In this document: positions 1-64,000 of the stretch, one piece after another
Numbering within the stretch: the stretch's first letter is position 1
Layout: each line of letters starts with the position of its first letter
Assembly (NCBI GenBank): GCA_964558645.1
Contig: CAZLEV010000010.1
Span: 1 to 64,000, forward strand
Source of the DNA: an uncultured archaeon
GTDB taxonomy: Archaea > Asgardarchaeota > Thorarchaeia > Thorarchaeales > Thorarchaeaceae
DNA: 64,000 nt
Direction: 5' to 3'
Program-made: the position numbers and the translations under genes
Notes under the pieces: model-generated
Seen by the model: the letters and a program-made list of their open reading frames with translations, nothing else
The model's database searches: none
What the model was told of the DNA's origin: nothing

Positions 1-1
1 A

Positions 2-379
2 GCGCACATCCTTGATGATATCCGAGGAGATGTACTTGTTCTTCAGTAACCGCAGAAGAGAGTTCTGGTCCTCATTGACAAGCTCAATGGCGGTCTTCAT
101 GAGCTGACGCCGCAGCCAGTTGGACTGGATGATCCGGGCCGTCTGCTCCAGGACGTTCCTGTAGAGTCTCTCGAAGCACTGCTCCCTGATATCGGGATTG
201 TCCTTGTATGCAAGATACTCCTCCTTCTGTAGGAGATTGTATCCCTGACCTCGATAGGAGTTCAGCTCCTCGCCAAGAAACTCTACTCGCTCCCTGTGCG
301 CGTAGACACGCTCAAGAACAAGATTCACCAGCTCCACGTACTTCTCGAAGTATCGACCCAGAAGAGAGAGGTCCAGCAT
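2..379 (-). CDS. Hypothetical protein, 3'-truncated by the window edge (MLDLSLLGRYFEKYVELVNLVLERVY...)
   Basis: Manual translation: minus frame open from 427 to the edge, ATG at 379. Absent from the ORF track because it has no stop in the window. Confidence 0.6.
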   Translation of the reverse strand, partial: MLDLSLLGRYFEKYVELVNLVLERVYAHRERVEFLGEELNSYRGQGYNLLQKEEYLAYKDNPDIREQCFERLYRNVLEQTARIIQSNWLRRQLMKTAIELVNEDQNSLLRLLKNKYISSDIIKDVR

Positions 380-430
380 GGAGTGGAGGAGTCTACCCTG
401 GTCATCAGCAGGGTGGAGAGAGATGGATCA

Positions 431-1054
431 TTGAAGCGGGTGGAGGTCATCAGTTTCACTGCTGACCGGGTGGAGGAACTCCTTGAGGTACTTGACCACG
501 AGGGGTTCGAGGCATGGCCGTACTCTCTCGAGAATCAGGGGGACATACAGGAGGCGCTCGAGGCAATCCGTGAGGGAGCGGATTTCTCTGACATGGCGGT
601 AGATAAGGACGATGTACTCGCGAGGGAGTACGAAGAAGCCATCACAGAATATAGAGAGGAGGCTCTAGAGGCGCCTGAGGAGCTGAAGTATCTAGCAAAG
701 ACGCTGGTCTACTACGGTCAGTTTCAAGCTCAGAGGGGGCAACTGGCGGAGGCGTTTCAACTCGTGGAGGAGGGGGTCGGTCTGCTCGGGAAGGAAGACC
801 TAATCAATGTCGAAGTCCTTCAGGCTCTTGCGAGAGGACTCGTCCTCAGGGCCCACTGCGTCCTTCATCTTGACATTGAACGTCAGGATGAGGCCAAGAG
901 AGACCTAGAAGAGGCGAGAGGGCTCTTGGAGGAGCTTCGAAGACGTGGAGAGATGATCACTGTAGATACCTTGGCAACCAGCATACAAGCCCTTCAGGTA
1001 CAGATTCATGATGACTCGGACGGAATTAACGGGAGCCGAGTTGATACTTCGTGA
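431..1054 (+). CDS. Acidic helical, TPR-like hypothetical protein
   Basis: ORF 296..1054, likely start TTG 431. Helical-repeat pattern LAKTLVYYGQFQAQRGQLAEAFQLVEEG. Confidence 0.55.
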   Translation: MKRVEVISFTADRVEELLEVLDHEGFEAWPYSLENQGDIQEALEAIREGADFSDMAVDKDDVLAREYEEAITEYREEALEAPEELKYLAKTLVYYGQFQAQRGQLAEAFQLVEEGVGLLGKEDLINVEVLQALARGLVLRAHCVLHLDIERQDEAKRDLEEARGLLEELRRRGEMITVDTLATSIQALQVQIHDDSDGINGSRVDTS

Positions 1055-1665
1055 AACAGGTCTTCATTAGAACTGGTTTTCGAGGAACACTATGGGTACA
1101 AGTAATTTCATCAGAAATCATAGAGCAGACAAGATTGCATTCACGTTGACGGGCGGCGGGGCCAGACGAGAGTCCTCCACTTATCGTAGGAAACCGCTCG
1201 GAACTCTCCACTCTGACAGCGGATTCACAATCTTGGACTGCAGTTTTGCAGCTGAACGATTTGACCTAGAAGTCAAAATCAGAATCAGCCTATTGAGGTT
1301 CTATAGAACCAAGAAGGCTGTTGGGCATTTCGTGCGACATTTGAATGAACCAATCAGGGAATTCCCCTTCCTACCACAGTTTGTCGATTCCGACAACTCC
1401 CTTAAGAATAGGGAGAATGAAAAGAAACTAACATTCCCAGCGAAGAGGGGGAGTAGGACCACATGAAGACGCAGAGGGGTGTGTGACCTATTCAGTTGAG
1501 CTGAACTCTTTGATGGTCTGTACTTCAGGCTTCTGGGTATTTCTCTATCTTTTCTCTTGCTAGTGAAGAGTCATCGACTGCTGAGAATAGAAATCTAGTT
1601 GACCAATCGACTTGTAATCCATTCCTAAATACAACGTTTTCATGTGGGCGATGGGCTTTGGAGCT

Positions 1666-2553
1666 TCAACCAAGCGCTTCAGGTACCACTTCAGCCATAT
1701 GTGCAAGCGATTCCGTGACCTCAGAGCTCGTTAACTCAAATATGAGAGGGCCATCAAACTCGTCGTTTAATAGCTCAAGAAGAAACCGTCGAACAGGCAT
1801 TTCGCCTTGGCCCAATGGAATATGGTCTCTATGGATTGCCGTATCCCCAAGCTCATGATATGACCCGTCGTGAAGATGTAACTCGACAATTCTGTCTTTG
1901 TGTTTGCCATAGAACTCATTGACTGATTCATTTCCTGAGTATTTCGTTAGGAGGTGCCCTGTGTCAAAGCAGATACTTGTGTCATATTCGTCAACTATCT
2001 CTCTCGTGATTTCAAATGGAAACTCGATGTTCTCAATAGCCAATCGTCGGGGATTCATCTCGGTTGCAGTGATAATCTCTTCTATGCTCCGTGCGGAGAA
2101 TCCAGCCATGAGAGTGCAGATCAGCATGACCATCTCTCTTGGGAAGTCAAGGTTTGAGAATTCTGCTGCAAGAGGACCGGTTGAATGGAGAACATAGTAC
2201 TCTGGTTCCAGAGGCTCAGTCAGTTTGATCGAATGAACAATACTCTCCACACTGCCAGATCGTATGTACTCGTTGAAGCTCGCAGGTTCAAGGGACCAGA
2301 GTGGAAGATGAGCAGTGTATGAATGCCCCAGTTCATCCTTCAATTCTGCCAGTTCATCGATTATCTTTGGAGTCAATGCACCTGGTATGATGTGCTCGAT
2401 GTCAAGAGTCAACTCAATCACGCTGATATGATCAGTATTCAATGCTTCTCTCACGATTTCAAGGATATCGAATCTTGAAAAGTCTGGCACGCCATCTACT
2501 AGCACTCTCTCCGCTGCAGGTTTGAACTCCAACGGTACGACACCATATCGCAT
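1666..2553 (-). CDS. Xylose-isomerase-like / AP endonuclease 2 TIM-barrel metalloenzyme (possibly CbiR-like)
   Basis: Motifs AHLP, YVLH, AIEN, CFDTGH, HLHD, DH, IFEL. Confidence 0.75.
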   Translation of the reverse strand: MRYGVVPLEFKPAAERVLVDGVPDFSRFDILEIVREALNTDHISVIELTLDIEHIIPGALTPKIIDELAELKDELGHSYTAHLPLWSLEPASFNEYIRSGSVESIVHSIKLTEPLEPEYYVLHSTGPLAAEFSNLDFPREMVMLICTLMAGFSARSIEEIITATEMNPRRLAIENIEFPFEITREIVDEYDTSICFDTGHLLTKYSGNESVNEFYGKHKDRIVELHLHDGSYHELGDTAIHRDHIPLGQGEMPVRRFLLELLNDEFDGPLIFELTSSEVTESLAHMAEVVPEALG

Positions 2554-2648
2554 CTGCGGGCACTCCAGTCCTGTTATCTGGTCCTAGATAATTGCACAGT
2601 GTAGGCTTCGGACAGTATCACTATGGCGGAAAATATCTCGATCGATTA

Positions 2649-3146
2649 CTATCTCCGTGAAGGTAACTTCCTCAAATCATATTCCTCAACGACCGAGTCA
2701 ACTTCTACTGCCTCAACCTTTAGCATCTTGTCGCCTTCCCTTATCCTCTCTGCGACATCAAAACCATCCTCCACTACTCCAAAGACGGTGTGTCTCCTAT
2801 CAAGATGCTTGCAGTTTATTGGATTGAGAACTATGAAGAACTGACTACCGCCTGTGTCTTTTCCTGCATGGGCCATAGAGATGGCCCCCTTCACATGGTG
2901 CTGACGATTTCCTTCTGTTTCACACGGAATTGCGTAACCCGGGCCCCCGGCACCGGTACCTGTCGGGTCGCCGCCTTGTATCACAAAATTGTCTACCACC
3001 CTATGGAAGGTAAGCCCATCATAGTAGCCGCTTCTCACCAGTTCGAGGAAATTCTTGACAGTGTTAATGGCTGCATCTGGCCACAGCTCAAGCATAATTG
3101 TTCCTTTCTCAGTTTTCATTTTCACTCTTGTCGTCAATGTTCTCAT
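2649..3146 (-). CDS. ppiA: Cyclophilin-type peptidyl-prolyl isomerase
   Basis: FHRVVDNFVIQGGDP, SMAHAGKDTGGSQFFI, HTVFG. Confidence 0.95.
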   Translation of the reverse strand: MRTLTTRVKMKTEKGTIMLELWPDAAINTVKNFLELVRSGYYDGLTFHRVVDNFVIQGGDPTGTGAGGPGYAIPCETEGNRQHHVKGAISMAHAGKDTGGSQFFIVLNPINCKHLDRRHTVFGVVEDGFDVAERIREGDKMLKVEAVEVDSVVEEYDLRKLPSRR

Positions 3147-3265
3147 TCATCCTCTAATCAGTGACTCTATGTATTTCTCGCATGAATCATAGGCACTTAG
3201 GAGTTGCGATATTTACTTCCACTACCAATCCTGACATCTTATTAATCTCATAGAGTGTAGGTTGG

Positions 3266-4471
3266 TTGCTCATGACACAACTCAAAGAATACCGAGAAGG
3301 TTTCACCTCTTTCGTTAGTGCAGATGTGCAGCACTACAGCGAGAAGCAGGGCCAACCCACCGCTGATATGCCGGTATTCTACAATCCAAGGATGCGCACG
3401 AATCGAGACATCTCCGTGGTCTTCCTCTCCGAATATCTGAAGAGATGGGATGTCTACCTTTTCTGTGAACCTCTTGCCGGCTCCGGGGTCAGAACACTTC
3501 GTTATCTAAATGAATGTCGGGGGGAACACCATGGAATGATGTTCGATGTCAATCCGGAGGCAGTAAGAATCATACAAAAGAATATCGAGGCGAATGGGCT
3601 TTCTGACAGGGCCTCCGTCGTACAAGGCGATGCGAAGGTCTTGCTACTTTCGGAATCTCGTACCAAGAGGTTCGATTTTGTGGATGTAGATCCCTTTGGA
3701 ACCCCGGTCCCATACCTGAATGCTGCTATACAATCTCTAAATCCGAAAGGAGGACTGCTCGCTCTAACAGCTACAGATATGCCTGCTCTCTGCGGTGTCT
3801 ATCCTCAGGTAGCCTTTCGGAAGTATGGGGGCTTCTCTATCAGGTCCCCTGTTTCACACGAGATAGCGGTGCGCTTACTACTCGGAAAAGCGTACTCTGC
3901 GACAGGCGCCAATGATAGAGCTATTAATCCGCTGGCTGTATTGAGCACGGACCACTATATCCGTGTATGGCTTCGAGTCGAGTCAAGTTGCAAGACAAGC
4001 AACAGGCACGCCAAGAAGATCGGATGGTTGAGGTATTGTCCACATTGCATGAATATGGAGATGATATCACTCCGGGAAGGTATAGATACCGATTTCAATC
4101 ACTGTCGAGATGGCTGTGGAGGAACTCCTGAAGTAGCTGGACCTCTTTGGATAGGCCAGCTCTATGATCTTGGGTTTATCAGAAACGCGAAGGAAACCAC
4201 ATCGCAATACAACATCCACAAAAAGGCACACAAACTGATACAACTCATGAGTGACGAGGCCCCACTTACAGATGCACCGTATATAGACATTCATTCAATA
4301 TGCGATTCATACAATCTCACTCCTCCAAGCAACAATGATCTAATCGCCTTGCTAACGGAATGGGGTCATGAAACAACCAGAACCCCCTTCCGTCCAACAG
4401 CATTAAGAACAGAGGCTTCCCCCTGCGAAGTGGTCAGAGCAATATACAACATGAAAGGAGTCACCACATAA
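3266..4471 (+). CDS. trm1: tRNA (guanine26-N2)-dimethyltransferase
   Basis: PVFYNPRMRTNRD, GSGVRTLRY, DVDPFG, TATD, GPLWIG. Confidence 0.95.
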   Translation: MLMTQLKEYREGFTSFVSADVQHYSEKQGQPTADMPVFYNPRMRTNRDISVVFLSEYLKRWDVYLFCEPLAGSGVRTLRYLNECRGEHHGMMFDVNPEAVRIIQKNIEANGLSDRASVVQGDAKVLLLSESRTKRFDFVDVDPFGTPVPYLNAAIQSLNPKGGLLALTATDMPALCGVYPQVAFRKYGGFSIRSPVSHEIAVRLLLGKAYSATGANDRAINPLAVLSTDHYIRVWLRVESSCKTSNRHAKKIGWLRYCPHCMNMEMISLREGIDTDFNHCRDGCGGTPEVAGPLWIGQLYDLGFIRNAKETTSQYNIHKKAHKLIQLMSDEAPLTDAPYIDIHSICDSYNLTPPSNNDLIALLTEWGHETTRTPFRPTALRTEASPCEVVRAIYNMKGVTT

Positions 4472-4472
4472 A

Positions 4473-5078
4473 ATGGGCAGACCACGAGGAGACCGGAGAA
4501 AGGAACACTATTACAGGACTGCAAAGAAACAGGGCTATCGTAGTCGTTCCGCATTTAAACTCAAACAGATGATTCGTAAGTACAAACTTCTGGCGGGCGT
4601 TGACAGGGTTGTGGATTTATGCTCTAGCCCTGGTGGTTGGACTCAGGTACTGCGAGAGAAAGGGGATCATCTCGAAATCATGGCAGTGGATATTGTCCCA
4701 ATGCCACCTCTACCCCGAGTGTCATTCATCAAAGGCGACATAACAGACACCCAGACTATCGATGAGGTCAGACAACGTATTGGGGGTACCGCTGATCTGA
4801 TACTCTCAGATTGTTCTCCTAATGTGACCGGGATTTGGGAGGTTGACGTAGCAAGGCAGCTCGAACTCGCCAGAATAACGGTCAACTTAGGGACCGAGAT
4901 TCTGACTAAGAACGGGAAAGTACTTACAAAGGTATTCCAAGGTCCCGGCTTCAAGGAGTTCCTTCAGTCAGTCAAAACCAAGTTCGAGTCAGTCCGCTTG
5001 GTGAAGCCGGATGCATCTCGAAGAACAAGTGCCGAAATCTACATGCTAGCAACGTGCCCAAAAAGGGCGAGGGAATAG
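4473..5078 (+). CDS. rlmE: 23S rRNA 2'-O-methyltransferase RlmE/FtsJ
   Basis: GYRSRSAFKL, DLCSSPGGW, LSD, KVFQG, KPDASR..SAEIY. Confidence 0.95.
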   Translation: MGRPRGDRRKEHYYRTAKKQGYRSRSAFKLKQMIRKYKLLAGVDRVVDLCSSPGGWTQVLREKGDHLEIMAVDIVPMPPLPRVSFIKGDITDTQTIDEVRQRIGGTADLILSDCSPNVTGIWEVDVARQLELARITVNLGTEILTKNGKVLTKVFQGPGFKEFLQSVKTKFESVRLVKPDASRRTSAEIYMLATCPKRARE

Positions 5079-5085
5079 ACGACTA

Positions 5086-5433
5086 CTAGGTTGCTTCCGA
5101 ACCTATCATCCATTGATCCAGATCCCTACAATTGACTGGAGAGTCTGGTTGTCTTATTCCACATCTTGTTATCTTGAGACAGTGAAAACAGGGACATCCA
5201 TTCAAATCTGATAGATTACCACGTCGTGCCTCATCGGTCATGCTCTTGCGTATGAAGAGTCTTGTCGTTTCCATTTCTTGTTTCTGCATTATTAGTCCCT
5301 CTAACAATAATCGTTGAGCTACATCCGATACCATTTTGGAGTCAATGTTCAATCTAGTTTCTAGTTCTTCAATGAGCAGACCTGCTTGACCTGCAGCTCG
5401 GAGAGCATTCAGTATGCGGTCGGCTTCACTCAT
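5086..5433 (-). CDS. TFE-beta / RPC34-like winged helix with [4Fe-4S] C-terminal domain
   Basis: N-terminal wHTH plus CPCFHC-x5-C-x10-C..L..W tail. Confidence 0.8.
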   Translation of the reverse strand: MSEADRILNALRAAGQAGLLIEELETRLNIDSKMVSDVAQRLLLEGLIMQKQEMETTRLFIRKSMTDEARRGNLSDLNGCPCFHCLKITRCGIRQPDSPVNCRDLDQWMIGSEAT

Positions 5434-5610
5434 TTCAATGACCTTTCGCTAGACACATGACAAGAGAGGACAAGGTACAGTATCCTTAATTTAATGTTCG
5501 GAAGCTACCAGTCCACTCCTGTGTTTCGACGTACACTTTTGTACGCCCATGTATATTGTCAACATGATGGTGTCATCACAGAAAAACGCATCGAAGCCCG
5601 AATTCCTGTA

Positions 5611-5850
5611 TCACTTCTTGTACAGATAGAGCATCTGACCTACCAGGCTCTCACCATCGACTTCGCTCCTTGGTCGAACTGCCACATACGGCCGGTGTAC
5701 AGGTCCAAACACATCTTGTACTCTACCCACAGACTGCACACTCTTGTCAACAACCTGTGCGCCAATAGGCGGTATCTTCTCAGATCGCAAGATTATCGAA
5801 CCCCTGTGACTGATATGTGTGACCTTGCCCAATCTTCTCAATAGAAGCAC
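5611..5850 (-). CDS. gar1: H/ACA RNP protein Gar1
   Basis: RRLGKV.H, VGRVQDVFGPVHRPYV. Confidence 0.9.
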   Translation of the reverse strand: MLLLRRLGKVTHISHRGSIILRSEKIPPIGAQVVDKSVQSVGRVQDVFGPVHRPYVAVRPRSEVDGESLVGQMLYLYKK

Positions 5851-5857
5851 CCCTCTA

Positions 5858-6211
5858 TCATCTTCGTCGTTTCCCTTTGGTGCCCCTCTTCTGGGCTCTC
5901 TTCCGTGCCATCTCTCTCTGTGCCACTATTCTTCTGACACCCTTTGCAAGCATCAGCAGGACTCTCTTTTTGTTATGTCCCTGTTCATTGTTCAGTACGA
6001 TATAGCCACTCTTGCCCGTTGGAGTCCGCGGATATTTTTTGGCTGGTTCAATCTCATATTCAAGACCTATGTTCTCAGCTGCTTTTTCGAGTACACGTAC
6101 ATCCACATCGGGTGCCGCTAGGTTCTTCGGTATTCGTCGTCCCTCTCTTCTTGTCAGTTCGGAATCAAGATATTGGGGCCACACAATCACCTTGCCGTTC
6201 CGTTGCTTCAT
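5858..6211 (-). CDS. srp19: Signal recognition particle protein SRP19
   Basis: [23 protein letters not shown]. Confidence 0.95.
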
Positions 6212-6369
6212 CTTCAGATCTGACCTGGCTCTGGAATTTGTCCTTTAGATTCAATGCCCTGTGGATTTCTTTTTATCTTTCCCATTGCTTCATGAACCTG
6301 TTAGGCCCCAAACAGTCCAAGAACTACTTAAAGGTACACCATGACCGAAGGCTGATAGGAGAATTTGCT

Positions 6370-6861
6370 TTGCCTCGAAAAAGTAAAGATGTGTACTTCG
6401 CTGAGATTGCAGATCTTGTGTCTTCACGTAGTACTTGTCTTCGTAACAAAGTTGGCGCAGTCCTCGTAAAAGACTCTCAGATACTCTCCACAGGTTACAA
6501 TGGTGCCCCAAAGCGATTGCCGCACTGTGAGGAAGTGGGCTGTATAAGGGAAAAAATGGGCGTAAGACCAGGTGAGCGTCACGAGTTGTGCCGTGGTCTG
6601 CATGCGGAACAGAATGCCATTATCCAGGCTGCCTACCATGGTGTTAGCGTCAAAGGCGCGATACTCTATTGCACAACAAGACCCTGTAGCATCTGTACAA
6701 AGATGCTCATCAATGCGGGGATCAAGGAGATCGTCTATGTTGAAGACTATCAAGACGAATTGGCTGCCGAGTTGCTTGATGAAGCCGGGATGGAAACCCG
6801 TAGAATTCGTGTCCCACGAAAGTACGGTCGTAATGCAATCTCTGAATATGCTGATACCTGA
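6370..6861 (+). CDS. dCMP deaminase family (ComEB-like)
   Basis: RSTCLR..VGAV, TGYNG, HAEQNA, PCSIC; TTG start after GGAG. Confidence 0.9.
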
Positions 6862-6911
6862 CTCTCAAAAGCTTAAAGAGTGAATCGGCCACGCATCATC
6901 CTAATCTTCAA

Positions 6912-7850
6912 ATGAGGTTTCCCACTGTGGCACGTCTGTTCAATCTAATTGGAATACAAGACTTGAATCGAGAAGATATAGACAAGATTCTTGATAAAGC
7001 AAAAGATATGGAAGAGATATCGAAGAAGAGAAGCAATCAACTCGCCTCCAGAATCATGGCGTGCCTGTTCTTTGAACCATCAACCCGCACACGTCTGTCA
7101 TTCGAGAGCGCTATGCTCCGACTAGGGGGCAAGGTTCTTGGATTTGCCGATGTTGGAGTTTCTAGTGCTGGAGGAAAAGGTGAGACCCTTGCAGACACCA
7201 TTCGGACTGTTGAGCGATATGCCGACATAATCGTAATCAGGCACCCACTAGATGGTTCGGCTCGGTTGGCAGCTGAGTTCTCAAGTAAACCAATAATCAA
7301 TGCAGGAAGTGGGTCTGAGGAGCATCCAACTCAGGCATTGCTTGACTTGTATTCTATCAAGAAGATGAAAGGCACCATTGATGGTCTGCACATATCCCTC
7401 TGTGGGGACCTGAAATATGGCAGAACTGTTCACTCGTTAGCAATGGCACTCTCAAAATATGACGTCAAAGTGCGTCTTGCTGCTCCAACGCAGCTCAAGA
7501 TGAAACCTGCAATTGTGAGTGAGATGAAAGGTGCAGGCATCGACGTGGAGGAAGTTGACAATATGAATGCTGCCGTGAGGGGGACAGACGTTGTCTATAT
7601 GACCAGAATCCAAAAAGAGAGATTCCCTGACATCAACGAATACAACGCAGTGAAGGGACAGTTCAGGATAAGGCTAGAAGAGGTCAGTCTGATGAAGGAG
7701 GATGGGATTATCCTTCATCCCCTTCCCCGCGTAGACGAACTTGACCCCTCTGTAGATACAACTCCGCAAGCAAGATACTTTGATCAAGTAGAAGCTGGTG
7801 TTGTCACTAGAATGGCAATCCTTGACCTCATTCTTGGCTCGGAGGGTTGA
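6912..7850 (+). CDS. pyrB: Aspartate carbamoyltransferase catalytic subunit
   Basis: FFEPSTRT, HPTQ, GDLKYGRTVHSL, RIQKERF, HPLPR. Confidence 0.97.
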   Translation: MRFPTVARLFNLIGIQDLNREDIDKILDKAKDMEEISKKRSNQLASRIMACLFFEPSTRTRLSFESAMLRLGGKVLGFADVGVSSAGGKGETLADTIRTVERYADIIVIRHPLDGSARLAAEFSSKPIINAGSGSEEHPTQALLDLYSIKKMKGTIDGLHISLCGDLKYGRTVHSLAMALSKYDVKVRLAAPTQLKMKPAIVSEMKGAGIDVEEVDNMNAAVRGTDVVYMTRIQKERFPDINEYNAVKGQFRIRLEEVSLMKEDGIILHPLPRVDELDPSVDTTPQARYFDQVEAGVVTRMAILDLILGSEG

Positions 7851-8562
7851 TATCACGCAGCTGCTTGGTCAACAACTCGACCGAACTAATCTGACTCACT
7901 GCAAGGGGTATCTTCATCTGTTCCGATAGGTCTACTGCAAGTCGATCTATCTTTGTCACACCATGAAGAATCACGAAAGTAGGCTTGAACTCTTGTGATT
8001 TGATTGCTATCATAGGTGCGCGGCCTGTATTGACTCTAGTGAAGACAAGACAGCGTTCAGTGGTTGCACCGAAGAGCTTCAGGAACGCATCACTATCAAG
8101 TTCCTTCACTGCTCTTTCAACATCAACTAGGGTGTAGCCGTATATTTCTCTGTCGAGATACGCCTTCCCACTCAAAATGTCGCATTTTAGAAGCTCAGAA
8201 AATGTCTGACAGGTCAATGGAGAAGAAAAATCACTCATGGCCAGAACTATGTTCATGTCTACCAGACTGGTATCCATCAGGCGAACAAAGGCCGAGATGA
8301 CTTGGCCCCCGTTTCTCTCGTCCAGATCGAGTAGTGCCATCACAAATCGTCTGACTGTACTCGTTCCGGGAGACTTCCTTCGTCCTGATTCGTAGTCACT
8401 TATTACGCTCGGGCTAATGTCTAGGTATTCGGCAAGAACAATCTGCGGCAGATGAAATCTCTCTCTCCAGACTCTCATGGTCTGACCCGGATAGTCAGAT
8501 AGAGCGATCTCTCCAGCTATCCGACGTGCCAATCTTTCTCTCACCGAGGCCTGAGTAGACAT
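7828..8562 (-). CDS. Archaeal XRE-HTH transcriptional regulator (COG1709 type)
   Basis: RIAGEI, SPSVISDYESGRRKSPG, TGRAPMIAIK. Confidence 0.85.
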   Translation of the reverse strand: MSTQASVRERLARRIAGEIALSDYPGQTMRVWRERFHLPQIVLAEYLDISPSVISDYESGRRKSPGTSTVRRFVMALLDLDERNGGQVISAFVRLMDTSLVDMNIVLAMSDFSSPLTCQTFSELLKCDILSGKAYLDREIYGYTLVDVERAVKELDSDAFLKLFGATTERCLVFTRVNTGRAPMIAIKSQEFKPTFVILHGVTKIDRLAVDLSEQMKIPLAVSQISSVELLTKQLRDINPPSQE

Positions 8563-8679
8563 GATGGTTCCTTCCCGTGCTGATTCAAAGATAAGGATTT
8601 CGACTATTGCCGATTTCTAGTCCGCAACCCGACGATTTGCAATTACATGGAGAAGCAACGTAATGGAAACGGATACGAA

Positions 8680-8786
8680 TGGTGGGCCGGACGAGATTCG
8701 AACTCGCGACCTCTTGGACCCAAACCAAGAATCAATCTGGCAGGCGTCATGAATGACGTTCTGATGCCAAGCTAGACCACCGACCC
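8680..8786 (-). tRNA. tRNA-Pro(UGG) with ~30-nt D-arm intron (about 8734..8763)
   Basis: Acceptor GGGTCGG/CCGGCCC, encoded CCA, anticodon arm CTTGG TTTGGGT CCAAG, T loop TTCGAAT. Confidence 0.92.
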
Positions 8787-8829
8787 ATGTTCGCGCTTTT
8801 CCGATGGGGCGGTTATAAGAGTAGCGGAA

Positions 8830-11169
8830 CTATTGAGGCCTAATCTCAATTCGATGTTCCTGACCATCATCATCGATGTACATTTTTAGGCCGTCATCAT
8901 CCCGGTTTAAACTGTCAAGAGGGCTTTCATCCATTGTAATCTCGCAGGACTCAAACCATAAGCCTCTGAAAACAAGAACCAGTTTTCGTTTCTCCGGATG
9001 CCACTCGCCCACTCTTCTGTGGATATTAAAACTGACTCTCTCCTTATCTGACATCAAAGTCATCCGTGTGAGTGCGGAAGGCCCGTCCTTGGACATACCA
9101 TCGTCCTCGTATATTTCAAACCGAGAGTCCCTCCCGGGATAGACCCAAACAACCAGATTTCCTTGGTCTTGATTCGTGGACTCGATGTTATTCCCAACAG
9201 GAATAATTGCTCCCTCGCGCACGTAGATGGGTTCCTTCTCCAATTGGGCTTCTATGGAAAAAGTTCCGGGGCCAGAAATAGGCTTGCCCGTCCAGTAGTC
9301 AAACCAGACTCCATCAGGAAAGTAAACATCTCTTGACTGTGCGCCTTTCTCTAGAATCGGTGCAATCATCATAAAGGGCCCCACCATGAACTGCGTGTCC
9401 TCAGTATAGGTGGCCGCGTCATCTTGAAACTCGTATACAAGTGGTCGCATGATTGGCTCTCCTGTACAGCTTGCTCTCCATGCGAGGGAGTACAGATACC
9501 TCAGGAGCCGATATCGCAAGTTGATGTAGTTTCGTGCAATACTCTCCGTTTCTTCACCAAAATGCCAAGGTTCCTGTCTTGCAGTATGAATCCGGGAATG
9601 ATTCCGGAAGAAGGGATAGAAGCATCCTACTTGATACCATCTTGCAAGTAATTCAGAAGTTGCATCTCCAGAAAAACCGCCGACATCAGCCCCACAGAAT
9701 GGAATGCCTGAGAGTCCCAGATTTAGGAGCATGGGAATTGAGAGCCAGAGATACTCCCATTTTGATTGATTGTCTCCTGTCCAGGTTGCTGCAAATCTCT
9801 GATATCCTGAGAATCCGGAACGTGTGAGTACAAAGGGCCGCTGGTTTAGATATATCGACTCCAGTCCGTGATAGACTGCCTCTGCCATACAGAGTCCGTA
9901 GACATTCCTGAATACTGGTTCCCAAGGCTCGCCATCATTAGTAGCAACAGAATCCATGGAATACTCATCTGCTAGCCCCTCATACATGCAATTGCTTGGC
10001 TCATTCATATCAATCCAGCTGCTGCTGCCTACTCCAATCTTTGCAAACCTCTGATAGAGAGATCCAAACCACCGCCTCACCTCTGGTCTTGAGAAATCAG
10101 GAAACACCGTTTCTCCTGGCCATACTAGTCCAACATACACCTCACCATCACGATTCTTGAGAAAATAGTCATTCGCAAGTCCTTGGTCGTACACATCATA
10201 TCCCTTCTCGAGCTTAACCCCAGGGTCAATTATGGTCATCAGTCGAAGATTCATTCTATGTAGTGTATCTACCAAATCTCTCGGATCTGGGAAGATCTCC
10301 TCGTCCCAAGTGAACACCCTGTACTCGTCCATGTAGTCGATATCCAAGACAATAGCATCACACGGGATGTTCCTCGATCGAAGTTCTTGAGCAATCTCCA
10401 AGACATCCTCAGTGCTCCGATATTCCATCCATCTTGACTGTTGATAGCCTAGTGCCCACCGCGGAAGAAAATGAGGCTTCCCTGTCAATTGGCAATAGCC
10501 CTTCACCACCTCTGAGATTTGGGGTCCTAGGATGATGTAAAAATCTACAGGCCCCCCCTCAGAAGCGAAGAAGTATTCGTTCTCGTTCGCATTTCCAAAA
10601 TCGAAACTGGTACGATACGAGTTGTCAAGAAATATTCCGTGTGCATCTCCATCTCTTAGGGCAATGAAGAATGGAATTGTCTGATAGAGGGGGTCGGAGT
10701 CTACTCCGTGATGCGGATTATCAGTGTTCCACATCACATAGTGTGCTCCCCGTTTGTCGAGCCCTCCGGTCTTCTCTCCTAAGCCGTAAAAGTGATCTTC
10801 TTCGTTCATGCACATAGAACATCGAAATGTATCCCCCTCCCAGCATACGGCAAAATCTTGGTTTTCATGAATGACCTTCCCTTCCCCGTTTTCCACTTTG
10901 ATGCGAAATTCATCTGATTGGACGAATATCTTGAACATATCTGTTGCAATGGCCCATCCTTTCTCAATCTCTTCAGTAGACACCGGTACAGGTTCTTCGT
11001 ATGGCACCCGTGCAAAGGACTTGAGATTGCGGTACTTCTCCCCTCGGGTCATCTGAACTCGAATGATTCCTGGCCCCAGAATGGTTATACGACCAATGCC
11101 ATTCTTGCACTGAAATTCAAAGACTCTCTCAGTAGCTATCATCCCATACACTTGACCCAGACTGATCAT
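8830..11169 (-). CDS. Glycoside hydrolase family 31 (alpha-glucosidase-like)
   Basis: FYGLGE, LDIDYM, WIDMNEP, WTGDN, GADVGGF, FFRNH. Confidence 0.93.
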   Translation of the reverse strand: MISLGQVYGMIATERVFEFQCKNGIGRITILGPGIIRVQMTRGEKYRNLKSFARVPYEEPVPVSTEEIEKGWAIATDMFKIFVQSDEFRIKVENGEGKVIHENQDFAVCWEGDTFRCSMCMNEEDHFYGLGEKTGGLDKRGAHYVMWNTDNPHHGVDSDPLYQTIPFFIALRDGDAHGIFLDNSYRTSFDFGNANENEYFFASEGGPVDFYIILGPQISEVVKGYCQLTGKPHFLPRWALGYQQSRWMEYRSTEDVLEIAQELRSRNIPCDAIVLDIDYMDEYRVFTWDEEIFPDPRDLVDTLHRMNLRLMTIIDPGVKLEKGYDVYDQGLANDYFLKNRDGEVYVGLVWPGETVFPDFSRPEVRRWFGSLYQRFAKIGVGSSSWIDMNEPSNCMYEGLADEYSMDSVATNDGEPWEPVFRNVYGLCMAEAVYHGLESIYLNQRPFVLTRSGFSGYQRFAATWTGDNQSKWEYLWLSIPMLLNLGLSGIPFCGADVGGFSGDATSELLARWYQVGCFYPFFRNHSRIHTARQEPWHFGEETESIARNYINLRYRLLRYLYSLAWRASCTGEPIMRPLVYEFQDDAATYTEDTQFMVGPFMMIAPILEKGAQSRDVYFPDGVWFDYWTGKPISGPGTFSIEAQLEKEPIYVREGAIIPVGNNIESTNQDQGNLVVWVYPGRDSRFEIYEDDGMSKDGPSALTRMTLMSDKERVSFNIHRRVGEWHPEKRKLVLVFRGLWFESCEITMDESPLDSLNRDDDGLKMYIDDDGQEHRIEIRPQ

Positions 11170-11278
11170 AGACAACAGTACTCCGGCTGAGAAATCTCTC
11201 TTACCCCCTTTTCTCCATTGCTGACAGATGCAAAAGCTCATAATCTTCTGCTGGAAGACTCAATTCGGAGATTGTGCG

Positions 11279-11509
11279 TTGAGTATCCTTGGCCCAGATG
11301 ACTTCGGCAAGAGCAAGAAAAAGCGAGCAAAGAAACTCGCAGAGGATTTTGCCCCTGAGGTAGCAAAACAGATTGAGAAGATACTTGACGCGAATGACGA
11401 GGAGAAGGCCATGAAGAAAATCGAACGGCGGTTTGGTTCCAACATCACTAGGAAGCTAAGAGCCGATGCCGATAACAGCGAACGGTCTAGATATGATGAG
11501 CCAGAATAA
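11279..11509 (+). CDS. Small charged hypothetical protein
   Basis: TTG downstream of GGAG; protein-like composition; co-oriented with the next gene. Confidence 0.5.
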   Translation: MSILGPDDFGKSKKKRAKKLAEDFAPEVAKQIEKILDANDEEKAMKKIERRFGSNITRKLRADADNSERSRYDEPE

Positions 11510-11532
11510 CGACACCGATTGGAGAAGCCATC

Positions 11533-11910
11533 ATGACAGAAGAGGAGGAAAAGAATCACGCTGTCTGGGGAACGGGTGATATGATGACCAAACTGGCAGT
11601 CATCCGTACCATCGAAGCAGAGAAGCGGACCTATTTGGCAGAACTGAGAACAGGCATAGGAGTCCTAGCTGTTCCTCTCTCTCTTCTCACTATTCTCATA
11701 GCTACCCAGAGATACTATGATCCTGCAGAAGTTATCGTATTTATAATCGCACTCGTTGCAGGGGCCATCCTGATGTCTATTCTCGGAGCAACTCTGGTAT
11801 ACCGCTCCTTCAACCGACTGCGGACTGCAGAACATGACAAGAAAACAGTTTCTATGAACACCGCGTGGTCAATGAGAGATTATCCTCTGACCGCTGATGC
11901 ACACAAGTGA
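11533..11910 (+). CDS. DUF202-like membrane protein
   Basis: AEKRTYLAELRTG followed by two TM helices. Confidence 0.7.
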   Translation: MTEEEEKNHAVWGTGDMMTKLAVIRTIEAEKRTYLAELRTGIGVLAVPLSLLTILIATQRYYDPAEVIVFIIALVAGAILMSILGATLVYRSFNRLRTAEHDKKTVSMNTAWSMRDYPLTADAHK

Positions 11911-11915
11911 GGTGA

Positions 11916-12023
11916 TGGAGCCCCAGGCGAGATTTGAATTCGCGCTCCTATTCGTATTGAATTAGAGTCTCGCGGCCTCCTCCTTACCAAGGAGGCGATC
12001 TGACCGGGCTAAGCTACTGGGGC
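11916..12023 (-). tRNA. tRNA-Thr(GGU) with 30-nt T-arm intron at 53/54 (11939..11968)
   Basis: GCCCCAG/CTGGGGC, CCTCC TTGGTAA GGAGG; BHB with CGCG/CGCG helix and AG^A, AA^T bulges restores GCGAG TTCAAAT CTCGC. Confidence 0.93.
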
Positions 12024-12132
12024 AATCCTGTTCGGCATCGTAGGAGTATGCCACATGGCGCAGTCGCCCTCCTAGACGAGATAAAGGTTTCGAATGGACA
12101 TCCTATCAAGTTGTTCATTATATCAGAGGGAA

Positions 12133-13032
12133 TCACTGTAGATCCAAATCATGCAGATGAATTTCGTACTTTCCAAGAGTCCCTCCGAAATTTCCGGCTG
12201 TTATTCTAATTGCTGCTTTCGTCTTACATACTTCTTGAACTGCTGAAGCCATCGCTCTTACTACGGCCTGTTCGGAGATTCCATTAATGACAATCTCAAG
12301 CACAAAATTGCACGCTCTCGGCACTTCTGTTGCCTCTACTTGTGCTGATAGTGTGGGGCAGTACCGTTCATTTGTTGATGCAGATTGACCGTCATACACT
12401 GATGACGGCTTTGACCCCGAGCCAACAAGCCCTCCAGGGAATGGAGTATATGCTCCCTGGATTCTCTCTATTGCCCGAACAGCAGCTCGTCCTCTTTCCA
12501 TACCACCCCTCGTATCTTTGAAGAAGCATATGATATTCCCGCCTGCAACCCCCTTCGTTCTTCCGAACGACTCTTGAACGATAAAGGTGCCGCTCATTCT
12601 TGGTATCAGCCATAGAATCCTGCCTCCAATCGGCCCTTTTTTGGTCTGGTACCCGTCCCCGAATCTAGAAAGCTTCTTTCCAATCTGATAAGACTCGCGA
12701 GGGGCTGGTGTTTCATCAAAGGCATTTGCAGTCGGGCTTGTGAGCACACACTGTCCAATCCTGCTCATAATCTGCTCTTCCAAACTGCTCTTCTTCATAG
12801 TGGCAAATATGACTCGTATACCCGGCCTATTATCTGGTGTATCACACCTATCTAAGGTATATTCAATCCCTGCTTCTGCAGGTGCACCAATCACAGAGGT
12901 GGCAAACCCTGTGGCCTCAAGCGCGGTCACTCTGGCCCAGTCCATATCATCAGCTGTAATCAATGTCCGGTTCATATGCATTGAGAATGCCTCAGCGAAC
13001 GTGTCATCGATTTCTACTCCGTTAAGTTTCAT
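12133..13032 (-). CDS. ftr: Formylmethanofuran:H4MPT formyltransferase
   Basis: IDDTFAEAF, TPDNRPG, RIGQCVLTSPT, FGDG, GVAGGN, PFPGG, AGNFGG.LG. Confidence 0.95.
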   Translation of the reverse strand: MKLNGVEIDDTFAEAFSMHMNRTLITADDMDWARVTALEATGFATSVIGAPAEAGIEYTLDRCDTPDNRPGIRVIFATMKKSSLEEQIMSRIGQCVLTSPTANAFDETPAPRESYQIGKKLSRFGDGYQTKKGPIGGRILWLIPRMSGTFIVQESFGRTKGVAGGNIICFFKDTRGGMERGRAAVRAIERIQGAYTPFPGGLVGSGSKPSSVYDGQSASTNERYCPTLSAQVEATEVPRACNFVLEIVINGISEQAVVRAMASAVQEVCKTKAAIRITAGNFGGTLGKYEIHLHDLDLQ

Positions 13033-13112
13033 AGGGTTCACCAACCTTTGTTCATTACGCCGCAGGCTTTATCTATTGATGGCTTTAGACTCGATTATCA
13101 GAAGGGGTCGAA

Positions 13113-13982
13113 GTGACCATCACACTAGAGCTGACTCACCAACCAGACATGCCGATAGAGGCAGATACAATCACCCCCTCAGACTTCCGAAACAAGACCA
13201 TTTCGTCGATTGCTAGACTCCCCGTCCAACAGGGAAACAGGTCTTATCCTCTAAGTGATTTCTTTCACATTGGCGGAATACCATCGCCGTCAATCAAGGA
13301 AACTGAAATAGTATTACATGGCGACTTAAGTCGCGTGAAGATGATTGGGCGGCGAATGAATGGTGGTCGCATCACAATCAGAGGGAATGCAGGTATGTAT
13401 CTTGGGGCCGAGATGATTGCTGGAAGAATTCATGTCATTGGCTCAGTAGAATCTTGGGCTGCAGCCGAGATCCAAGGGGGTAACATTCAGATTGAAGGTG
13501 ATGCTGCAGATTACTTATGCAGTGGCTATCGTGGGAGTGCAGATGGTATGAGAGGCGGTCGTGTATATGTGGCTGGGAATGTTGGACGTGATATGGCTGC
13601 ACACATGCGTAGAGGCTTCATAGTCGTGAAGGGCGATGTTGGTGAGAATGCTGCTGCGAAGATGAGAGGAGGCTCAATTGTGCTCCTCGGAGATGTCAGC
13701 AGGCGGGTAGGAGTTCAGGCTACACGCGGTATGTTATTTATTCTTGGTCACATGAAATCTCTGTTTCCCACTTACAAGCCAAGCGGGATAGCTCGTCGTC
13801 CATTGGTGGATTATTATCTTCGTTATGTGTTGAATCATCGCCCTGATTTCATCGGAGAGCGTGATGTCTTGGATGCCAGATGGTTGAAACTCGTGGGAGA
13901 TTTCGCAGAAAAAGATCCGCGTGAAGAAGTATACTTGTGTGAGAGGACCAATGAGAAGTACACAGGGGAAGTGGAGAAGTAG
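13113..13982 (+). CDS. fwdC: Formylmethanofuran dehydrogenase subunit C
   Basis: Glycine-rich GxxMxxG repeats, YRGS..GMRGG. Confidence 0.92.
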   Translation: MTITLELTHQPDMPIEADTITPSDFRNKTISSIARLPVQQGNRSYPLSDFFHIGGIPSPSIKETEIVLHGDLSRVKMIGRRMNGGRITIRGNAGMYLGAEMIAGRIHVIGSVESWAAAEIQGGNIQIEGDAADYLCSGYRGSADGMRGGRVYVAGNVGRDMAAHMRRGFIVVKGDVGENAAAKMRGGSIVLLGDVSRRVGVQATRGMLFILGHMKSLFPTYKPSGIARRPLVDYYLRYVLNHRPDFIGERDVLDARWLKLVGDFAEKDPREEVYLCERTNEKYTGEVEK

Positions 13983-14936
13983 GTGGAGCAGAGCATCAAC
14001 AAGAGAGCTTTCGGTCTAGTGGAGAGGTTATGTGGGCAGCACAAATACTTGAAGTGTGCAGTTTTAGAATTAGACAATGGCTCTACGGTCGTCGATTGCG
14101 GTGTGGACACTCCAGGTAGCCATGAAGCTGGGCGTATTATCAGCGAGATTTGCCTAGGGGGACTGGGAGCAGTGAAGCTTTCCCAGACTCATATTGATGA
14201 CATGACTCTTCCTTCAGTGGTGGTGAGTGTGGAAAATCCCCAAGTGGCCTGCCTTGCATCTCAACTGGCAGGTTGGGCCATCAAACGAAATGGTTACTCT
14301 GCAATGGTTTCTGGACCAGCTCGAACTCTAGCACGCAAAGAGAGAATATTCGAGAGCATCTCCTACACTGATCAATCTAAGGTTGGAGTTGCTGTTCTTG
14401 AAGCATCTCGACTTCCCTCAGAAGACATCACACACTACATATCGGAGATGTGTAACATTTCTCCATCAAACCTCTATTGCATCGTAGTACCTACCGCAAG
14501 CGAGGCTGGTTCCGTTCAGATATCAGCAAGAGTTGTCGAGGTAGGCGTACACAAGATGCATCATCTCGGCTTCGATTCTGCTAAGATAAGGACGGGATAT
14601 GGAGTGGCTCCTATTGCCCCGGTTCTTCAGAATGATGTTCAAGCAATGGGAGCGACTAATGACTGCATACTCTACGGCGGTCGTACTTACTATTTCATCC
14701 GGCCCGGAGAAGAAGATAATCTTGACTCACTGGTAAGGCAACTCCCATCGAGTTCGTCTGAGCAGTATGGATTACCATTCTATGACCTCTTCAAATCTTT
14801 CAACTTCGATTTCTACCAGATAGATTCACTTCTATTCAGCCCTGCAGAGATAACATTGAACGACATCGAGTCTGGCGACAGTTTCAGATGTGGAACATTA
14901 AACCCCGAAATACTGAGAGAGTCTCTGAATTACTGA
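13983..14936 (+). CDS. mch: Methenyl-H4MPT cyclohydrolase
   Basis: ICLGGLG, SQLAGW, SGPAR, QISARVVE..HK, TNDCILYGG. Confidence 0.95.
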   Translation: MEQSINKRAFGLVERLCGQHKYLKCAVLELDNGSTVVDCGVDTPGSHEAGRIISEICLGGLGAVKLSQTHIDDMTLPSVVVSVENPQVACLASQLAGWAIKRNGYSAMVSGPARTLARKERIFESISYTDQSKVGVAVLEASRLPSEDITHYISEMCNISPSNLYCIVVPTASEAGSVQISARVVEVGVHKMHHLGFDSAKIRTGYGVAPIAPVLQNDVQAMGATNDCILYGGRTYYFIRPGEEDNLDSLVRQLPSSSSEQYGLPFYDLFKSFNFDFYQIDSLLFSPAEITLNDIESGDSFRCGTLNPEILRESLNY

Positions 14937-14944
14937 ACTTTTAT

Positions 14945-16402
14945 CTAGGTCACTTCTAGCTCATCCATCTCTTGCTTTTCATTTAGCTGAGCATCCACTA
15001 TTTCTTCTATCTTAGGTACTGGATGTTTGAAACCCTCTCTTATGAGGAGCGCACCTAACAGCGCAAAAGCAGAAACAAGCAGCAACGTTGGAGGAAACCC
15101 GAAGAGTGGAAGAATCCAACCAAATACCCCAATCAGAGGAATTGAGATTATAGTTGACAGTGTGGGTTTCAGTGAATACATGCTGTTCCGAATTCTATTT
15201 GGTATAACATCTATCATGATTCTCTGAGTCAGTATTTCAGCGAAACCGCTGAACATCTCCGTGACCACAAATACCACAAAAATCAGAATCATTGGTAGGA
15301 TCCCTTGCAAGGGAAACTCTACAATAAGGATGTCTGTACCTGGCATATAGACACGAAGCATCTGAGTACTGTCCAGTGGTACCGGAAAGAGAGTAGTGAT
15401 AATTGCAAGAAGCATGTAGAATACAAACCCGAGGAACTGAATCAGGCGGAATCTCGGAATCCATACTACAGGGTCAAAAGGCTTGGACCACGTACCCGAA
15501 CGTTCTCTTACAATGGCTTCTGGAATGAATACTGATGTCCTAAATGCTGAAACCGCAACATCAGAGATGAGATAGCTGAAGTACAGTGGAAAAAGAAGGA
15601 TGGTCCACCAGAGTGTACCTGTGGCCCATATGACGACCTCTCCCAGCACTGTCAGAGTCACAAATCTATCAGTGCCCAAGAATCGTATTCCATCACGGAG
15701 TATGTCGCGGTATCCACTCTTCTGGTGGTCATCTTGTTCTCTCTCCCTCTCCACCTGAGGAAGGTCTCTAATCAATCTGAGAACAACAAAGGCGAGAATG
15801 ATGCAGAGTACGGCTTGTAGCTGAAATACCCATCTTCTCCCCAACAGAAGCGCCAGAAAGCTCCCAGGTATCAAGACCAGTGTTGACGCAACCTGCCATA
15901 GCATGCCCAGCCGCCCTCTGAATACGCCGTATTGCTTCCTGTCCGTGTCGTGAGGCATAGCCACACGGTAGTTGTTATCAAACCATGCATCAAACGCACC
16001 ACTCTCCTGTGAGGATCCAATTCCCATAAGGACATAGATAGTCAGAAAGACATAGAAAGGCGATTCCACCGTAAGGGTCGCTGTGAGCATGAACGCTACA
16101 GAATAACAGAAGAGCGCAGCTGCAATTACATACCTTTGGCCTATATGGTCGCCCAGAGCTCCGGTGGGATAGTCCAAGAGTGTATTGATGAGAAGCTGGA
16201 CGATCACAAGTAGTCCAACAAGTCCTATTCCCGCCAAGTAGTTACCTCCTCCTAGCTCTTCGGCTATGAAAATCATCCAGAAGGTTGTTGAAATCTGGAA
16301 GGCCGCAGCAAAACTTGGCATGATGATTGATATTATCCCTGCTAGATGAATTGCATCGTCAGTTACATCCTCTAGGCCTAACATTCTCTTGAGCAGACTC
16401 AA
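14945..16402 (-). CDS. MFS transporter
   Basis: Multiple TM helices; DYPTGALGDHIGQR motif A. Confidence 0.85.
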   Translation of the reverse strand: MSLLKRMLGLEDVTDDAIHLAGIISIIMPSFAAAFQISTTFWMIFIAEELGGGNYLAGIGLVGLLVIVQLLINTLLDYPTGALGDHIGQRYVIAAALFCYSVAFMLTATLTVESPFYVFLTIYVLMGIGSSQESGAFDAWFDNNYRVAMPHDTDRKQYGVFRGRLGMLWQVASTLVLIPGSFLALLLGRRWVFQLQAVLCIILAFVVLRLIRDLPQVEREREQDDHQKSGYRDILRDGIRFLGTDRFVTLTVLGEVVIWATGTLWWTILLFPLYFSYLISDVAVSAFRTSVFIPEAIVRERSGTWSKPFDPVVWIPRFRLIQFLGFVFYMLLAIITTLFPVPLDSTQMLRVYMPGTDILIVEFPLQGILPMILIFVVFVVTEMFSGFAEILTQRIMIDVIPNRIRNSMYSLKPTLSTIISIPLIGVFGWILPLFGFPPTLLLVSAFALLGALLIREGFKHPVPKIEEIVDAQLNEKQEMDELEVT

Positions 16403-16531
16403 TCTTCAAGGACTCCAATCTGATTCGGGTGCTTGATTGACATCATTATTAAACGCAATCAAGACGGTAAGTCACCGTTACAAGAGAGCTAAAACAGCAG
16501 CTTAGTTGACACATCAAGAGGTTCTGAAGTC

Positions 16532-16810
16532 ATGACGGTTGAGGTCCGTTTCCGGGGGCCCATTGCTAACAGGATGATATCCCCGGTCTTCAATCTGCAG
16601 GTATCTTCCTCACATGACTTGAGGGCCCTCTTCAAGACTCTCATTGTCATGCATAGAGAGATTGCTGATCTATGGGAAACGGCAGAGGAAATCGATCGTG
16701 AAGCGCTAATACTCTGCAACGATATCGACATCGCTCTTCTTGATGGGCTCAATACGCAACTCCAATCAGGCGACCAGATTATCGTACTACCTATTGTGCA
16801 TGGCGGCTAG
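16532..16810 (+). CDS. Ubiquitin-like MoaD/SAMP/Urm1 family protein
   Basis: Beta-grasp pattern, C-terminal VHGG. Confidence 0.9.
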   Translation: MTVEVRFRGPIANRMISPVFNLQVSSSHDLRALFKTLIVMHREIADLWETAEEIDREALILCNDIDIALLDGLNTQLQSGDQIIVLPIVHGG

Positions 16811-17343
16811 ACTTGGCCAGCACCGGCTCTGATTGCCTTTCTGTTGATATCGAAAGTTCTCTCCGGAACCATATCCCTGACCCCTCTCTCAAGTGCTTCG
16901 AGAGAGAACAACCCTGACTTCTGAACGAGCGCACCTAACATGACCATGTTGGATACCATTCGGGCACCGAACTCGTCTGCTGTTTTCATCGCTGGCACTT
17001 CGACTACTTCATACAACGATTCGTCTTCACCGAAAACCACTAGGTCAGAATCGATGATGATGATACTGTTCTTCTTAGCTCCCTGCAGATATATATCAAA
17101 CGCTTTCTGGGACATCAGTATACTGTAGTCGGCATGGACTACCTTTGGATAACGAATCTTGTCGTCACTCACTATGACTTCACTCTTTGCAGCAGTTCCC
17201 CGTGCCTCAGAACCATAGCTCTGGGTCTGAACTGCGTCCAATCCGGCGTGGACCACTGCTGCGTGTCCTAATACTACCCCTGCGAGTACTACTCCCATTC
17301 CCCCTGTTCCTGCAATCCTTATCTCTCGCCGCATTCCACTCAC
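16807..17343 (-). CDS. korC: 2-oxoacid:ferredoxin oxidoreductase gamma subunit
   Basis: AGTGGMG, QSYGSEARG, NMVMLG. Confidence 0.9.
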   Translation of the reverse strand: MSGMRREIRIAGTGGMGVVLAGVVLGHAAVVHAGLDAVQTQSYGSEARGTAAKSEVIVSDDKIRYPKVVHADYSILMSQKAFDIYLQGAKKNSIIIIDSDLVVFGEDESLYEVVEVPAMKTADEFGARMVSNMVMLGALVQKSGLFSLEALERGVRDMVPERTFDINRKAIRAGAGQV

Positions 17344-18176
17344 TCCACTCTATCTAGCATAGTCCCAAGTGCTTCTATGAACTCTATATCTTCTCTATCA
17401 ACAAACTCGCCAAGATCATGGCCTTGTTTCGTGGGGACACAATAATCGATCTCATCATCCCGGCCACGAACCGGAAGTGACTTGAACCACTTCATCATCT
17501 CAACTGCATCGCCTGCCTTGGTCCGTCTCCCGTATGCAGTCGGGCATTGGCTCAGAATCTCAATAAACGAGAATCCTTTCTTCTGCAATGCTTTCTTCAT
17601 TGCCCTTGATGCCTGATTGGGATGGGCTGTCGTCCATCTTGCAACATAGCTTGCGCCAGCTGCGGTAACCAGCCTTGCGAGATCGAAGGGCCTTTCAGGG
17701 TTGCCATGTGGGGAAGTGGTCGTTCTGTCCCCCACGAAGGTTGTAGGAGCTACCTGCCCTCCGGTCATGCCGTAGATATAGTTGTTACTGCAGATGACAG
17801 TCATATCGATATTTCTCCTCGCTGCATGAATCAGATGGTTACCTCCTATGGCTGCAAGGTCCCCATCGCCACTGATTACCACGACCTTGAGTTCGGGCCG
17901 AACGACCTTCAATCCAGTAGCAAACGCTATCGCCCTGCCATGAGTTGTATGTATAGTGTCGGCTTTGAAATGGGGAGACGGAATCCATGCTCCACAACCG
18001 ATGCCTGACACAAAAGCAAATCCGCTCAGGTCATCATGTCCCAAGTCCTTTGCAGCCTTAAGAAAGGCATTCGCCGTGATCCCGTTTCCGCAACCAGGGC
18101 AAAATGGAGATGGCAGAGCCTCCTCTCGTAGATACTGTAATGCAAAATGCTTTTCTGATGAAGTCAAGGTATCCAC
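17340..18176 (-). CDS. korB: 2-oxoacid:ferredoxin oxidoreductase beta subunit
   Basis: FCPGCG, SGIGC, THGRA, GDGD..AIGGNH, YGMTGGQ. Confidence 0.93.
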   Translation of the reverse strand: MDTLTSSEKHFALQYLREEALPSPFCPGCGNGITANAFLKAAKDLGHDDLSGFAFVSGIGCGAWIPSPHFKADTIHTTHGRAIAFATGLKVVRPELKVVVISGDGDLAAIGGNHLIHAARRNIDMTVICSNNYIYGMTGGQVAPTTFVGDRTTTSPHGNPERPFDLARLVTAAGASYVARWTTAHPNQASRAMKKALQKKGFSFIEILSQCPTAYGRRTKAGDAVEMMKWFKSLPVRGRDDEIDYCVPTKQGHDLGEFVDREDIEFIEALGTMLDRVE

Positions 18177-18438
18177 AACATGCCTCCGATTTGAGGGTCT
18201 AATAACCTATTCCTTGTAACACTTTGTTCTTCTCGCGGCTCGTCTTGGTTTCGTAGAGGAGCTACTTGTGATGCAATTCCATCTTTGATTAATTGTATCT
18301 TCTCAGAGATGTATCGAAGACATTCCTCCAAAGACAAAGAGTAACGCCGTGATCTGTGCCGCAATGGGCATCACTTTTAAGATGACAAAATGCGGATTCT
18401 TATCGTTATTGCAGTATTAGTTCACAAGGTGATTTCAG

Positions 18439-18870
18439 ATGTCAGACGTCGCAGCAATGAGAGCTTTTAACCGTGAGATTGCCTCCGTAGTGGGGGCGAC
18501 AGTCAATGTGAAACTCAAGTCAGGAGAGAAATACACTGGAACCCTCAAGGGTATTGATCAGGAGAGCCTGAGCATTGTACTCACTGAGGTTGTTTCCGAG
18601 GATGAGGAGAACATCCCTCGCATATTCATCTATGGGGGCAGCATCATTTCATTCTCCGTGGCCGAAAAGGAGATCAGTCTTGAGGGTCTTGCCAAGAGGC
18701 TTGAGAAGAGCTTCCCGCCAGGCGGTGTACGTTACTTTCCCGATTCTCAGGTATGTGTAGTGATGAACAAAATACGCATCACTCCTGATGGTGTTGATGG
18801 TTCAGGTCCACTCTACGAACGAGTACTCTCAATCTACGAAGAGTGGAAGGAACAGCACGGGCTTGAGTAG
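18439..18870 (+). CDS. Sm-like protein with C-terminal extension (SmAP3/Lsm_C type)
   Basis: Sm fold (YTGTLKGID..LSIVL) plus ~65-aa C-domain ending GSGPLYERV. Confidence 0.8.
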   Translation: MSDVAAMRAFNREIASVVGATVNVKLKSGEKYTGTLKGIDQESLSIVLTEVVSEDEENIPRIFIYGGSIISFSVAEKEISLEGLAKRLEKSFPPGGVRYFPDSQVCVVMNKIRITPDGVDGSGPLYERVLSIYEEWKEQHGLE

Positions 18871-18909
18871 TATCATACGCATGAGTGCAGAAAGCTAAGA
18901 ACCGGCCGA

Positions 18910-18961
18910 ATAGTCAGAACTAGGTTTCATGCTGCGATAGGACCTCTGATCCATCACCTAC
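18910..18961 (-). ncRNA. Probable C/D box guide sRNA
   Basis: GTAG-GTGATGG (C) ... AGCATGA (C') AACCTAGTT CTGA (D) CTAT; terminal stem; D guide complements the conserved 23S sequence GAGCUGGGUUU. Confidence 0.65.
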
Positions 18962-19002
18962 GCTTGTTCAACCCCGGACGGATTCTTGCGAAACTGGTCG
19001 AT

Positions 19003-20286
19003 TCACTCAAAATCGATTCGCTTGAGTCCCAGCTCATCGAGACGTTTCTTCGGTTCATCATTCTGGACCGATTCTTTTCTAGAGGAGAGTCTTTGCTCAA
19101 TCGGCTTCAGTCGGTCCTCCCAAGAGCCTCTGTTTCTGGTTGGTATTTTGCCCAGCGAACGAACCTCCTCCCGAATCTTTCGTGGATCCAAGGAGCCAGC
19201 CCCCGTACCAGCCATAAGACCGAGTTCCGAGAGGCGAGTCCTACCTGAACCTGTCTTGCCCGTATTCTCGTCCATTGAACGAGGCAGGAGCTGGGGACTC
19301 TTGACACCTGTGAGAATTAGCATCACGCGCAGCAGACCGCTGAGTTTCGGATCTACTCGAGCACCCCAAATCACTACCGCATCAGAGCTCATCTTCTCCG
19401 AAATGAGTTCTCCCACCCTGTTAGCCTCTGCGAGAGACATATCCGGGCCGCCAGTTATGTGGATGAGTGCCCCAGTTGCGCCAGTCCATTCCACCTCCAA
19501 CAAAGGGCTATTCAAGGCATTTTCTATCGCTCCTTCTGACCTCTTCTCCCCTGAATCCTCCCCTAGACCCACCAATGCAACCCCACCATTACAGATTATC
19601 GATCGAACATCTGCGTAGTCGAGATTGATTAGACTCGGAAGAGTGATTGTTTCAGTTATTCCTTTCACCATTCCAGCCAATACTTCATCAGCGACCCCAA
19701 ATGCCTCTTCCAATGGCAAGTCTGGAACAAGCTCCATTAGTTTCTGATTATCAATGACCACGACAGTATCTGCATTCTCCTGTAATTTAGCGAGCCCAGT
19801 CTTTGCCTTGTCAATTCGAGTTCTCTCAAGACTGAATGGCATCGTGACTACTCCGACAACTATTGCATCGTTTCTCTTGGCAATCTCAGCCACTACGGGG
19901 GCGCTTCCGGTACCTGTGCCCCCTCCCATTCCTGAGGCAATGAACACGAGGTCCGCATCTCGCAGGAGTTCTGATAGTTCCTTTTCCGATTCTTCTGCAG
20001 CAGCTTTGCCGACATGGGGGTAACCTCCCGCTCCTAAACCTCGAGTTATCCTTTCACCAATGAGCAGCTTACGGTGAGCAGTTGTAACAGACAGATGCTG
20101 ACGATCAGTGTTAATTGCGATGCATTCGGCCCCCTGAACGCCGATGGTCATAAGACGCTTCACTGTGTTGTTTCCCGCTCCTCCACACCCAATTACGACA
20201 ATGCGTGCCTGCCCCATGTCGCGTGAAGAGGGAGGCTGTCTCTCCATCCGTTCGTGTTCTCTGGCTGACTCTATGAATGACCTCAT
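19003..20286 (-). CDS. ftsZ: Cell division protein FtsZ
   Basis: GCGGAGNN, INTD, GMGGGTGTG, INLDYADVR. Confidence 0.97.
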   Translation of the reverse strand: MRSFIESAREHERMERQPPSSRDMGQARIVVIGCGGAGNNTVKRLMTIGVQGAECIAINTDRQHLSVTTAHRKLLIGERITRGLGAGGYPHVGKAAAEESEKELSELLRDADLVFIASGMGGGTGTGSAPVVAEIAKRNDAIVVGVVTMPFSLERTRIDKAKTGLAKLQENADTVVVIDNQKLMELVPDLPLEEAFGVADEVLAGMVKGITETITLPSLINLDYADVRSIICNGGVALVGLGEDSGEKRSEGAIENALNSPLLEVEWTGATGALIHITGGPDMSLAEANRVGELISEKMSSDAVVIWGARVDPKLSGLLRVMLILTGVKSPQLLPRSMDENTGKTGSGRTRLSELGLMAGTGAGSLDPRKIREEVRSLGKIPTRNRGSWEDRLKPIEQRLSSRKESVQNDEPKKRLDELGLKRIDFE

Positions 20287-20468
20287 TGTCTACTGACCTC
20301 TGCAGTAATCTTTTCGCTCGTTGCAGCCTGTTCCCAGAGTTCGTGTTTCAAAAGGTCTCTAATCGCTATTCTTATCGTTTCGGAGCGATTGGGATAGAGG
20401 CCTTTGTCTACTAACTCCTTAATATCATCAACAATCCTTTCGGGCAGATGTACTGCAATGAGACGCAT
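20283..20468 (-). CDS. cdrS: Ribbon-helix-helix regulator, CdrS-like
   Basis: MRLIAVHLP...LVDKGLYPNRSETIRIAIRDLL; ATGA overlap with ftsZ. Confidence 0.8.
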   Translation of the reverse strand: MRLIAVHLPERIVDDIKELVDKGLYPNRSETIRIAIRDLLKHELWEQAATSEKITAEVSRQ

Positions 20469-20515
20469 GAGTAGTCCTCTAGAGACCAGAGGTACGTGGG
20501 TGATTATGGATATGT

Positions 20516-20539
20516 GTAATACGTGCATGTAGGTATTAC
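20516..20539. promoter_or_regulatory. Inverted repeat GTAATAC-N10-GTATTAC upstream of cdrS-ftsZ
   Basis: Perfect 7-bp inverted repeat about 50-70 nt upstream of the start codon. Confidence 0.5.
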
Positions 20540-20613
20540 CGGAAGAATGACTAGGTCCCACAAATATGAGAAAAAAAGAAACGAATGTGGAGAGAGGAAA
20601 ACTCCCTCCATTT

Positions 20614-21342
20614 CTACCTGTTCTTACGGCCGGTTCTTCTGGCTGCAATATTGCCTACCTTACGACCTGGAGGGGCATTTCTGCTTACTGTAGTTGGCCT
20701 GCCTGGAGACTGATGAGACCCTCCACCGTGAGGGTGTGACGCCGCATTCATTGCCGCCCCTCTGACAACAGGCCATTTACGTGCCTTGGCGCGTGTATGA
20801 TGCCAGACAGCTCCGGCCTTGAGGAACGGTTTCTCAGATCGGCCACCGCCAGATACAATACCAATAGTTGCTCGACAGCGTGGACTGAACGCTTTTTGTG
20901 ATCCACTTGGCAATCGCACCATAGCCTTAGACTCATCAATTGACACAATGGTTGCTGCCAGACCAGATGCGCGCACATACTTCCCACCATCACCAGGGCT
21001 CCCCTCAACATTGAAGATCGGAGTCCCCTCCGGGATATACTCAAGCATAAGGGTATTCCCGTTGGCGAGAGCTGCATCCGTTCCACATTCCACCGTCTGT
21101 CCCATTTGAATACCTTCGGGGGCCATCATGTAGTGGAGTTTTGGCTCTCCCTCATACTTGATGACCATCAGTGGTGCTCCTCTGCCAGGCTCGTGAAACA
21201 GGTCAATGACCTGTCCAACATATGTCTTGTCAGGGGCCCACTTTGGATGTCTTGCCGGTGCAAGCTTCTTGTGACTTGGGCTCTTGAATTGAGCGGTTCC
21301 TCTGCCCTTGCGTTGAACCAGCACCCGCTTCCCCGTCAGCAT
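20614..21342 (-). CDS. rpl2: Ribosomal protein uL2 (start may be ACG at 21336)
   Basis: GKRVLVQRKGRG, HEPGRGAP, WPVVRGAAMN..HPHGGG. Confidence 0.97.
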   Translation of the reverse strand: MLTGKRVLVQRKGRGTAQFKSPSHKKLAPARHPKWAPDKTYVGQVIDLFHEPGRGAPLMVIKYEGEPKLHYMMAPEGIQMGQTVECGTDAALANGNTLMLEYIPEGTPIFNVEGSPGDGGKYVRASGLAATIVSIDESKAMVRLPSGSQKAFSPRCRATIGIVSGGGRSEKPFLKAGAVWHHTRAKARKWPVVRGAAMNAASHPHGGGSHQSPGRPTTVSRNAPPGRKVGNIAARRTGRKNR

Positions 21343-21470
21343 CCCCTCCATGTGTTCCGGGTACGATGTTTAGAGTCCACAGAAGACAGAATGTCCTCTC
21401 TATATGGCGTAACAAGTTTCCAATTTGACATATGTATCACCGTAGTTTTGCAGGTCCGTTCTTGACCGAC

Positions 21471-21513
21471 CTATTCGTACTACAAGGGCAGCGAACCTCG
21501 CGCCTCTTTTTAA
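21471..21513 (-). promoter_or_regulatory. rpl2 promoter: TTAAAAAG box plus GTAGTACGAATAG element
   Basis: Same two elements at near-identical spacing upstream of rpl3. Confidence 0.6.
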
Positions 21514-21544
21514 CTTTACCATGGAGCACAGGGCTGAACCTCCC

Positions 21545-22249
21545 TTAGGTTTCAGGTCTGGCACTTCTTGGTCCCAGCTTCGCAAGTTCCCTTTCAACTC
21601 GCTTTCTAAGCTTTGGGTGGAGTTGCACCCACTCATCAACCAAAGCTCTCTTACGTACATCATCGGGTGGCATTAGCAAGGCTGTGCGCATGACATCTTT
21701 CATCTTCCTGATTCTGCCTTTCCATGCAGCAGATAATCGCGAGCTCTCTACATGAAATGCCACGTGACAGAAGTCAATCGATCCCTCGATTCCGACGGAT
21801 TCCAACGCTTCAAACTCATCTCTAAGAAGTCTTGATTCATTTGCATAGATGACATCTTTCAGCGAACTCGCCAGAGCAGAAATGTCTGAATTGCCAGACT
21901 TGGTCAGTTCCCTGAGTTCTCCTTTTCTCAACATGATATGCTCTCCAACGTTGTTAGCACTGTCTTCTTCTATTCGCGTTCCATATTCTCTAATCAATGC
22001 AAGATGTTCATCTGTCACCTCTGATTCGCGATGATATTTCTGTTCCTTTGTAGGGTCTTTGAGAACTACCGAGCGTTGGATAATGAAAATCCCTCTGTTG
22101 TTGGGATTCTCGGTGCTGAAACATCCATCTTCCGGCCATGCGTTTTTGAAGTAGGCACATTTTATCCGCAATGAGCCATGTCGAATGAACTCTGGAAGCC
22201 CCTGATTCATGATGCATTTGTTCCCCACAGGGAAACCTCTCCTCTCCAT
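21545..22249 (-). pseudogene. Probably 5'-truncated LAGLIDADG-like endonuclease-domain ORF between rpl23 and rpl2
   Basis: G.P.G.K...LPEFI...IKCAYFKNAWPEDG and ESRLLRD..ALESVGI resemble the second DOD motif region; no first motif. Confidence 0.45.
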
Positions 22250-22278
22250 GGCACGACCAAATGCACAGGCGAATAAGG

Positions 22279-22323
22279 AGAACGGGAAAGGCTCAATCCC
22301 AAGGAAGGAACCCTTCCCATTCT
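22279..22323 (-). terminator. 16-bp hairpin directly after rpl23
   Basis: AGAATGGGAAGGGTTC pairs with GAGCCTTTCCCGTTCT (3 G-U pairs), followed by CCTTATT. Confidence 0.5.
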
Positions 22324-22332
22324 TGGACCTCC

Positions 22333-22599
22333 TTAGAATATTCCTAGCTGAGTCGCCACTTCAGCTGCACTGTACTCTGGAGCCAGTCGTACTAGTGCTT
22401 TCTTTCTGCCGTCGGGCATGATCAAAGTGTTGACCTTAACCACTACAACCTCATAGAGGGTTTCAACTGCCCATCTGATGACATTCTTATTGGCTCTCCG
22501 TTCTACAAAGAAAGTGAGCTTGTTGTGACTGTCCACTGCCTCGAGGCTTGCCTCGGTAATCACGGGCTCGAGTATGATTAGATTTGGATCTCTCATCAT
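22333..22599 (-). CDS. rpl23: Ribosomal protein uL23
   Basis: PVITE, NKLTFFV, KVNTLI..GRKKA, A.EVA..LGIF. Confidence 0.95.
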   Translation of the reverse strand: MMRDPNLIILEPVITEASLEAVDSHNKLTFFVERRANKNVIRWAVETLYEVVVVKVNTLIMPDGRKKALVRLAPEYSAAEVATQLGIF

Positions 22600-22610
22600 C
22601 TCATATCACC

Positions 22611-23399
22611 TCAAAGAAAAAGCTCCTCTTTCTCTAGACGTTCAATGGCTGACTGAGTCCATAGAACCAGTCTGCCTGGATGTGTACCAGGTGCAAGCAA
22701 TTCTGCATTAAGACCATTGACCTCTACAATATCCACTCCTGGTAGATTGCGGGCTGCTCTTCCTATGCCAAGATCTTCGCCGACAACTATCAATAATGAC
22801 TTTGGCGTCTTCATCTTCCGTCCCCGCATCTTCCCTTTACCTGCTCTCACACTGCGCCCTTGAGCGGCACGCTCAAGATCATGATAAAGGCCCAGAGCAT
22901 TTGCCACTTCTTGGACCTGCTTTGTAGTAGTAAGAGACTGCAACTCATCACTCACAACGAGCGGAAACTCAGGTATCGAATCAATCTTATGACCTCTCTG
23001 TCTTACTGTTTCCGCGCTTGCGCTTGCTGCAATTGCTGACCTGATTGCCAATCTACGCTCCTTAGCGTTGATTCTCTCAACCAGAACCTTTCGTGCTTCT
23101 GGAGGATGAGCAACTCTTCCGCCAACCGTACCCGGTGCGAATCCGGCTTTGTTTGCAGCACTTGTCCCGCTACCTTTTATCCTCGGAATTCGTGATCGAC
23201 CGTGCCCTACTCCCCAGCTTTCTGCTGTGTTCCGTTTGCCGGCCAATTCGTCTACTCCATGTGGTTGATATCTTCTAGACCTGAGAGCAAGTACGGCTCT
23301 CTTAATCACATCCGGTCGATAGGCTGTCTGGAACTGGATTGGAAGGTCAATCTTCTTCCCAGCCTTGCCTTTCAATGAATATGTCTTTACACTTGCCAT
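22611..23399 (-). CDS. rpl4: Ribosomal protein uL4
   Basis: AESWGVGHGRSRIPR, RAGKGKMRGR, LAPGTHPGRL. Confidence 0.97.
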   Translation of the reverse strand: MASVKTYSLKGKAGKKIDLPIQFQTAYRPDVIKRAVLALRSRRYQPHGVDELAGKRNTAESWGVGHGRSRIPRIKGSGTSAANKAGFAPGTVGGRVAHPPEARKVLVERINAKERRLAIRSAIAASASAETVRQRGHKIDSIPEFPLVVSDELQSLTTTKQVQEVANALGLYHDLERAAQGRSVRAGKGKMRGRKMKTPKSLLIVVGEDLGIGRAARNLPGVDIVEVNGLNAELLAPGTHPGRLVLWTQSAIERLEKEELFL

Positions 23400-23414
23400 T
23401 GATAATCCGCTTCC

Positions 23415-24425
23415 TTATTGCTTCGAAGAAGTACTGATGTAGTTCACTTGAATCGGTTCGCCAGTATGACCTTTCGATGGGCGCATTGCAAATCTTAACC
23501 TTACAGGTCTCTTGACGGGGCCAGGGACTGATCCTTTCACCATGACATAGTCACCACGGATAATCCCATAGTTCACAAATCCTCCCTCCGGAGTGATTTC
23601 CTCACCACGTTCTCCCAGCTTTACGACATCATTATTGAAACTCACTCGTGTATGAAATCCTGTCTGACCAGGGCGTGGAACTGTATAGCGGATATTGGTC
23701 GGCGACCAAGGTCCAATGCATCCAACCCCCCGTTTGGTTTTTCTGGATTTGTGCTGAAGAATTCTGATTCCCCATCGGCGTACTGGACCCTGAAAGCCGT
23801 GACCTTTGGTTACCGCTACAGTATCGACCAGCATTCCTTCTTCTAGTATATCTGCAACACGCAGGTCCTTACCAAGTATGCTTCTTGCATACTCATAGGC
23901 CTCTTGCACAGTGGAGGCTCCGACCATGTATTCCATAATGTCTGGCTTCTTCTTTGGTACTCCGGCAAGTCTTGGCTGAGTGTGTATTAGCATCCGAATC
24001 TCGGCAAGCGAATTGAGGATATCCTCAAACTCTCCCAACTTGGCTTCGTGGTCGTACCCCTTGGGCAACGGCATGGCCTTGCGAAGATCATCTGACAGGT
24101 TCTCTGCCAACACCTCCGTAACCAGCCTAAGCCCGTATTCGGTTTCCTTGTATCCTCTGATTGAGAATGGACGTATAGGCGGGGTATCAATCACCGTAAC
24201 AGGTATCACCGTTTCTTGACCCTTGAAGGGACTGTTTGGATTTGCGACAGTGATTACCGCATGTGTCATGCCGGCTTTGTAACCGACGAAGCCTAATAGT
24301 TTTGCAGCCGAGTCATCAGACAGTTCTGGCCAATTCTTGATTCGGGGTACAAACTTAGAAGCTCGACCTCGCGGCAGATACGCAAGACTGCCACGCCTTG
24401 GTGCATGCTTCTTTCTATGTGCCAT
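23415..24425 (-). CDS. rpl3: Ribosomal protein uL3
   Basis: HAPRRGSL, GYKAGMTH, TKGHGFQGPVRRWG. Confidence 0.97.
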   Translation of the reverse strand: MAHRKKHAPRRGSLAYLPRGRASKFVPRIKNWPELSDDSAAKLLGFVGYKAGMTHAVITVANPNSPFKGQETVIPVTVIDTPPIRPFSIRGYKETEYGLRLVTEVLAENLSDDLRKAMPLPKGYDHEAKLGEFEDILNSLAEIRMLIHTQPRLAGVPKKKPDIMEYMVGASTVQEAYEYARSILGKDLRVADILEEGMLVDTVAVTKGHGFQGPVRRWGIRILQHKSRKTKRGVGCIGPWSPTNIRYTVPRPGQTGFHTRVSFNNDVVKLGERGEEITPEGGFVNYGIIRGDYVMVKGSVPGPVKRPVRLRFAMRPSKGHTGEPIQVNYISTSSKQ

Positions 24426-24470
24426 TTTGAACACCTGATAATGGTTGTACCGTACGGCCTCTGTACTGGG

Positions 24471-24515
24471 CTATTCGTACTACTGGAGCCGACAACCTAG
24501 AGGTCCGCTTTTTAA
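24471..24515 (-). promoter_or_regulatory. rpl3 promoter: TTAAAAAG box plus GTAGTACGAATAG element
   Basis: Matches the rpl2 upstream element. Confidence 0.6.
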
Positions 24516-24542
24516 GCTTCCCTTCTGGCAGCCTAATCCACG

Positions 24543-26909
24543 CTATATCTTGTCGTGCAGTGTGCGTACGATGATTTCGTCCTGTAATTCCCTTCCCACA
24601 TCCACAAAGTAGTCACTGTAGCCCGCAACTCGAACAATCAAATCTCTATGTCGTTCAGGATTGCGTTGCGCCTCCAACAGTGTTTCTGTTTCTATTATGT
24701 TGAATTGCACATGGTGCCCTCCTAGACGGAAGTACGTTCTAATCAACTGACCCAGCTTTGTCTTTCCTTCTTCCCTTTCCAACAAGGATGGCATGAGTTT
24801 CTGATTGAGCAGCGTCCCACCTGTTCTTACGTGATCAATCTTTGCCACTGACTTCATCACTGCAGTTGGCCCTTTTCTGTCTGCACCTGGGCTTGGAGAT
24901 ATTCCGTCTGAGAGAGGAAGGCCTGCTTTTCTTCCGTTTGGTGTTGCCCCAGTCACCCGACCGAAGTAGATGTGGACCGTTGTTGGCAGGAGATTGACTC
25001 GATACTGCCCACCTTTGGTGTTTGGCCTACCATCTACAACATTGAAGTAGGCCTCAAAGACATCTCTGGCAAGCATATCTGCATAGTCATCGTCATTCCC
25101 ATACTTGGGAGCTCTATTCGACAGCTGCAATCTGACATCTTCTAGACCTTCAAAGTCAGTGCTGAGCGCCTGGAGCAGTTCATCCATACTCAGGAGCTCC
25201 TTGTCAAACACAGCGTAATTGATGGCCGTCAACGAATCTGTAAGCGTCCCCAATCCGACGCCTTGGATGTAAGTTGAATTGTATCGTGGTCCGCCATCAT
25301 GATAGTCTTTTCCTCTTTCAATACAGTCATCGAAGAGAAGTGACAGAAACGGGGCAGGCATGTACTCTGCGTACAGGCGTTCGATAACATTGTTCCCCTT
25401 AATCTTGATATTAATGAAATGCTCGAGTTGCACTCGGTAGGCGTTCATGAGTTGTTCGAAGGAAGTGAATGAGCGCGGGTCACCAGTTTCGGGTCCTAGT
25501 CTTTTCTTCGTCTTAGGGTCAATACCATTGTTCAGTGTAATCTCCAAGATCTTGGGCCAATTACAGTAACCAGTGAGAATACAGCTTTCCTTTCCAAATG
25601 CGCTGATTGTCACACAGCCACTTGGTCCTCCCGCGCGGGCATCTTCAATCGTCTTCCCTGCTCGTAAGAATTCTTGGATGATCACATCGGTGTTAAATAC
25701 CGACGGTTGACCGAATCCTTCCTTAATCACATCAATTGCATCGAGCAGGAAGCTATCTGGGTTCTTCGTACTGAGTTGTATACACACGCTAGGCTGTATC
25801 AGTCGCATTTCATTCATAACCTTAAGGACTAAGTGTGATAACTCGTTAACGCCATCGTCCCCTTTCGAGTCAACACCACCGATGTTGATCAACGCAAAGT
25901 CTTGGTAGGTTCCACTCTGCTCTTCCGTAACATCCACTTTGGGTGGAGCAGGCTGATTGTTGAACTTAATCCATAAACAGCATAGGAGTTCTCTCGCCTC
26001 GGCAACCTTAATCCTCTTCTCTCTGAGGTCACTATTAAGAAAACGATTGAGATTTTGGTCTATACGACCGGGGTTGAACGAGTCCCAAACATTCAATTCA
26101 GTGATGACCCCCAGATGGACAAACCAATACATCTGAAGCGCCTCCCAGAAGGTGCGAGGTGGGTTAGCCGGAACCCATGAACATACTTCAGCTATCTGTT
26201 CGAGTTCATCTCTTCTTTTCCTATTCGTTTCCTTTGCTGCCAGTCTAGCTGCTAGGTCTGCATGACGCTCAGCAAAGACGATGACTGCCTCAGCTGCAAT
26301 ATGCATGGCCCTCAGTTGTTGTTGCTTGGAATAGGCTTCAGAATCTTCGTAGAAATCCAGTCTGTCCAGCTGATGTGCGATGCGATCCTGGAAGTCTCTC
26401 AGACCATTCACATAGATCTTATCATCCAGTATTGCGTGTCCTGGTGCTCTTTGCTCCATGAATTCGGTGAATACCCCTGCGTGGAAGGCATCTTGCCATT
26501 CTTCTGACATCGCATCAAAGACACGTTCACGCATCGTTTTGCCTTTCCAGAATGGTATCACAGTTTCCTTGTAGACACACTCGGTTTCATCTGTAACAAC
26601 AAATCGTGACCGACTTCTTGTATTTGCCACTCTCAAATCTTTGATTGAATGACAACAGAGCTCGGGATAGGTTGGTGTTGCTCGTGGCACCGGACCTCTT
26701 TCTCCGACTATGAGTTCTCCCCTGTTGATGCAGATCTCCTTGTTTTCCATGATATATTTGAATGCCATCGCTCGTTCGACAGGTTTTGAAAGATTCTCTG
26801 CCATTCCCGAGTTGTAGAACTCAGTTAGCAGTTCTGCTCTCTCTGTGGAAACGTACGGCACGGTTTCCACACTTACTCTTCTCAGTTCTCTGACTCTGTC
26901 TGAAAGCAT
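24543..26909 (-). CDS. Glycyl radical enzyme, HypD (hydroxyproline dehydratase)-like
   Basis: FTEFMEQRAPGH, WDSFNPGR, SGTYQDF, SGCV, LPTT.H, VRVAGYS. Confidence 0.9.
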   Translation of the reverse strand: MLSDRVRELRRVSVETVPYVSTERAELLTEFYNSGMAENLSKPVERAMAFKYIMENKEICINRGELIVGERGPVPRATPTYPELCCHSIKDLRVANTRSRSRFVVTDETECVYKETVIPFWKGKTMRERVFDAMSEEWQDAFHAGVFTEFMEQRAPGHAILDDKIYVNGLRDFQDRIAHQLDRLDFYEDSEAYSKQQQLRAMHIAAEAVIVFAERHADLAARLAAKETNRKRRDELEQIAEVCSWVPANPPRTFWEALQMYWFVHLGVITELNVWDSFNPGRIDQNLNRFLNSDLREKRIKVAEARELLCCLWIKFNNQPAPPKVDVTEEQSGTYQDFALINIGGVDSKGDDGVNELSHLVLKVMNEMRLIQPSVCIQLSTKNPDSFLLDAIDVIKEGFGQPSVFNTDVIIQEFLRAGKTIEDARAGGPSGCVTISAFGKESCILTGYCNWPKILEITLNNGIDPKTKKRLGPETGDPRSFTSFEQLMNAYRVQLEHFINIKIKGNNVIERLYAEYMPAPFLSLLFDDCIERGKDYHDGGPRYNSTYIQGVGLGTLTDSLTAINYAVFDKELLSMDELLQALSTDFEGLEDVRLQLSNRAPKYGNDDDYADMLARDVFEAYFNVVDGRPNTKGGQYRVNLLPTTVHIYFGRVTGATPNGRKAGLPLSDGISPSPGADRKGPTAVMKSVAKIDHVRTGGTLLNQKLMPSLLEREEGKTKLGQLIRTYFRLGGHHVQFNIIETETLLEAQRNPERHRDLIVRVAGYSDYFVDVGRELQDEIIVRTLHDKI

Positions 26910-27061
26910 TTGGTCTACCTCTCGCGCCTGAGTTTCACGAGTTTTCAAGCTGCAAATCAGTGGAACCGGCTTTTCAAATAGTCCTCTCAGGATATCTGCA
27001 GCTGAAGAACTCAATTCTGCACAACATGAATCCCTCTCGCTAAGAATATAGCCATATCGTT

Positions 27062-27922
27062 TCAGGTTTCATAGAACCCTGGGCGGGTGACGAGATTCCC
27101 AATAGAGATATTCAGTAGGCCGAGACTCACATTGATTGCCTCTTCAAGTCTCACGGTTTCAGTACCTTGCCCGGGTATCGAGTTTATCCAAAATTCCACA
27201 TTTTCTTTCAAATGCTCTATCTCAGGACGAAATATCTCTGCTACTCCTTCACTGGGTCCGCCGAATAACGCTAGGAGATCATGTGTTCCCAAAACCGTCG
27301 CCTTCAAGGCACTTTCTATTCGGTCAAAGGGGCCCCCATTCCTTGAGAATACCACCCTTGTGCATCCTTGCCTATTGTCCATATATTCTAGGAAACTGGG
27401 AATCTCCTCTACCTCAAATCCCCAATAGATTCCGACTTCATCCCGTTCTATCACTTCCACCTGCAAATTGGGGTGAACGTCTGTGACTCTGAAGAGATAG
27501 GGGGCTTGCTCCTGCAATCTAGAGGGGCACTGCGCTAATCTACTGAGACCAATGTCCACCTGTTTTCCCCGATCCAGCACGCCCCATCGAATGTCCCCCT
27601 TCTCTAGCTTCTCGGCTTGGATTTGTAGAGGATGACTTCGTGTTCGTAATGGCGGAAGGACTCCTACATACCTCAAAGAGGAAGAACGTGGAAAGATGCG
27701 CCTCCTCAAGTACTGAGGAGTATCCATATACTTGAGAATCTTTACAATCAGCTCTCGATCGCGTTTCACTTGAGAGTTATGCGGTTGTGTCACGTAGATG
27801 AATACCTTTTCAACCTTGAAAACGGCAAAGGATCTTGCAAGATGACCCAGTTTGACTGTCTTCTGTCTCAGGTCGGGACAGTCCTCAATAGAGGTATCTG
27901 GTATTGCAACACTCAGTCCCAT
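27062..27922 (-). CDS. SPOUT RNA methyltransferase (COG2106/DUF171)
   Basis: TPQYLRR, LRYVGVLPPL, FGGP, IPGQGTETVRLEEA. Confidence 0.9.
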   Translation of the reverse strand: MGLSVAIPDTSIEDCPDLRQKTVKLGHLARSFAVFKVEKVFIYVTQPHNSQVKRDRELIVKILKYMDTPQYLRRRIFPRSSSLRYVGVLPPLRTRSHPLQIQAEKLEKGDIRWGVLDRGKQVDIGLSRLAQCPSRLQEQAPYLFRVTDVHPNLQVEVIERDEVGIYWGFEVEEIPSFLEYMDNRQGCTRVVFSRNGGPFDRIESALKATVLGTHDLLALFGGPSEGVAEIFRPEIEHLKENVEFWINSIPGQGTETVRLEEAINVSLGLLNISIGNLVTRPGFYET

Positions 27923-27933
27923 CTTAGTCCTCT

Positions 27934-28365
27934 CTAGATATCTAGGGTGAAAGTCAGCTCGACTCTGTCATCCTTTTGAATGACTTTCATGTCTGCATAG
28001 GTCATTGCTTTTACTTCGGTATGTGTTTGGTGCTTTTCCAAGTCTATGTCCTCTCCCCCAATCTCGCCCCTTAACGTATATCCTTCCTCTGTGGTTCTAA
28101 TGTATTCGACATCAAATTTCGAGTAGAACTGACGCCTGATGTCAATCAGGGCAATGAGCTCACCAATCCATTCAACAAGGAGTTCAGGAAGGTCGATTCC
28201 TTCCACCTCAACTACCACCCTGTCATGCACATCGACCGTTGACGGGTCTAGTACCACGTTGAATGTAGCCACAGCCGCTTCTTCAAAAGCCTCTTCTAAG
28301 GATTGGCCCCAGCACTCAATGGTGATATCTGCAGTATGACCGTGGAATTCATAGCCGCGACTCAC
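27934..28365 (-). CDS. Archease
   Basis: HTADI, EVKAMTY, C-terminal LDI. Confidence 0.93.
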   Translation of the reverse strand: MSRGYEFHGHTADITIECWGQSLEEAFEEAAVATFNVVLDPSTVDVHDRVVVEVEGIDLPELLVEWIGELIALIDIRRQFYSKFDVEYIRTTEEGYTLRGEIGGEDIDLEKHQTHTEVKAMTYADMKVIQKDDRVELTFTLDI

Positions 28366-28459
28366 TTTGACTCATCCATCAAAAGCTGCACTCCACGAAG
28401 CTTAAAAGGAATTCCAAATCGTTGAGTTGCATCGGGCTGTCATCCGCCAGAAAAGACAA

Positions 28460-28547
28460 GCCGAGGTAGCCAAGCCCGGACAACGGCGCTGGTCTTGAAA
28501 ACCAGTGTGCTATGCACTCATGAGTTCGAATCTCATCCTCGGCGCCA
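28460..28547 (+). tRNA. tRNA-Ser(UGA), no intron
   Basis: GCCGAGG/CCTCGGC, CTGGT CTTGAAA ACCAG, long variable arm, GCCA end. Confidence 0.95.
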
Positions 28548-28568
28548 TTTCCATTCCGTGTCATATAA

Positions 28569-30167
28569 CTACAAGGTCTTCTCAAGATAGGGTCCTCTGT
28601 CAGTAAAACCGATACTGCGATAGTATTCCTTGACACCGACACCGCTATTCACCATTATCCTAGTCATGTCCAAATCTTCGCGACCTATTCTACTGGCCTC
28701 GGTGACCAGTCTCTCTCCTATGCCTGAATGCTGCCACGCACCAACATCACTCTCTCCAAGGTCAACTACTGGTCCGTAGACTCTCAGTTCCCGTATCATG
28801 ACACATGGTGACCGCCTGATCTCTGGTCGGTGCGCCTCATCACTTGGTATTCGAAGCCTGAGAAATCCTACGATGATATCTAGATTCGGTACTTCGGACG
28901 AGAGAAATATCTCTAATCCGTCCCCTGCTTGGTATTCGCGCCGAACCAGCTTGATGTCTTCGGGGACCACTTCAACCTCTTCTCTCATCTGAAAATGTCC
29001 AATCTCACGAAATCTTATTGTTGGATTTCTGAGCATTTGCCTCTTCATCTCCTCTTGAACAAGCTCTCTCAGATTCCCCTTTTCCAGACCCGCTTCTATC
29101 TGATGGAGAGGAATATCTCTCTGCATCCGTTGGATTCTTACATACTCAGGCATCTTGCTGACAGCCTGAGCAACTAGCTCCACAATCTCTTCCGCTCTAT
29201 AAGGCTGATATTTTCCCTCTCTCCACCAATCATATAGATCCGTGTTTTTCACAACAATCGTCGGGTATATCTTAAGCATATCTGGACGAAATCTATCGTC
29301 ATCAAACAATTGTTCAAAGGTATTCAGGTCGCGCTCTACGGTACTACCGGGGAGACCGGGCATCATATGATAACAGACTTTCACACCGCTGTCGCGAAGC
29401 AGCTTTGTTGCCCGGACAGTCGCTTCGACATCGTGACCTCTTTGCACTCTTTCCAGAATCTCGTCTGATAGTGTCTGTACGCCAATCTCAACTCTAGTAC
29501 CTCCCATTGCAAGCATCTGATCTATGCTATCCACTGTGACGAAGTCTGGTCTGGTTTCAAAGGTCAGACCAACATTTCTGACATCAGCGGTTTCATTGAC
29601 AGTCTTGGCCTCTTCCAGATCTGAACTTGCGGTACCGTTCATCGCATCAAAGCAGCGTTTCACAAAATGCTCTCGATAATTGGAATCCTTAGAACACCAA
29701 TCTCCTCCCATAACAATCAATTCTACTTTCTGGACCGAGTGTCCTATCGCCCTGAGCTGGTTGAGACGACTCTCTACCTGATTATAGGGGTCAAACCCAT
29801 GCTCCAGCCCTCTCATTGTTGCAGGTTCGTGACCAGTGTAGCTCTGTGGAACCCCCCTCTCAGGTCCACCAGGGCAGTAGGCACAACGTCCGTGAGGGCA
29901 TCTCCAAGGTTCCGTCATGACCGCAACCACTGCAACGCCCGAGATTGTCCTAACAGGCCTTTTCTGCAAGAATGGTTGGAGAAGGTCTCTCTCCTCCGGA
30001 GTTGCATCCTGTAATACATCAGCGTTCGATGGCACTCTACCTGAGGCGTACTTTCCGCATATTGTATGCTTGATTCTGTTGACTCTCTGTCTGTTCAGAG
30101 TATCTTCTGTTTCTAGTAGTGCATCGATTATATCTCTATGAAGCCTGTATTCCTCAGTCGTTGGCAT
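28569..30167 (-). CDS. elp3: Elp3 tRNA U34 carboxymethyltransferase (radical SAM plus KAT)
   Basis: RTISGVAVVAVM, CPHGRCAYCPGG, QSYTGHEPA, ETRPD, QHSGIG. Confidence 0.96.
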   Translation of the reverse strand: MPTTEEYRLHRDIIDALLETEDTLNRQRVNRIKHTICGKYASGRVPSNADVLQDATPEERDLLQPFLQKRPVRTISGVAVVAVMTEPWRCPHGRCAYCPGGPERGVPQSYTGHEPATMRGLEHGFDPYNQVESRLNQLRAIGHSVQKVELIVMGGDWCSKDSNYREHFVKRCFDAMNGTASSDLEEAKTVNETADVRNVGLTFETRPDFVTVDSIDQMLAMGGTRVEIGVQTLSDEILERVQRGHDVEATVRATKLLRDSGVKVCYHMMPGLPGSTVERDLNTFEQLFDDDRFRPDMLKIYPTIVVKNTDLYDWWREGKYQPYRAEEIVELVAQAVSKMPEYVRIQRMQRDIPLHQIEAGLEKGNLRELVQEEMKRQMLRNPTIRFREIGHFQMREEVEVVPEDIKLVRREYQAGDGLEIFLSSEVPNLDIIVGFLRLRIPSDEAHRPEIRRSPCVMIRELRVYGPVVDLGESDVGAWQHSGIGERLVTEASRIGREDLDMTRIMVNSGVGVKEYYRSIGFTDRGPYLEKTL

Positions 30168-30304
30168 GATATCAAGATGTAGTCTGCTGCAAGCTGATAT
30201 GTACCATACGGTCTATGACCAATTGCCATTATCAACCGTATTGCTCATTGGATACCTTTTTATGACCACTTTCAAGACTGAAGATAGACAAGAGGAGATA
30301 ACAA

Positions 30305-30466
30305 ATGCCTGGTTCACATGGTTCTCTTACAAAGGCGGGAAAAGTTCGTGAGCAGACCCCAAAGGTTCAAGGTCGCGAACGCCACAGCCCAATTCCACGA
30401 GTTCGCAACAAGAAAAACTACGTAAAGCGTGTCATAAAGGGACGCACCGTTGGCGTACGTGGTTAG
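30305..30466 (+). CDS. rps30e: Ribosomal protein eS30 (53 aa, below the ORF-track cutoff)
   Basis: Manual translation [21 protein letters not shown]...; GGAG upstream. Confidence 0.93.
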
Positions 30467-30513
30467 TCCACTTTCTAAGAAACCAGGTCTTGCTTCTTGA
30501 GGCTTGGTTCTCT

Positions 30514-31344
30514 CTAGTACTCTTTTCTTGTTCCAGTTGAATCTCGATGATACTCTCCGAACTCTGTCAGTTCTCTCAGTTTCTCCCCCATGAATACGGG
30601 TCCATCCAGACAAACCAAACAACCGTCAGGATCCATCGCGCATGTACCACAGATTCCGCAGCCGCATTTCATAAAGCGCTCGAGGGATGCCTGAATCTCG
30701 ATTTCTCGCTCATATGCAATATCTGTCAATTTGCGCATCATCAATTCTGGGCCGCATGTATAGATAATCTCTGGTCTGCATCTATCACAGAGAGTTTCGG
30801 TGACGATATCTGCTAACCCCTCAAAGCCTGCAGAACCATCATCCGTTGCAATCTCCAGAGTCAATCCATGGCCTGCGAGTCTCTCGAATTCCTCTACGAA
30901 TATCAAATCATCTACCGTTCTTCCTGCAAGAAGGAGTGTCACATCAATCCGCTGTTTCACAAGTTTGTAGACCAATGGCCGAAGCGGTGCTACCCCAATC
31001 CCTCCGCCTACCACTAGCGCGTCCAGGTTTCTAATCTGAAAGGGCTGTCCAAACGGACCTCTAACTCCTATCCAATCTCCCTTCGTCTTGTGAGATAATG
31101 CTACCGTACTGTCCCCCACGGGCGCAACCGTGAATCCAAGTATGGGGGGCTCCCAGTGAGATATACTCATCGGTATCTCATCTAAACCTGGAATCCATAT
31201 CATGAGAAACTGGCCAGGTGCGATAGAGCACCCTCCCGTGGGATCTTCAAACAAAAGTGTTCTGACTGTTTCATTCTCTCTCACTACCCTTGTCAGTTTC
31301 ACCGAGCGAGGGCTTCCAATGCGCCTCTCAATATCCAATTTCAA
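30514..31344 (-). CDS. pyrK: Dihydroorotate dehydrogenase electron transfer subunit
   Basis: PGQFLM, RGPFG, GGGIGVAP, CGPE, MKCGCGICGTC, CLDGPVF. Confidence 0.93.
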   Translation of the reverse strand: MKLDIERRIGSPRSVKLTRVVRENETVRTLLFEDPTGGCSIAPGQFLMIWIPGLDEIPMSISHWEPPILGFTVAPVGDSTVALSHKTKGDWIGVRGPFGQPFQIRNLDALVVGGGIGVAPLRPLVYKLVKQRIDVTLLLAGRTVDDLIFVEEFERLAGHGLTLEIATDDGSAGFEGLADIVTETLCDRCRPEIIYTCGPELMMRKLTDIAYEREIEIQASLERFMKCGCGICGTCAMDPDGCLVCLDGPVFMGEKLRELTEFGEYHRDSTGTRKEY

Positions 31345-32210
31345 CTACGTTTCGCCACCCCAATAATCTCTTTTACATCCGAGAAGCCATGGTTCTCAAG
31401 ATAGACCGCCACCCCCCTCTTTATTCGGTCAAATACGCTCAATCCCTCTAGCACTGCTGTGCCTATTTGAATCGCACTGGCACCGGCCAAGTACATCTCT
31501 ACGGCATCTTCCCATGAACTCACTCCTCCTACTCCGATTATCGGGATGGTAATCTCGTCACATAGTTCATACACACACCGTACTGCTACAGGAAAGATGG
31601 GAGGCCCTGACAGACCACCCACTCTATTCCCCAATATTGGCTGTCTTTGCTGAATATCGATCCGCATTCCTCGCAGTGTGTTCACAGCAACTATCGCATC
31701 AGCTCCTCCTTCTTCTGCTGCTTTTGCAACAGATACTACATCTGATGCATTTGGTGTGAGTTTCGCGAGGACCATACATCCGACCTCCCTCTTGACGGCA
31801 CGAACGTATTCTCTTGTCATTTCTGGACTGTGTCCCACTTGACTGAACTCGGCATGGGGGCAGGAAAGGTTCAGTTCGAGAGCAGATGGCTTCACAGACG
31901 CAGCAGTCTTTGCTACAGCCATGATATCCTCAGGAGTGCTCCCGAAAACGCTCACTACAACAGGAACGCCACCTCTTTGTGCAGTTTCTATCTCTATCAG
32001 AAATTCATCTATACCGGGGTTTGTGAGACCAACAGCATTGAGAAGACCACCACGTGATGCAGTTATCACTGGCCCTGGGTGTCCTTCTCTTGGTTCAATT
32101 CCTACGGATTTGGTGACCACCACATCTGCACCGGCGCGATGAACACGCTTCATAATCGATGCTGTCACACCTAGAACACCCGATGCCAGCCAATAGCCTT
32201 GTATCTTCAA
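31341..32210 (-). CDS. pyrD: Dihydroorotate dehydrogenase class 1B catalytic subunit
   Basis: NAVGLTNPG, ELNLSCPH, KLTPN, GGLSG. Confidence 0.95.
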   Translation of the reverse strand: MKIQGYWLASGVLGVTASIMKRVHRAGADVVVTKSVGIEPREGHPGPVITASRGGLLNAVGLTNPGIDEFLIEIETAQRGGVPVVVSVFGSTPEDIMAVAKTAASVKPSALELNLSCPHAEFSQVGHSPEMTREYVRAVKREVGCMVLAKLTPNASDVVSVAKAAEEGGADAIVAVNTLRGMRIDIQQRQPILGNRVGGLSGPPIFPVAVRCVYELCDEITIPIIGVGGVSSWEDAVEMYLAGASAIQIGTAVLEGLSVFDRIKRGVAVYLENHGFSDVKEIIGVAKRS

Positions 32211-32336
32211 GTATACACCTGCTTGCGTAGAGCAACACGAATGTAATAAGCGAAACGGGACTGTCCAAGTTCGGAAGGACGGACAGTCAAACTTATCCGC
32301 ATAGTTCGTGTTCTACCTTGATGGAGTGAGCGAAGA

Positions 32337-33563
32337 TTGGCCACATATCTCGCAAATACTGTATTCGGGCTGTTCCTTATAGACGAAGAGAGTAAAATCC
32401 TGGACAGTACTCTATTCTATCCAGATTCGGGGAGGGCTGCCGAGTTCCTGCATGATAACGAGGGTGAAGAGATGCCTGGTGACCTATCATCTATTCTACA
32501 GAAGGCTTCTCTTTCTGCTATTGTTGTTGAAAGCCCTGAACTGGGCAGGATCATCCGATCTAATACTGACATAGAAGTTTCAGTCAATCCGACATCGGAT
32601 CCGATTAGTTGGTTCAGAACAAGCATTCACGACTCTGCTCTTCTAGAGAAAGAACAGGTCGAATCCCCGTCGGCACTCAGAGAATTCAAGCGGGAAGTCG
32701 CCATGAACATAGCTCGACTCCGAATCATTGCGGCCACCTCGGAAAGGGATTTGGCCATCAAGAACACCGTTGATGCTATCGACGAAGTTGACAAATCAAT
32801 CAACCTATTGGCCATGCGTCTCAGTGATTGGTACTCGACCTATGACCCTCTACTCCCCACGATTGTTGATGAGTACGAGGTATTTGCCCGAATAGTGCTC
32901 GAGATGAGCGAAGGTACACTTGATAAAGACTCGCTCAGCAAATATGGTGTAGATCGATCGAAACTCCATGGAATGGATGATTCTGTTCTTCAGAGTCTTC
33001 GAACGACTATGCCTGCTGATGATGCTGAGGCAATCAAAGCAGTCGCAGAAACTATCGCTTCTCTGATGTCTACACGGTCTGAGCTCGAGAAACATGTGAC
33101 TAATCTGATGTCAGAGATTGCCCCAAATATCTCTGCACTTGCTGGCCCTTTGATTGGCGCTCGGCTGATTAGTCTTGCGGGTTCATTGGAAACGCTTGCG
33201 CATAAACCCTCTAGTACTGTACAAGTCTATGGTGCAGAAAAGGCTCTGTTTCGAAGTCTGAGAACAGGAACTGACCCGCCGAAGCATGGCATTATCTTTC
33301 AAGCCCCCTCTGTCAACACTGCTCCGTACTGGCAGAGAGGCAAGATTGCCCGGGCATTAGCGGGTAAGCTGGCAATAGCTGCCAAAGTCGATGCGTATTC
33401 TGACAGGAATATTGGGGAGAGTCTAAGAGAGGAATTCGAAAATCGTTTGGAGGAGATTAGGCGTCAGAATCCTGACCCACCGCAGGAATCACCCAAGACA
33501 AAACAAAAAGGCTCGCCAAGGAGAGGACCAAGAAATACATCACACAAGAGAGGGGGGCGTTAG
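32337..33563 (+). CDS. nop5: C/D RNP protein Nop5 (Nop56/58)
   Basis: IAPN, GAEKALF, PPKHGIIFQ, RGKIARALAGK. Confidence 0.95.
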   Translation: MATYLANTVFGLFLIDEESKILDSTLFYPDSGRAAEFLHDNEGEEMPGDLSSILQKASLSAIVVESPELGRIIRSNTDIEVSVNPTSDPISWFRTSIHDSALLEKEQVESPSALREFKREVAMNIARLRIIAATSERDLAIKNTVDAIDEVDKSINLLAMRLSDWYSTYDPLLPTIVDEYEVFARIVLEMSEGTLDKDSLSKYGVDRSKLHGMDDSVLQSLRTTMPADDAEAIKAVAETIASLMSTRSELEKHVTNLMSEIAPNISALAGPLIGARLISLAGSLETLAHKPSSTVQVYGAEKALFRSLRTGTDPPKHGIIFQAPSVNTAPYWQRGKIARALAGKLAIAAKVDAYSDRNIGESLREEFENRLEEIRRQNPDPPQESPKTKQKGSPRRGPRNTSHKRGGR

Positions 33564-33564
33564 A

Positions 33565-34260
33565 ATGAAGGTAACCAAGCACAAGTTTCCCGGCGTCTAT
33601 ATGATTGAGGAGAGAGGCAAGACATCACTGGCTACACGTTCCTTGACCGGTGACGGCAGCGTCTATGGGGAGAAGGTCTTGGATATAGATGGCGTAGAAT
33701 ATCGCTTATGGCCTTCTAGAAGGTCCAAGCTGTCTGCAGCTATTCGAAATGATCTCAGAGAGATGCCTATACAACGAGGGTCCAAGGTTCTATACCTTGG
33801 AGCAGCTTCCGGGACGACGGTGAGTCATGTTTCTGATATAATAGGAGAACAGGGCACTATCTATGCAGTTGAGTTCTCTCCAAAGGTGGCTCGCAACTTG
33901 CTAAGTCTTTCCCAGTCGCGTTCCAACATCGTACCTCTTGTCAATGATGCTAGACACCCAATACAATACTCTCCCTTTATCACCGAACCAATCGATATTG
34001 TCTATCAAGACATAGCCCAGCCTAATCAGGCAACTATCTTTATAGACAACATCCGGCAGTTTTGCAGCTTTGGTGCTTGGGGGATGATTGCAATCAAAGC
34101 AAGAAGTATCGACTCATCAGTTCCCATAAATCGAGCCTTTAACAAAGAGATGTCCGAGATTGTGGCATCTGGACTTGGCTTGGTCGAGAAAGTGAATCTT
34201 GAGCCGTTCGAGAAAGACCATCTTTTCGCATTGGTGCGTGTCACAGAAACAGCTGTTTGA
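33565..34260 (+). CDS. flpA: Fibrillarin
   Basis: VYGE, RSKL.AA, VLYLGAASGTTVSHVSD, DIAQPNQ. Confidence 0.96.
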   Translation: MKVTKHKFPGVYMIEERGKTSLATRSLTGDGSVYGEKVLDIDGVEYRLWPSRRSKLSAAIRNDLREMPIQRGSKVLYLGAASGTTVSHVSDIIGEQGTIYAVEFSPKVARNLLSLSQSRSNIVPLVNDARHPIQYSPFITEPIDIVYQDIAQPNQATIFIDNIRQFCSFGAWGMIAIKARSIDSSVPINRAFNKEMSEIVASGLGLVEKVNLEPFEKDHLFALVRVTETAV

Positions 34261-34402
34261 GATAGCTCCCTGAAACCATGCTTGATACTGGTGAATGTTA
34301 ATCTATCGTGATCGTTAGCATCGGGAAGACGAATGGGAGATCTTTTCACAATCAGCAATCCTGAAAAGGATTATATCCTAAGTTTACACGGGACGTGAAA
34401 GG

Positions 34403-35362
34403 ATGACAAAGGCTAGACAGAATCTGATTGAGGAGGTTATCTCTCAGTTAGAGACCACCGGGTTTAGTCTGTCATCCAAGTGTGATATGAGACCTAGTTG
34501 TTTTGATTTAGTAGCAAGGAGAAACGATAGACTCATTCTGATTAAAATCCTCTCCAATATCGATGCACTCACAAGAGAAGACGCTATTGCACTCCAGCTT
34601 GTGGCACAGTTTTTCAATGCTACTCCCCTGATAGTTGGCCTAAGAAATCGAAGGGGGGATTTGGAGGACGGAGTTGTCTACAAGCGATATGGGGTATCTA
34701 CGATTGCACCACCTAGCCTCGGATCCGTCATTCGGAAGAATGACCTCCCGCGTGAGTTTATACAACGGGGGGGTCGTTTTGTGGCTATTGACGGGGCAAT
34801 GCTGAAGGAGGTTCGGCTATCTCGGCGTTTCACCAAGAAAGAGCTTGCTGACTGTGTGCAGGTTTCTGCTCGTGCTATTCTTGCATACGAGAAGGACGAG
34901 ATGGATGTCAGTACTGAGGTTGCAGAACGTCTGGAGGAAGTACTCGAAACTAATCTAGTCATCCCCGTAGATGTGCTGTCGAAACCTCAAGTCCAGAAAC
35001 CACTTACGCAACAACGAAACCCTGACACCATCTCGAGTCTGGAAATCAGGGTCAATGAATTCTTTGAGCGTCTTGGCATGAATGTCTTGTGGACAGACCG
35101 TGCTCCATTCCAAGTCGCTGCAAAGGAGGACGGCCCTCCGCTGATGTCGGGGGTCGGGTCACTCAAATCATGGGCACTGAATAAACGGATGGAAATCATA
35201 AAGAGCGTATCTAACGTTTCGGAAGCGAATGCAGTAATAATAGTGGAAGAAGGCGAAGCAGACGAGAATGTTTCTGATTTAGCTGTTATACGTCAGCTAG
35301 AGCTAGACGAAATCGAGAAACCGAACGAGCTGAAGAGAATAATATCGGAGCGTTCCACTTAG
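34403..35362 (+). CDS. Archaeal HTH transcriptional regulator (COG1395 type)
   Basis: SCFDLVAR, KILSNID, LEDGVVYKRYG, RGG, central XRE HTH. Confidence 0.85.
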   Translation: MTKARQNLIEEVISQLETTGFSLSSKCDMRPSCFDLVARRNDRLILIKILSNIDALTREDAIALQLVAQFFNATPLIVGLRNRRGDLEDGVVYKRYGVSTIAPPSLGSVIRKNDLPREFIQRGGRFVAIDGAMLKEVRLSRRFTKKELADCVQVSARAILAYEKDEMDVSTEVAERLEEVLETNLVIPVDVLSKPQVQKPLTQQRNPDTISSLEIRVNEFFERLGMNVLWTDRAPFQVAAKEDGPPLMSGVGSLKSWALNKRMEIIKSVSNVSEANAVIIVEEGEADENVSDLAVIRQLELDEIEKPNELKRIISERST

Positions 35363-35364
35363 AA

Positions 35365-36042
35365 TCAAATCTCGTCAAGTTTCAATTGCCTACCACCGAA
35401 CTCCTCCATAATTACTCTAACTGACTCCCAACTCTGCCTCACAAATGGGGGAATCTTTCTCGTCCTTGCACACTCTCGTACAAAACAGATAGACTTTGGA
35501 TCTCCTGGGTATCCAGAACCAATGTCGCCAAAATCGGTCTGTAGGCGCTCAATGGATCTATCACGAATCACCTTTGCAATGATTGAAGCAGCTGCTACTA
35601 CTTTGTACCTTTCATCTGCCTTATGCTCAGAAACGACCTTGCACTGCCCAGGTCTGAGATCCGATAATCGGAATACAGTTTCGCCGAAGCGCCGAGGATT
35701 CACGTCCGCTGCATCTATGTAAACCACGTCAGGCTCCAACTCTCTTAAGATAGACCCAAATGCTGCTGCCTCTATAAGATTAAGTGAAACCCCTCTCTTT
35801 CTCTTTCTATCTATCTCTAATGCAGGAATGCTTCGGATGGCAACACCTCGCGCTATCTCTTGTATCTCGTCATAAAGCTCAAACCTCTGTCTAGGAGTCA
35901 CCATCTTCGAATCTCTGATATTGATACTGTCAAGTTGACGACACCCCTCTGGGTCAAAGACCACTCCGCAGACCACCATCGGGCCTAGCATTGGCCCTCG
36001 GCCAGCCTCATCCATACCTGCACTTCTGTGATAGTTAACCAT
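35365..36042 (-). CDS. rnhB: Ribonuclease HII
   Basis: GMDEAGRGP, DSK, IDA, HKAD, AASIIAKV.RD, GSGYP. Confidence 0.96.
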   Translation of the reverse strand: MVNYHRSAGMDEAGRGPMLGPMVVCGVVFDPEGCRQLDSINIRDSKMVTPRQRFELYDEIQEIARGVAIRSIPALEIDRKRKRGVSLNLIEAAAFGSILRELEPDVVYIDAADVNPRRFGETVFRLSDLRPGQCKVVSEHKADERYKVVAAASIIAKVIRDRSIERLQTDFGDIGSGYPGDPKSICFVRECARTRKIPPFVRQSWESVRVIMEEFGGRQLKLDEI

Positions 36043-36206
36043 GGTCCTACTCTTTCTTACACGCATTCTAGTGCTTATTACCATCACGCCTTGACGCTTC
36101 TTCACATCTCTCGATAGTATCTGATACCAACAAAGCCTCAATGCACAGAAACCTTCATATCATCCGCTGATCTGTTCGCATTTCAATGGTACCTGCTACC
36201 ATGCTC

Positions 36207-36372
36207 GGGGCGGTGGCCTAGTCAATCGCGTTGAGTTTCAACGTGGTCTGCAACGGTATGGCGACGGGCTCCAGATCTCGGCTCATTTAGAGCCAAGAAC
36301 TAATAGGGTCAATAGATGCTGTCGCCTGGCGAAACTCGTCGATCGTGGGTTCGAATCCCATCCGCCCCACCA
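36207..36372 (+). tRNA. tRNA-Trp(CCA) with two introns: 30 nt in the D loop (36224..36253) and 59 nt at 37/38 (36275..36333)
   Basis: Removing both gives a 77-nt cloverleaf: D loop AGTCCGGTA, anticodon arm ACGGG CTCCAGA CTCGT. Confidence 0.9.
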
Positions 36373-36469
36373 GTTCTATCACTTGGCGCTGGTTTCCTGT
36401 ATGCAAATTTGCTCAAACGGAAAGTGCCTTTTATCCATAATCCATTAGATATACACTGGAGGCATAATC

Positions 36470-37312
36470 TTGACAAGTTGCGGCCGTACGTTGGCACTTA
36501 TTGGAATGTTTCTTATCCTTCCAATTACAGGCCTACCGATAGTTCGTGCTCAAGATGATGGGGCCCCTCCAGTTTCTGCTGTTTTCGAGATAGACTCGTT
36601 CAGCTACCGTGCCTCATTTCAGCTTGATGACGGCACAGAGGCCCTGCTGATTCGGGCTGTGTTCACGATATCTTATTTCTACCGGCATCACCATCCCACG
36701 GTGAGCCAGCACCATATGAGTGCATATCTGGGATTCTACTATGGGCGAACCATCCTTGGTCGAGCAGTATTGAGTGATATTCTGGTCGATAGCATTGCAT
36801 TCTACCCCTGGTGGCATGACAGTGCGGGCTACCTCACTGACTACTTTCCAGACAAACCGATGTTCACAATATCTGATTCCCTTAATGATGGATTGTTGGT
36901 CTACACGAGTTTTCTCATGGACGGTGATGCAATATCGAGAATCATTCCTGACTTTGGTGGCAGATTAGTGTTTAACCACCTGACATTCGTTTTGAGCGAT
37001 GACTCGAAGAAGAGTGTTTCCAATGGCACAATCGAGATATTTCTCGAGAAAAACTACAACGATCTCACTCCAGAAAGTGCCACGTTGAATAGCACAGAGA
37101 ATCTATCCTATGTTGCTGATTATCGAACCATTCAAGTGGCCACTACTGTAGGAACGCCTCTCCTGGCCGTATTCGATCGATTCCTAGCTTTTTCGTTCAT
37201 AGTTGGAGGAGTTGTCCTTCTTGTCTTAACAGTTCTGCACATCAGAGGTGTGATATGCCTTCCTTATGCGAGAATCAGACGTTCGATACTTGAGAAGACT
37301 AAACCTAGATAG
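36470..37312 (+). CDS. Hypothetical exported protein with C-terminal membrane anchor
   Basis: Signal-peptide-like N-terminus (VRA/Q) and C-terminal TM helix. Confidence 0.7.
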   Translation: MTSCGRTLALIGMFLILPITGLPIVRAQDDGAPPVSAVFEIDSFSYRASFQLDDGTEALLIRAVFTISYFYRHHHPTVSQHHMSAYLGFYYGRTILGRAVLSDILVDSIAFYPWWHDSAGYLTDYFPDKPMFTISDSLNDGLLVYTSFLMDGDAISRIIPDFGGRLVFNHLTFVLSDDSKKSVSNGTIEIFLEKNYNDLTPESATLNSTENLSYVADYRTIQVATTVGTPLLAVFDRFLAFSFIVGGVVLLVLTVLHIRGVICLPYARIRRSILEKTKPR

Positions 37313-37378
37313 TTCCCTAAGAGTGACTACTTACACACGGCAAGCTTTAAAACCGCTGCAGCATTTTTTGTGTCTTGA

Positions 37379-37494
37379 TGGCGGCCATAGGCGTCGGTGA
37401 AATACCCGGTCTCTTACCGAACCCGGAAGTCAAGCCCGATGCCGTTGAAGGAACTGTGCGGTGCGCGAGCCCGTGACAAGCCTTCAAGCTGCCA
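37379..37494 (+). rRNA. rrf: 5S rRNA, stand-alone
   Basis: TGGCGGCCATA...ACCCGGTCTC..CCGAACCCGGAAGTCAAGC...GCTGCCA; TTTAAAA box about 30 nt upstream. Confidence 0.93.
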
Positions 37495-37698
37495 CATTCT
37501 TTCATTATCCACTTCATGCATTGTGATACGGGCTCCTAATCCACTTCAGATTTCTTCTTCCCGCCCTTAACCCCAATGGTTCAAGAGATATCCGAACCCA
37601 CATCGGAATCCATCTTTGTAGTCTACTAGGACGCACTTCTTTTTTTTGGCACTTTCATCTCCTAGATAGAAACGATTAAAGCGAAAACACCAGAGGTC

Positions 37699-38832
37699 GT
37701 GATGATACCTATGCAGTTCGGTGGAGAGCCCAACGAATTCAGTTGGATAATCAATCTTGCATTCTTTGCCTTCATCATGCTCTTCAGCCTCTATGGGCAG
37801 AAGATTCAGATGTGGCAATGGCTCAAACAGATTGAATCAGGTCTTCTAGAGCTAAAGCGGATGTTCTTGGAATCCAGACAGACCGCAATTGACACCTTCA
37901 AAGAATTCGGACGGCCCGAAGATGAAGTTGCTGGGGATCTCGACCGCTGGCTTGACTACTTCACCATCATGCCGGTCGATCTCGATCCAGCCGGGGTCAT
38001 TCAACGTCTGGATCATCTTCTGGATGAGAGAAGAGATCGTTTCGAGGAGTTTGTTGGTGATTTAGCTCCAGATGCTGATGGAAAGATGCGGCAGAATCTT
38101 GAGAACACCCTTGAGGTGACTCAGGTCATGAATCTAATCTTCCGTGTTGTTCGGCACTACTATATTCTCGGCAAGAAGTATGGGAGTCAAATAATGATCA
38201 TGCAAATACAGATGCAGCTTCCCGAGCTACTGCGTATTGCAGAGGCATACTTTCAGGCTATGGGGGCATTCTCGGTTGGAAAACCAATTGGCGACGGTAT
38301 AGGCCCACTGATTGTTACAAAGTTTGCGCGCCAGTACGGTGCAGCAAAGGAGAGTTATGTTGATAATCTTGCACGCGAAGTCGGTTACTATCCTGTCGAT
38401 GTCGAGGGGCGAACTCTCTTTGCGGTCAGAGCAACAGGACCCGGAGGCACTGTGGGGAAACCCGGCCTCGCCATCGAAAACCTTGTCAAACAGAACAACG
38501 GTGATATCTCTCGGATAATAACAATAGACGCAGCACTCAAACTCGAAGGTGAGGAACTCGGCCGGGTATCAGAGGGCACAGGGGCCGCAATAGGAGATCC
38601 AGGCCCTGAGAAGTATGCAATAGAAGAAGTAGCTAGGAAGAATGGCATTCCTCTTGAGGCTGTTGTTGTGAAGGAAGACGAGAAGGCTGCAGTGGGCATC
38701 ATGCAGAAGGAACTACTGAATGCCATTCCCGAGGCATTGGAACGCATCAAGACTGCGATAATAAAGCGAACTAAGAAAGGGGATCGGGTAATCCTAGCTG
38801 GGATAGGAAACACTATTGGGATAGGACTATGA
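37699..38832 (+). CDS. DUF1512 family protein
   Basis: PVDLDPAG, PIGDGIGP, IDAALKLEGE, G.GNTIGIG. Confidence 0.85.
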   Translation: MMIPMQFGGEPNEFSWIINLAFFAFIMLFSLYGQKIQMWQWLKQIESGLLELKRMFLESRQTAIDTFKEFGRPEDEVAGDLDRWLDYFTIMPVDLDPAGVIQRLDHLLDERRDRFEEFVGDLAPDADGKMRQNLENTLEVTQVMNLIFRVVRHYYILGKKYGSQIMIMQIQMQLPELLRIAEAYFQAMGAFSVGKPIGDGIGPLIVTKFARQYGAAKESYVDNLAREVGYYPVDVEGRTLFAVRATGPGGTVGKPGLAIENLVKQNNGDISRIITIDAALKLEGEELGRVSEGTGAAIGDPGPEKYAIEEVARKNGIPLEAVVVKEDEKAAVGIMQKELLNAIPEALERIKTAIIKRTKKGDRVILAGIGNTIGIGL

Positions 38833-38836
38833 GGTT

Positions 38837-39208
38837 TTGAAAATGGGCATTATATCTAGAGTAGTCGGACTAATTATCACCGGAGCAGGTGCTGTGATTC
38901 TCTTCTGGGGGATGAACAGTGATCCCTCGTATTCATTCATCTGGTTTCTAATAGGAATGGTCGTGATGTCAATTGGTTTCGGACTCATTAGCGGTGGAAA
39001 AGAACCTGAAGTTCCCGAGCCACCTCCACCTACAGTGACGGAGATTGTCTGTGACAATCCGGACTGCGATTTCAAGGAACTCCGTGATTTTGAAGACACC
39101 GACTATATCCTTAAGCCTGTTGACGCCGCCTGCCCCAAATGTGAGGGCTCAATGACCATCCAAGGCATCTACATAGTCAGAGAGAAAGAAGAAGAAATCA
39201 ACATCTAA
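38837..39208 (+). CDS. Two-TM protein with C-terminal zinc ribbon
   Basis: Two hydrophobic helices, C-x4-C and CPKC. Confidence 0.7.
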   Translation: MKMGIISRVVGLIITGAGAVILFWGMNSDPSYSFIWFLIGMVVMSIGFGLISGGKEPEVPEPPPPTVTEIVCDNPDCDFKELRDFEDTDYILKPVDAACPKCEGSMTIQGIYIVREKEEEINI

Positions 39209-40104
39209 TCTAGCTTGGTTAATGGGATTGCTCCTTCTTCTGAAATGTAGACGGTATGTTCTGACTGACTTACAGGACGTTCCTTCTTTTCGACAAGAAC
39301 GGGGTATCCCTTGATAGCCCTCTTCTTCAGAAGAATCCGAAACTTGCTCATGATGTCAATCTTATCATCTGTCGCTCCCACCCATCTTGATGCGAAAGGG
39401 AAAGGACCATATCGTTTTCTTAGATGCTGGCGAAGTTTCTCAGCCACCTCATTGTCTACTGGTCTATCAGATGCTGTATTTGCGAAAATGTAGATGTTCT
39501 TGCTCTGGTCTATACTTCTTCCACTGGTAGCAAAGGGCTCTATTGCATAATATTCTCCTTGTTCGATTCTTGTTGAATCGCGATTCCTTATATTCGGAAT
39601 CTTCTTCCCAGCATGAAGATTGAATCGCTCCAGATTATGCCCCGTAAGCTCCCTCACAGGTCGTAGCCCATAGGCATCAATTACGCGCTCTATTACCTGC
39701 CCTACCATGCTGACCTTCATACCCACTTTAATGGCTTTTATTGCCTCTTGTAAAGCATCATCAGTTGCTGCTACCATTCCCTCAAGGGACCCGTCAATAT
39801 CTACTGTTCGCGCGGTATCTGCAATATATCCGTCAATGTGTGTCCCGAGATCGATCTTCACAAGACCGAATTCTGGAATGACTGTTCTATCACCCTTTGG
39901 GGCGGTATAGTGAGCAGCAATATGATCTATCGAAACGTTGCAGGGAAAGGCAGGCTTCGCGCCCAGTTTGATGATGCACCTTTCTGCCTCACTGCATATG
40001 GATATCACTTTCTTTCCTGGCTCAACCATTTCACAAGTTTCCTGCAATACTCTCGCAGCAATCCTTCCAGCCTTCACACTCAGTGGATTTGGCTTATCCT
40101 GCAT
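39205..40104 (-). CDS. map: Type II methionine aminopeptidase
   Basis: AFPCN, AHYT, KIDLG, ADTA, TGH, AIEPF, EHT. Confidence 0.93.
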   Translation of the reverse strand: MQDKPNPLSVKAGRIAARVLQETCEMVEPGKKVISICSEAERCIIKLGAKPAFPCNVSIDHIAAHYTAPKGDRTVIPEFGLVKIDLGTHIDGYIADTARTVDIDGSLEGMVAATDDALQEAIKAIKVGMKVSMVGQVIERVIDAYGLRPVRELTGHNLERFNLHAGKKIPNIRNRDSTRIEQGEYYAIEPFATSGRSIDQSKNIYIFANTASDRPVDNEVAEKLRQHLRKRYGPFPFASRWVGATDDKIDIMSKFRILLKKRAIKGYPVLVEKKERPVSQSEHTVYISEEGAIPLTKLD

Positions 40105-40166
40105 GAAGTCACCAGACTGGATTCTGCAATTCAGACTTCTTAAGAGGTTCCATCTTGGCCTATGCG

Positions 40167-41090
40167 CTATTTTCCCTGCTTTGTGGTAACAATGCTCCTG
40201 TCTTCTCCTATAAACACAGTATGTTCCCATTGAGCAACCATTCCCTCTTTCCCCTCAGTCAGGACCGGATACCCTCGAATCACTCCTGCCTGAAGCAACC
40301 TTCGGAATGATGTACGTATACCCTCATCCATCCTAATCCATCTTGACGCGAAAGGCAGGCTTCTGAATCGTTTTCTCAGAGTGTTGCAAAGCTGCCTGTC
40401 CGAACGATTGAGCTTACACTTTGTATTCGAAACATTGGAGAAGATATAGACCTCTTCTCCTACCTTTATTGAACCGATTCCATCAGTTGCAAATGGTTCA
40501 ATCGCGTATATCTCTCCCTTCTGCACTCTCTCAGGTCCGGTTGTTCTCACATTTGGTATACTCTTTCCAGCATGCAATACCCATGGTTCCATCTGATGAC
40601 CCGAGAGCTGGTACACAGGATTCAGGCCTTCTTTTCTTATAGCTGTCTCGATTGCTGCTCCGATAGTTCCCAATCTAGTTCCAGGTCTGACCAAATCGAT
40701 GGCAGCAGTCAATGCATTCTGTACTGCGCTGATAAAGTCCGCATAAGAACCATCCATATCTACCGTAAGTGCTGTGTCAGACAGATGACCATTCACGTGG
40801 GCTCCAAGGTCGATCTTTATGAGCCCCCTATCGGGCAAGACCCGCAAATCTCCTTCAGGGCTTGTATAATGGGCCGCCTCTTCATTAGTCGATATATTGC
40901 AGGGAAAGGCATGACCTGTTGCACCATACTCGATGGTCTTGCTTTCTGCCATCTGGCATAATCTGAGCACACTAACGCCTGGCTTAGCCTCTTTGGCTAT
41001 CTCAGATATCACCTTGGACGCAATCTTTCCTGCCTGTAGCAAATCCGGATGTGGACGTATGGTCATGGGTAGACTCGAATCCTCACTCAT
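40167..41090 (-). CDS. map: Type II methionine aminopeptidase, second paralog
   Basis: AFPCN, AHYT, KIDLG, SDTA, SGH, AIEPF, EHT. Confidence 0.93.
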   Translation of the reverse strand: MSEDSSLPMTIRPHPDLLQAGKIASKVISEIAKEAKPGVSVLRLCQMAESKTIEYGATGHAFPCNISTNEEAAHYTSPEGDLRVLPDRGLIKIDLGAHVNGHLSDTALTVDMDGSYADFISAVQNALTAAIDLVRPGTRLGTIGAAIETAIRKEGLNPVYQLSGHQMEPWVLHAGKSIPNVRTTGPERVQKGEIYAIEPFATDGIGSIKVGEEVYIFSNVSNTKCKLNRSDRQLCNTLRKRFRSLPFASRWIRMDEGIRTSFRRLLQAGVIRGYPVLTEGKEGMVAQWEHTVFIGEDRSIVTTKQGK

Positions 41091-41198
41091 ATTCCGACTT
41101 AAGTTGTTGCTCTTGACATTCTTGGTATAAATCACCTTACTAAATCGAAAAGTAAATGTTCTTTGCCAGTGTTCTCTCAGTCAAGGAGCTTGTTGATT

Positions 41199-41870
41199 AT
41201 GAAATTCACATATCTTGGTCATTCTTCTTTCAAAATAGAATCAGAAGGGAAGACGGTTTTCGTTGACCCTTGGCTTGATGGTCCAACCTCCCCCCTCAAG
41301 ACCGATGACATAGAAGATGCAGATGTTGTGCTTGTCACCCATGATCATGGTGATCATGGATTTGCTGAGGCTTTGAGAATCTGTAGGAAGACCGGTGCCT
41401 ACTTCGTTGCAATCAATGAACTTGGCATCAAGGCGAAGGAGGAGAATGGTTTGGAGAATGTTCATACGCTGAACATTGGCGGAAGTGTTGAAATAGAGGA
41501 CATCAAGATTACACTTGTTCAAGCATTCCATTCCTGTGGTACTGGTGCGCCAACCGGATTCGTTGTATCTTTTCGAGATGGCTCATTCTATCATGCAGGC
41601 GACACAGGTGTTTTCTCGAGCATGAGCCTCATTGGCGAACTCTACTCGCCAGATGTAGCTCTTCTACCCATTGGTTCGTACTACGTAATGGACGAGGAGC
41701 AGGCAGCACTTGCTGTCAGCCTTCTAAATCCCAAACATGTAATTCCTATGCACTACGATACTTTTCCAGCAATTAAGGCCGATCCCGAGAAGTTCAAATC
41801 CTTAGTATCGAGAAGAAATCCCTCGACGACTGTGACAGTTCTCAGACCCGGAGAGGATGTGCAGTTATAG
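41199..41870 (+). CDS. Metallo-beta-lactamase-fold hydrolase (UPF0173)
   Basis: LGHS, THDHGDH, YHAGDT, PMHY. Confidence 0.9.
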   Translation: MKFTYLGHSSFKIESEGKTVFVDPWLDGPTSPLKTDDIEDADVVLVTHDHGDHGFAEALRICRKTGAYFVAINELGIKAKEENGLENVHTLNIGGSVEIEDIKITLVQAFHSCGTGAPTGFVVSFRDGSFYHAGDTGVFSSMSLIGELYSPDVALLPIGSYYVMDEEQAALAVSLLNPKHVIPMHYDTFPAIKADPEKFKSLVSRRNPSTTVTVLRPGEDVQL

Positions 41871-41880
41871 GACTCTGCAG

Positions 41881-42445
41881 AAGAAACAACAGTGTCGATG
41901 CCTGTGCCCCTACACACTAACTCTCGGCTTCATAGCTCCGGAAGGTCTTCCGCCTCCACCAAGCTGTCTCATGTTGGGTTCTTGTGGCATCGACGTGTCC
42001 GTCATTGTGCGAGACCAGGGTGACCCAAGGATCATCCGCAGACATCATCCGAGTCAACTGAGTCCGTTGTGGTTCGCGGTTATTGTCGTGACGGGTTGTG
42101 TTCGAAGCTGTCGCCCATCATTTGCGCAACACATCATCGTGGCAACTCAGTGCGCCCTCGAAGATGGGCTATTTGCTGAACATCACTATCTATGTCATTG
42201 TACCAATATTAGGGTTGCCAATTGGCGCCAAGTGGGCCCGAGCCCGGTTCCACTTCGTTGGTAACGACAACTTCAAATACTGAGGCTAGTTTCGAGGAAC
42301 TGTGAAGTCCTACCGTATCCATTCGGTCGGATTTCAAGACTTACCAAATCATAATCATTACATTGTCACGGGGCCTGAACTATGCGATCCGCAACTGGGT
42401 CGACAAGCGGCCGCCGAGCAGATCATGGGATTATTATCACTCATA
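41881..42445 (-). ncRNA. Large structured RNA, candidate multi-hairpin H/ACA RNA
   Basis: No credible ORF; three K-turn/K-loop hairpins each followed by ACA; TATA-like box upstream; U-rich 3' end. Confidence 0.6.
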
Positions 42446-42614
42446 GGATCATCATATCATTATCTCTTGAATAAGAACAGGCATATGAAGAGTTGCCAAC
42501 ACCATCGGCACATTACTCCGGCGTGGTGGGGACATCTTAGTCCGTGAGATTCGGCAGGGCAGAAACATCGCCCCAATAGGCAAGGCACGTGGCAGTAATC
42601 CAAAGGAGACGTGC

Positions 42615-43880
42615 ATAGAAATAGGAACTGATTTCGATCAGAGCACTGCGAAATATGTCATCAGGGCCAGAATCGATATTGACGGGGTTGTTGACAAGCC
42701 TGATGTTGTTGGGGCCCTATTCGGTCAGACAGAGGGACTACTTGGCGAAGACCTCGATCTCAGAGAGCTTCAGAGAACGGGCAGGATTGGCAGAATTCAG
42801 ATAGTTGTTCGTTCGGAGGGTGGAAGTAGCAGGGGTGAGATTGTCGTCCCCGTTTCGCTTGACAAGACCGCTACAGCCATCCTTGCTGCTTCAATCGAAA
42901 CCGTAGACAGGGTTGGACCTTGTAAAGCCAGCGTCACCCTTGACAAGCTTGAGGACATCCGTGGTGCCAAGAGGCGCAGAGTCGTCAGTCGTGCGATTAG
43001 CATCCTCAAAGGATGGGAAGAAGACATCTCACCTGGGTCAGATGAGATCACGCAGGCTGTTACCAAGGCAAAGAAGAGAACAGTCGCTAAATACGGCCCA
43101 GACAAGCTACCAACGGGTCCCGACTTTGACGAGAATCAAGAGATGATTCTTGTAGAGGGAAGAGCAGATATCATCAATCTCATGAAGAATGGTGTAACAA
43201 ATACCATAGCTGTCGAGGGAACCCATGTACCAAAGAGCATTGCAGACCTCACGAAAAGGAATGATAGTACAGTCATTGCCTTCTTAGATGGTGATCGTGG
43301 TGGAGACCTAATTCTACGAGAGCTGATGCAAGTGGCAAGGATTGATTTCATTGCTCGAGCGCCCGAAGGAAAAGAAGTCGAGGATCTCACCCGTCGTGAA
43401 ACAACAAAGGCTCTTCAGTCTAAGATACCTGCTGATCAGGCTCTGTCGTTGGTGCAAAGAAAGGTATCCGCGGACAGGAAACAGAAGGAATCTCGCAAAC
43501 CACGTACCAAGGCACGGTCACCTAGGCGTGACGAACCTTCAAAGAGGCGGAAGCCCGTGAAGTCTGAGAGAAAACCTCCTGAAAAACCAATGGTCCAAGA
43601 GCCATATCTTGAGAAGATGCATGAACTCAAGGAGTCTTTCAGAGCAGCTCTCTTCAATGATTCAATGGAGGTTGTTGCTGAGTGTGGTGTGGCCGAACTG
43701 ACGAAAGCTCTCAAGACGCATGACGCTGTTGATGCCATAGTTCTTGATGGAGTCGTCACTCAAAGACTCATTGATGCTGTAAGCGGTCTAGGTACAAGAC
43801 TCCTCATTGCAGCTGCTGTTGCTGATATCGACAGACCTCCCTCGAGTCTGAAGATAATCACATTCGATGAAATAGAGTAG
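42615..43880 (+). CDS. dnaG: Archaeal DnaG (exosome-associated, Toprim); apparent ATA start
   Basis: Frame upstream of ATG 43143 encodes KYVIRA...GVVDKPDVVGALFGQTEGLLG..LDLRELQRTGRIGRI; also VEGRAD and DGDRGG. Confidence 0.93.
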   Translation: MEIGTDFDQSTAKYVIRARIDIDGVVDKPDVVGALFGQTEGLLGEDLDLRELQRTGRIGRIQIVVRSEGGSSRGEIVVPVSLDKTATAILAASIETVDRVGPCKASVTLDKLEDIRGAKRRRVVSRAISILKGWEEDISPGSDEITQAVTKAKKRTVAKYGPDKLPTGPDFDENQEMILVEGRADIINLMKNGVTNTIAVEGTHVPKSIADLTKRNDSTVIAFLDGDRGGDLILRELMQVARIDFIARAPEGKEVEDLTRRETTKALQSKIPADQALSLVQRKVSADRKQKESRKPRTKARSPRRDEPSKRRKPVKSERKPPEKPMVQEPYLEKMHELKESFRAALFNDSMEVVAECGVAELTKALKTHDAVDAIVLDGVVTQRLIDAVSGLGTRLLIAAAVADIDRPPSSLKIITFDEIE

Positions 43881-44035
43881 CGGAGCATTCCTTTCTTAGC
43901 TCTCTTTCTAGAAGGTGTAGTAAAAGGGCAACAATCAGTATGGCACAATCCGAATTGTTTATTTGACAGGCCGATTGGCGAAATGAAGAGTCAATTGTAA
44001 CTACAATTGCTATTCCTTTGAAGAGATGAAACATA

Positions 44036-44482
44036 ATGGGCAATTCAACTTTCATAGCGCAACTTCGTAAGACAGCAACACCGAAGATTCATGGAGTTTC
44101 ATTGAGTGAATCGAATATGGTGGCAGTCTGTCCACCACCGATGGTCAAGGACCATCCAGGCGCAACCAGCCCCCATGGCCTCTTTTTGGCCTCAATTGGC
44201 GGATGTGTCAACTTGGTCTTTGAAATCGCTCTTGAAAAGGGCCATATCGAGCTACTGGATCTTGAGTCGGAGATTATTGGCGACTACGAAACAGAAGAAG
44301 ATACTGGCCGGAGTTACTTCACGGCAATCACAATCAAGACCAAAATCGTGGTTCCTGAGGGGTCAAACGAGAAGCGGATTCACAAACTCTTTGAAACTGC
44401 TAAGGAAAACTGCCCCATCGGTAACTGTCTGGTGGGTTCCTGTATCAAAATGATCACCGACCTTGAGATAGTGTACGAGTAG
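44036..44482 (+). CDS. OsmC/Ohr family protein
   Basis: SP..LFLAS.GGC and NCPI. Confidence 0.8.
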   Translation: MGNSTFIAQLRKTATPKIHGVSLSESNMVAVCPPPMVKDHPGATSPHGLFLASIGGCVNLVFEIALEKGHIELLDLESEIIGDYETEEDTGRSYFTAITIKTKIVVPEGSNEKRIHKLFETAKENCPIGNCLVGSCIKMITDLEIVYE

Positions 44483-44611
44483 AACACCTCTATCGAGTGG
44501 CACCTGGGTAAGTACCATTCTATAATCTGTCTTTACACGACGGTTACGCAATTAGCGTATTACTCACAATTATCATCGAGCACATGGTCTTTTCTCATAC
44601 GAAGACCGTAG

Positions 44612-46063
44612 ATGAGGCCAGATACAGTGAGTGAGCTGCTAACCCGCATAGAGAACACATCAGAAGTAGCGGTCCCCTGTGATCCATTTGAAAGAATAAT
44701 CGGTCAAGATGCTGCTATTCGCCTTGTAAAGTCAGCAGTAGTTCAGAGACGTCATGTTCTCTTCTGTGGTGTTCCCGGTATTGGGAAGTCTATGCTCGCA
44801 AGGGCTGCATCTACTCTACTTCCCCCACCGAAGGAGTCTATATGGATTATTGCCAATCCAGCCAAACCGGAGAGACCTCAAGCTGAGGCCCGTCGATTTT
44901 CAGCTGTAACAGAACCCGCTTCTCCCCAGACCTCCAAAAGACACTACATCCGGCCTGATGCGCTTCCTTTTGAGGTTGCAGTCAAGATGGGCTACAGGTG
45001 TCCCCGCTGTCGTGCATTTTCTTCTCCTGAACACGATTTGTGTATGGACTGTGGAAACCCGAAACGGTCCAATTGGATGACCGAAGAGTCTTATCACGGT
45101 CTCTTCAGTGTCTTTGATGTAGTTCAAGAACGAGCAACCGATTCTGTCACACTTGTTGAGCGCACGGGCACGAGAACAGAAGAAGTCACATATCAGAGGG
45201 ATGGTCATGACTCTATTCTGGTGAGTCGACAAGATATGGCCTCGAACTCTCCACGAACCAAAGAATCAGTAGAAGAAACTGAGAACGTCCTCGTACCTCT
45301 AGAGTCAAGCCGCTTTGTTCAGGTGAGTGGTTCGAGCGTGGTTGAGATTCTTGGCGATGTCAGACATGATCCCTATGGTGGTGCCAAATCCTTGGGCACT
45401 CCTCCTCATCGCCGAGTCATTCCCGGAGCAATCCATGAAGCTCACGAAGGTATACTATACATTGATGAGCTAGCCTCACTAGGTGGCTATCAGAAGCATT
45501 TACTCACCGCGCTACAAGACAAGAAATACCCCATCAGTGGTCATAATCCTCAGAGCTCAGGGGCTGCTGTCCGTATTGATGACATTCCCTGCGATTTCAT
45601 CCTCTTTGCATCTTGCAATCCGGACGACCTCCCATCTCTTCTCCCTCCTCTAAGATCGAGAATCCGCGGCTATGGTTATGAGATTCTGCTGAATTCGTGG
45701 ATGAAGAAGAGTCCTGACGCCTTAGATGACATAGTGCGATTCATTGCCCAGTCGGTAGATGAGGATAAGCGTATTCCCCACTTCACAGGAGATGCAGTTC
45801 AGAGAATTCTTGATGTTGCAGAACAGATGGCTTGGCAATTCGACAGAAAACGTGATGCACTCACACTCAGGTTAAGGGAACTTGGTGGGGTCATTCGAGT
45901 TTCCGGTGACCTTGCTGTCCAGTCTCATCACGATTTAGTTCAAGAATATCACGTTAAAGAAGCTGAACAGATCTGTCAAGGAATTGGGCCTGAGGGCCAT
46001 CAGCTCTCTACTAGGAGTGCTTGCTCTTCTTCCAATGAAGATTACGGAAGCTATTTCTTCTGA
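44612..46063 (+). CDS. LonB-type AAA+ ATPase lacking the protease domain
   Basis: IIGQD.A, GVPGIGKS, LGDVRHDPYGG, GAIHEAHEGILYIDE, LRSRIRGYGYE, LTLRLRELGG. Confidence 0.85.
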   Translation: MRPDTVSELLTRIENTSEVAVPCDPFERIIGQDAAIRLVKSAVVQRRHVLFCGVPGIGKSMLARAASTLLPPPKESIWIIANPAKPERPQAEARRFSAVTEPASPQTSKRHYIRPDALPFEVAVKMGYRCPRCRAFSSPEHDLCMDCGNPKRSNWMTEESYHGLFSVFDVVQERATDSVTLVERTGTRTEEVTYQRDGHDSILVSRQDMASNSPRTKESVEETENVLVPLESSRFVQVSGSSVVEILGDVRHDPYGGAKSLGTPPHRRVIPGAIHEAHEGILYIDELASLGGYQKHLLTALQDKKYPISGHNPQSSGAAVRIDDIPCDFILFASCNPDDLPSLLPPLRSRIRGYGYEILLNSWMKKSPDALDDIVRFIAQSVDEDKRIPHFTGDAVQRILDVAEQMAWQFDRKRDALTLRLRELGGVIRVSGDLAVQSHHDLVQEYHVKEAEQICQGIGPEGHQLSTRSACSSSNEDYGSYFF

Positions 46064-46075
46064 CACCATTTTGTT

Positions 46076-47179
46076 ATGACAGGTGTTCCGTTGAAGGTCC
46101 TGAAACGAGTGATGAAGGAAGGCAAGATCACTCTGCAGATTGAAACGTTAGACGACCTCTGGCATCTGTATAACATAGTTGACTCAGGCGACCGGGTTAT
46201 TTCGAGAACCAGTCGACGCATCAGGATGGGGGATGACAATGGACGCAAGCAGGAAAGCGTACGGAAACCGATGACGCTCGTGATTGATATTGAAGATGTA
46301 GCCTTCCACTCCTTCACAAACCGTGTTAGGCTGAAAGGCACTATTGTGGAGGGGCCCAGTGATCTGGTCAGTACAGGCTCTTATCATACGTTCAATATAG
46401 AAACAGGGGATAGACTGACCATCATAAAAGAGCACTGGCCCAATTTTCACCTAAAGAGGATAAAAGAAGCTCAAGAGTCGCGAACAAGTCCTATCGCTCT
46501 ATTGGTCACCATAGAGGACGAGAGCGCAGAGATCTTTCTTCTGGCTGACTACGGCATACGAGAGGCAGTCAGTATCAAGTCGAGTATATCTAGAAAGAGA
46601 GGCGACCAGAAATCATACGATGCAACTATGCGTGAGTTCTTCGGCGATGTTACTCTTGCTGTTCGTTCTCAATTGGAGCAGAACAATATTGGGGTATTGA
46701 TAATTGCTGGTCCTGGTTTTGTGAAGGATCATTTCCGGGATTACCTTCAATCTGCATCGATAAGCGAGATGCCGCAAGTGGTCGTAGAAAGTGCAAACAC
46801 AGTGGGTATGCCTGCTGCAAAGGAAATCCTCTATCGTGGTGTTGTGTCCAAGGTGGCGGAGGAAATCAAACTTGAGAAGGAAACACAACTCGTGGAGAAG
46901 GTCTTAGAGCATATTGCCAAGGGTGATGGGCTTGCTACATATGGCGATGAAGAGGTCGCCCGAGCAGTACAGTATGGAGCTGTAGACGAACTCCTCGTCA
47001 CAGACAGACGACTTCGCGGAAGTGACGAGCAACAGAGACGCAGGATTGACAAACTCATCCGTGGGACAGAGAAGACGAGGGGTGGAGTTAACATTATCTC
47101 TACTGAGCACCCAGCTGGCGATCAGCTCCAGAATCTGGGCGGTATTGCTGCCATATTACGCTTCAGAATCGGTCAGTAA
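46076..47179 (+). CDS. pelA: Pelota/Dom34
   Basis: ETLDDLWHL, GSYHT, AGPGF.K, GGIAAILRF. Confidence 0.95.
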   Translation: MTGVPLKVLKRVMKEGKITLQIETLDDLWHLYNIVDSGDRVISRTSRRIRMGDDNGRKQESVRKPMTLVIDIEDVAFHSFTNRVRLKGTIVEGPSDLVSTGSYHTFNIETGDRLTIIKEHWPNFHLKRIKEAQESRTSPIALLVTIEDESAEIFLLADYGIREAVSIKSSISRKRGDQKSYDATMREFFGDVTLAVRSQLEQNNIGVLIIAGPGFVKDHFRDYLQSASISEMPQVVVESANTVGMPAAKEILYRGVVSKVAEEIKLEKETQLVEKVLEHIAKGDGLATYGDEEVARAVQYGAVDELLVTDRRLRGSDEQQRRRIDKLIRGTEKTRGGVNIISTEHPAGDQLQNLGGIAAILRFRIGQ

Positions 47180-48295
47180 TCAAAATGGGTCGAACTCAAC
47201 TTGGAATCGGTCCCAAGAAGGATATTCAGTCGCAATCCCCAGTTTCCAATGGGATGGAATCTGATGCTTTATGTCTCCAGCTATCTCTTCCAATACCCAA
47301 GGTGCAATCTCAATTCGCATCCTTTGCTCATCTACATGCAGCAGATTATCCGGAATCTCGTAGCGAGTCAAGAGCATATTTGCAACACGCTCTAGTTCCC
47401 TTCTGTCAACTAATTCCCTCTGTGGAAGAAGCACTCCCAATATAAGAAGAGGCTCATCATCGACATCCACTTCCAACTCCCTTTTAGTTCTCTCAAGCCG
47501 TCGCCTCAATCTATTACGCATCTGAACCGAGTCCTTGAAGCTGGCAGAGCAATAGTGTACTGTGAGGCTCGCGAGTTCTTCAGATGCCCAGTTAAGAATG
47601 CGATTTGCAAGAATCTTGCTGCCTGCAATTGAGGAGTTCTCCGTGCTTGTCAGTCGCATACCCAATGATGCCAACCGACTGAAATTGCTCTCGCTAGCTT
47701 CCAACTCATTCAAGTTGAGGAACTGGACACCATTTTCTTCTGCTCTAATTGCTGCCTCTTTCAATTGCCTCTCATGACCGGGAATGGCGGGCAGTTCAAG
47801 TCCTGTGGCTATCCCAAGTTCCACCGCGTCTTCGACGCCCTTCCAGTCATTGCCTTGTGGATGAAATCGTATCTCATCTAACCCCTTCTCTCTTAGGAGA
47901 ACAAGTGTTCCTCTGTCAATATCTGCCATAGAAGTATACAGATGGAGGTGAAAACTCGTTCCGTAATACTTCTTGAGACGCTCTATGTATCGGAGGGTTC
48001 TATCGGGTCTGCACAATGGATCGCCCCCACTCAGTCCAGCTCCCTTTGCTCCTATTGCCTCTGCCTCGCTCAGTACATCTGAGAATTCATCAACTGGCAT
48101 TTCGTCAGCAAATACCAAGTCCTTCCCCGCTTTCTCTCCTGACAGCGGGCAATAGAAACAGGCACTTTCGCAGAGTCCAGTGACGAAGAGCACCATCTTC
48201 TTTCCCTCGCCGCAGAATTGACAGCCGACGGGAAGATTTCCCACGACTAACGAACCTGCCTGTAGTTTTCTCACCTTACGTTTCACTTCTGGCAC
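47180..48295 (-). CDS. Radical SAM protein (COG2108 type)
   Basis: GCQFC..G.KMVLFVTGLC...CFYCP, GGDPL, DEIRFHP, NLNELE. Confidence 0.88.
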   Translation of the reverse strand: MPEVKRKVRKLQAGSLVVGNLPVGCQFCGEGKKMVLFVTGLCESACFYCPLSGEKAGKDLVFADEMPVDEFSDVLSEAEAIGAKGAGLSGGDPLCRPDRTLRYIERLKKYYGTSFHLHLYTSMADIDRGTLVLLREKGLDEIRFHPQGNDWKGVEDAVELGIATGLELPAIPGHERQLKEAAIRAEENGVQFLNLNELEASESNFSRLASLGMRLTSTENSSIAGSKILANRILNWASEELASLTVHYCSASFKDSVQMRNRLRRRLERTKRELEVDVDDEPLLILGVLLPQRELVDRRELERVANMLLTRYEIPDNLLHVDEQRMRIEIAPWVLEEIAGDIKHQIPSHWKLGIATEYPSWDRFQVEFDPF

Positions 48296-48299
48296 ACAC

Positions 48300-48998
48300 T
48301 CATGTTCTTCTGTCAACAGTCCTTCTAAGAGCGGGATTTCGATCAATGAGATACTTACTCTCTGCTTCAAAGGTAGAATCCTCTGGTACCGGGTGTGTCA
48401 GATATACGCCGGTTCTTCCAACCGACTCTCTTCTTGTGAGAACTCGAACCCGTTCTCTGGCAATCTCTACACTCACATTCAACTTCCGTGCAACACTGGC
48501 CTCATGTCCAATAACCCCGCTTTCGATATGCCCTTCATCCGTGGGCTTAATCAATACGAGTCTCTTGTCAACTCCCGGAACTCGGGACTGAGTCTCGATC
48601 TGTTCAATATTGACGGTCCCTCCCCATCTATAGAATTCTCTCTCTCTTGACATCATCTTAAACATAGGAAATGAAATGGTTGTACGAGAATCAAGATACA
48701 GGTGCCCTTTCAATATAGATGACGGTGTGGCCTGAACCAGTTCTCTGCGCACACCCCTCCCCACTGATAATTCAATGCGGTAACTTGCAACCCGATAGGG
48801 GATGACTATATCTATATCCGATTTCTTGGTGATGTCGCCTCGCGCTAGTGAACCGTAGACGAGGCATCTTATGCCTCCCTCTATTAGCTTGAACATGCTC
48901 TCTTCTGCAGCACTGCGGAGTTCTCGGAAGACCTGCCAGTGCTGATCATCATAGAGAACTTCTCGCGTTCCATGCAATATCTCTGGCTTCCTTGCCAT
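48300..48998 (-). CDS. Pol-beta-like nucleotidyltransferase (COG2413 type)
   Basis: YGSLARGD...SDID, VQATP, RVPGVDKRL, GRTGV. Confidence 0.85.
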   Translation of the reverse strand: MARKPEILHGTREVLYDDQHWQVFRELRSAAEESMFKLIEGGIRCLVYGSLARGDITKKSDIDIVIPYRVASYRIELSVGRGVRRELVQATPSSILKGHLYLDSRTTISFPMFKMMSREREFYRWGGTVNIEQIETQSRVPGVDKRLVLIKPTDEGHIESGVIGHEASVARKLNVSVEIARERVRVLTRRESVGRTGVYLTHPVPEDSTFEAESKYLIDRNPALRRTVDRRT

Positions 48999-49001
48999 CA
49001 G

Positions 49002-49934
49002 TCAAGTCCTACCTCCAAGTTCTTGAAGCATGGTGCAGACCTTGCAGAGTTTTCCGGTAGTTGGTTCTCCACACCTCTGGCATGTTCCAGCTCTGCCTTT
49101 ACTCTGAGCCTCACAAAAGGCGTCAGATATCGCCTCGCCTGAGTGTAACACTGCAAGAAGAGTGCCCGGCCGTCTGTGTTCCATCTCATTCAGGAAGTCC
49201 CGTATGTCGTTCCGATATGCTTCAGAAGCATAAGGGCATGGGACATCATGATAGGGCAAATTCAAGAAATGGGTGTAAGCAACTATATCCCTCTCTGACA
49301 ACTGAATCAGAGGCTTGATCCTAGGTACAAAGCCCTCCATAGTTCTCTCTCTTGGTCGATTCATTCTGGCCATCCTCTTCGTATCACCTCTGAGGATGTT
49401 CATGACTATGGTCTGTGCCTCATCATCTAGAATATGTCCAGTTGCCAAGACATCCCCTTCCAGCTCCTTGGCGGCTTGATTTAGAGCTCTTCTCCTGAAG
49501 ACCCCGCAATAGGAACAGGCACCAAGAGAATCGGGTGGCCGGTTCTTGATCATCTCATCAAGTGACATTCCAAAATAGTGTGAGAAAGTACGCACTATCA
49601 AATCATGTCCCAGCGAATCTGCCAGCTTCACTGCTGCTTCACGTGCTCGGTCCCTATACCCTTTGATCCCTTCATCTATGATTAGAGGAATCACTTCTGA
49701 CTTCGGAAAGCAACTCTCTATTCGTGTAAGAATGTCTAAGAGGACCGCGCTGTCCTTCCCACCCGAAACTGCAACGATTATGCGGTCATCCTCTTTGAGC
49801 AAGGCCTGCCCGTTGATAGTTCGCCTTACCCTATCCTGTGTTGTTTTCACGAGGCAGGAAACGCACAGTCTCTCATTCGTATACCGTCTCAGATAGACTG
49901 CTGATTCTCCACATTTCGAGCACTCTATGCTCAT
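49002..49934 (-). CDS. ncsA: tRNA 2-thiolation protein TtuA/NcsA
   Basis: N- and C-terminal Zn fingers, SGGKDS, CSYCGVFRR, TGH..DD, CPY. Confidence 0.9.
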   Translation of the reverse strand: MSIECSKCGESAVYLRRYTNERLCVSCLVKTTQDRVRRTINGQALLKEDDRIIVAVSGGKDSAVLLDILTRIESCFPKSEVIPLIIDEGIKGYRDRAREAAVKLADSLGHDLIVRTFSHYFGMSLDEMIKNRPPDSLGACSYCGVFRRRALNQAAKELEGDVLATGHILDDEAQTIVMNILRGDTKRMARMNRPRERTMEGFVPRIKPLIQLSERDIVAYTHFLNLPYHDVPCPYASEAYRNDIRDFLNEMEHRRPGTLLAVLHSGEAISDAFCEAQSKGRAGTCQRCGEPTTGKLCKVCTMLQELGGRT

Positions 49935-50171
49935 GTCCAATACGTCCAAACCACACTGTGACCAAAGCGCTGTTAAGGATACTCATGGCTCTTCTCTTCT
50001 TTTTAGCTCCCCAGTTCTGGTGTTTCCACTCGTGATATCATGAGCACCTTCTCTGACGGGTTGGAATGGGCGGCATGGATGATCGGACCGCATACAGTCT
50101 GCCTGAGAAGGCCCCTCAGGAAACTTATTGCGAGAGACAGATAGCTTCTCTAGTCGAGCCATGTACTCACT

Positions 50172-51341
50172 TCAGAATATGCCCTTACCGAACCAGAAGC
50201 TTAGGACGATGCTGAGGACGACTATTAGCAGCGAAGCAATCCGAAGAGGCCACATAACCAGTCTGATCTTCTTCTCATCATCGGTCAACAAGCTCAGGCC
50301 ATTTGATAGCAATCTCTCTCCGTCCAAGAAGGGTATGGGCAAGAGATTGAAAAGAGCAACCGAGAACTGAATTATGAACGACCAAGTCAGCACTTGCTGC
50401 ATGTGAAATGCAAAGAGTGGCCCGCCTGGTATCCATCCCCATCCTGGCTTAGGTTCCCAATAATCTGCCCCATATATCCCGATGTATCCAAGTGAGCTGT
50501 TCCCCTCGCTTTCGGCGAGTGTGATTGTTTCAGAGCCTTCTAGCGTGTGTACTATGAGTTGAGATCCCGCAGGTGCATCCATCATGAACTGGGATATGTC
50601 TACCCATCTCTCAATATCAGTATCATTCAACCCAATAATCACATCGCCTATTTCGAGTGCATCTGCTCCAGGTGAACCTGGTACCACATCGTACACATAC
50701 GCCCCATTCGGGGGATTAAATCCCAAAGACATCATGGCCGGAAAGTTTGCAATCATCAAGAGTACGATAAATGCCCATATCAGATTGGAGAACGAGCCTG
50801 CGGCCAGCAGGCGCATCCTGTCCTTCGAGGATGCTTCTTTCTCGAATACTTCTTCGTCAGGTTCCACAAAAGCTCCAAACAGGACAAAGAAGGCCATAAG
50901 ACCCGAACTCTTGATTGGAATGTTATCCCTAGATGATGCAAGACCGTGAGCGAACTCGTGCACAACTAGAGTGAACGCCAATGCTATCATCAGGTATACC
51001 AAGGGCAATCCGGTGATTGTAATCCCCGGGATTATTGGCACCACTCCACCTGCGGTCTGAGGTTGGATGAAGAACTTCACCAGATTGTCTGCAAACATAG
51101 CAAAACCGGCAATCATTCCTCCAAATGCAACGACCACTCCTAGGCTGAAGAACCATCTCGGGATTCTCTTACCAACCTTGGTCAGAAACGAATTGAGCCG
51201 TTCAGTCTTGAACATGATAAAGAAAGGCGTTCCTGCTTCTACACCCCTCTGGCTGAGTTTCTCCTGTCCTATAGCCTGTGCAATCACGTAGATGACGAGA
51301 TAGATTCCCGCCAGAATTCCGAGTAAATAGATCGGGTCCAT
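50172..51341 (-). CDS. Site-2 protease (M50) with PDZ domain
   Basis: HEFAH, AFVEPD, NLLPIPFLDG. Confidence 0.92.
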   Translation of the reverse strand: MDPIYLLGILAGIYLVIYVIAQAIGQEKLSQRGVEAGTPFFIMFKTERLNSFLTKVGKRIPRWFFSLGVVVAFGGMIAGFAMFADNLVKFFIQPQTAGGVVPIIPGITITGLPLVYLMIALAFTLVVHEFAHGLASSRDNIPIKSSGLMAFFVLFGAFVEPDEEVFEKEASSKDRMRLLAAGSFSNLIWAFIVLLMIANFPAMMSLGFNPPNGAYVYDVVPGSPGADALEIGDVIIGLNDTDIERWVDISQFMMDAPAGSQLIVHTLEGSETITLAESEGNSSLGYIGIYGADYWEPKPGWGWIPGGPLFAFHMQQVLTWSFIIQFSVALFNLLPIPFLDGERLLSNGLSLLTDDEKKIRLVMWPLRIASLLIVVLSIVLSFWFGKGIF

Positions 51342-51541
51342 GCATATCCATCCAATAGCAACGGTCTTGAAGGTGGCAATTTCTGGACTTGTTATAATGA
51401 TTATGCCATGGGCGTGAATCCTGAGGATATTCATGTCACGATTAATTCAGCTCGACCGCAAGCCTCATAAAGTGAGTCGGAGTCGCTAGCTTCAGTGTCC
51501 TGCCAGTGGGGACCATAAATTTCAAGGAAGTTGAAGTACAG

Positions 51542-51925
51542 TTGCCATTCAAGCTTGTCCTATCAGATCCCGAAACAGGTACGGCAATCCAGTACGAGTT
51601 AGACGATGCCAAGACAAATGCATTACTCGGCAAGCAGGTTGGGGAAATTGTGGAAGGCGATGTGATAGGTCTTCCAGGATACAAGCTCAAGATTACCGGC
51701 GGTAGTGATACTTCTGGTTTTCCAATTCGCCCGGACGTTCATGGCAGCGGTAAGCGGAAAGTACTCATACGTGGACGGCCAGGTCTTAGGCCCACACGGA
51801 AGGGAATAGCACGACGGAGAACCGTCCGAGGCCGTGAAGTCACCTCCGATCTCTCTCAGATTAATGTTAGAATTGAAGAGAAAGGCGGTACCCCTCTTGA
51901 AGAACTTGTTATGAAGGCTGCATAG
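51542..51925 (+). CDS. rps6e: Ribosomal protein eS6
   Basis: FKLVLSDP, ITGGSDTSGFP, RRTVRG. Confidence 0.95.
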   Translation: MPFKLVLSDPETGTAIQYELDDAKTNALLGKQVGEIVEGDVIGLPGYKLKITGGSDTSGFPIRPDVHGSGKRKVLIRGRPGLRPTRKGIARRRTVRGREVTSDLSQINVRIEEKGGTPLEELVMKAA

Positions 51926-52038
51926 TTACTTCTAAAGAGCACGGCACTGGGATCTCTATAGGCCGACCATAGACTTCTTATGTAGTGTCTTGCACTCTCG
52001 CTCGCGACAAACAAGGGACAGTTGGAAGTGAAGACTAG

Positions 52039-53280
52039 GTGAGCCCCAAGTACGAAGGACAATCAGAAGTGAGTATTGGTGCACTGGGCCATGTAGACCA
52101 CGGAAAGACAACTCTCGTGGAATACCTGACTGGTGAATGGACCGACCGTCACTCAGACGAGGTCAAAAGAGGCATATCGATTCGTCTCGGATATGCAGCT
52201 ACGACTCTAATGAAGTGCACAAAGTGCCCAGAGCCACAGGCCTTTACAACATCTCATCTCTTGAAAGATGGGAAGTGTCCTCACTGCGGTGGTTCGGTAG
52301 AAACTCTGAGAGAGATCTCCTTCGTAGATAGTCCCGGCCACGAGTCACTAATGGCCACATGCCTCAGCGGTGCAAGTCTGATGGATGGTGCCATTCTTGT
52401 GATAGCTGCTAATGAACCCTGTCCCATGCCTCAGACATCGGAGCATCTTCAGGCTCTCCAAATCGTCGGTGTCGAGAAAACAATCATAGTGCAAAACAAG
52501 ATTGAACTCGTTTCGCGAGAAGCGGCCAAAAAGCATTACCAACAGATCAAGGATTTTGTGAAGGGGACAATGGCAGAACAAGCCCCCATCATACCGGTAT
52601 CTGCAGTATTCGGAGCAAATGTAGACCTTCTGATTCAGACAATTCAAGAGATCATACCCACCCCTGAACGAAAGTCCGACGCACCCCCTAAGATGTTCAT
52701 TGCTCGTTCCTTTGATATCAATCGCCCAGGTACAACTCCCCCGGACTTAAGGGGAGGTGTAGTAGGGGGCTCCATCGTCCAAGGTCGATTGAAGGTTGGT
52801 GACGAGATAGAGATAGCTCCGGGTTCGCGAATAGACAAAGACTATCATCCCATAAAGGCTAAGGTGAGAAGCTTGCTCTCTGGCAGTGGAAATCCCTTGG
52901 AGGAGGCATATCCGGGTGGGTTGATTGGTGTGGGGACTGGTCTTGATCCATCATCTACTCGCGCCGATCGTCTAGTCGGAAATGTTCTTGGCAAAGAGGG
53001 TCAGTTACCGGATTCCGTTGACAAAATTATGTTACTTCCAGAACTGATGGGCCGTGTTGTAGGCATGGAGTCACAGAAAGAAGTGGAGAATCTGCGACTC
53101 AACGAACCTCTAATGCTGGTTGTGGGTACAGCTGCCACTGTTGGAGTCATTACTCGACTGCATGGTGACAAGATTGAGCTCTCTCTAAAGCGACCGGTAT
53201 GCGTTGAAGAAGGACAACGTATTGCTATCGGCCGTCGTGTTGAAAACAAATGGCGACTGATAGGGCATGCAGTTGTCTGA
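52039..53280 (+). CDS. eif2g: Translation initiation factor 2 gamma subunit
   Basis: GHVDHGKT, RGISIRLGY, DSPGH, QNKIE, RSFDINRPG, WRLIG. Confidence 0.97.
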   Translation: MSPKYEGQSEVSIGALGHVDHGKTTLVEYLTGEWTDRHSDEVKRGISIRLGYAATTLMKCTKCPEPQAFTTSHLLKDGKCPHCGGSVETLREISFVDSPGHESLMATCLSGASLMDGAILVIAANEPCPMPQTSEHLQALQIVGVEKTIIVQNKIELVSREAAKKHYQQIKDFVKGTMAEQAPIIPVSAVFGANVDLLIQTIQEIIPTPERKSDAPPKMFIARSFDINRPGTTPPDLRGGVVGGSIVQGRLKVGDEIEIAPGSRIDKDYHPIKAKVRSLLSGSGNPLEEAYPGGLIGVGTGLDPSSTRADRLVGNVLGKEGQLPDSVDKIMLLPELMGRVVGMESQKEVENLRLNEPLMLVVGTAATVGVITRLHGDKIELSLKRPVCVEEGQRIAIGRRVENKWRLIGHAVV

Positions 53281-53298
53281 AACGGTAGTGCATCTGGA

Positions 53299-53706
53299 TT
53301 GCCAATAGAGGTTGTTCTTGATACTAATTTCTTACTTGTACCCGTGCAGTTCGCGATTGACGTGTTCACCGAAGCAGAAGAAGTGTTAGAAAAACGGCCG
53401 CGATTTATCATCTTGGATTCTGTTGCAGAAGAAATCGATGCGCGTCTTGAGAGTCCAAGAAGCCACATTGAAACTAAGCAGTTCACTGTGGCAAAGAGCC
53501 TCATTGAGAGATGCGAGCTCGTTCAGGTTGGTGAGAACATACGCACCCTACCGGTCGACGTCCAGATTCTAGAGTATGCGGCGGAACAAATGGCTGTCAT
53601 TGCCACCAACGACCGAATCCTTCGCAAGAAGGCTAGAAAACGTGGTATTCCCGTCCTCATGGTAAGAGGGAAAAAACGTTTAACTCTGGAAGGCTCGATA
53701 ATTTGA
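53299..53706 (+). CDS. PIN-domain protein (Fcf1/Utp24-like)
   Basis: VLDTNFL, VD, ATND..LR; conserved position after eif2g. Confidence 0.88.
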   Translation: MPIEVVLDTNFLLVPVQFAIDVFTEAEEVLEKRPRFIILDSVAEEIDARLESPRSHIETKQFTVAKSLIERCELVQVGENIRTLPVDVQILEYAAEQMAVIATNDRILRKKARKRGIPVLMVRGKKRLTLEGSII

Positions 53707-53856
53707 GACGATGTCACAATCTTTTTATGTTCACTGAAGTGAATCACCGCTGAGCCGTCGGGTAAAGACCATCGGACAAAACCGAGGTCTTATTGTTCTA
53801 GTAATTATCCTGTCAGGCAAACAGAATCTGCTCAAAGGAAGCAGGAGGTCCAACCA

Positions 53857-54456
53857 ATCTACTCAATCGTCACAGTAAGGGATATTGTAAGAATACCCCC
53901 ATCACAATTTGGCCAGCCTCTCAAGGAGGCTGCAATGATACACCTCAGAAAGAATCACGAAAATGTCCTAGACAGAGACATAGGCCTGATGATTGCGGTG
54001 ACCGATATTGATGAGATTGGTCAGGGACGCCTCATGCCAGGCGATGGTGCAACATATCATAGTGTCACGTATCAAGTATTGGTATTCAAACCGTCGCGAG
54101 GCGAGCTAGTAGAGGGAAATGTTGTAGAGATCATGGACTTTGGTGCCTTTATTCGGATGGGTCCACTGGATGGTCTCTGTCATGTGAGTCAAATATGTGA
54201 TGATTTCATTACACAGGATCCAAAGGGGAACGCACTCCTCGGAAAAGAGACGGGGCGCACCCTGCGGCAGGATGATTTGGTTCGTGCCAGAATAACTTCG
54301 ATCAGTTTCGAGTCAGGAAACAGATCCGGCAAACTAGGTCTTACCATGCGGCAGCCTTTCCTTGGAAAGATTGGCCCTGACGCCTCTTGGGTGGAAGATG
54401 ATGTCAAAGCCGCTCGTGGCGAAGCTGAGGACGAGAAGAAGAAAAAGAAGAAATAA
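53857..54456 (+). CDS. rpoE1: RNA polymerase subunit Rpo7 (E'); apparent ATC start
   Basis: (I)YSIVTVRDIVRIPPSQFG, PGDGATY, FGAFIRMGPLDGLCHVSQI, LTMRQPFLGK. Confidence 0.95.
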   Translation: MYSIVTVRDIVRIPPSQFGQPLKEAAMIHLRKNHENVLDRDIGLMIAVTDIDEIGQGRLMPGDGATYHSVTYQVLVFKPSRGELVEGNVVEIMDFGAFIRMGPLDGLCHVSQICDDFITQDPKGNALLGKETGRTLRQDDLVRARITSISFESGNRSGKLGLTMRQPFLGKIGPDASWVEDDVKAARGEAEDEKKKKKK

Positions 54457-54471
54457 TGTGGAGGAAGAAAG

Positions 54472-54684
54472 TTGGCACGTCTGAAAGCCTGTCGTCAATG
54501 TCACTATTTGACAAGCGAGAACATCTGCCCTAACTGCAAGAGCACAAATCTCTCGACATCCTATACTGGGATAGTCGTCATTCTACCTCCACGCGATCCC
54601 GACGAAGACCCAAGAGACTCGTCGTACATTGCAGATCGTCTTGGCGTTGACAAACCCGGCAAATACGCTCTAAAGGTACGTTGA
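54472..54684 (+). CDS. spt4: Transcription elongation factor Spt4
   Basis: KACRQC, CPNC, S.IA..LG..PGKYALKVR. Confidence 0.95.
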   Translation: MARLKACRQCHYLTSENICPNCKSTNLSTSYTGIVVILPPRDPDEDPRDSSYIADRLGVDKPGKYALKVR

Positions 54685-54769
54685 ACAGCATGTTTGCTAT
54701 GAAAGCTTTATTAGCCAACCAAAGGTCGGTTCGCTGACTAGACCGTCAAGTCAACTTCAGATATATAGA

Positions 54770-55072
54770 GTGATGTCAATGGAGTTAGAAATCATCCAGG
54801 AAAAGGAGAACAGGCCTCTCGGACGAAGGGAATTGAGCTTCAGAATCGAGCATGTTGATGGCACTACTCCTAGTAGGCGCGACGTTCGTTCCAAGCTTAT
54901 GGCGAAGTATGATGCAGATGCCTCATCTGTCATTGTCAATAGAATGGAAACTCGTTTTGGGATTGGCATCACGGAGGGTACGGCAAGAATCTATTCCGAC
55001 ATCGATCAGATGAAGCGCGTCGAAAGAGATTACATGTTGAAACGGAATGAAGACAAAAAGAAGGAGGCCTAA
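54770..55072 (+). CDS. rps24e: Ribosomal protein eS24
   Basis: NRPLGRRE, TPSR, TRFG, G.ARIY. Confidence 0.93.
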   Translation: MMSMELEIIQEKENRPLGRRELSFRIEHVDGTTPSRRDVRSKLMAKYDADASSVIVNRMETRFGIGITEGTARIYSDIDQMKRVERDYMLKRNEDKKKEA

Positions 55073-55075
55073 GAG

Positions 55076-55243
55076 ATGGCTGAAACTCACAAAAAGTACA
55101 AGGTTGACAAGAACGGCAATGTGTCTATTGACAAGAGACAATGCCCTCGATGTGAGAAGGGCACCTATATGGCCGAGCATTTCGATAGGTTCGCCTGCGG
55201 TCGTTGTGGCTATACAGAGTTCAAACGCAAGGACAAGAGCTAA
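55076..55243 (+). CDS. rps27ae: Ribosomal protein eS31 (S27ae), 55 aa, no ubiquitin fusion
   Basis: Manual translation: CPRC...[18 protein letters not shown]. Confidence 0.95.
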
Positions 55244-55282
55244 TTCTGATATTGACAATCGTTCTAGGTCAACAGCGAAGTG

Positions 55283-55540
55283 CTACTCCGCCACTATGGC
55301 CATCACCCATCTAACAAAGAATAACACTCCAACCACTAGCGTGAGCATTATATCTATCAGGAAGATGCCTGATATGACCACATCGACCATCGCAGATACA
55401 ATGAGCGCCAAAGGAAACGTGACGATATAAGGCAGCGTGGCAATAGTCAAAGATATTTCTTCGCTCGAAATCATTGCATTGACCAAGGTGACTATCCATA
55501 TCGAATAGATTGCCACAAGTATACCCACTTCCAATATCAT
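55283..55540 (-). CDS. Small three-TM hypothetical membrane protein
   Basis: Uniformly hydrophobic 85-aa ORF. Confidence 0.65.
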   Translation of the reverse strand: MILEVGILVAIYSIWIVTLVNAMISSEEISLTIATLPYIVTFPLALIVSAMVDVVISGIFLIDIMLTLVVGVLFFVRWVMAIVAE

Positions 55541-55756
55541 CAGTTATCATTCCCCGTCTTGAAATTCTGACCTATTATCAAACATTGTGCAGTACTCAAG
55601 GCTTTTGTTCTCATCTCACAGAGCCATACAGGCTCATCATGCTCCTAGTTTTCAGCACCAGTTCGCAATGCTTAAAACCCTGTCAGATTCATCCTAGTCT
55701 ACACAGCCAACAGAACTGTCTGATGGGGTCTGATACTGGATACCATCTACCAGACT

Positions 55757-55869
55757 AGCGGGTTGGGGAAGCCTGGCCTATCCCGCGGGGCTCATAAACG
55801 CGGAAACGCGTCGAGTTCCGTGATGGGGACACCCCGAGATCGGTCGTTCAAATCGACCACCCGCTACCA
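55757..55869 (+). tRNA. Initiator tRNA-Met(CAU) with 34-nt anticodon-loop intron (about 55798..55831)
   Basis: A1-U72 pair, consecutive G-C pairs in the anticodon stem, TCAT/ATGG central helix, encoded CCA. Confidence 0.93.
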
Positions 55870-56273
55870 TTTCTTCTGCTTTTCCAGATGCTTTTCATTA
55901 GATGAATCTTCAAGACATACGTCCCCTTTGATGAACCAAAGGGGAACGTGCCGACATCCTGCTAGTGTCTATGCGGCATGACCTCTCTTCAAAGACACAG
56001 TGGTGTACCACAGCTCGCGGCCGACTCTCATCGTGAATCTGACATATCATTGATTGGAAGCAAGACACTCTGACTACAGGGCGATATTCCTCCACGTTGA
56101 ACACGGAAAAACTCCATGAGGTCTGTCATGTTGACCTCGTTTCCATATACTTGAACAAGATACAGCGGTCTATGATCTCTTTCAAGGGTGCGGGTTGATT
56201 GATGTTCAACTCCATTTCTTACTCTGGATAGCTATCTATAGCTGTGATATCGGAGTAGTGATTTTGAAACCGT

Positions 56274-56693
56274 TCAGCTGATTGCATAAACGCCACTCAG
56301 AAGCATGTAGTTACTCCAGAGCAGCTGGTCCCAGTCGACTTCCTCCGACTCGAAATCCGATAGTCCTCGACATCGACCAATCCATCTCCAGCAGGGCATA
56401 CCGCTCACCAATTCAAGCTGATACAGATTGGCCTTGATGGAGCTGTATCTTACTTCTAGTAGAGTACCTTCTGCGAGTTCACTGAAGTCTGCCACTTCTA
56501 GTACTATCTTGCCATTCTCTTCCGCCCCCGCCTTTGATAGATAATACCTCGACTCCCTTCCTGTGTCTGGCTCTAGAACGACTATTGCTACGTGAGGCCT
56601 TGCAATTGGGTCCCAGTACCTCGGAATACTTGGTCTGCGAACTAAGATACAGTTCTTGATAGACTCCATACCTGCTGTGACCTCTACTTGCAT
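56274..56693 (-). CDS. Hypothetical protein
   Basis: ATG preceded by GAGAGG; no recognised motif. Confidence 0.5.
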   Translation of the reverse strand: MQVEVTAGMESIKNCILVRRPSIPRYWDPIARPHVAIVVLEPDTGRESRYYLSKAGAEENGKIVLEVADFSELAEGTLLEVRYSSIKANLYQLELVSGMPCWRWIGRCRGLSDFESEEVDWDQLLWSNYMLLSGVYAIS

Positions 56694-56902
56694 ATTCAAC
56701 CTCTCAGAGATGAGCTGCCAAAGTACCCATATAAGGTGGAGTTGTACTACCGTGATACGCAGAACTGCATCTAGACGCCTTCTAGTGGCCCTTCTTGAGG
56801 GCAGTCTTGGAAATCCTTGAGTTGGTCCCCTCACTTCCAAGAATAGGGACAAGACTACCCCCCACACATCTTAACAAACGGACAAACATATTATCTGGGT
56901 TG

Positions 56903-57211
56903 CTACTCTTCTTCCGGAGGCAACCCAATCACCAAAGGTCGGCCTTCATATATTGCCTGAATAACCTTCTTCCTCGCACTTGCAAGCATTCTCCAGATGG
57001 TGCCTCGTGACACACCCATTGAATATCCTGCCTGCTCTTGATACAATCCTTCTAGGTCAACTAGTCTTAGTGCTTCGGCCTCAGCAAGATTGAGATGGAT
57101 CGGCTCCTTGTTGTCATCGGGTCTTGGAACCATTCTCTCTATAGATGGTTTCTTGTCAATCGTTGGCTGGATTGGGAACCTCCCTCTTGCGCCTCTTCTT
57201 CTTCTATGCAT
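56903..57211 (-). CDS. DUF134 family DNA-binding protein
   Basis: EAEALRLVDLEGL.QE.AG..MGVSRGT..R.L.SARKKV. Confidence 0.9.
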   Translation of the reverse strand: MHRRRRGARGRFPIQPTIDKKPSIERMVPRPDDNKEPIHLNLAEAEALRLVDLEGLYQEQAGYSMGVSRGTIWRMLASARKKVIQAIYEGRPLVIGLPPEEE

Positions 57212-57260
57212 TACTAATCACCAGTTCCTAAGATGTGACCATTTAAGACATTATCTCTTC

Positions 57261-57318
57261 AGGTTACAATCAGTAACCTTTATATTCGTAGTTATGCACA
57301 CTTTAACTAGTTGTGCAT
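57261..57318. promoter_or_regulatory. Two inverted repeats in the DUF134/DUF5320 divergent promoter
   Basis: AGGTTAC-N5-GTAACCT (57261..57279) and ATGCACA-N11-TGTGCAT (57294..57318). Confidence 0.45.
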
Positions 57319-57334
57319 TTGCACAGAATAAAGG

Positions 57335-57679
57335 GTGAATGAAAAAATGTATGTATATGGCAGAGGTGGCGGTTGGGGCCGTGGACGCAGTAGCGGCCGA
57401 GGAGCTGGTCGTGGCCCATGGCCAGGTAATGGCCCTTTTAGTCATCTTCCTCCTTGGGAACGGCCTGGTTGGCTCTATGGTCCCGGGTCTTGCTGGGCAA
57501 TGGGATACTGGGGTGGCGTTTCGCCGACTGCAGCCACGCCCCCAACGGGAACAATTCCTGGGCCAGAGAATGTAGAAGCTCTCAGGCAGCAGAAAGAATT
57601 CTTAGAGAATCAGATCAAGTCACTACAGGATTCTATAGAGCGGATATCAAAACGTCTGGACGACATAAGTGAGCAATAG
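57335..57679 (+). CDS. DUF5320-like Gly/Arg-rich protein with C-terminal coiled coil
   Basis: GRG repeats, GPWPGNGPF..LPPWERPGW, LRQQKEFLENQI. Confidence 0.75.
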   Translation: MNEKMYVYGRGGGWGRGRSSGRGAGRGPWPGNGPFSHLPPWERPGWLYGPGSCWAMGYWGGVSPTAATPPTGTIPGPENVEALRQQKEFLENQIKSLQDSIERISKRLDDISEQ

Positions 57680-57682
57680 GAT

Positions 57683-57709
57683 GATAGAGTGGCTGCAGAC
57701 CACTCTATC
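57683..57709. terminator. Perfect 10-bp hairpin between convergent genes
   Basis: GATAGAGTGG-N7-CCACTCTATC. Confidence 0.5.
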
Positions 57710-57710
57710 C

Positions 57711-58577
57711 CTACCTCTCTATTCTACTCATTATCTCTCTATGGATGTTTTTTAAAACGCGGGTTATTCTGTGGTCTGGTGCGTGTTCTGGCATTGTCTG
57801 CATTGCGATCATTGACTGTGTCATGATAGAATCGAACGGTATTCTCCCAATCACATCTACACCATTCTGTCTGCAGAAGCGTTCCATTCTCTCAGTGTTC
57901 TCCATGTTAATGTCATACTTGTTCACTATCAGAAGACTCGGAATATCGAATCTTTGGAGAAGCTCAACAACACGCTTCATATCATGGATGCCAGACAATG
58001 TGGGTTCTGTGACAATAACGCCGAGTCCTATACCCGTTACTGTTGCAATAACAGGGCATCCAATTCCTGGCGAGCCGTCAATAAGAACGAAGTCACTTCC
58101 ATTGTTCTCTGCAAGTCGTACGCCCAGATTCCGGACCTCTGTAACGAGTTTACCAGAGTTACCTTCACCAGCCAGTAGTCTAGCATGAGCCATTGGTCCA
58201 AACCGGGTATCTGACTCGTATAGATAGCCTGAAACTCTGTCCTTCATCGTTATTGCATTCTCGGGGCATATGAGTTCACAGACACCACACCCCTCACAGG
58301 CAATCGGGTCTATTTCAGGAGGATTTGCTGCATCAAATCTGCATTTCTCACTACATAGTCCGCACTGAGTACATAGATCAGGGTTAATCTGAGCAATCTT
58401 TGAGCTACAGAACTCACTCTTTCGTTTCACGTCTGGCTCAAGAAGTATGTGCAGATCAGGAGCATCCACATCACAGTCAGCCATCACTGCCCTCTTCGAG
58501 AGGGCAATCAGCGCCGCGACAACAGTAGTTTTTCCAGTGCCCCCTTTCCCGCTTATGACTGCTATCTCATTGACCAT
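57711..58577 (-). CDS. MinD-superfamily ATPase with inserted ferredoxin (COG1149)
   Basis: SGKGGTGKT, DCDVDA, two CxxCxxCxxxC motifs, PGIGCP, TEPT. Confidence 0.9.
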   Translation of the reverse strand: MVNEIAVISGKGGTGKTTVVAALIALSKRAVMADCDVDAPDLHILLEPDVKRKSEFCSSKIAQINPDLCTQCGLCSEKCRFDAANPPEIDPIACEGCGVCELICPENAITMKDRVSGYLYESDTRFGPMAHARLLAGEGNSGKLVTEVRNLGVRLAENNGSDFVLIDGSPGIGCPVIATVTGIGLGVIVTEPTLSGIHDMKRVVELLQRFDIPSLLIVNKYDINMENTERMERFCRQNGVDVIGRIPFDSIMTQSMIAMQTMPEHAPDHRITRVLKNIHREIMSRIER

Positions 58578-59409
58578 TGTTGACCGCCTCCTCTATCCGT
58601 TCATAGACAATCCTGAACTTCTCCTTCCATTCTGGCATCTCTTCGATGAAGGGTATGCCCGCGGAGTACAACTCGGCAATCCTCCTATCGAACGGAATCT
58701 CCACCAGAATCGGGATGTTTCGTTCTTCACAGAAGTGTCTAGCCGAATAATCGCCAATTCCTGCCCTGTTCATTATGACGCCGTGGGGAATACCTAGCTC
58801 CCTGACCACATCTGCTGCCATCTCCAGATCATGAAGACCAAAGGGGGTGGGTTCTGTAACCAGAATGAGATAGTCGGATTCCTGCATGGTCTCTATGACG
58901 GGGCATGCAGTACCTGGAGGCGCATCGACGATATTGATCTCATCGCGGTGCATTCGACTCTTGACGGCCTTTATCACAGAGGTCGCAATTGGCTCGCCAA
59001 CATTCAGCTCGCCAAAAACCAGTGAGAGGCCCTCTGATTCCCCAATGAAGACATTACCGACGGTTCTGTTCCTCTCCTCTATGGCTCCTTCAGGGCATAC
59101 AATAGCGCAACCTCCACAGGAATGACACATCTCGGGGTACACGAGAACTCTATCCTTCCCTACAAATAGCGCATTGAACTGGCAAAATGCTGCACACTTG
59201 CCGCAGAGGGTGCATTTCTTATCATTGACATCAGGAGTGGGCATCTCCACCGGTTGAGGTTCCAATTCTCCAAGCTTGAGAAGTGTGTGTGCATTAGGTT
59301 CTTCTACATCACAATCGAATAATCTGGCTCCTTCTAATGATAGAGCCAGGTTTACTGCAACAGTAGTCTTTCCAGTGCCCCCTTTTCCTGAAGCCACTGT
59401 GATAATCAC
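58567..59409 (-). CDS. MinD-superfamily ATPase with inserted ferredoxin (COG1149)
   Basis: SGKGGTGKT, DCDVEEPN, two ferredoxin motifs, PPGTACP, TEPTPFGLHDL. Confidence 0.9.
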   Translation of the reverse strand: MIITVASGKGGTGKTTVAVNLALSLEGARLFDCDVEEPNAHTLLKLGELEPQPVEMPTPDVNDKKCTLCGKCAAFCQFNALFVGKDRVLVYPEMCHSCGGCAIVCPEGAIEERNRTVGNVFIGESEGLSLVFGELNVGEPIATSVIKAVKSRMHRDEINIVDAPPGTACPVIETMQESDYLILVTEPTPFGLHDLEMAADVVRELGIPHGVIMNRAGIGDYSARHFCEERNIPILVEIPFDRRIAELYSAGIPFIEEMPEWKEKFRIVYERIEEAVNNGQ

Positions 59410-59434
59410 GCCAAGTATCTCCCTACAGATTTGC

Positions 59435-59803
59435 TCATCGATGATGCGCATCACTGCATCCATCGGTGAGTTCTTGCAGATCCTGCTGCACGAAGCTCTG
59501 CATGACCTTTTCTACATCTGAGCTATCAGCTCGTAGGACTGCTATATTCTGGCTCTGAAAACTGCGAAGACCACGAGGTCCCATTCCTTTCACGATGATG
59601 ACATTGGGGCTGTAACGCATGATGTTATCATGTGCATGCCCCCTTCCACCAGCGTGCTCTCCCTGATTCGGATTCACTTCCTTGCCAGCAATATTGCCAT
59701 CACTATCAAAGTCAAATACCGCAAAGAAAGGGGCTCTTCCGAAATGGTCGGCCACAATCTTTCCTGCTTGGTCTTCTGTAGGAACTACGATTCTCTTCTT
59801 CAT
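59435..59803 (-). CDS. NifB/NifX-family cluster-binding protein
   Basis: HFGRAPFF, GMGPRG, His-rich loop and tail. Confidence 0.85.
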   Translation of the reverse strand: MKKRIVVPTEDQAGKIVADHFGRAPFFAVFDFDSDGNIAGKEVNPNQGEHAGGRGHAHDNIMRYSPNVIIVKGMGPRGLRSFQSQNIAVLRADSSDVEKVMQSFVQQDLQELTDGCSDAHHR

Positions 59804-59804
59804 T

Positions 59805-60221
59805 TTACATATTCCTCCTTCCTCTTCCTTGACCACGGCCTCCGCCCATTCCTCGTCCCATACCCATTCCACGGTGTGCAGGACCGGGTGGCGCATTCTG
59901 CTGCAGTTGGTCTTGTTTCATCATCTGTATCGCTTCACGAACAGTGCCCACGGCGCCGGTCATGATTTTGATACCTGAGCTCTGAAGAGCTGGATACGCA
60001 TTTGGCCCCACACTGCCTGTGATGACGGCTTCCACACCTGTGGATGCCACCATCTGAGCTGCGCGTATTCCTGCTCCACCAGAGGCCATTGCAGCGTCAT
60101 TCTCAATCGCGTTAGACTGCATTGTGTCGGTGTCGACTATTATGAAATACGCACACCGCCCAAATCTCGGATCTACTGGTGAGTCCAAATCTGACCCACT
60201 TGAAGTCACACATACTTTCAT
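59805..60221 (-). CDS. NifB/NifX-family protein with Gly/Arg tail
   Basis: RFGRCAYF, GAGI.AAQ, VITG.VGPNA. Confidence 0.88.
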   Translation of the reverse strand: MKVCVTSSGSDLDSPVDPRFGRCAYFIIVDTDTMQSNAIENDAAMASGGAGIRAAQMVASTGVEAVITGSVGPNAYPALQSSGIKIMTGAVGTVREAIQMMKQDQLQQNAPPGPAHRGMGMGRGMGGGRGQGRGRRNM

Positions 60222-60363
60222 CTGTTCACTTCCATTGTATTACGAATTATGATTCGTATCTTGATTCATAAAAAGTCATCGGCTCAGGCATCAATCATAA
60301 GCAATAGGTGAGCTTTATTTCATGTTGCTCCCTTTGCATTTCCTATCTGGAGTGAAGAAAGAG

Positions 60364-61581
60364 ATGGGATTCAGTGTTGGCGTTGTCGGGAAGCCCTCAT
60401 GTGGGAAGACTTCCTTCACGAACGCGGCCTGCATGACTGATTTCAAAGTCGGTAGCTATCCATTTACCACAATAGATGCCAATGTCGGAGTCACCCATGT
60501 GAGAGCCAAGTGTGCCTGTCTGGACTTTGATGTGAACGACAACCCGCAGAACTCGATATGCATCGAGGGAATACGGTTAATCCCGGTCAAACTGATAGAT
60601 GTTGCCGGTCTTGTACCCGGGGCACATGAAGGTAGGGGCATGGGCAACAAGTTCTTGGATGATCTCCGACAAGCGGATGTTCTTATCCACATTGTTGATT
60701 CCAGTGGCACTCTGGATGCGGAGGGACAGGAGGTTGCCCCAGGAACCTACGACCCTGCTGAAGATGTCCGTTGGCTTGAACAGGAACTGACCGAGTGGAT
60801 TCTTGGCATAATATCCAAGGACTGGCGTAGGATAAGCGGAAGAGTCCGCGCAGAGGGAGCTAAGCTCGACGAATTGCTTCTTGAAAAACTCTCTGGACTC
60901 AAAGTGCAACGCAGTCATATACTCAAGGCGATTCGAAACTCAGAACTGAAAGCAGAGTCCGCAGACAAGTGGGAGGATGATGACCTTCGTCGCTTTTCCT
61001 CGAGTATTCAACAGATGGCAAAGCCAATTATAATCGCTGCAAACAAGATTGATCGACCTACTGCTGAAACCAACTATGAAAGGATGAAGGAGGAGTTTTC
61101 TGATCGATTAGTTATTCCGGTCAGTGCTCTTGCGGAGAAAGCTCTCAAAGATATGGATCGGAAAGGAATCATCTCCTATGTTCCAGGTAGTGATGATTTT
61201 GAGATTCTAGATCCAGACTCTCTAAGCAATGGGGAGGCCGCTCAGCTTCAACGACTCAAAGATGAACTCTTGTCGAAGTTTGGTGGCACCGGCGTACAGG
61301 CGATTCTCAATGAGGCAGTGTTTGAACACCTTGATATGATTACAGTGTATCCAGTTCATGACATTAATACCCTGAGTGACAGCGAAGGCAATGTACTTCC
61401 CGATGTATTCCTGGTGCCCAGAGGGACTACTGCGAAGGAATTTGCAGGATATATCCACTCAGACCTCATGGAGTCGTTTCTTCACGCTATCGATGCTCGG
61501 ACAAAGATGAGGATATCAGAGAAGCACGTTCTCCAAGATAGGGATGTCATCAAGATTGTGAGCACAAAGGGGAGTAAGTGA
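60364..61581 (+). CDS. ychF: Obg-family ATPase YchF/OLA1
   Basis: GKPSCGKT, YPFTTI, DVAGLVPGA..GRG.GN.FL, NKID, TGS domain. Confidence 0.93.
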   Translation: MGFSVGVVGKPSCGKTSFTNAACMTDFKVGSYPFTTIDANVGVTHVRAKCACLDFDVNDNPQNSICIEGIRLIPVKLIDVAGLVPGAHEGRGMGNKFLDDLRQADVLIHIVDSSGTLDAEGQEVAPGTYDPAEDVRWLEQELTEWILGIISKDWRRISGRVRAEGAKLDELLLEKLSGLKVQRSHILKAIRNSELKAESADKWEDDDLRRFSSSIQQMAKPIIIAANKIDRPTAETNYERMKEEFSDRLVIPVSALAEKALKDMDRKGIISYVPGSDDFEILDPDSLSNGEAAQLQRLKDELLSKFGGTGVQAILNEAVFEHLDMITVYPVHDINTLSDSEGNVLPDVFLVPRGTTAKEFAGYIHSDLMESFLHAIDARTKMRISEKHVLQDRDVIKIVSTKGSK

Positions 61582-61613
61582 GACCATTGAAGCGGTCCCT
61601 GACTCTTTGCCTG

Positions 61614-62153
61614 TTATTGGGCAAGTCTCTCTCCTAGTGTCCAATACTCTCCAGCGAGAGGAAGATACGTGAATAGGTTTGCTTTTCCAGGGTCGAGTCT
61701 GCCGCTGTTGTCCAGAATGGATTCGTCTATGTGGACTGCCAGAATCTCTGCAATGAACAGGTCGTGGGCCCCTAGATTCACAATCTTCTCTGTCTTGCAT
61801 TCGATGTTGATTGGACATTCCTCTATCATCGGGCTTGTTACCTTGGACGAAGATGCGGGTGTTAGATTACACTCCTCGAATTTGTTATGGTCTCTTCCAG
61901 ACTTACTTCCACAGAAGATTGTTGTTTCCATCAGTTCCACTGAGGGTATATTAACAACAAAATCTCCGGCTCTCTTCACTAGACCATGACTGAAACGATT
62001 TGGTCTTATACCCACAACCAAAGTGGGTGGATTGCTGCACACATTTGCTGCCCAGGATAAGGTGATGATGTTCGGCCGCTTGTCATCTGCCACGCTAAGT
62101 AACACAGCAGGACAGGGGACCAGCGCAGTGGATGGTTTCTTCTCTATCTTCAT
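61614..62153 (-). CDS. Flavin reductase family protein
   Basis: NIIT.SW, FVVNIP, CGS.SGR..KF, ECP.NIEC, GAHDLF. Confidence 0.9.
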   Translation of the reverse strand: MKIEKKPSTALVPCPAVLLSVADDKRPNIITLSWAANVCSNPPTLVVGIRPNRFSHGLVKRAGDFVVNIPSVELMETTIFCGSKSGRDHNKFEECNLTPASSSKVTSPMIEECPINIECKTEKIVNLGAHDLFIAEILAVHIDESILDNSGRLDPGKANLFTYLPLAGEYWTLGERLAQ

Positions 62154-62254
62154 AGTATTGGTCTAGGTGACGCAGTCTTATTTCTTTGTCGAGGACGCCA
62201 AGTTTAAGATAGGGCTCTGAGGGCATAGAGCATACCATACTAAGAGGTTTACAC

Positions 62255-63166
62255 ATGGTGCGAGTACTCATTGCTGATCCAATCGCCGCTTCTGCCCAGA
62301 AGCGAATCGAAGATGCAGGATTCGAAGTCGTTGTCCGAGACAAAAACACGGAAGCTCCTATCTCTGAGCAGATACTAGGATTTGACTGTGTCATTGTACG
62401 TAGCGCAACTAAAATCACGAAGGAAGTTCTGGAAGCCGCCGATGATCTGAAGTTAATTGTGCGCGCAGGGGTAGGCCTAGATAACATTGATCTTGAAGCC
62501 GCCGAAGAGGTAGGAGTCAAGGTGATGAACACACCTGAGGCTCCAACTGTTTCCGTGGCAGAGATGGTCTTCGCCTTGATGTTCGCCTTGGCAAGGAACG
62601 TGACCCAGGCAGACTCATCGATGAAAGAGGAGAAATGGAACAAGAAGATACTTAGAGGCACTGAGCTATGGCAGAAGACACTTGGCATAATCGGATTCGG
62701 CAGAATCGGTCAAGAAGTAGCGAAAAGAGCAAAAGCTCTCGATATGAAGGTTCTTGCTTATGATGTCATTGACATCACCGATGCATGCAAGTCGTGCGGC
62801 GCCCAAGCCTCTACACTTGATGGCATTATCACAGAGTCTGATTACATCTCACTTCACGTACCACTGCTACCTCAGACCAAGGGCATGATTGGCGCTGCTG
62901 AGTTTGAGAAGATGAAAGACACAGCATTCCTTGTCAATACTGCTCGTGGAGGAGTAGTCGATGAAGAGGCACTTCTCTCCGCCCTTGACAAAGGTAAGAT
63001 TGCTGGAGCAGGACTTGATGTATTCGAGAACGAGCCGCCGACGGATTGGAGCTTAGTGAAGCATCCAAAGGTTGTCGCAACACCCCATCTGGCTTCCTCA
63101 ACACTTGAAGCACAGGTCAGGGTCGGTGAACTGACTGCTGAAAAGGTCATCAATGAACTGAAATAG
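62255..63166 (+). CDS. serA: D-3-phosphoglycerate / 2-hydroxyacid dehydrogenase
   Basis: RAGVGLDNID, GFGRIG, LHVPL, NTARG, DVFENEP, TPHL.SST.EAQ. Confidence 0.85.
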   Translation: MVRVLIADPIAASAQKRIEDAGFEVVVRDKNTEAPISEQILGFDCVIVRSATKITKEVLEAADDLKLIVRAGVGLDNIDLEAAEEVGVKVMNTPEAPTVSVAEMVFALMFALARNVTQADSSMKEEKWNKKILRGTELWQKTLGIIGFGRIGQEVAKRAKALDMKVLAYDVIDITDACKSCGAQASTLDGIITESDYISLHVPLLPQTKGMIGAAEFEKMKDTAFLVNTARGGVVDEEALLSALDKGKIAGAGLDVFENEPPTDWSLVKHPKVVATPHLASSTLEAQVRVGELTAEKVINELK

Positions 63167-63433
63167 ACTGAGAGAAGGATACAGAGAAGTAGCTCAAGGT
63201 CAGTTTTGGTGTTCCTTTCGGGACAGAAACTGACCACACTTCTCAACCACTCTAACTGGATTCTCCAAATCGCTACAATTTTAAGTGGACTATCTAGCGA
63301 TTAGAGTGGCCTCGTTTTGAGGCTTCCTATTCCTTTGTGTTGGCGGATCCGTCCGCACGGGATGTGGCCCAAATGCTGGGCTGAACCACAAACAAAGTGA
63401 ATATTATTGCTACAAAGGAAGGAGATACCGAAT

Positions 63434-64000
63434 TTGGCATACAAATACATCCAGAAAACCTGGATTGATCAACAGAAAGAACGTTCTGAGCTTGTAAGGA
63501 ATCGTCTCATCGTCTGGCGAAAACAGGGTAGTATTGTAAGACTGGATAAACCGACAAGGATTGCGCGCGCACGGACGCTGGGGTACAAGGCAAAGCAGGG
63601 CTATGTGATCGTCAGGGTCAAGATAGGAAGAGGCCCTAGAGAGAAACCCCGGCCGCGGATGGGTCGAAAGCCTAGAAGCTTGGGTGTTAACAAGTACACA
63701 CCTCAAAAATCCAGGCAGTGGATAGCCGAGGAACGTGTTGCGAAGAAGTATCCGAACTTGCGAGTCTTGAACTCTTATTGGATTGGCTCAGATCACAAAC
63801 TGGCGTTCTATGAAATTATTCTGGTTGATCCCAATCATCCCAACATCTACAATGATTCTGAGATTAACTGGATCTGTGCTCCGTCACAGAAGGGCCGAGT
63901 GCATCGGGGTCTTACATCTGCAGGGAAGCGAAGCAGAGGTCTCCGTAAGAAAGGTCGAGGCGCGGAGAAACTTCGTCCCTCTCTTGGGTCAAAGGGCAAC
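63434..64000 (+). CDS. rpl15e: Ribosomal protein eL15, truncated at the window end
   Basis: Manual translation from TTG: AYKYI..W...KPTR..RAR.LGYKAKQG...AEERV...NLRVLNSYW...RGLTSAGK. Confidence 0.96.
   Translation, partial: MAYKYIQKTWIDQQKERSELVRNRLIVWRKQGSIVRLDKPTRIARARTLGYKAKQGYVIVRVKIGRGPREKPRPRMGRKPRSLGVNKYTPQKSRQWIAEERVAKKYPNLRVLNSYWIGSDHKLAFYEIILVDPNHPNIYNDSEINWICAPSQKGRVHRGLTSAGKRSRGLRKKGRGAEKLRPSLGSKGN

What the first reader, a model, noticed from the sequence alone, without database searches (positions are those of the whole stretch)
41881..42445. ~560-nt structured RNA made of K-turn hairpins followed by ACA boxes: candidate very large H/ACA-type RNA
Seen: a gap with no credible ORF in an otherwise gene-dense window. 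On the minus strand there is a TATA-like TTATTCAAG (~42470) and a TTGTTTCTT end. Hairpin A (42109..42169) has a GCCCATC/GATGGGC stem, internal loop, CTGA...ATGATG K-loop, then ACA. Hairpin B (42006..42077) has GCGA-ACCA/TGGT-C-TCGC, a TTGA...ATGATG K-loop, then ACA. Hairpin C (41893..41994) has CGATGCC/GGCATCG, a TGGA/ATGAAG K-turn, then ACA 3 nt before the U tract. Further stems ending in ACA lie upstream, plus a long-range TTGTCGT/ACGACAA helix (42264..42270 with 42083..42089). A and B share ACTSAGTTG..GATGATGT..TGCG..ATGAT, suggesting internal duplication. Known: archaeal H/ACA RNAs have 1-3 L7Ae-binding K-turn hairpins and are much shorter. Inference: a polycistronic guide or a chaperone-like long H/ACA RNA. 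I could not match the pockets to rRNA from memory.
Basis: partly seen in the sequence, partly recalled or inferred. Interest (0 to 1): 0.8.

Follow-up and report, generated by a model that had tools for sequence, protein, structure and literature searches.

The report
Three-hairpin H/ACA pseudouridine guide RNA

Summary
They form one minus-strand RNA of about 295 nt (window 42181..~41885), not about 560 nt. It has its own BRE/TATA-like promoter and an oligo-T end.

A covariance model built from it finds one full-length copy in 62 of 151 genomes of the phylum. Of 71 base pairs, 61 show compensatory changes. Each hairpin follows the archaeal H/ACA rules: lower stem, pocket, GA stem of about 10 layers with a K-turn, and an ACA 14-16 nt below the pocket.

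In five genomes, the best-matching uridine of the organism's own 23S rRNA is the same homologous site for every pocket (15 of 15). In E. coli numbering these sites are U2496, U2586 and helix 69 (U1915/1917). The three motifs of Pab40/Pf7/Afu-4 (Rfam HgcG, RF00064) have the same targets in the same order.

My model also hits inside the RF00064 match of an Archaeoglobus genome. RF00064 itself does not detect the Asgard RNA. The difference from the known RNAs is an extra closing helix around each hairpin, so the ACA lies in an internal loop.

The upstream half of the finding (42182-42445) is conserved only within the family and remains unexplained. The scan has already found this RNA family in other Asgard genomes, and their follow-ups reached the same reading.

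The parts
42203..42229 (-). Promoter-like element: palindrome GGCGCCAATTGGC (42229-42217), then AACC-CTAATAT (TATA-like, 42212-42206), about 28 nt before the RNA start
   Evidence: Conserved at a fixed distance in 20 family loci and 32 Thorarchaeota spacers. It resembles the 5S rRNA promoter of this genome, GGCAAGCTTTAAAA, at the same distance. Distant relatives have TTTTTATC or TTTAAAA 25-35 nt before the model start. The transcription start is inferred, not measured.
41885..42181 (-). The whole three-motif H/ACA guide RNA (model match 41889-42181); the oligo-T tract TTGTTTCTT follows at 41890-41881
   Evidence: Model R1 scores 276 bits here. It finds one full-length copy in 62 of 151 genomes of the phylum.
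42100..42181 (-). Unit A with its closing helix. Outer helix 42181-42175 / 42108-42100. P1 42169-42163 / 42119-42113. 5' guide UUCGAGG 42162-42156. K-turn GA 42148-42147 and 42135-42134. 3' guide GCAAA 42125-42121. ACA 42111-42109.
   Evidence: The 3' guide starts 14 nt before the ACA. The distance from GA to ACA is 22 nt across the phylum. The guides pair with 23S CUUGC-UN-CCUCGA, top hit at U2630 of this genome's LSU (E. coli U2496). The outer helix covaries within the family.
41999..42095 (-). Unit B with its closing helix. Outer helix 42095-42089 / 42004-41999. P1 42077-42070 / 42017-42009. 5' guide CAACGGAC 42069-42062. K-turn GA 42055-42054 and 42033-42032. 3' guide CACCC 42022-42018. 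ACA 42008-42006.
   Evidence: The 3' guide starts 14 nt before the ACA. The top hit is U2720 of the own LSU, GGGUU-UA-GACCGUUG (E. coli U2586). All 7 pairs of the outer helix show compensatory changes, with 97% of cells paired (helix 3).
41894..41994 (-). Unit C with its closing helix. Outer helix 41994-41986 / 41902-41894. Interrupted lower stem CCC..CAU / GUG..GGGG (about 41978-41971 / 41915-41907; CCC-GA-CAC / GUG-CU-GGG in most of the family). 5' guide GAGAC 41970-41966. K-turn GA 41956-41955 and 41931-41930. 3' guide GUUAGU 41921-41916. ACA 41905-41903.
   Evidence: The 3' guide starts 16 nt before the ACA. The top hit is helix 69 of the own LSU, GACUAAC-UAUGA-GUCUC at U2050. Guide GAGAC goes with rRNA GUCUC here, and guide GAGAG with rRNA CUCUC in four other lineages. 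Column 403 pairs with its intramolecular partner in only 12 of 30 sequences. All 9 pairs of the outer helix show compensatory changes (helix 8).
42240..42460 (.). Upstream half of the reported finding. It holds family-specific conserved blocks: S2 (UGAUGAU..GAAUGAUAAU, ~42455-42420), S3 (..UGUGAU.AUGAUGAUU, ~42370-42335) and S4 (GUAUUUGAAGNUGUCGYUA, 42280-42262), with variable hairpins between them. It is not part of the conserved guide RNA, and its function is unknown.
   Evidence: It is conserved in Thorarchaeota spacers only and absent upstream of the RNA in 18 distant relatives. It has no shared ORF, no Rfam hit, and no rRNA complementarity above chance.

Best explanation
Window 42181..~41885 (minus strand) encodes a box H/ACA guide sRNA with three guide units. 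Each unit is expected to bind one set of L7Ae, Cbf5, Nop10 and Gar1. Each unit would place one uridine of 23S rRNA in the Cbf5 active site for conversion to pseudouridine.

The predicted targets, in E. coli numbering, are:
- Unit A: U2496, in the peptidyl-transferase ring.
- Unit B: U2586.
- Unit C: U1915 and/or U1917, in the loop of helix 69.

The RNA is the Asgard (Thorarchaeota) homologue of the three-motif sRNA Pab40/Pf7/Pho40/Afu-4 (Rfam HgcG). It overlaps in function with both stem-loops of Haloferax sR-h45. The peculiarity of this lineage is that each unit is closed by an additional covarying helix, so the ACA box lies in an internal loop.

Shown here: the structure, the geometry, the guide-target complementarity, the homology and the presence of the protein genes. 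Inferred: expression, RNP assembly and the modifications themselves.
For: 1. Conservation and covariation. One full-length copy occurs in 62 of 151 genomes of the phylum, including 26 of 26 in the family. Of 71 pairs, 61 show compensatory changes and 89.8% of cells are paired, against 35-42% when partners are slid.

2. H/ACA rulers. The literature gives an ACA 14-16 nt from the pocket-closing pair, a GA stem of about 10 layers and a lower stem of 7-9 bp (PMC7991803; PMC4652768). Here the 3' guides start 14, 14 and 16 nt before the ACA. The distance from the K-turn GA to the ACA is 22, 23 and 24 nt and stays nearly constant across the phylum.

3. Targets. In five genomes and for all three units, the best-scoring U of the organism's own LSU is the same homologous site, 15 of 15. 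For G000 the scan covered LSU, SSU and 5S, 1103 uridines in all. At site A the target reads CUUGC-U-N-CCUCGA in every LSU, with the U invariant and N being U, A or C.

4. Guide and target change together. In unit C, guide GAGAC goes with rRNA GUCUC in this genome, and guide GAGAG with rRNA CUCUC in four other lineages. In unit B, guide CAACGG goes with CCGUUG here, and guide CGACGG with CCGUCG in G060.

5. Same targets and order as the known RNA. Pab40 motif 1 targets Pab U2588. Motif 2 of Afu4/Pf7 targets the equivalent of Pab 2678. Motif 3 targets U2016 in stem-loop 69 (PMC2377435). [quoted passage not shown] Taking those as Psi2457, 2580 and 2605 (my knowledge of E. coli) gives Pab numbering = E. 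coli + 92 in domain V. Haloferax sR-h45 SL1 makes Psi2605, which is E. coli 2586, and SL2 makes Psi1940/1942 in helix 69 (PMC7075261).

6. Homology. In Archaeoglobus sp. JdFR-41, RF00064 hits C6:1546-1819 at 82 bits. My Asgard model hits inside that match, at 1612-1706, with E 2.7e-4. The Archaeoglobus RNA carries the same or near-same 3' guides: GCAAG, AACCC and GUUAAU.

7. Protein partners. Genes for Cbf5, Nop10, Gar1 and L7Ae are all present in the genome.

8. Genomic context. In two other lineages the RNA lies next to the 23S gene.
Against:
- No pseudouridine mapping exists for this organism.
- RF00064 and all other Rfam models give no match here even at E <= 10.
- Unit B pairs weakly in this family: 4 bp on the 3' side, and on the 5' side 1 bp plus 6 bp with a constant mismatch opposite E. 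coli A2589. In the G026 lineage its 5' guide does not match under my scoring scheme.
- Unit C leaves five target bases unpaired (UAUGA). The Haloferax precedent leaves four (UNUN).
- An ACA held in an internal loop by a helix that starts 0-1 nt after it is not the described substrate of the Cbf5 PUA domain.
- Minimum free energy is not better than for shuffled sequence.
Confidence: 0.9

Rival explanations
1. One RNA of about 560-700 nt. The family-specific upstream blocks S2-S4 (42460-42240) would be a 5' domain of the same transcript, for example a K-turn-rich or C/D-like part fused to the H/ACA part, as Pab21 is fused to a C/D sRNA in Pyrococcus.
For: - The spacer between the RNA and dnaG has a constant length of 380-460 nt in 19 of 20 loci and holds conserved blocks rich in UGAUGA.
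- By my reading of the aligned sequences, hairpins between the blocks vary in sequence while keeping their pairing, with U.G pairs on the minus strand.
- PMC2377435 reports an H/ACA + C/D co-transcript for Pab21.
Against: - A conserved BRE/TATA-like element lies between the two parts at promoter distance from unit A.
- In 18 distant relatives a TATA box sits directly before the RNA and no UGAUGA-rich domain is present.
- RNAalifold finds no consensus structure for the spacer.
- There is no rRNA complementarity above chance.
- The proposed TATA at 42470 and the long-range helix are not conserved.
Confidence: 0.12
2. An H/ACA-like RNP scaffold that no longer guides modification. The pockets would be closed or used for another purpose, such as rRNA folding in the manner of snR30/U17.
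For: - In units B and C the pocket strands can partly pair with each other.
- The ACA is enclosed by an outer helix.
- The pocket sequences are almost invariant across the phylum.
Against: - The invariance is explained by the invariant rRNA targets.
- All three pockets rank their canonical target first in five genomes.
- Guide and target change together in unit C.
- The homologous RNAs are proven guides in vitro or in vivo (PMC2377435, PMC7075261).
Confidence: 0.05
3. Another K-turn RNA (a C/D box sRNA cluster, or an SRP or RNase P variant), or a coding or pseudogene remnant.
For: UGAUGA- and CUGA-like motifs are present. A 135-codon ORF (41857-42264, + strand) overlaps the region.
Against: - RNase P RNA and SRP RNA lie elsewhere in the genome.
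- The order of motifs within each hairpin is that of a K-turn in an upper stem, not C...D.
- The ORF has no Pfam match and is not conserved.
- Compensatory changes mark RNA helices.
Confidence: 0.02

Closest known systems
Pab40 / Pf7 / Pho40 / Afu-4 = HgcG (Rfam RF00064), the three-motif box H/ACA sRNA of Thermococcales and Archaeoglobus
   Same: Both have three H/ACA motifs in one RNA, each with a K-turn and an ACA/ANA box. The three 23S targets are the same and come in the same 5'-to-3' order: E. coli U2496, U2586 and helix 69 (PMC2377435). The 3' guide sequences are the same or nearly so. My model cross-hits the Archaeoglobus RF00064 locus.
   Different: - RF00064 does not detect the Asgard RNA.
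- The Asgard RNA is longer, about 295 nt against 234 nt for the Pab40 transcript (PMC4652768).
- Each unit is enclosed by an extra covarying helix, so the ACA lies in an internal loop. In the two Archaeoglobus sequences the motifs follow each other directly.
- In lineages outside this family, the closing element of unit A looks like a fourth K-turn (my reading, not tested statistically).
[quoted passage not shown]
   Same: SL1 guides Psi2605 (E. coli 2586), as unit B is predicted to. SL2 guides Psi1940/1942 in helix 69 from a pocket that leaves more than two target bases unpaired, as unit C would (PMC7075261).
   Different: It has two stem-loops separated by a 56-nt linker and no unit for U2496. 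I made no sequence comparison with it.
Eukaryotic H/ACA snoRNAs that guide the same sites (U19 in human and snR191 in yeast for helix 69)
   Same: The helix 69 target uridines are the same (PMC7075261). PMC2377435 states that the Pab 2588 and 2016 equivalents are pseudouridines in eukaryotes.
   Different: Eukaryotic snoRNAs have a hairpin-hinge-hairpin-tail layout, lack K-turns and bind Nhp2 instead of L7Ae (PMC7991803). Homology was not tested.

Membership tests
Archaeal box H/ACA guide sRNA | ACA (ANA) box after each lower stem | tested here: met
   ACA at 42111-42109, 42008-42006 and 41905-41903. Across 30 sequences the box is ACA in most and AUA or AAA in a few. Unlike the canonical layout, a helix follows 0-1 nt after the box.
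Archaeal box H/ACA guide sRNA | [quoted passage not shown] | tested here: met
   Tandem G.A motifs are conserved, with a variable 3b.3n position and covarying small C-stems. Counted on the sequence, the GA stems have 9-10, 8-11 and 10-11 layers. The rule comes from PMC4652768.
Archaeal box H/ACA guide sRNA | 14-16 nt from the pocket-closing pair to the ACA | tested here: met
   14, 14 and 16 nt in this window. The distance from GA to ACA is nearly constant across the phylum.
Archaeal box H/ACA guide sRNA | Two-sided complementarity to rRNA flanking an unpaired U-N | tested here: met
   The top-ranked site is the same in five genomes for all three units. Units A and B leave U-N unpaired. Unit C leaves 5 nt unpaired, which is atypical; the Haloferax SL2 precedent leaves UNUN.
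Archaeal box H/ACA guide sRNA | Partner proteins Cbf5, Nop10, Gar1 and L7Ae encoded in the genome | tested here: met
   all score above the curated cut-offs.
Archaeal box H/ACA guide sRNA | Expressed as a stable sRNA; pseudouridine present at the targets | not testable with these tools
Rfam HgcG (RF00064) | Match to the family covariance model | tested here: not met
   No Rfam match in 41500-42800 even at E <= 10.
Rfam HgcG (RF00064) | Detectable homology to bona fide members, with the same motif order and targets | tested here: met
   R1 hits inside the RF00064 match of Archaeoglobus sp. JdFR-41 at E 2.7e-4, covering unit B only. The 3' guides are shared. The targets are the same.

The most novel reading that the evidence does not exclude
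The extra closing helices are conserved across the phylum. In some lineages the base of unit A also looks like a fourth K-turn. Together these could define a distinct Asgard way of building multi-unit H/ACA particles. Each unit would be an autonomously folded, clamped module whose ACA box is presented from an internal loop. That could imply a changed Cbf5 PUA-RNA contact, or a processing or assembly role for the clamps. Separately, the Thorarchaeota-specific upstream K-turn-like blocks could be an undescribed companion sRNA.
Probability: 0.3. Interest if true: 0.45.

Novelty: new member of a known kind. Interest (0 to 1): 0.3.

Why it matters
This result fills an annotation gap. A single-copy guide RNA present across the phylum is missed by Rfam in Asgard archaea, so their pseudouridylation machinery looks guide-less in standard annotation.

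It also shows that the three most conserved guided pseudouridines of the large-subunit core (helix 69, and E. coli 2496 and 2586) are specified by one inherited three-unit RNA in Euryarchaeota and in Asgard archaea. That supports an ancient origin for these sites, which eukaryotes also modify through H/ACA snoRNAs.

The clamped architecture is a modest structural novelty that can be tested in vitro. The kind of molecule and its mechanism are not new.

Tried and rejected
- First target scans with pocket borders taken from the predicted helices found no convincing target. That briefly suggested a non-guide RNA. Setting the pocket top by the 14-16 nt ruler resolved it.
- Unit C against a site near LSU 2314 gave good pairing on the 3' side only. 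Helix 69 scored higher and is supported by a compensatory change, so I rejected the first site.
- I expected full guide-target covariation in unit B. It holds for G000 and G060 but not for G030 and G046.
- SRP RNA and RNase P RNA identities are excluded.
- A C/D guide reading of the spacer is not supported: there is no rRNA complementarity above chance, 1.7 hits expected in shuffles.
- RNAalifold on three different spacer alignments gave no structure, so I claim no structure for the upstream half.
- Single-sequence MFE z-scores were uninformative.
- PMC3138572 (Blaby 2011) is not held; I used PMC7075261 instead.
- A literature search for Asgard H/ACA RNAs found no paper.

Full report
**What is at the locus.** The gap lies between a convergent MBL-fold gene (41163-41870, + strand) and a divergent dnaG. 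The dnaG frame is open from 42487, and its conserved N-terminus begins near 42640. No ORF is shared among 20 related spacers. The local ORFs have no Pfam match above cut-off (one sub-threshold match, E 0.19). Rfam gives no match in 41500-42800 even at E <= 10. RNase P RNA and SRP RNA lie on other contigs.

**Extent of conservation.** A blastn search of the gap against 40 relatives shows full-length identity only within the genus. In 17 further genomes of the family, only window ~42231-41880 matches, at 67-76% identity. Synteny is kept in all 20 loci: MBL gene, then the RNA, then a spacer of about 400 nt, then dnaG. Relatives are named Candidatus Thorarchaeota.

**Structure.**
- Alignment and RNAalifold give three units, each a hairpin with a K-turn.
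- A covariance model (R1) finds exactly one full-length copy in 62 of 151 genomes of the phylum. This includes 26 of 26 genomes of the family and the small 1.3-1.4 Mb genomes.
- On 30 diverse sequences, 61 of 71 pairs show compensatory changes. 89.8% of cells are paired, against 35-42% when the partners are slid.
For units B and C, all 7 and all 9 pairs of this helix show compensatory changes across the phylum. For unit A the helix is clear within the family.
- The conserved ACA therefore lies in an internal loop between the lower stem and the outer helix.

**Transcript ends (inferred).**
- An element GGCAA-N2-CTAATA(T/A) lies 28 nt before the first helix. It is conserved at a fixed distance in the family.
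- It resembles the promoter of this genome's 5S rRNA gene.
- In 18 distant relatives a TATA box (TTTTTATC, TTTAAAA or TTCAAATA) sits 25-35 nt before the model start, and in most of them a T-rich tract follows the end.
- The RNA is therefore a unit of about 295 nt, from 42181 to about 41885.

**Is it an H/ACA RNA?**
- The literature rules are: ACA 14-16 nt from the pair that closes the pocket, a GA stem of about 10 layers up to the sheared G.A pairs, and a lower stem of 7-9 bp (PMC7991803; PMC4652768).
- In this window the 3' guides begin 14, 14 and 16 nt before the ACA.
- The distance from the K-turn GA to the ACA is 22, 23 and 24 nt, and it is nearly constant across the phylum despite sequence change.
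- Genes for Cbf5, Nop10, Gar1 (inside this window, 5623-5835) and L7Ae are present.

**Targets.** My first scans failed because I set the pocket borders from the predicted helices. With the ruler-based borders, the matches are as follows.
- Unit A. Guides UCGAGG and GCAAG pair with 23S 5'-CUUGC-UN-CCUCGA-3'. This sequence is present in all five LSUs examined. The U is invariant, and N is U, A or C.
- Unit B. Guides (A/C)ACCC and ACGGRC pair with GGGUU-UA-GACCGU.
- Unit C. Guide GUUAGU pairs with the 5' side of helix 69, and GAGAC or GAGAG pairs with its 3' strand. The bases UAUGA or UAUAA are left unpaired.

A uniform scan was run on each organism's own LSU. For G000 it also covered SSU and 5S, 1103 uridines in all. 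It ranks the same homologous uridine first in 15 of 15 cases.

Guide and target change together in unit C. This genome has guide GAGAC with helix 69 GUCUC, and four other lineages have GAGAG with CUCUC. The corresponding column pairs with its intramolecular partner in only 12 of 30 sequences, as expected for a guide base rather than a helix base. In unit B the co-variation is only partial.

**Comparison with known RNAs.**
- In E. coli numbering the sites are U2496, U2586 and U1915/1917. I derived this numbering by aligning to the E. coli sequence from memory. It agrees with the published equivalences given below.
- PMC2377435 describes Pab40, Pf7, Pho40 and Afu4 as three-motif H/ACA sRNAs. Motif 1 targets Pab U2588. 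Motif 2 of Afu4/Pf7 targets the equivalent of Pab 2678, a position that is pseudouridine in Haloarcula. Motif 3 targets Pab U2016, in stem-loop 69.
[quoted passage not shown] With Psi2457, 2580 and 2605 for those enzymes (established E. coli knowledge, not stated in the paper passages read), Pab numbering is E. coli + 92. So Pab 2588 is E. coli 2496, and Pab 2678 is E. coli 2586.
- PMC7075261 shows that Haloferax sR-h45 SL1 makes Psi2605. Its position 2603 equals Haloarcula 2619, so 2605 is E. coli 2586. SL2 makes Psi1940/1942 in helix 69.
- PMC4652768 equates Pab40 with Rfam HgcG, RF00064.
- Homology test: in Archaeoglobus sp. JdFR-41, RF00064 matches C6:1546-1819 at 82 bits. My Asgard model matches 1612-1706 inside it, through unit B, at E 2.7e-4.
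- The two Archaeoglobus RNAs carry the 3' guides GCAAG (GCGAG in the UBA230 genome), AACCC and GUUAAU/GUUACU. Their three motifs follow each other directly, without outer helices.

**The upstream half of the finding (42182-42445).**
- It is not conserved outside the family.
- Within Thorarchaeota it holds conserved blocks rich in UGAUGA, variable hairpins, and a block GUAUUUGAAGNUGUCGYUA.
- I found no shared ORF, no Rfam match, no consensus fold and no rRNA complementarity.
- It may be a separate K-turn-bearing sRNA, a 5' extension of a precursor, or dnaG control DNA. On the + strand, the last block reads like a BRE/TATA pointing at dnaG. I leave it unexplained.

**Verdict.** This is a real, well-supported three-unit H/ACA guide RNA. 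It is a divergent member of a known family that databases miss, with an added closing helix around each unit. Other follow-ups in this scan reached the same reading on other Asgard genomes. I read those notes only after my own analysis was complete.

Noticed in passing
window 42487-43145 (+): The dnaG frame is open from 42487 and encodes the conserved N-terminal domain ([32 protein letters not shown]). It contains no ATG, GTG or TTG before 43143. GGAG at ~42605-42608 precedes in-frame ATA codons, which suggests a non-canonical start.
   Followed up: partly
window 42240-42460 (either strand): Thorarchaeota-specific conserved blocks lie between the guide RNA promoter and dnaG. They are UGAUGAU/GAAUGAUAAU, UGUGAU-AUGAUGAUU, a hairpin followed by UACA, and GUAUUUGAAGNUGUCGYUA. 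The spacer length is constant at ~380-460 nt. There is no ORF, no Rfam hit and no rRNA complementarity.
   Followed up: partly
window 42217-42229 and 42586-42591: Two conserved palindromes. GGCGCCAATTGGC lies just upstream of the guide RNA TATA-like box. CACGTG lies about 10 nt upstream of the dnaG Shine-Dalgarno sequence. Both could be transcription-factor binding sites.
   Followed up: no
L017, L018, L020 (family loci); L070 (G025): Some genera have lost or replaced single units. In L017 unit A is reduced to a short hairpin plus ACA directly after the promoter element. L018 and L020 lack a recognisable unit A. The G025 RNA is only 201 nt and lacks unit B.
   Followed up: partly
G060:C1:1836803-1840347; G030:C1:890243-897271: Outside Thorarchaeota the guide RNA lies next to its target gene. 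In G060 it is 160 nt downstream of 23S. In G030 it is 3.6 kb upstream of 23S.
   Followed up: no
L054, L057, L063, L065-L068 (5' end and the segment after the ACA of unit A): In non-Thor lineages the closing element of unit A reads GC-AAU-GA-AGGA ... UCC-(A/U)GA-GC. That is a C/D-like terminal K-turn, and it would give the RNA a fourth L7Ae site.
   Followed up: partly
G000:C4:209083-210453: The cbf5 gene (209494-210453, -) lies directly next to the RNase P RNA gene (209083-209421, -).
   Followed up: no
G000:C10:124412-126689; window 37377-37497; G000:C15:1323-4412; L071: The 16S, 23S and 5S genes are unlinked. The 16S match spans 2278 nt, so it has an insert of about 800 nt. The G026 23S sequence diverges right after helix 69 (UUAA|CGGGAAAUC...), which suggests an intron there.
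   Followed up: no
window 39205-41135 (-): Two tandem, overlapping paralogous genes of the methionine aminopeptidase / M24 type (341 and 322 aa).
   Followed up: no
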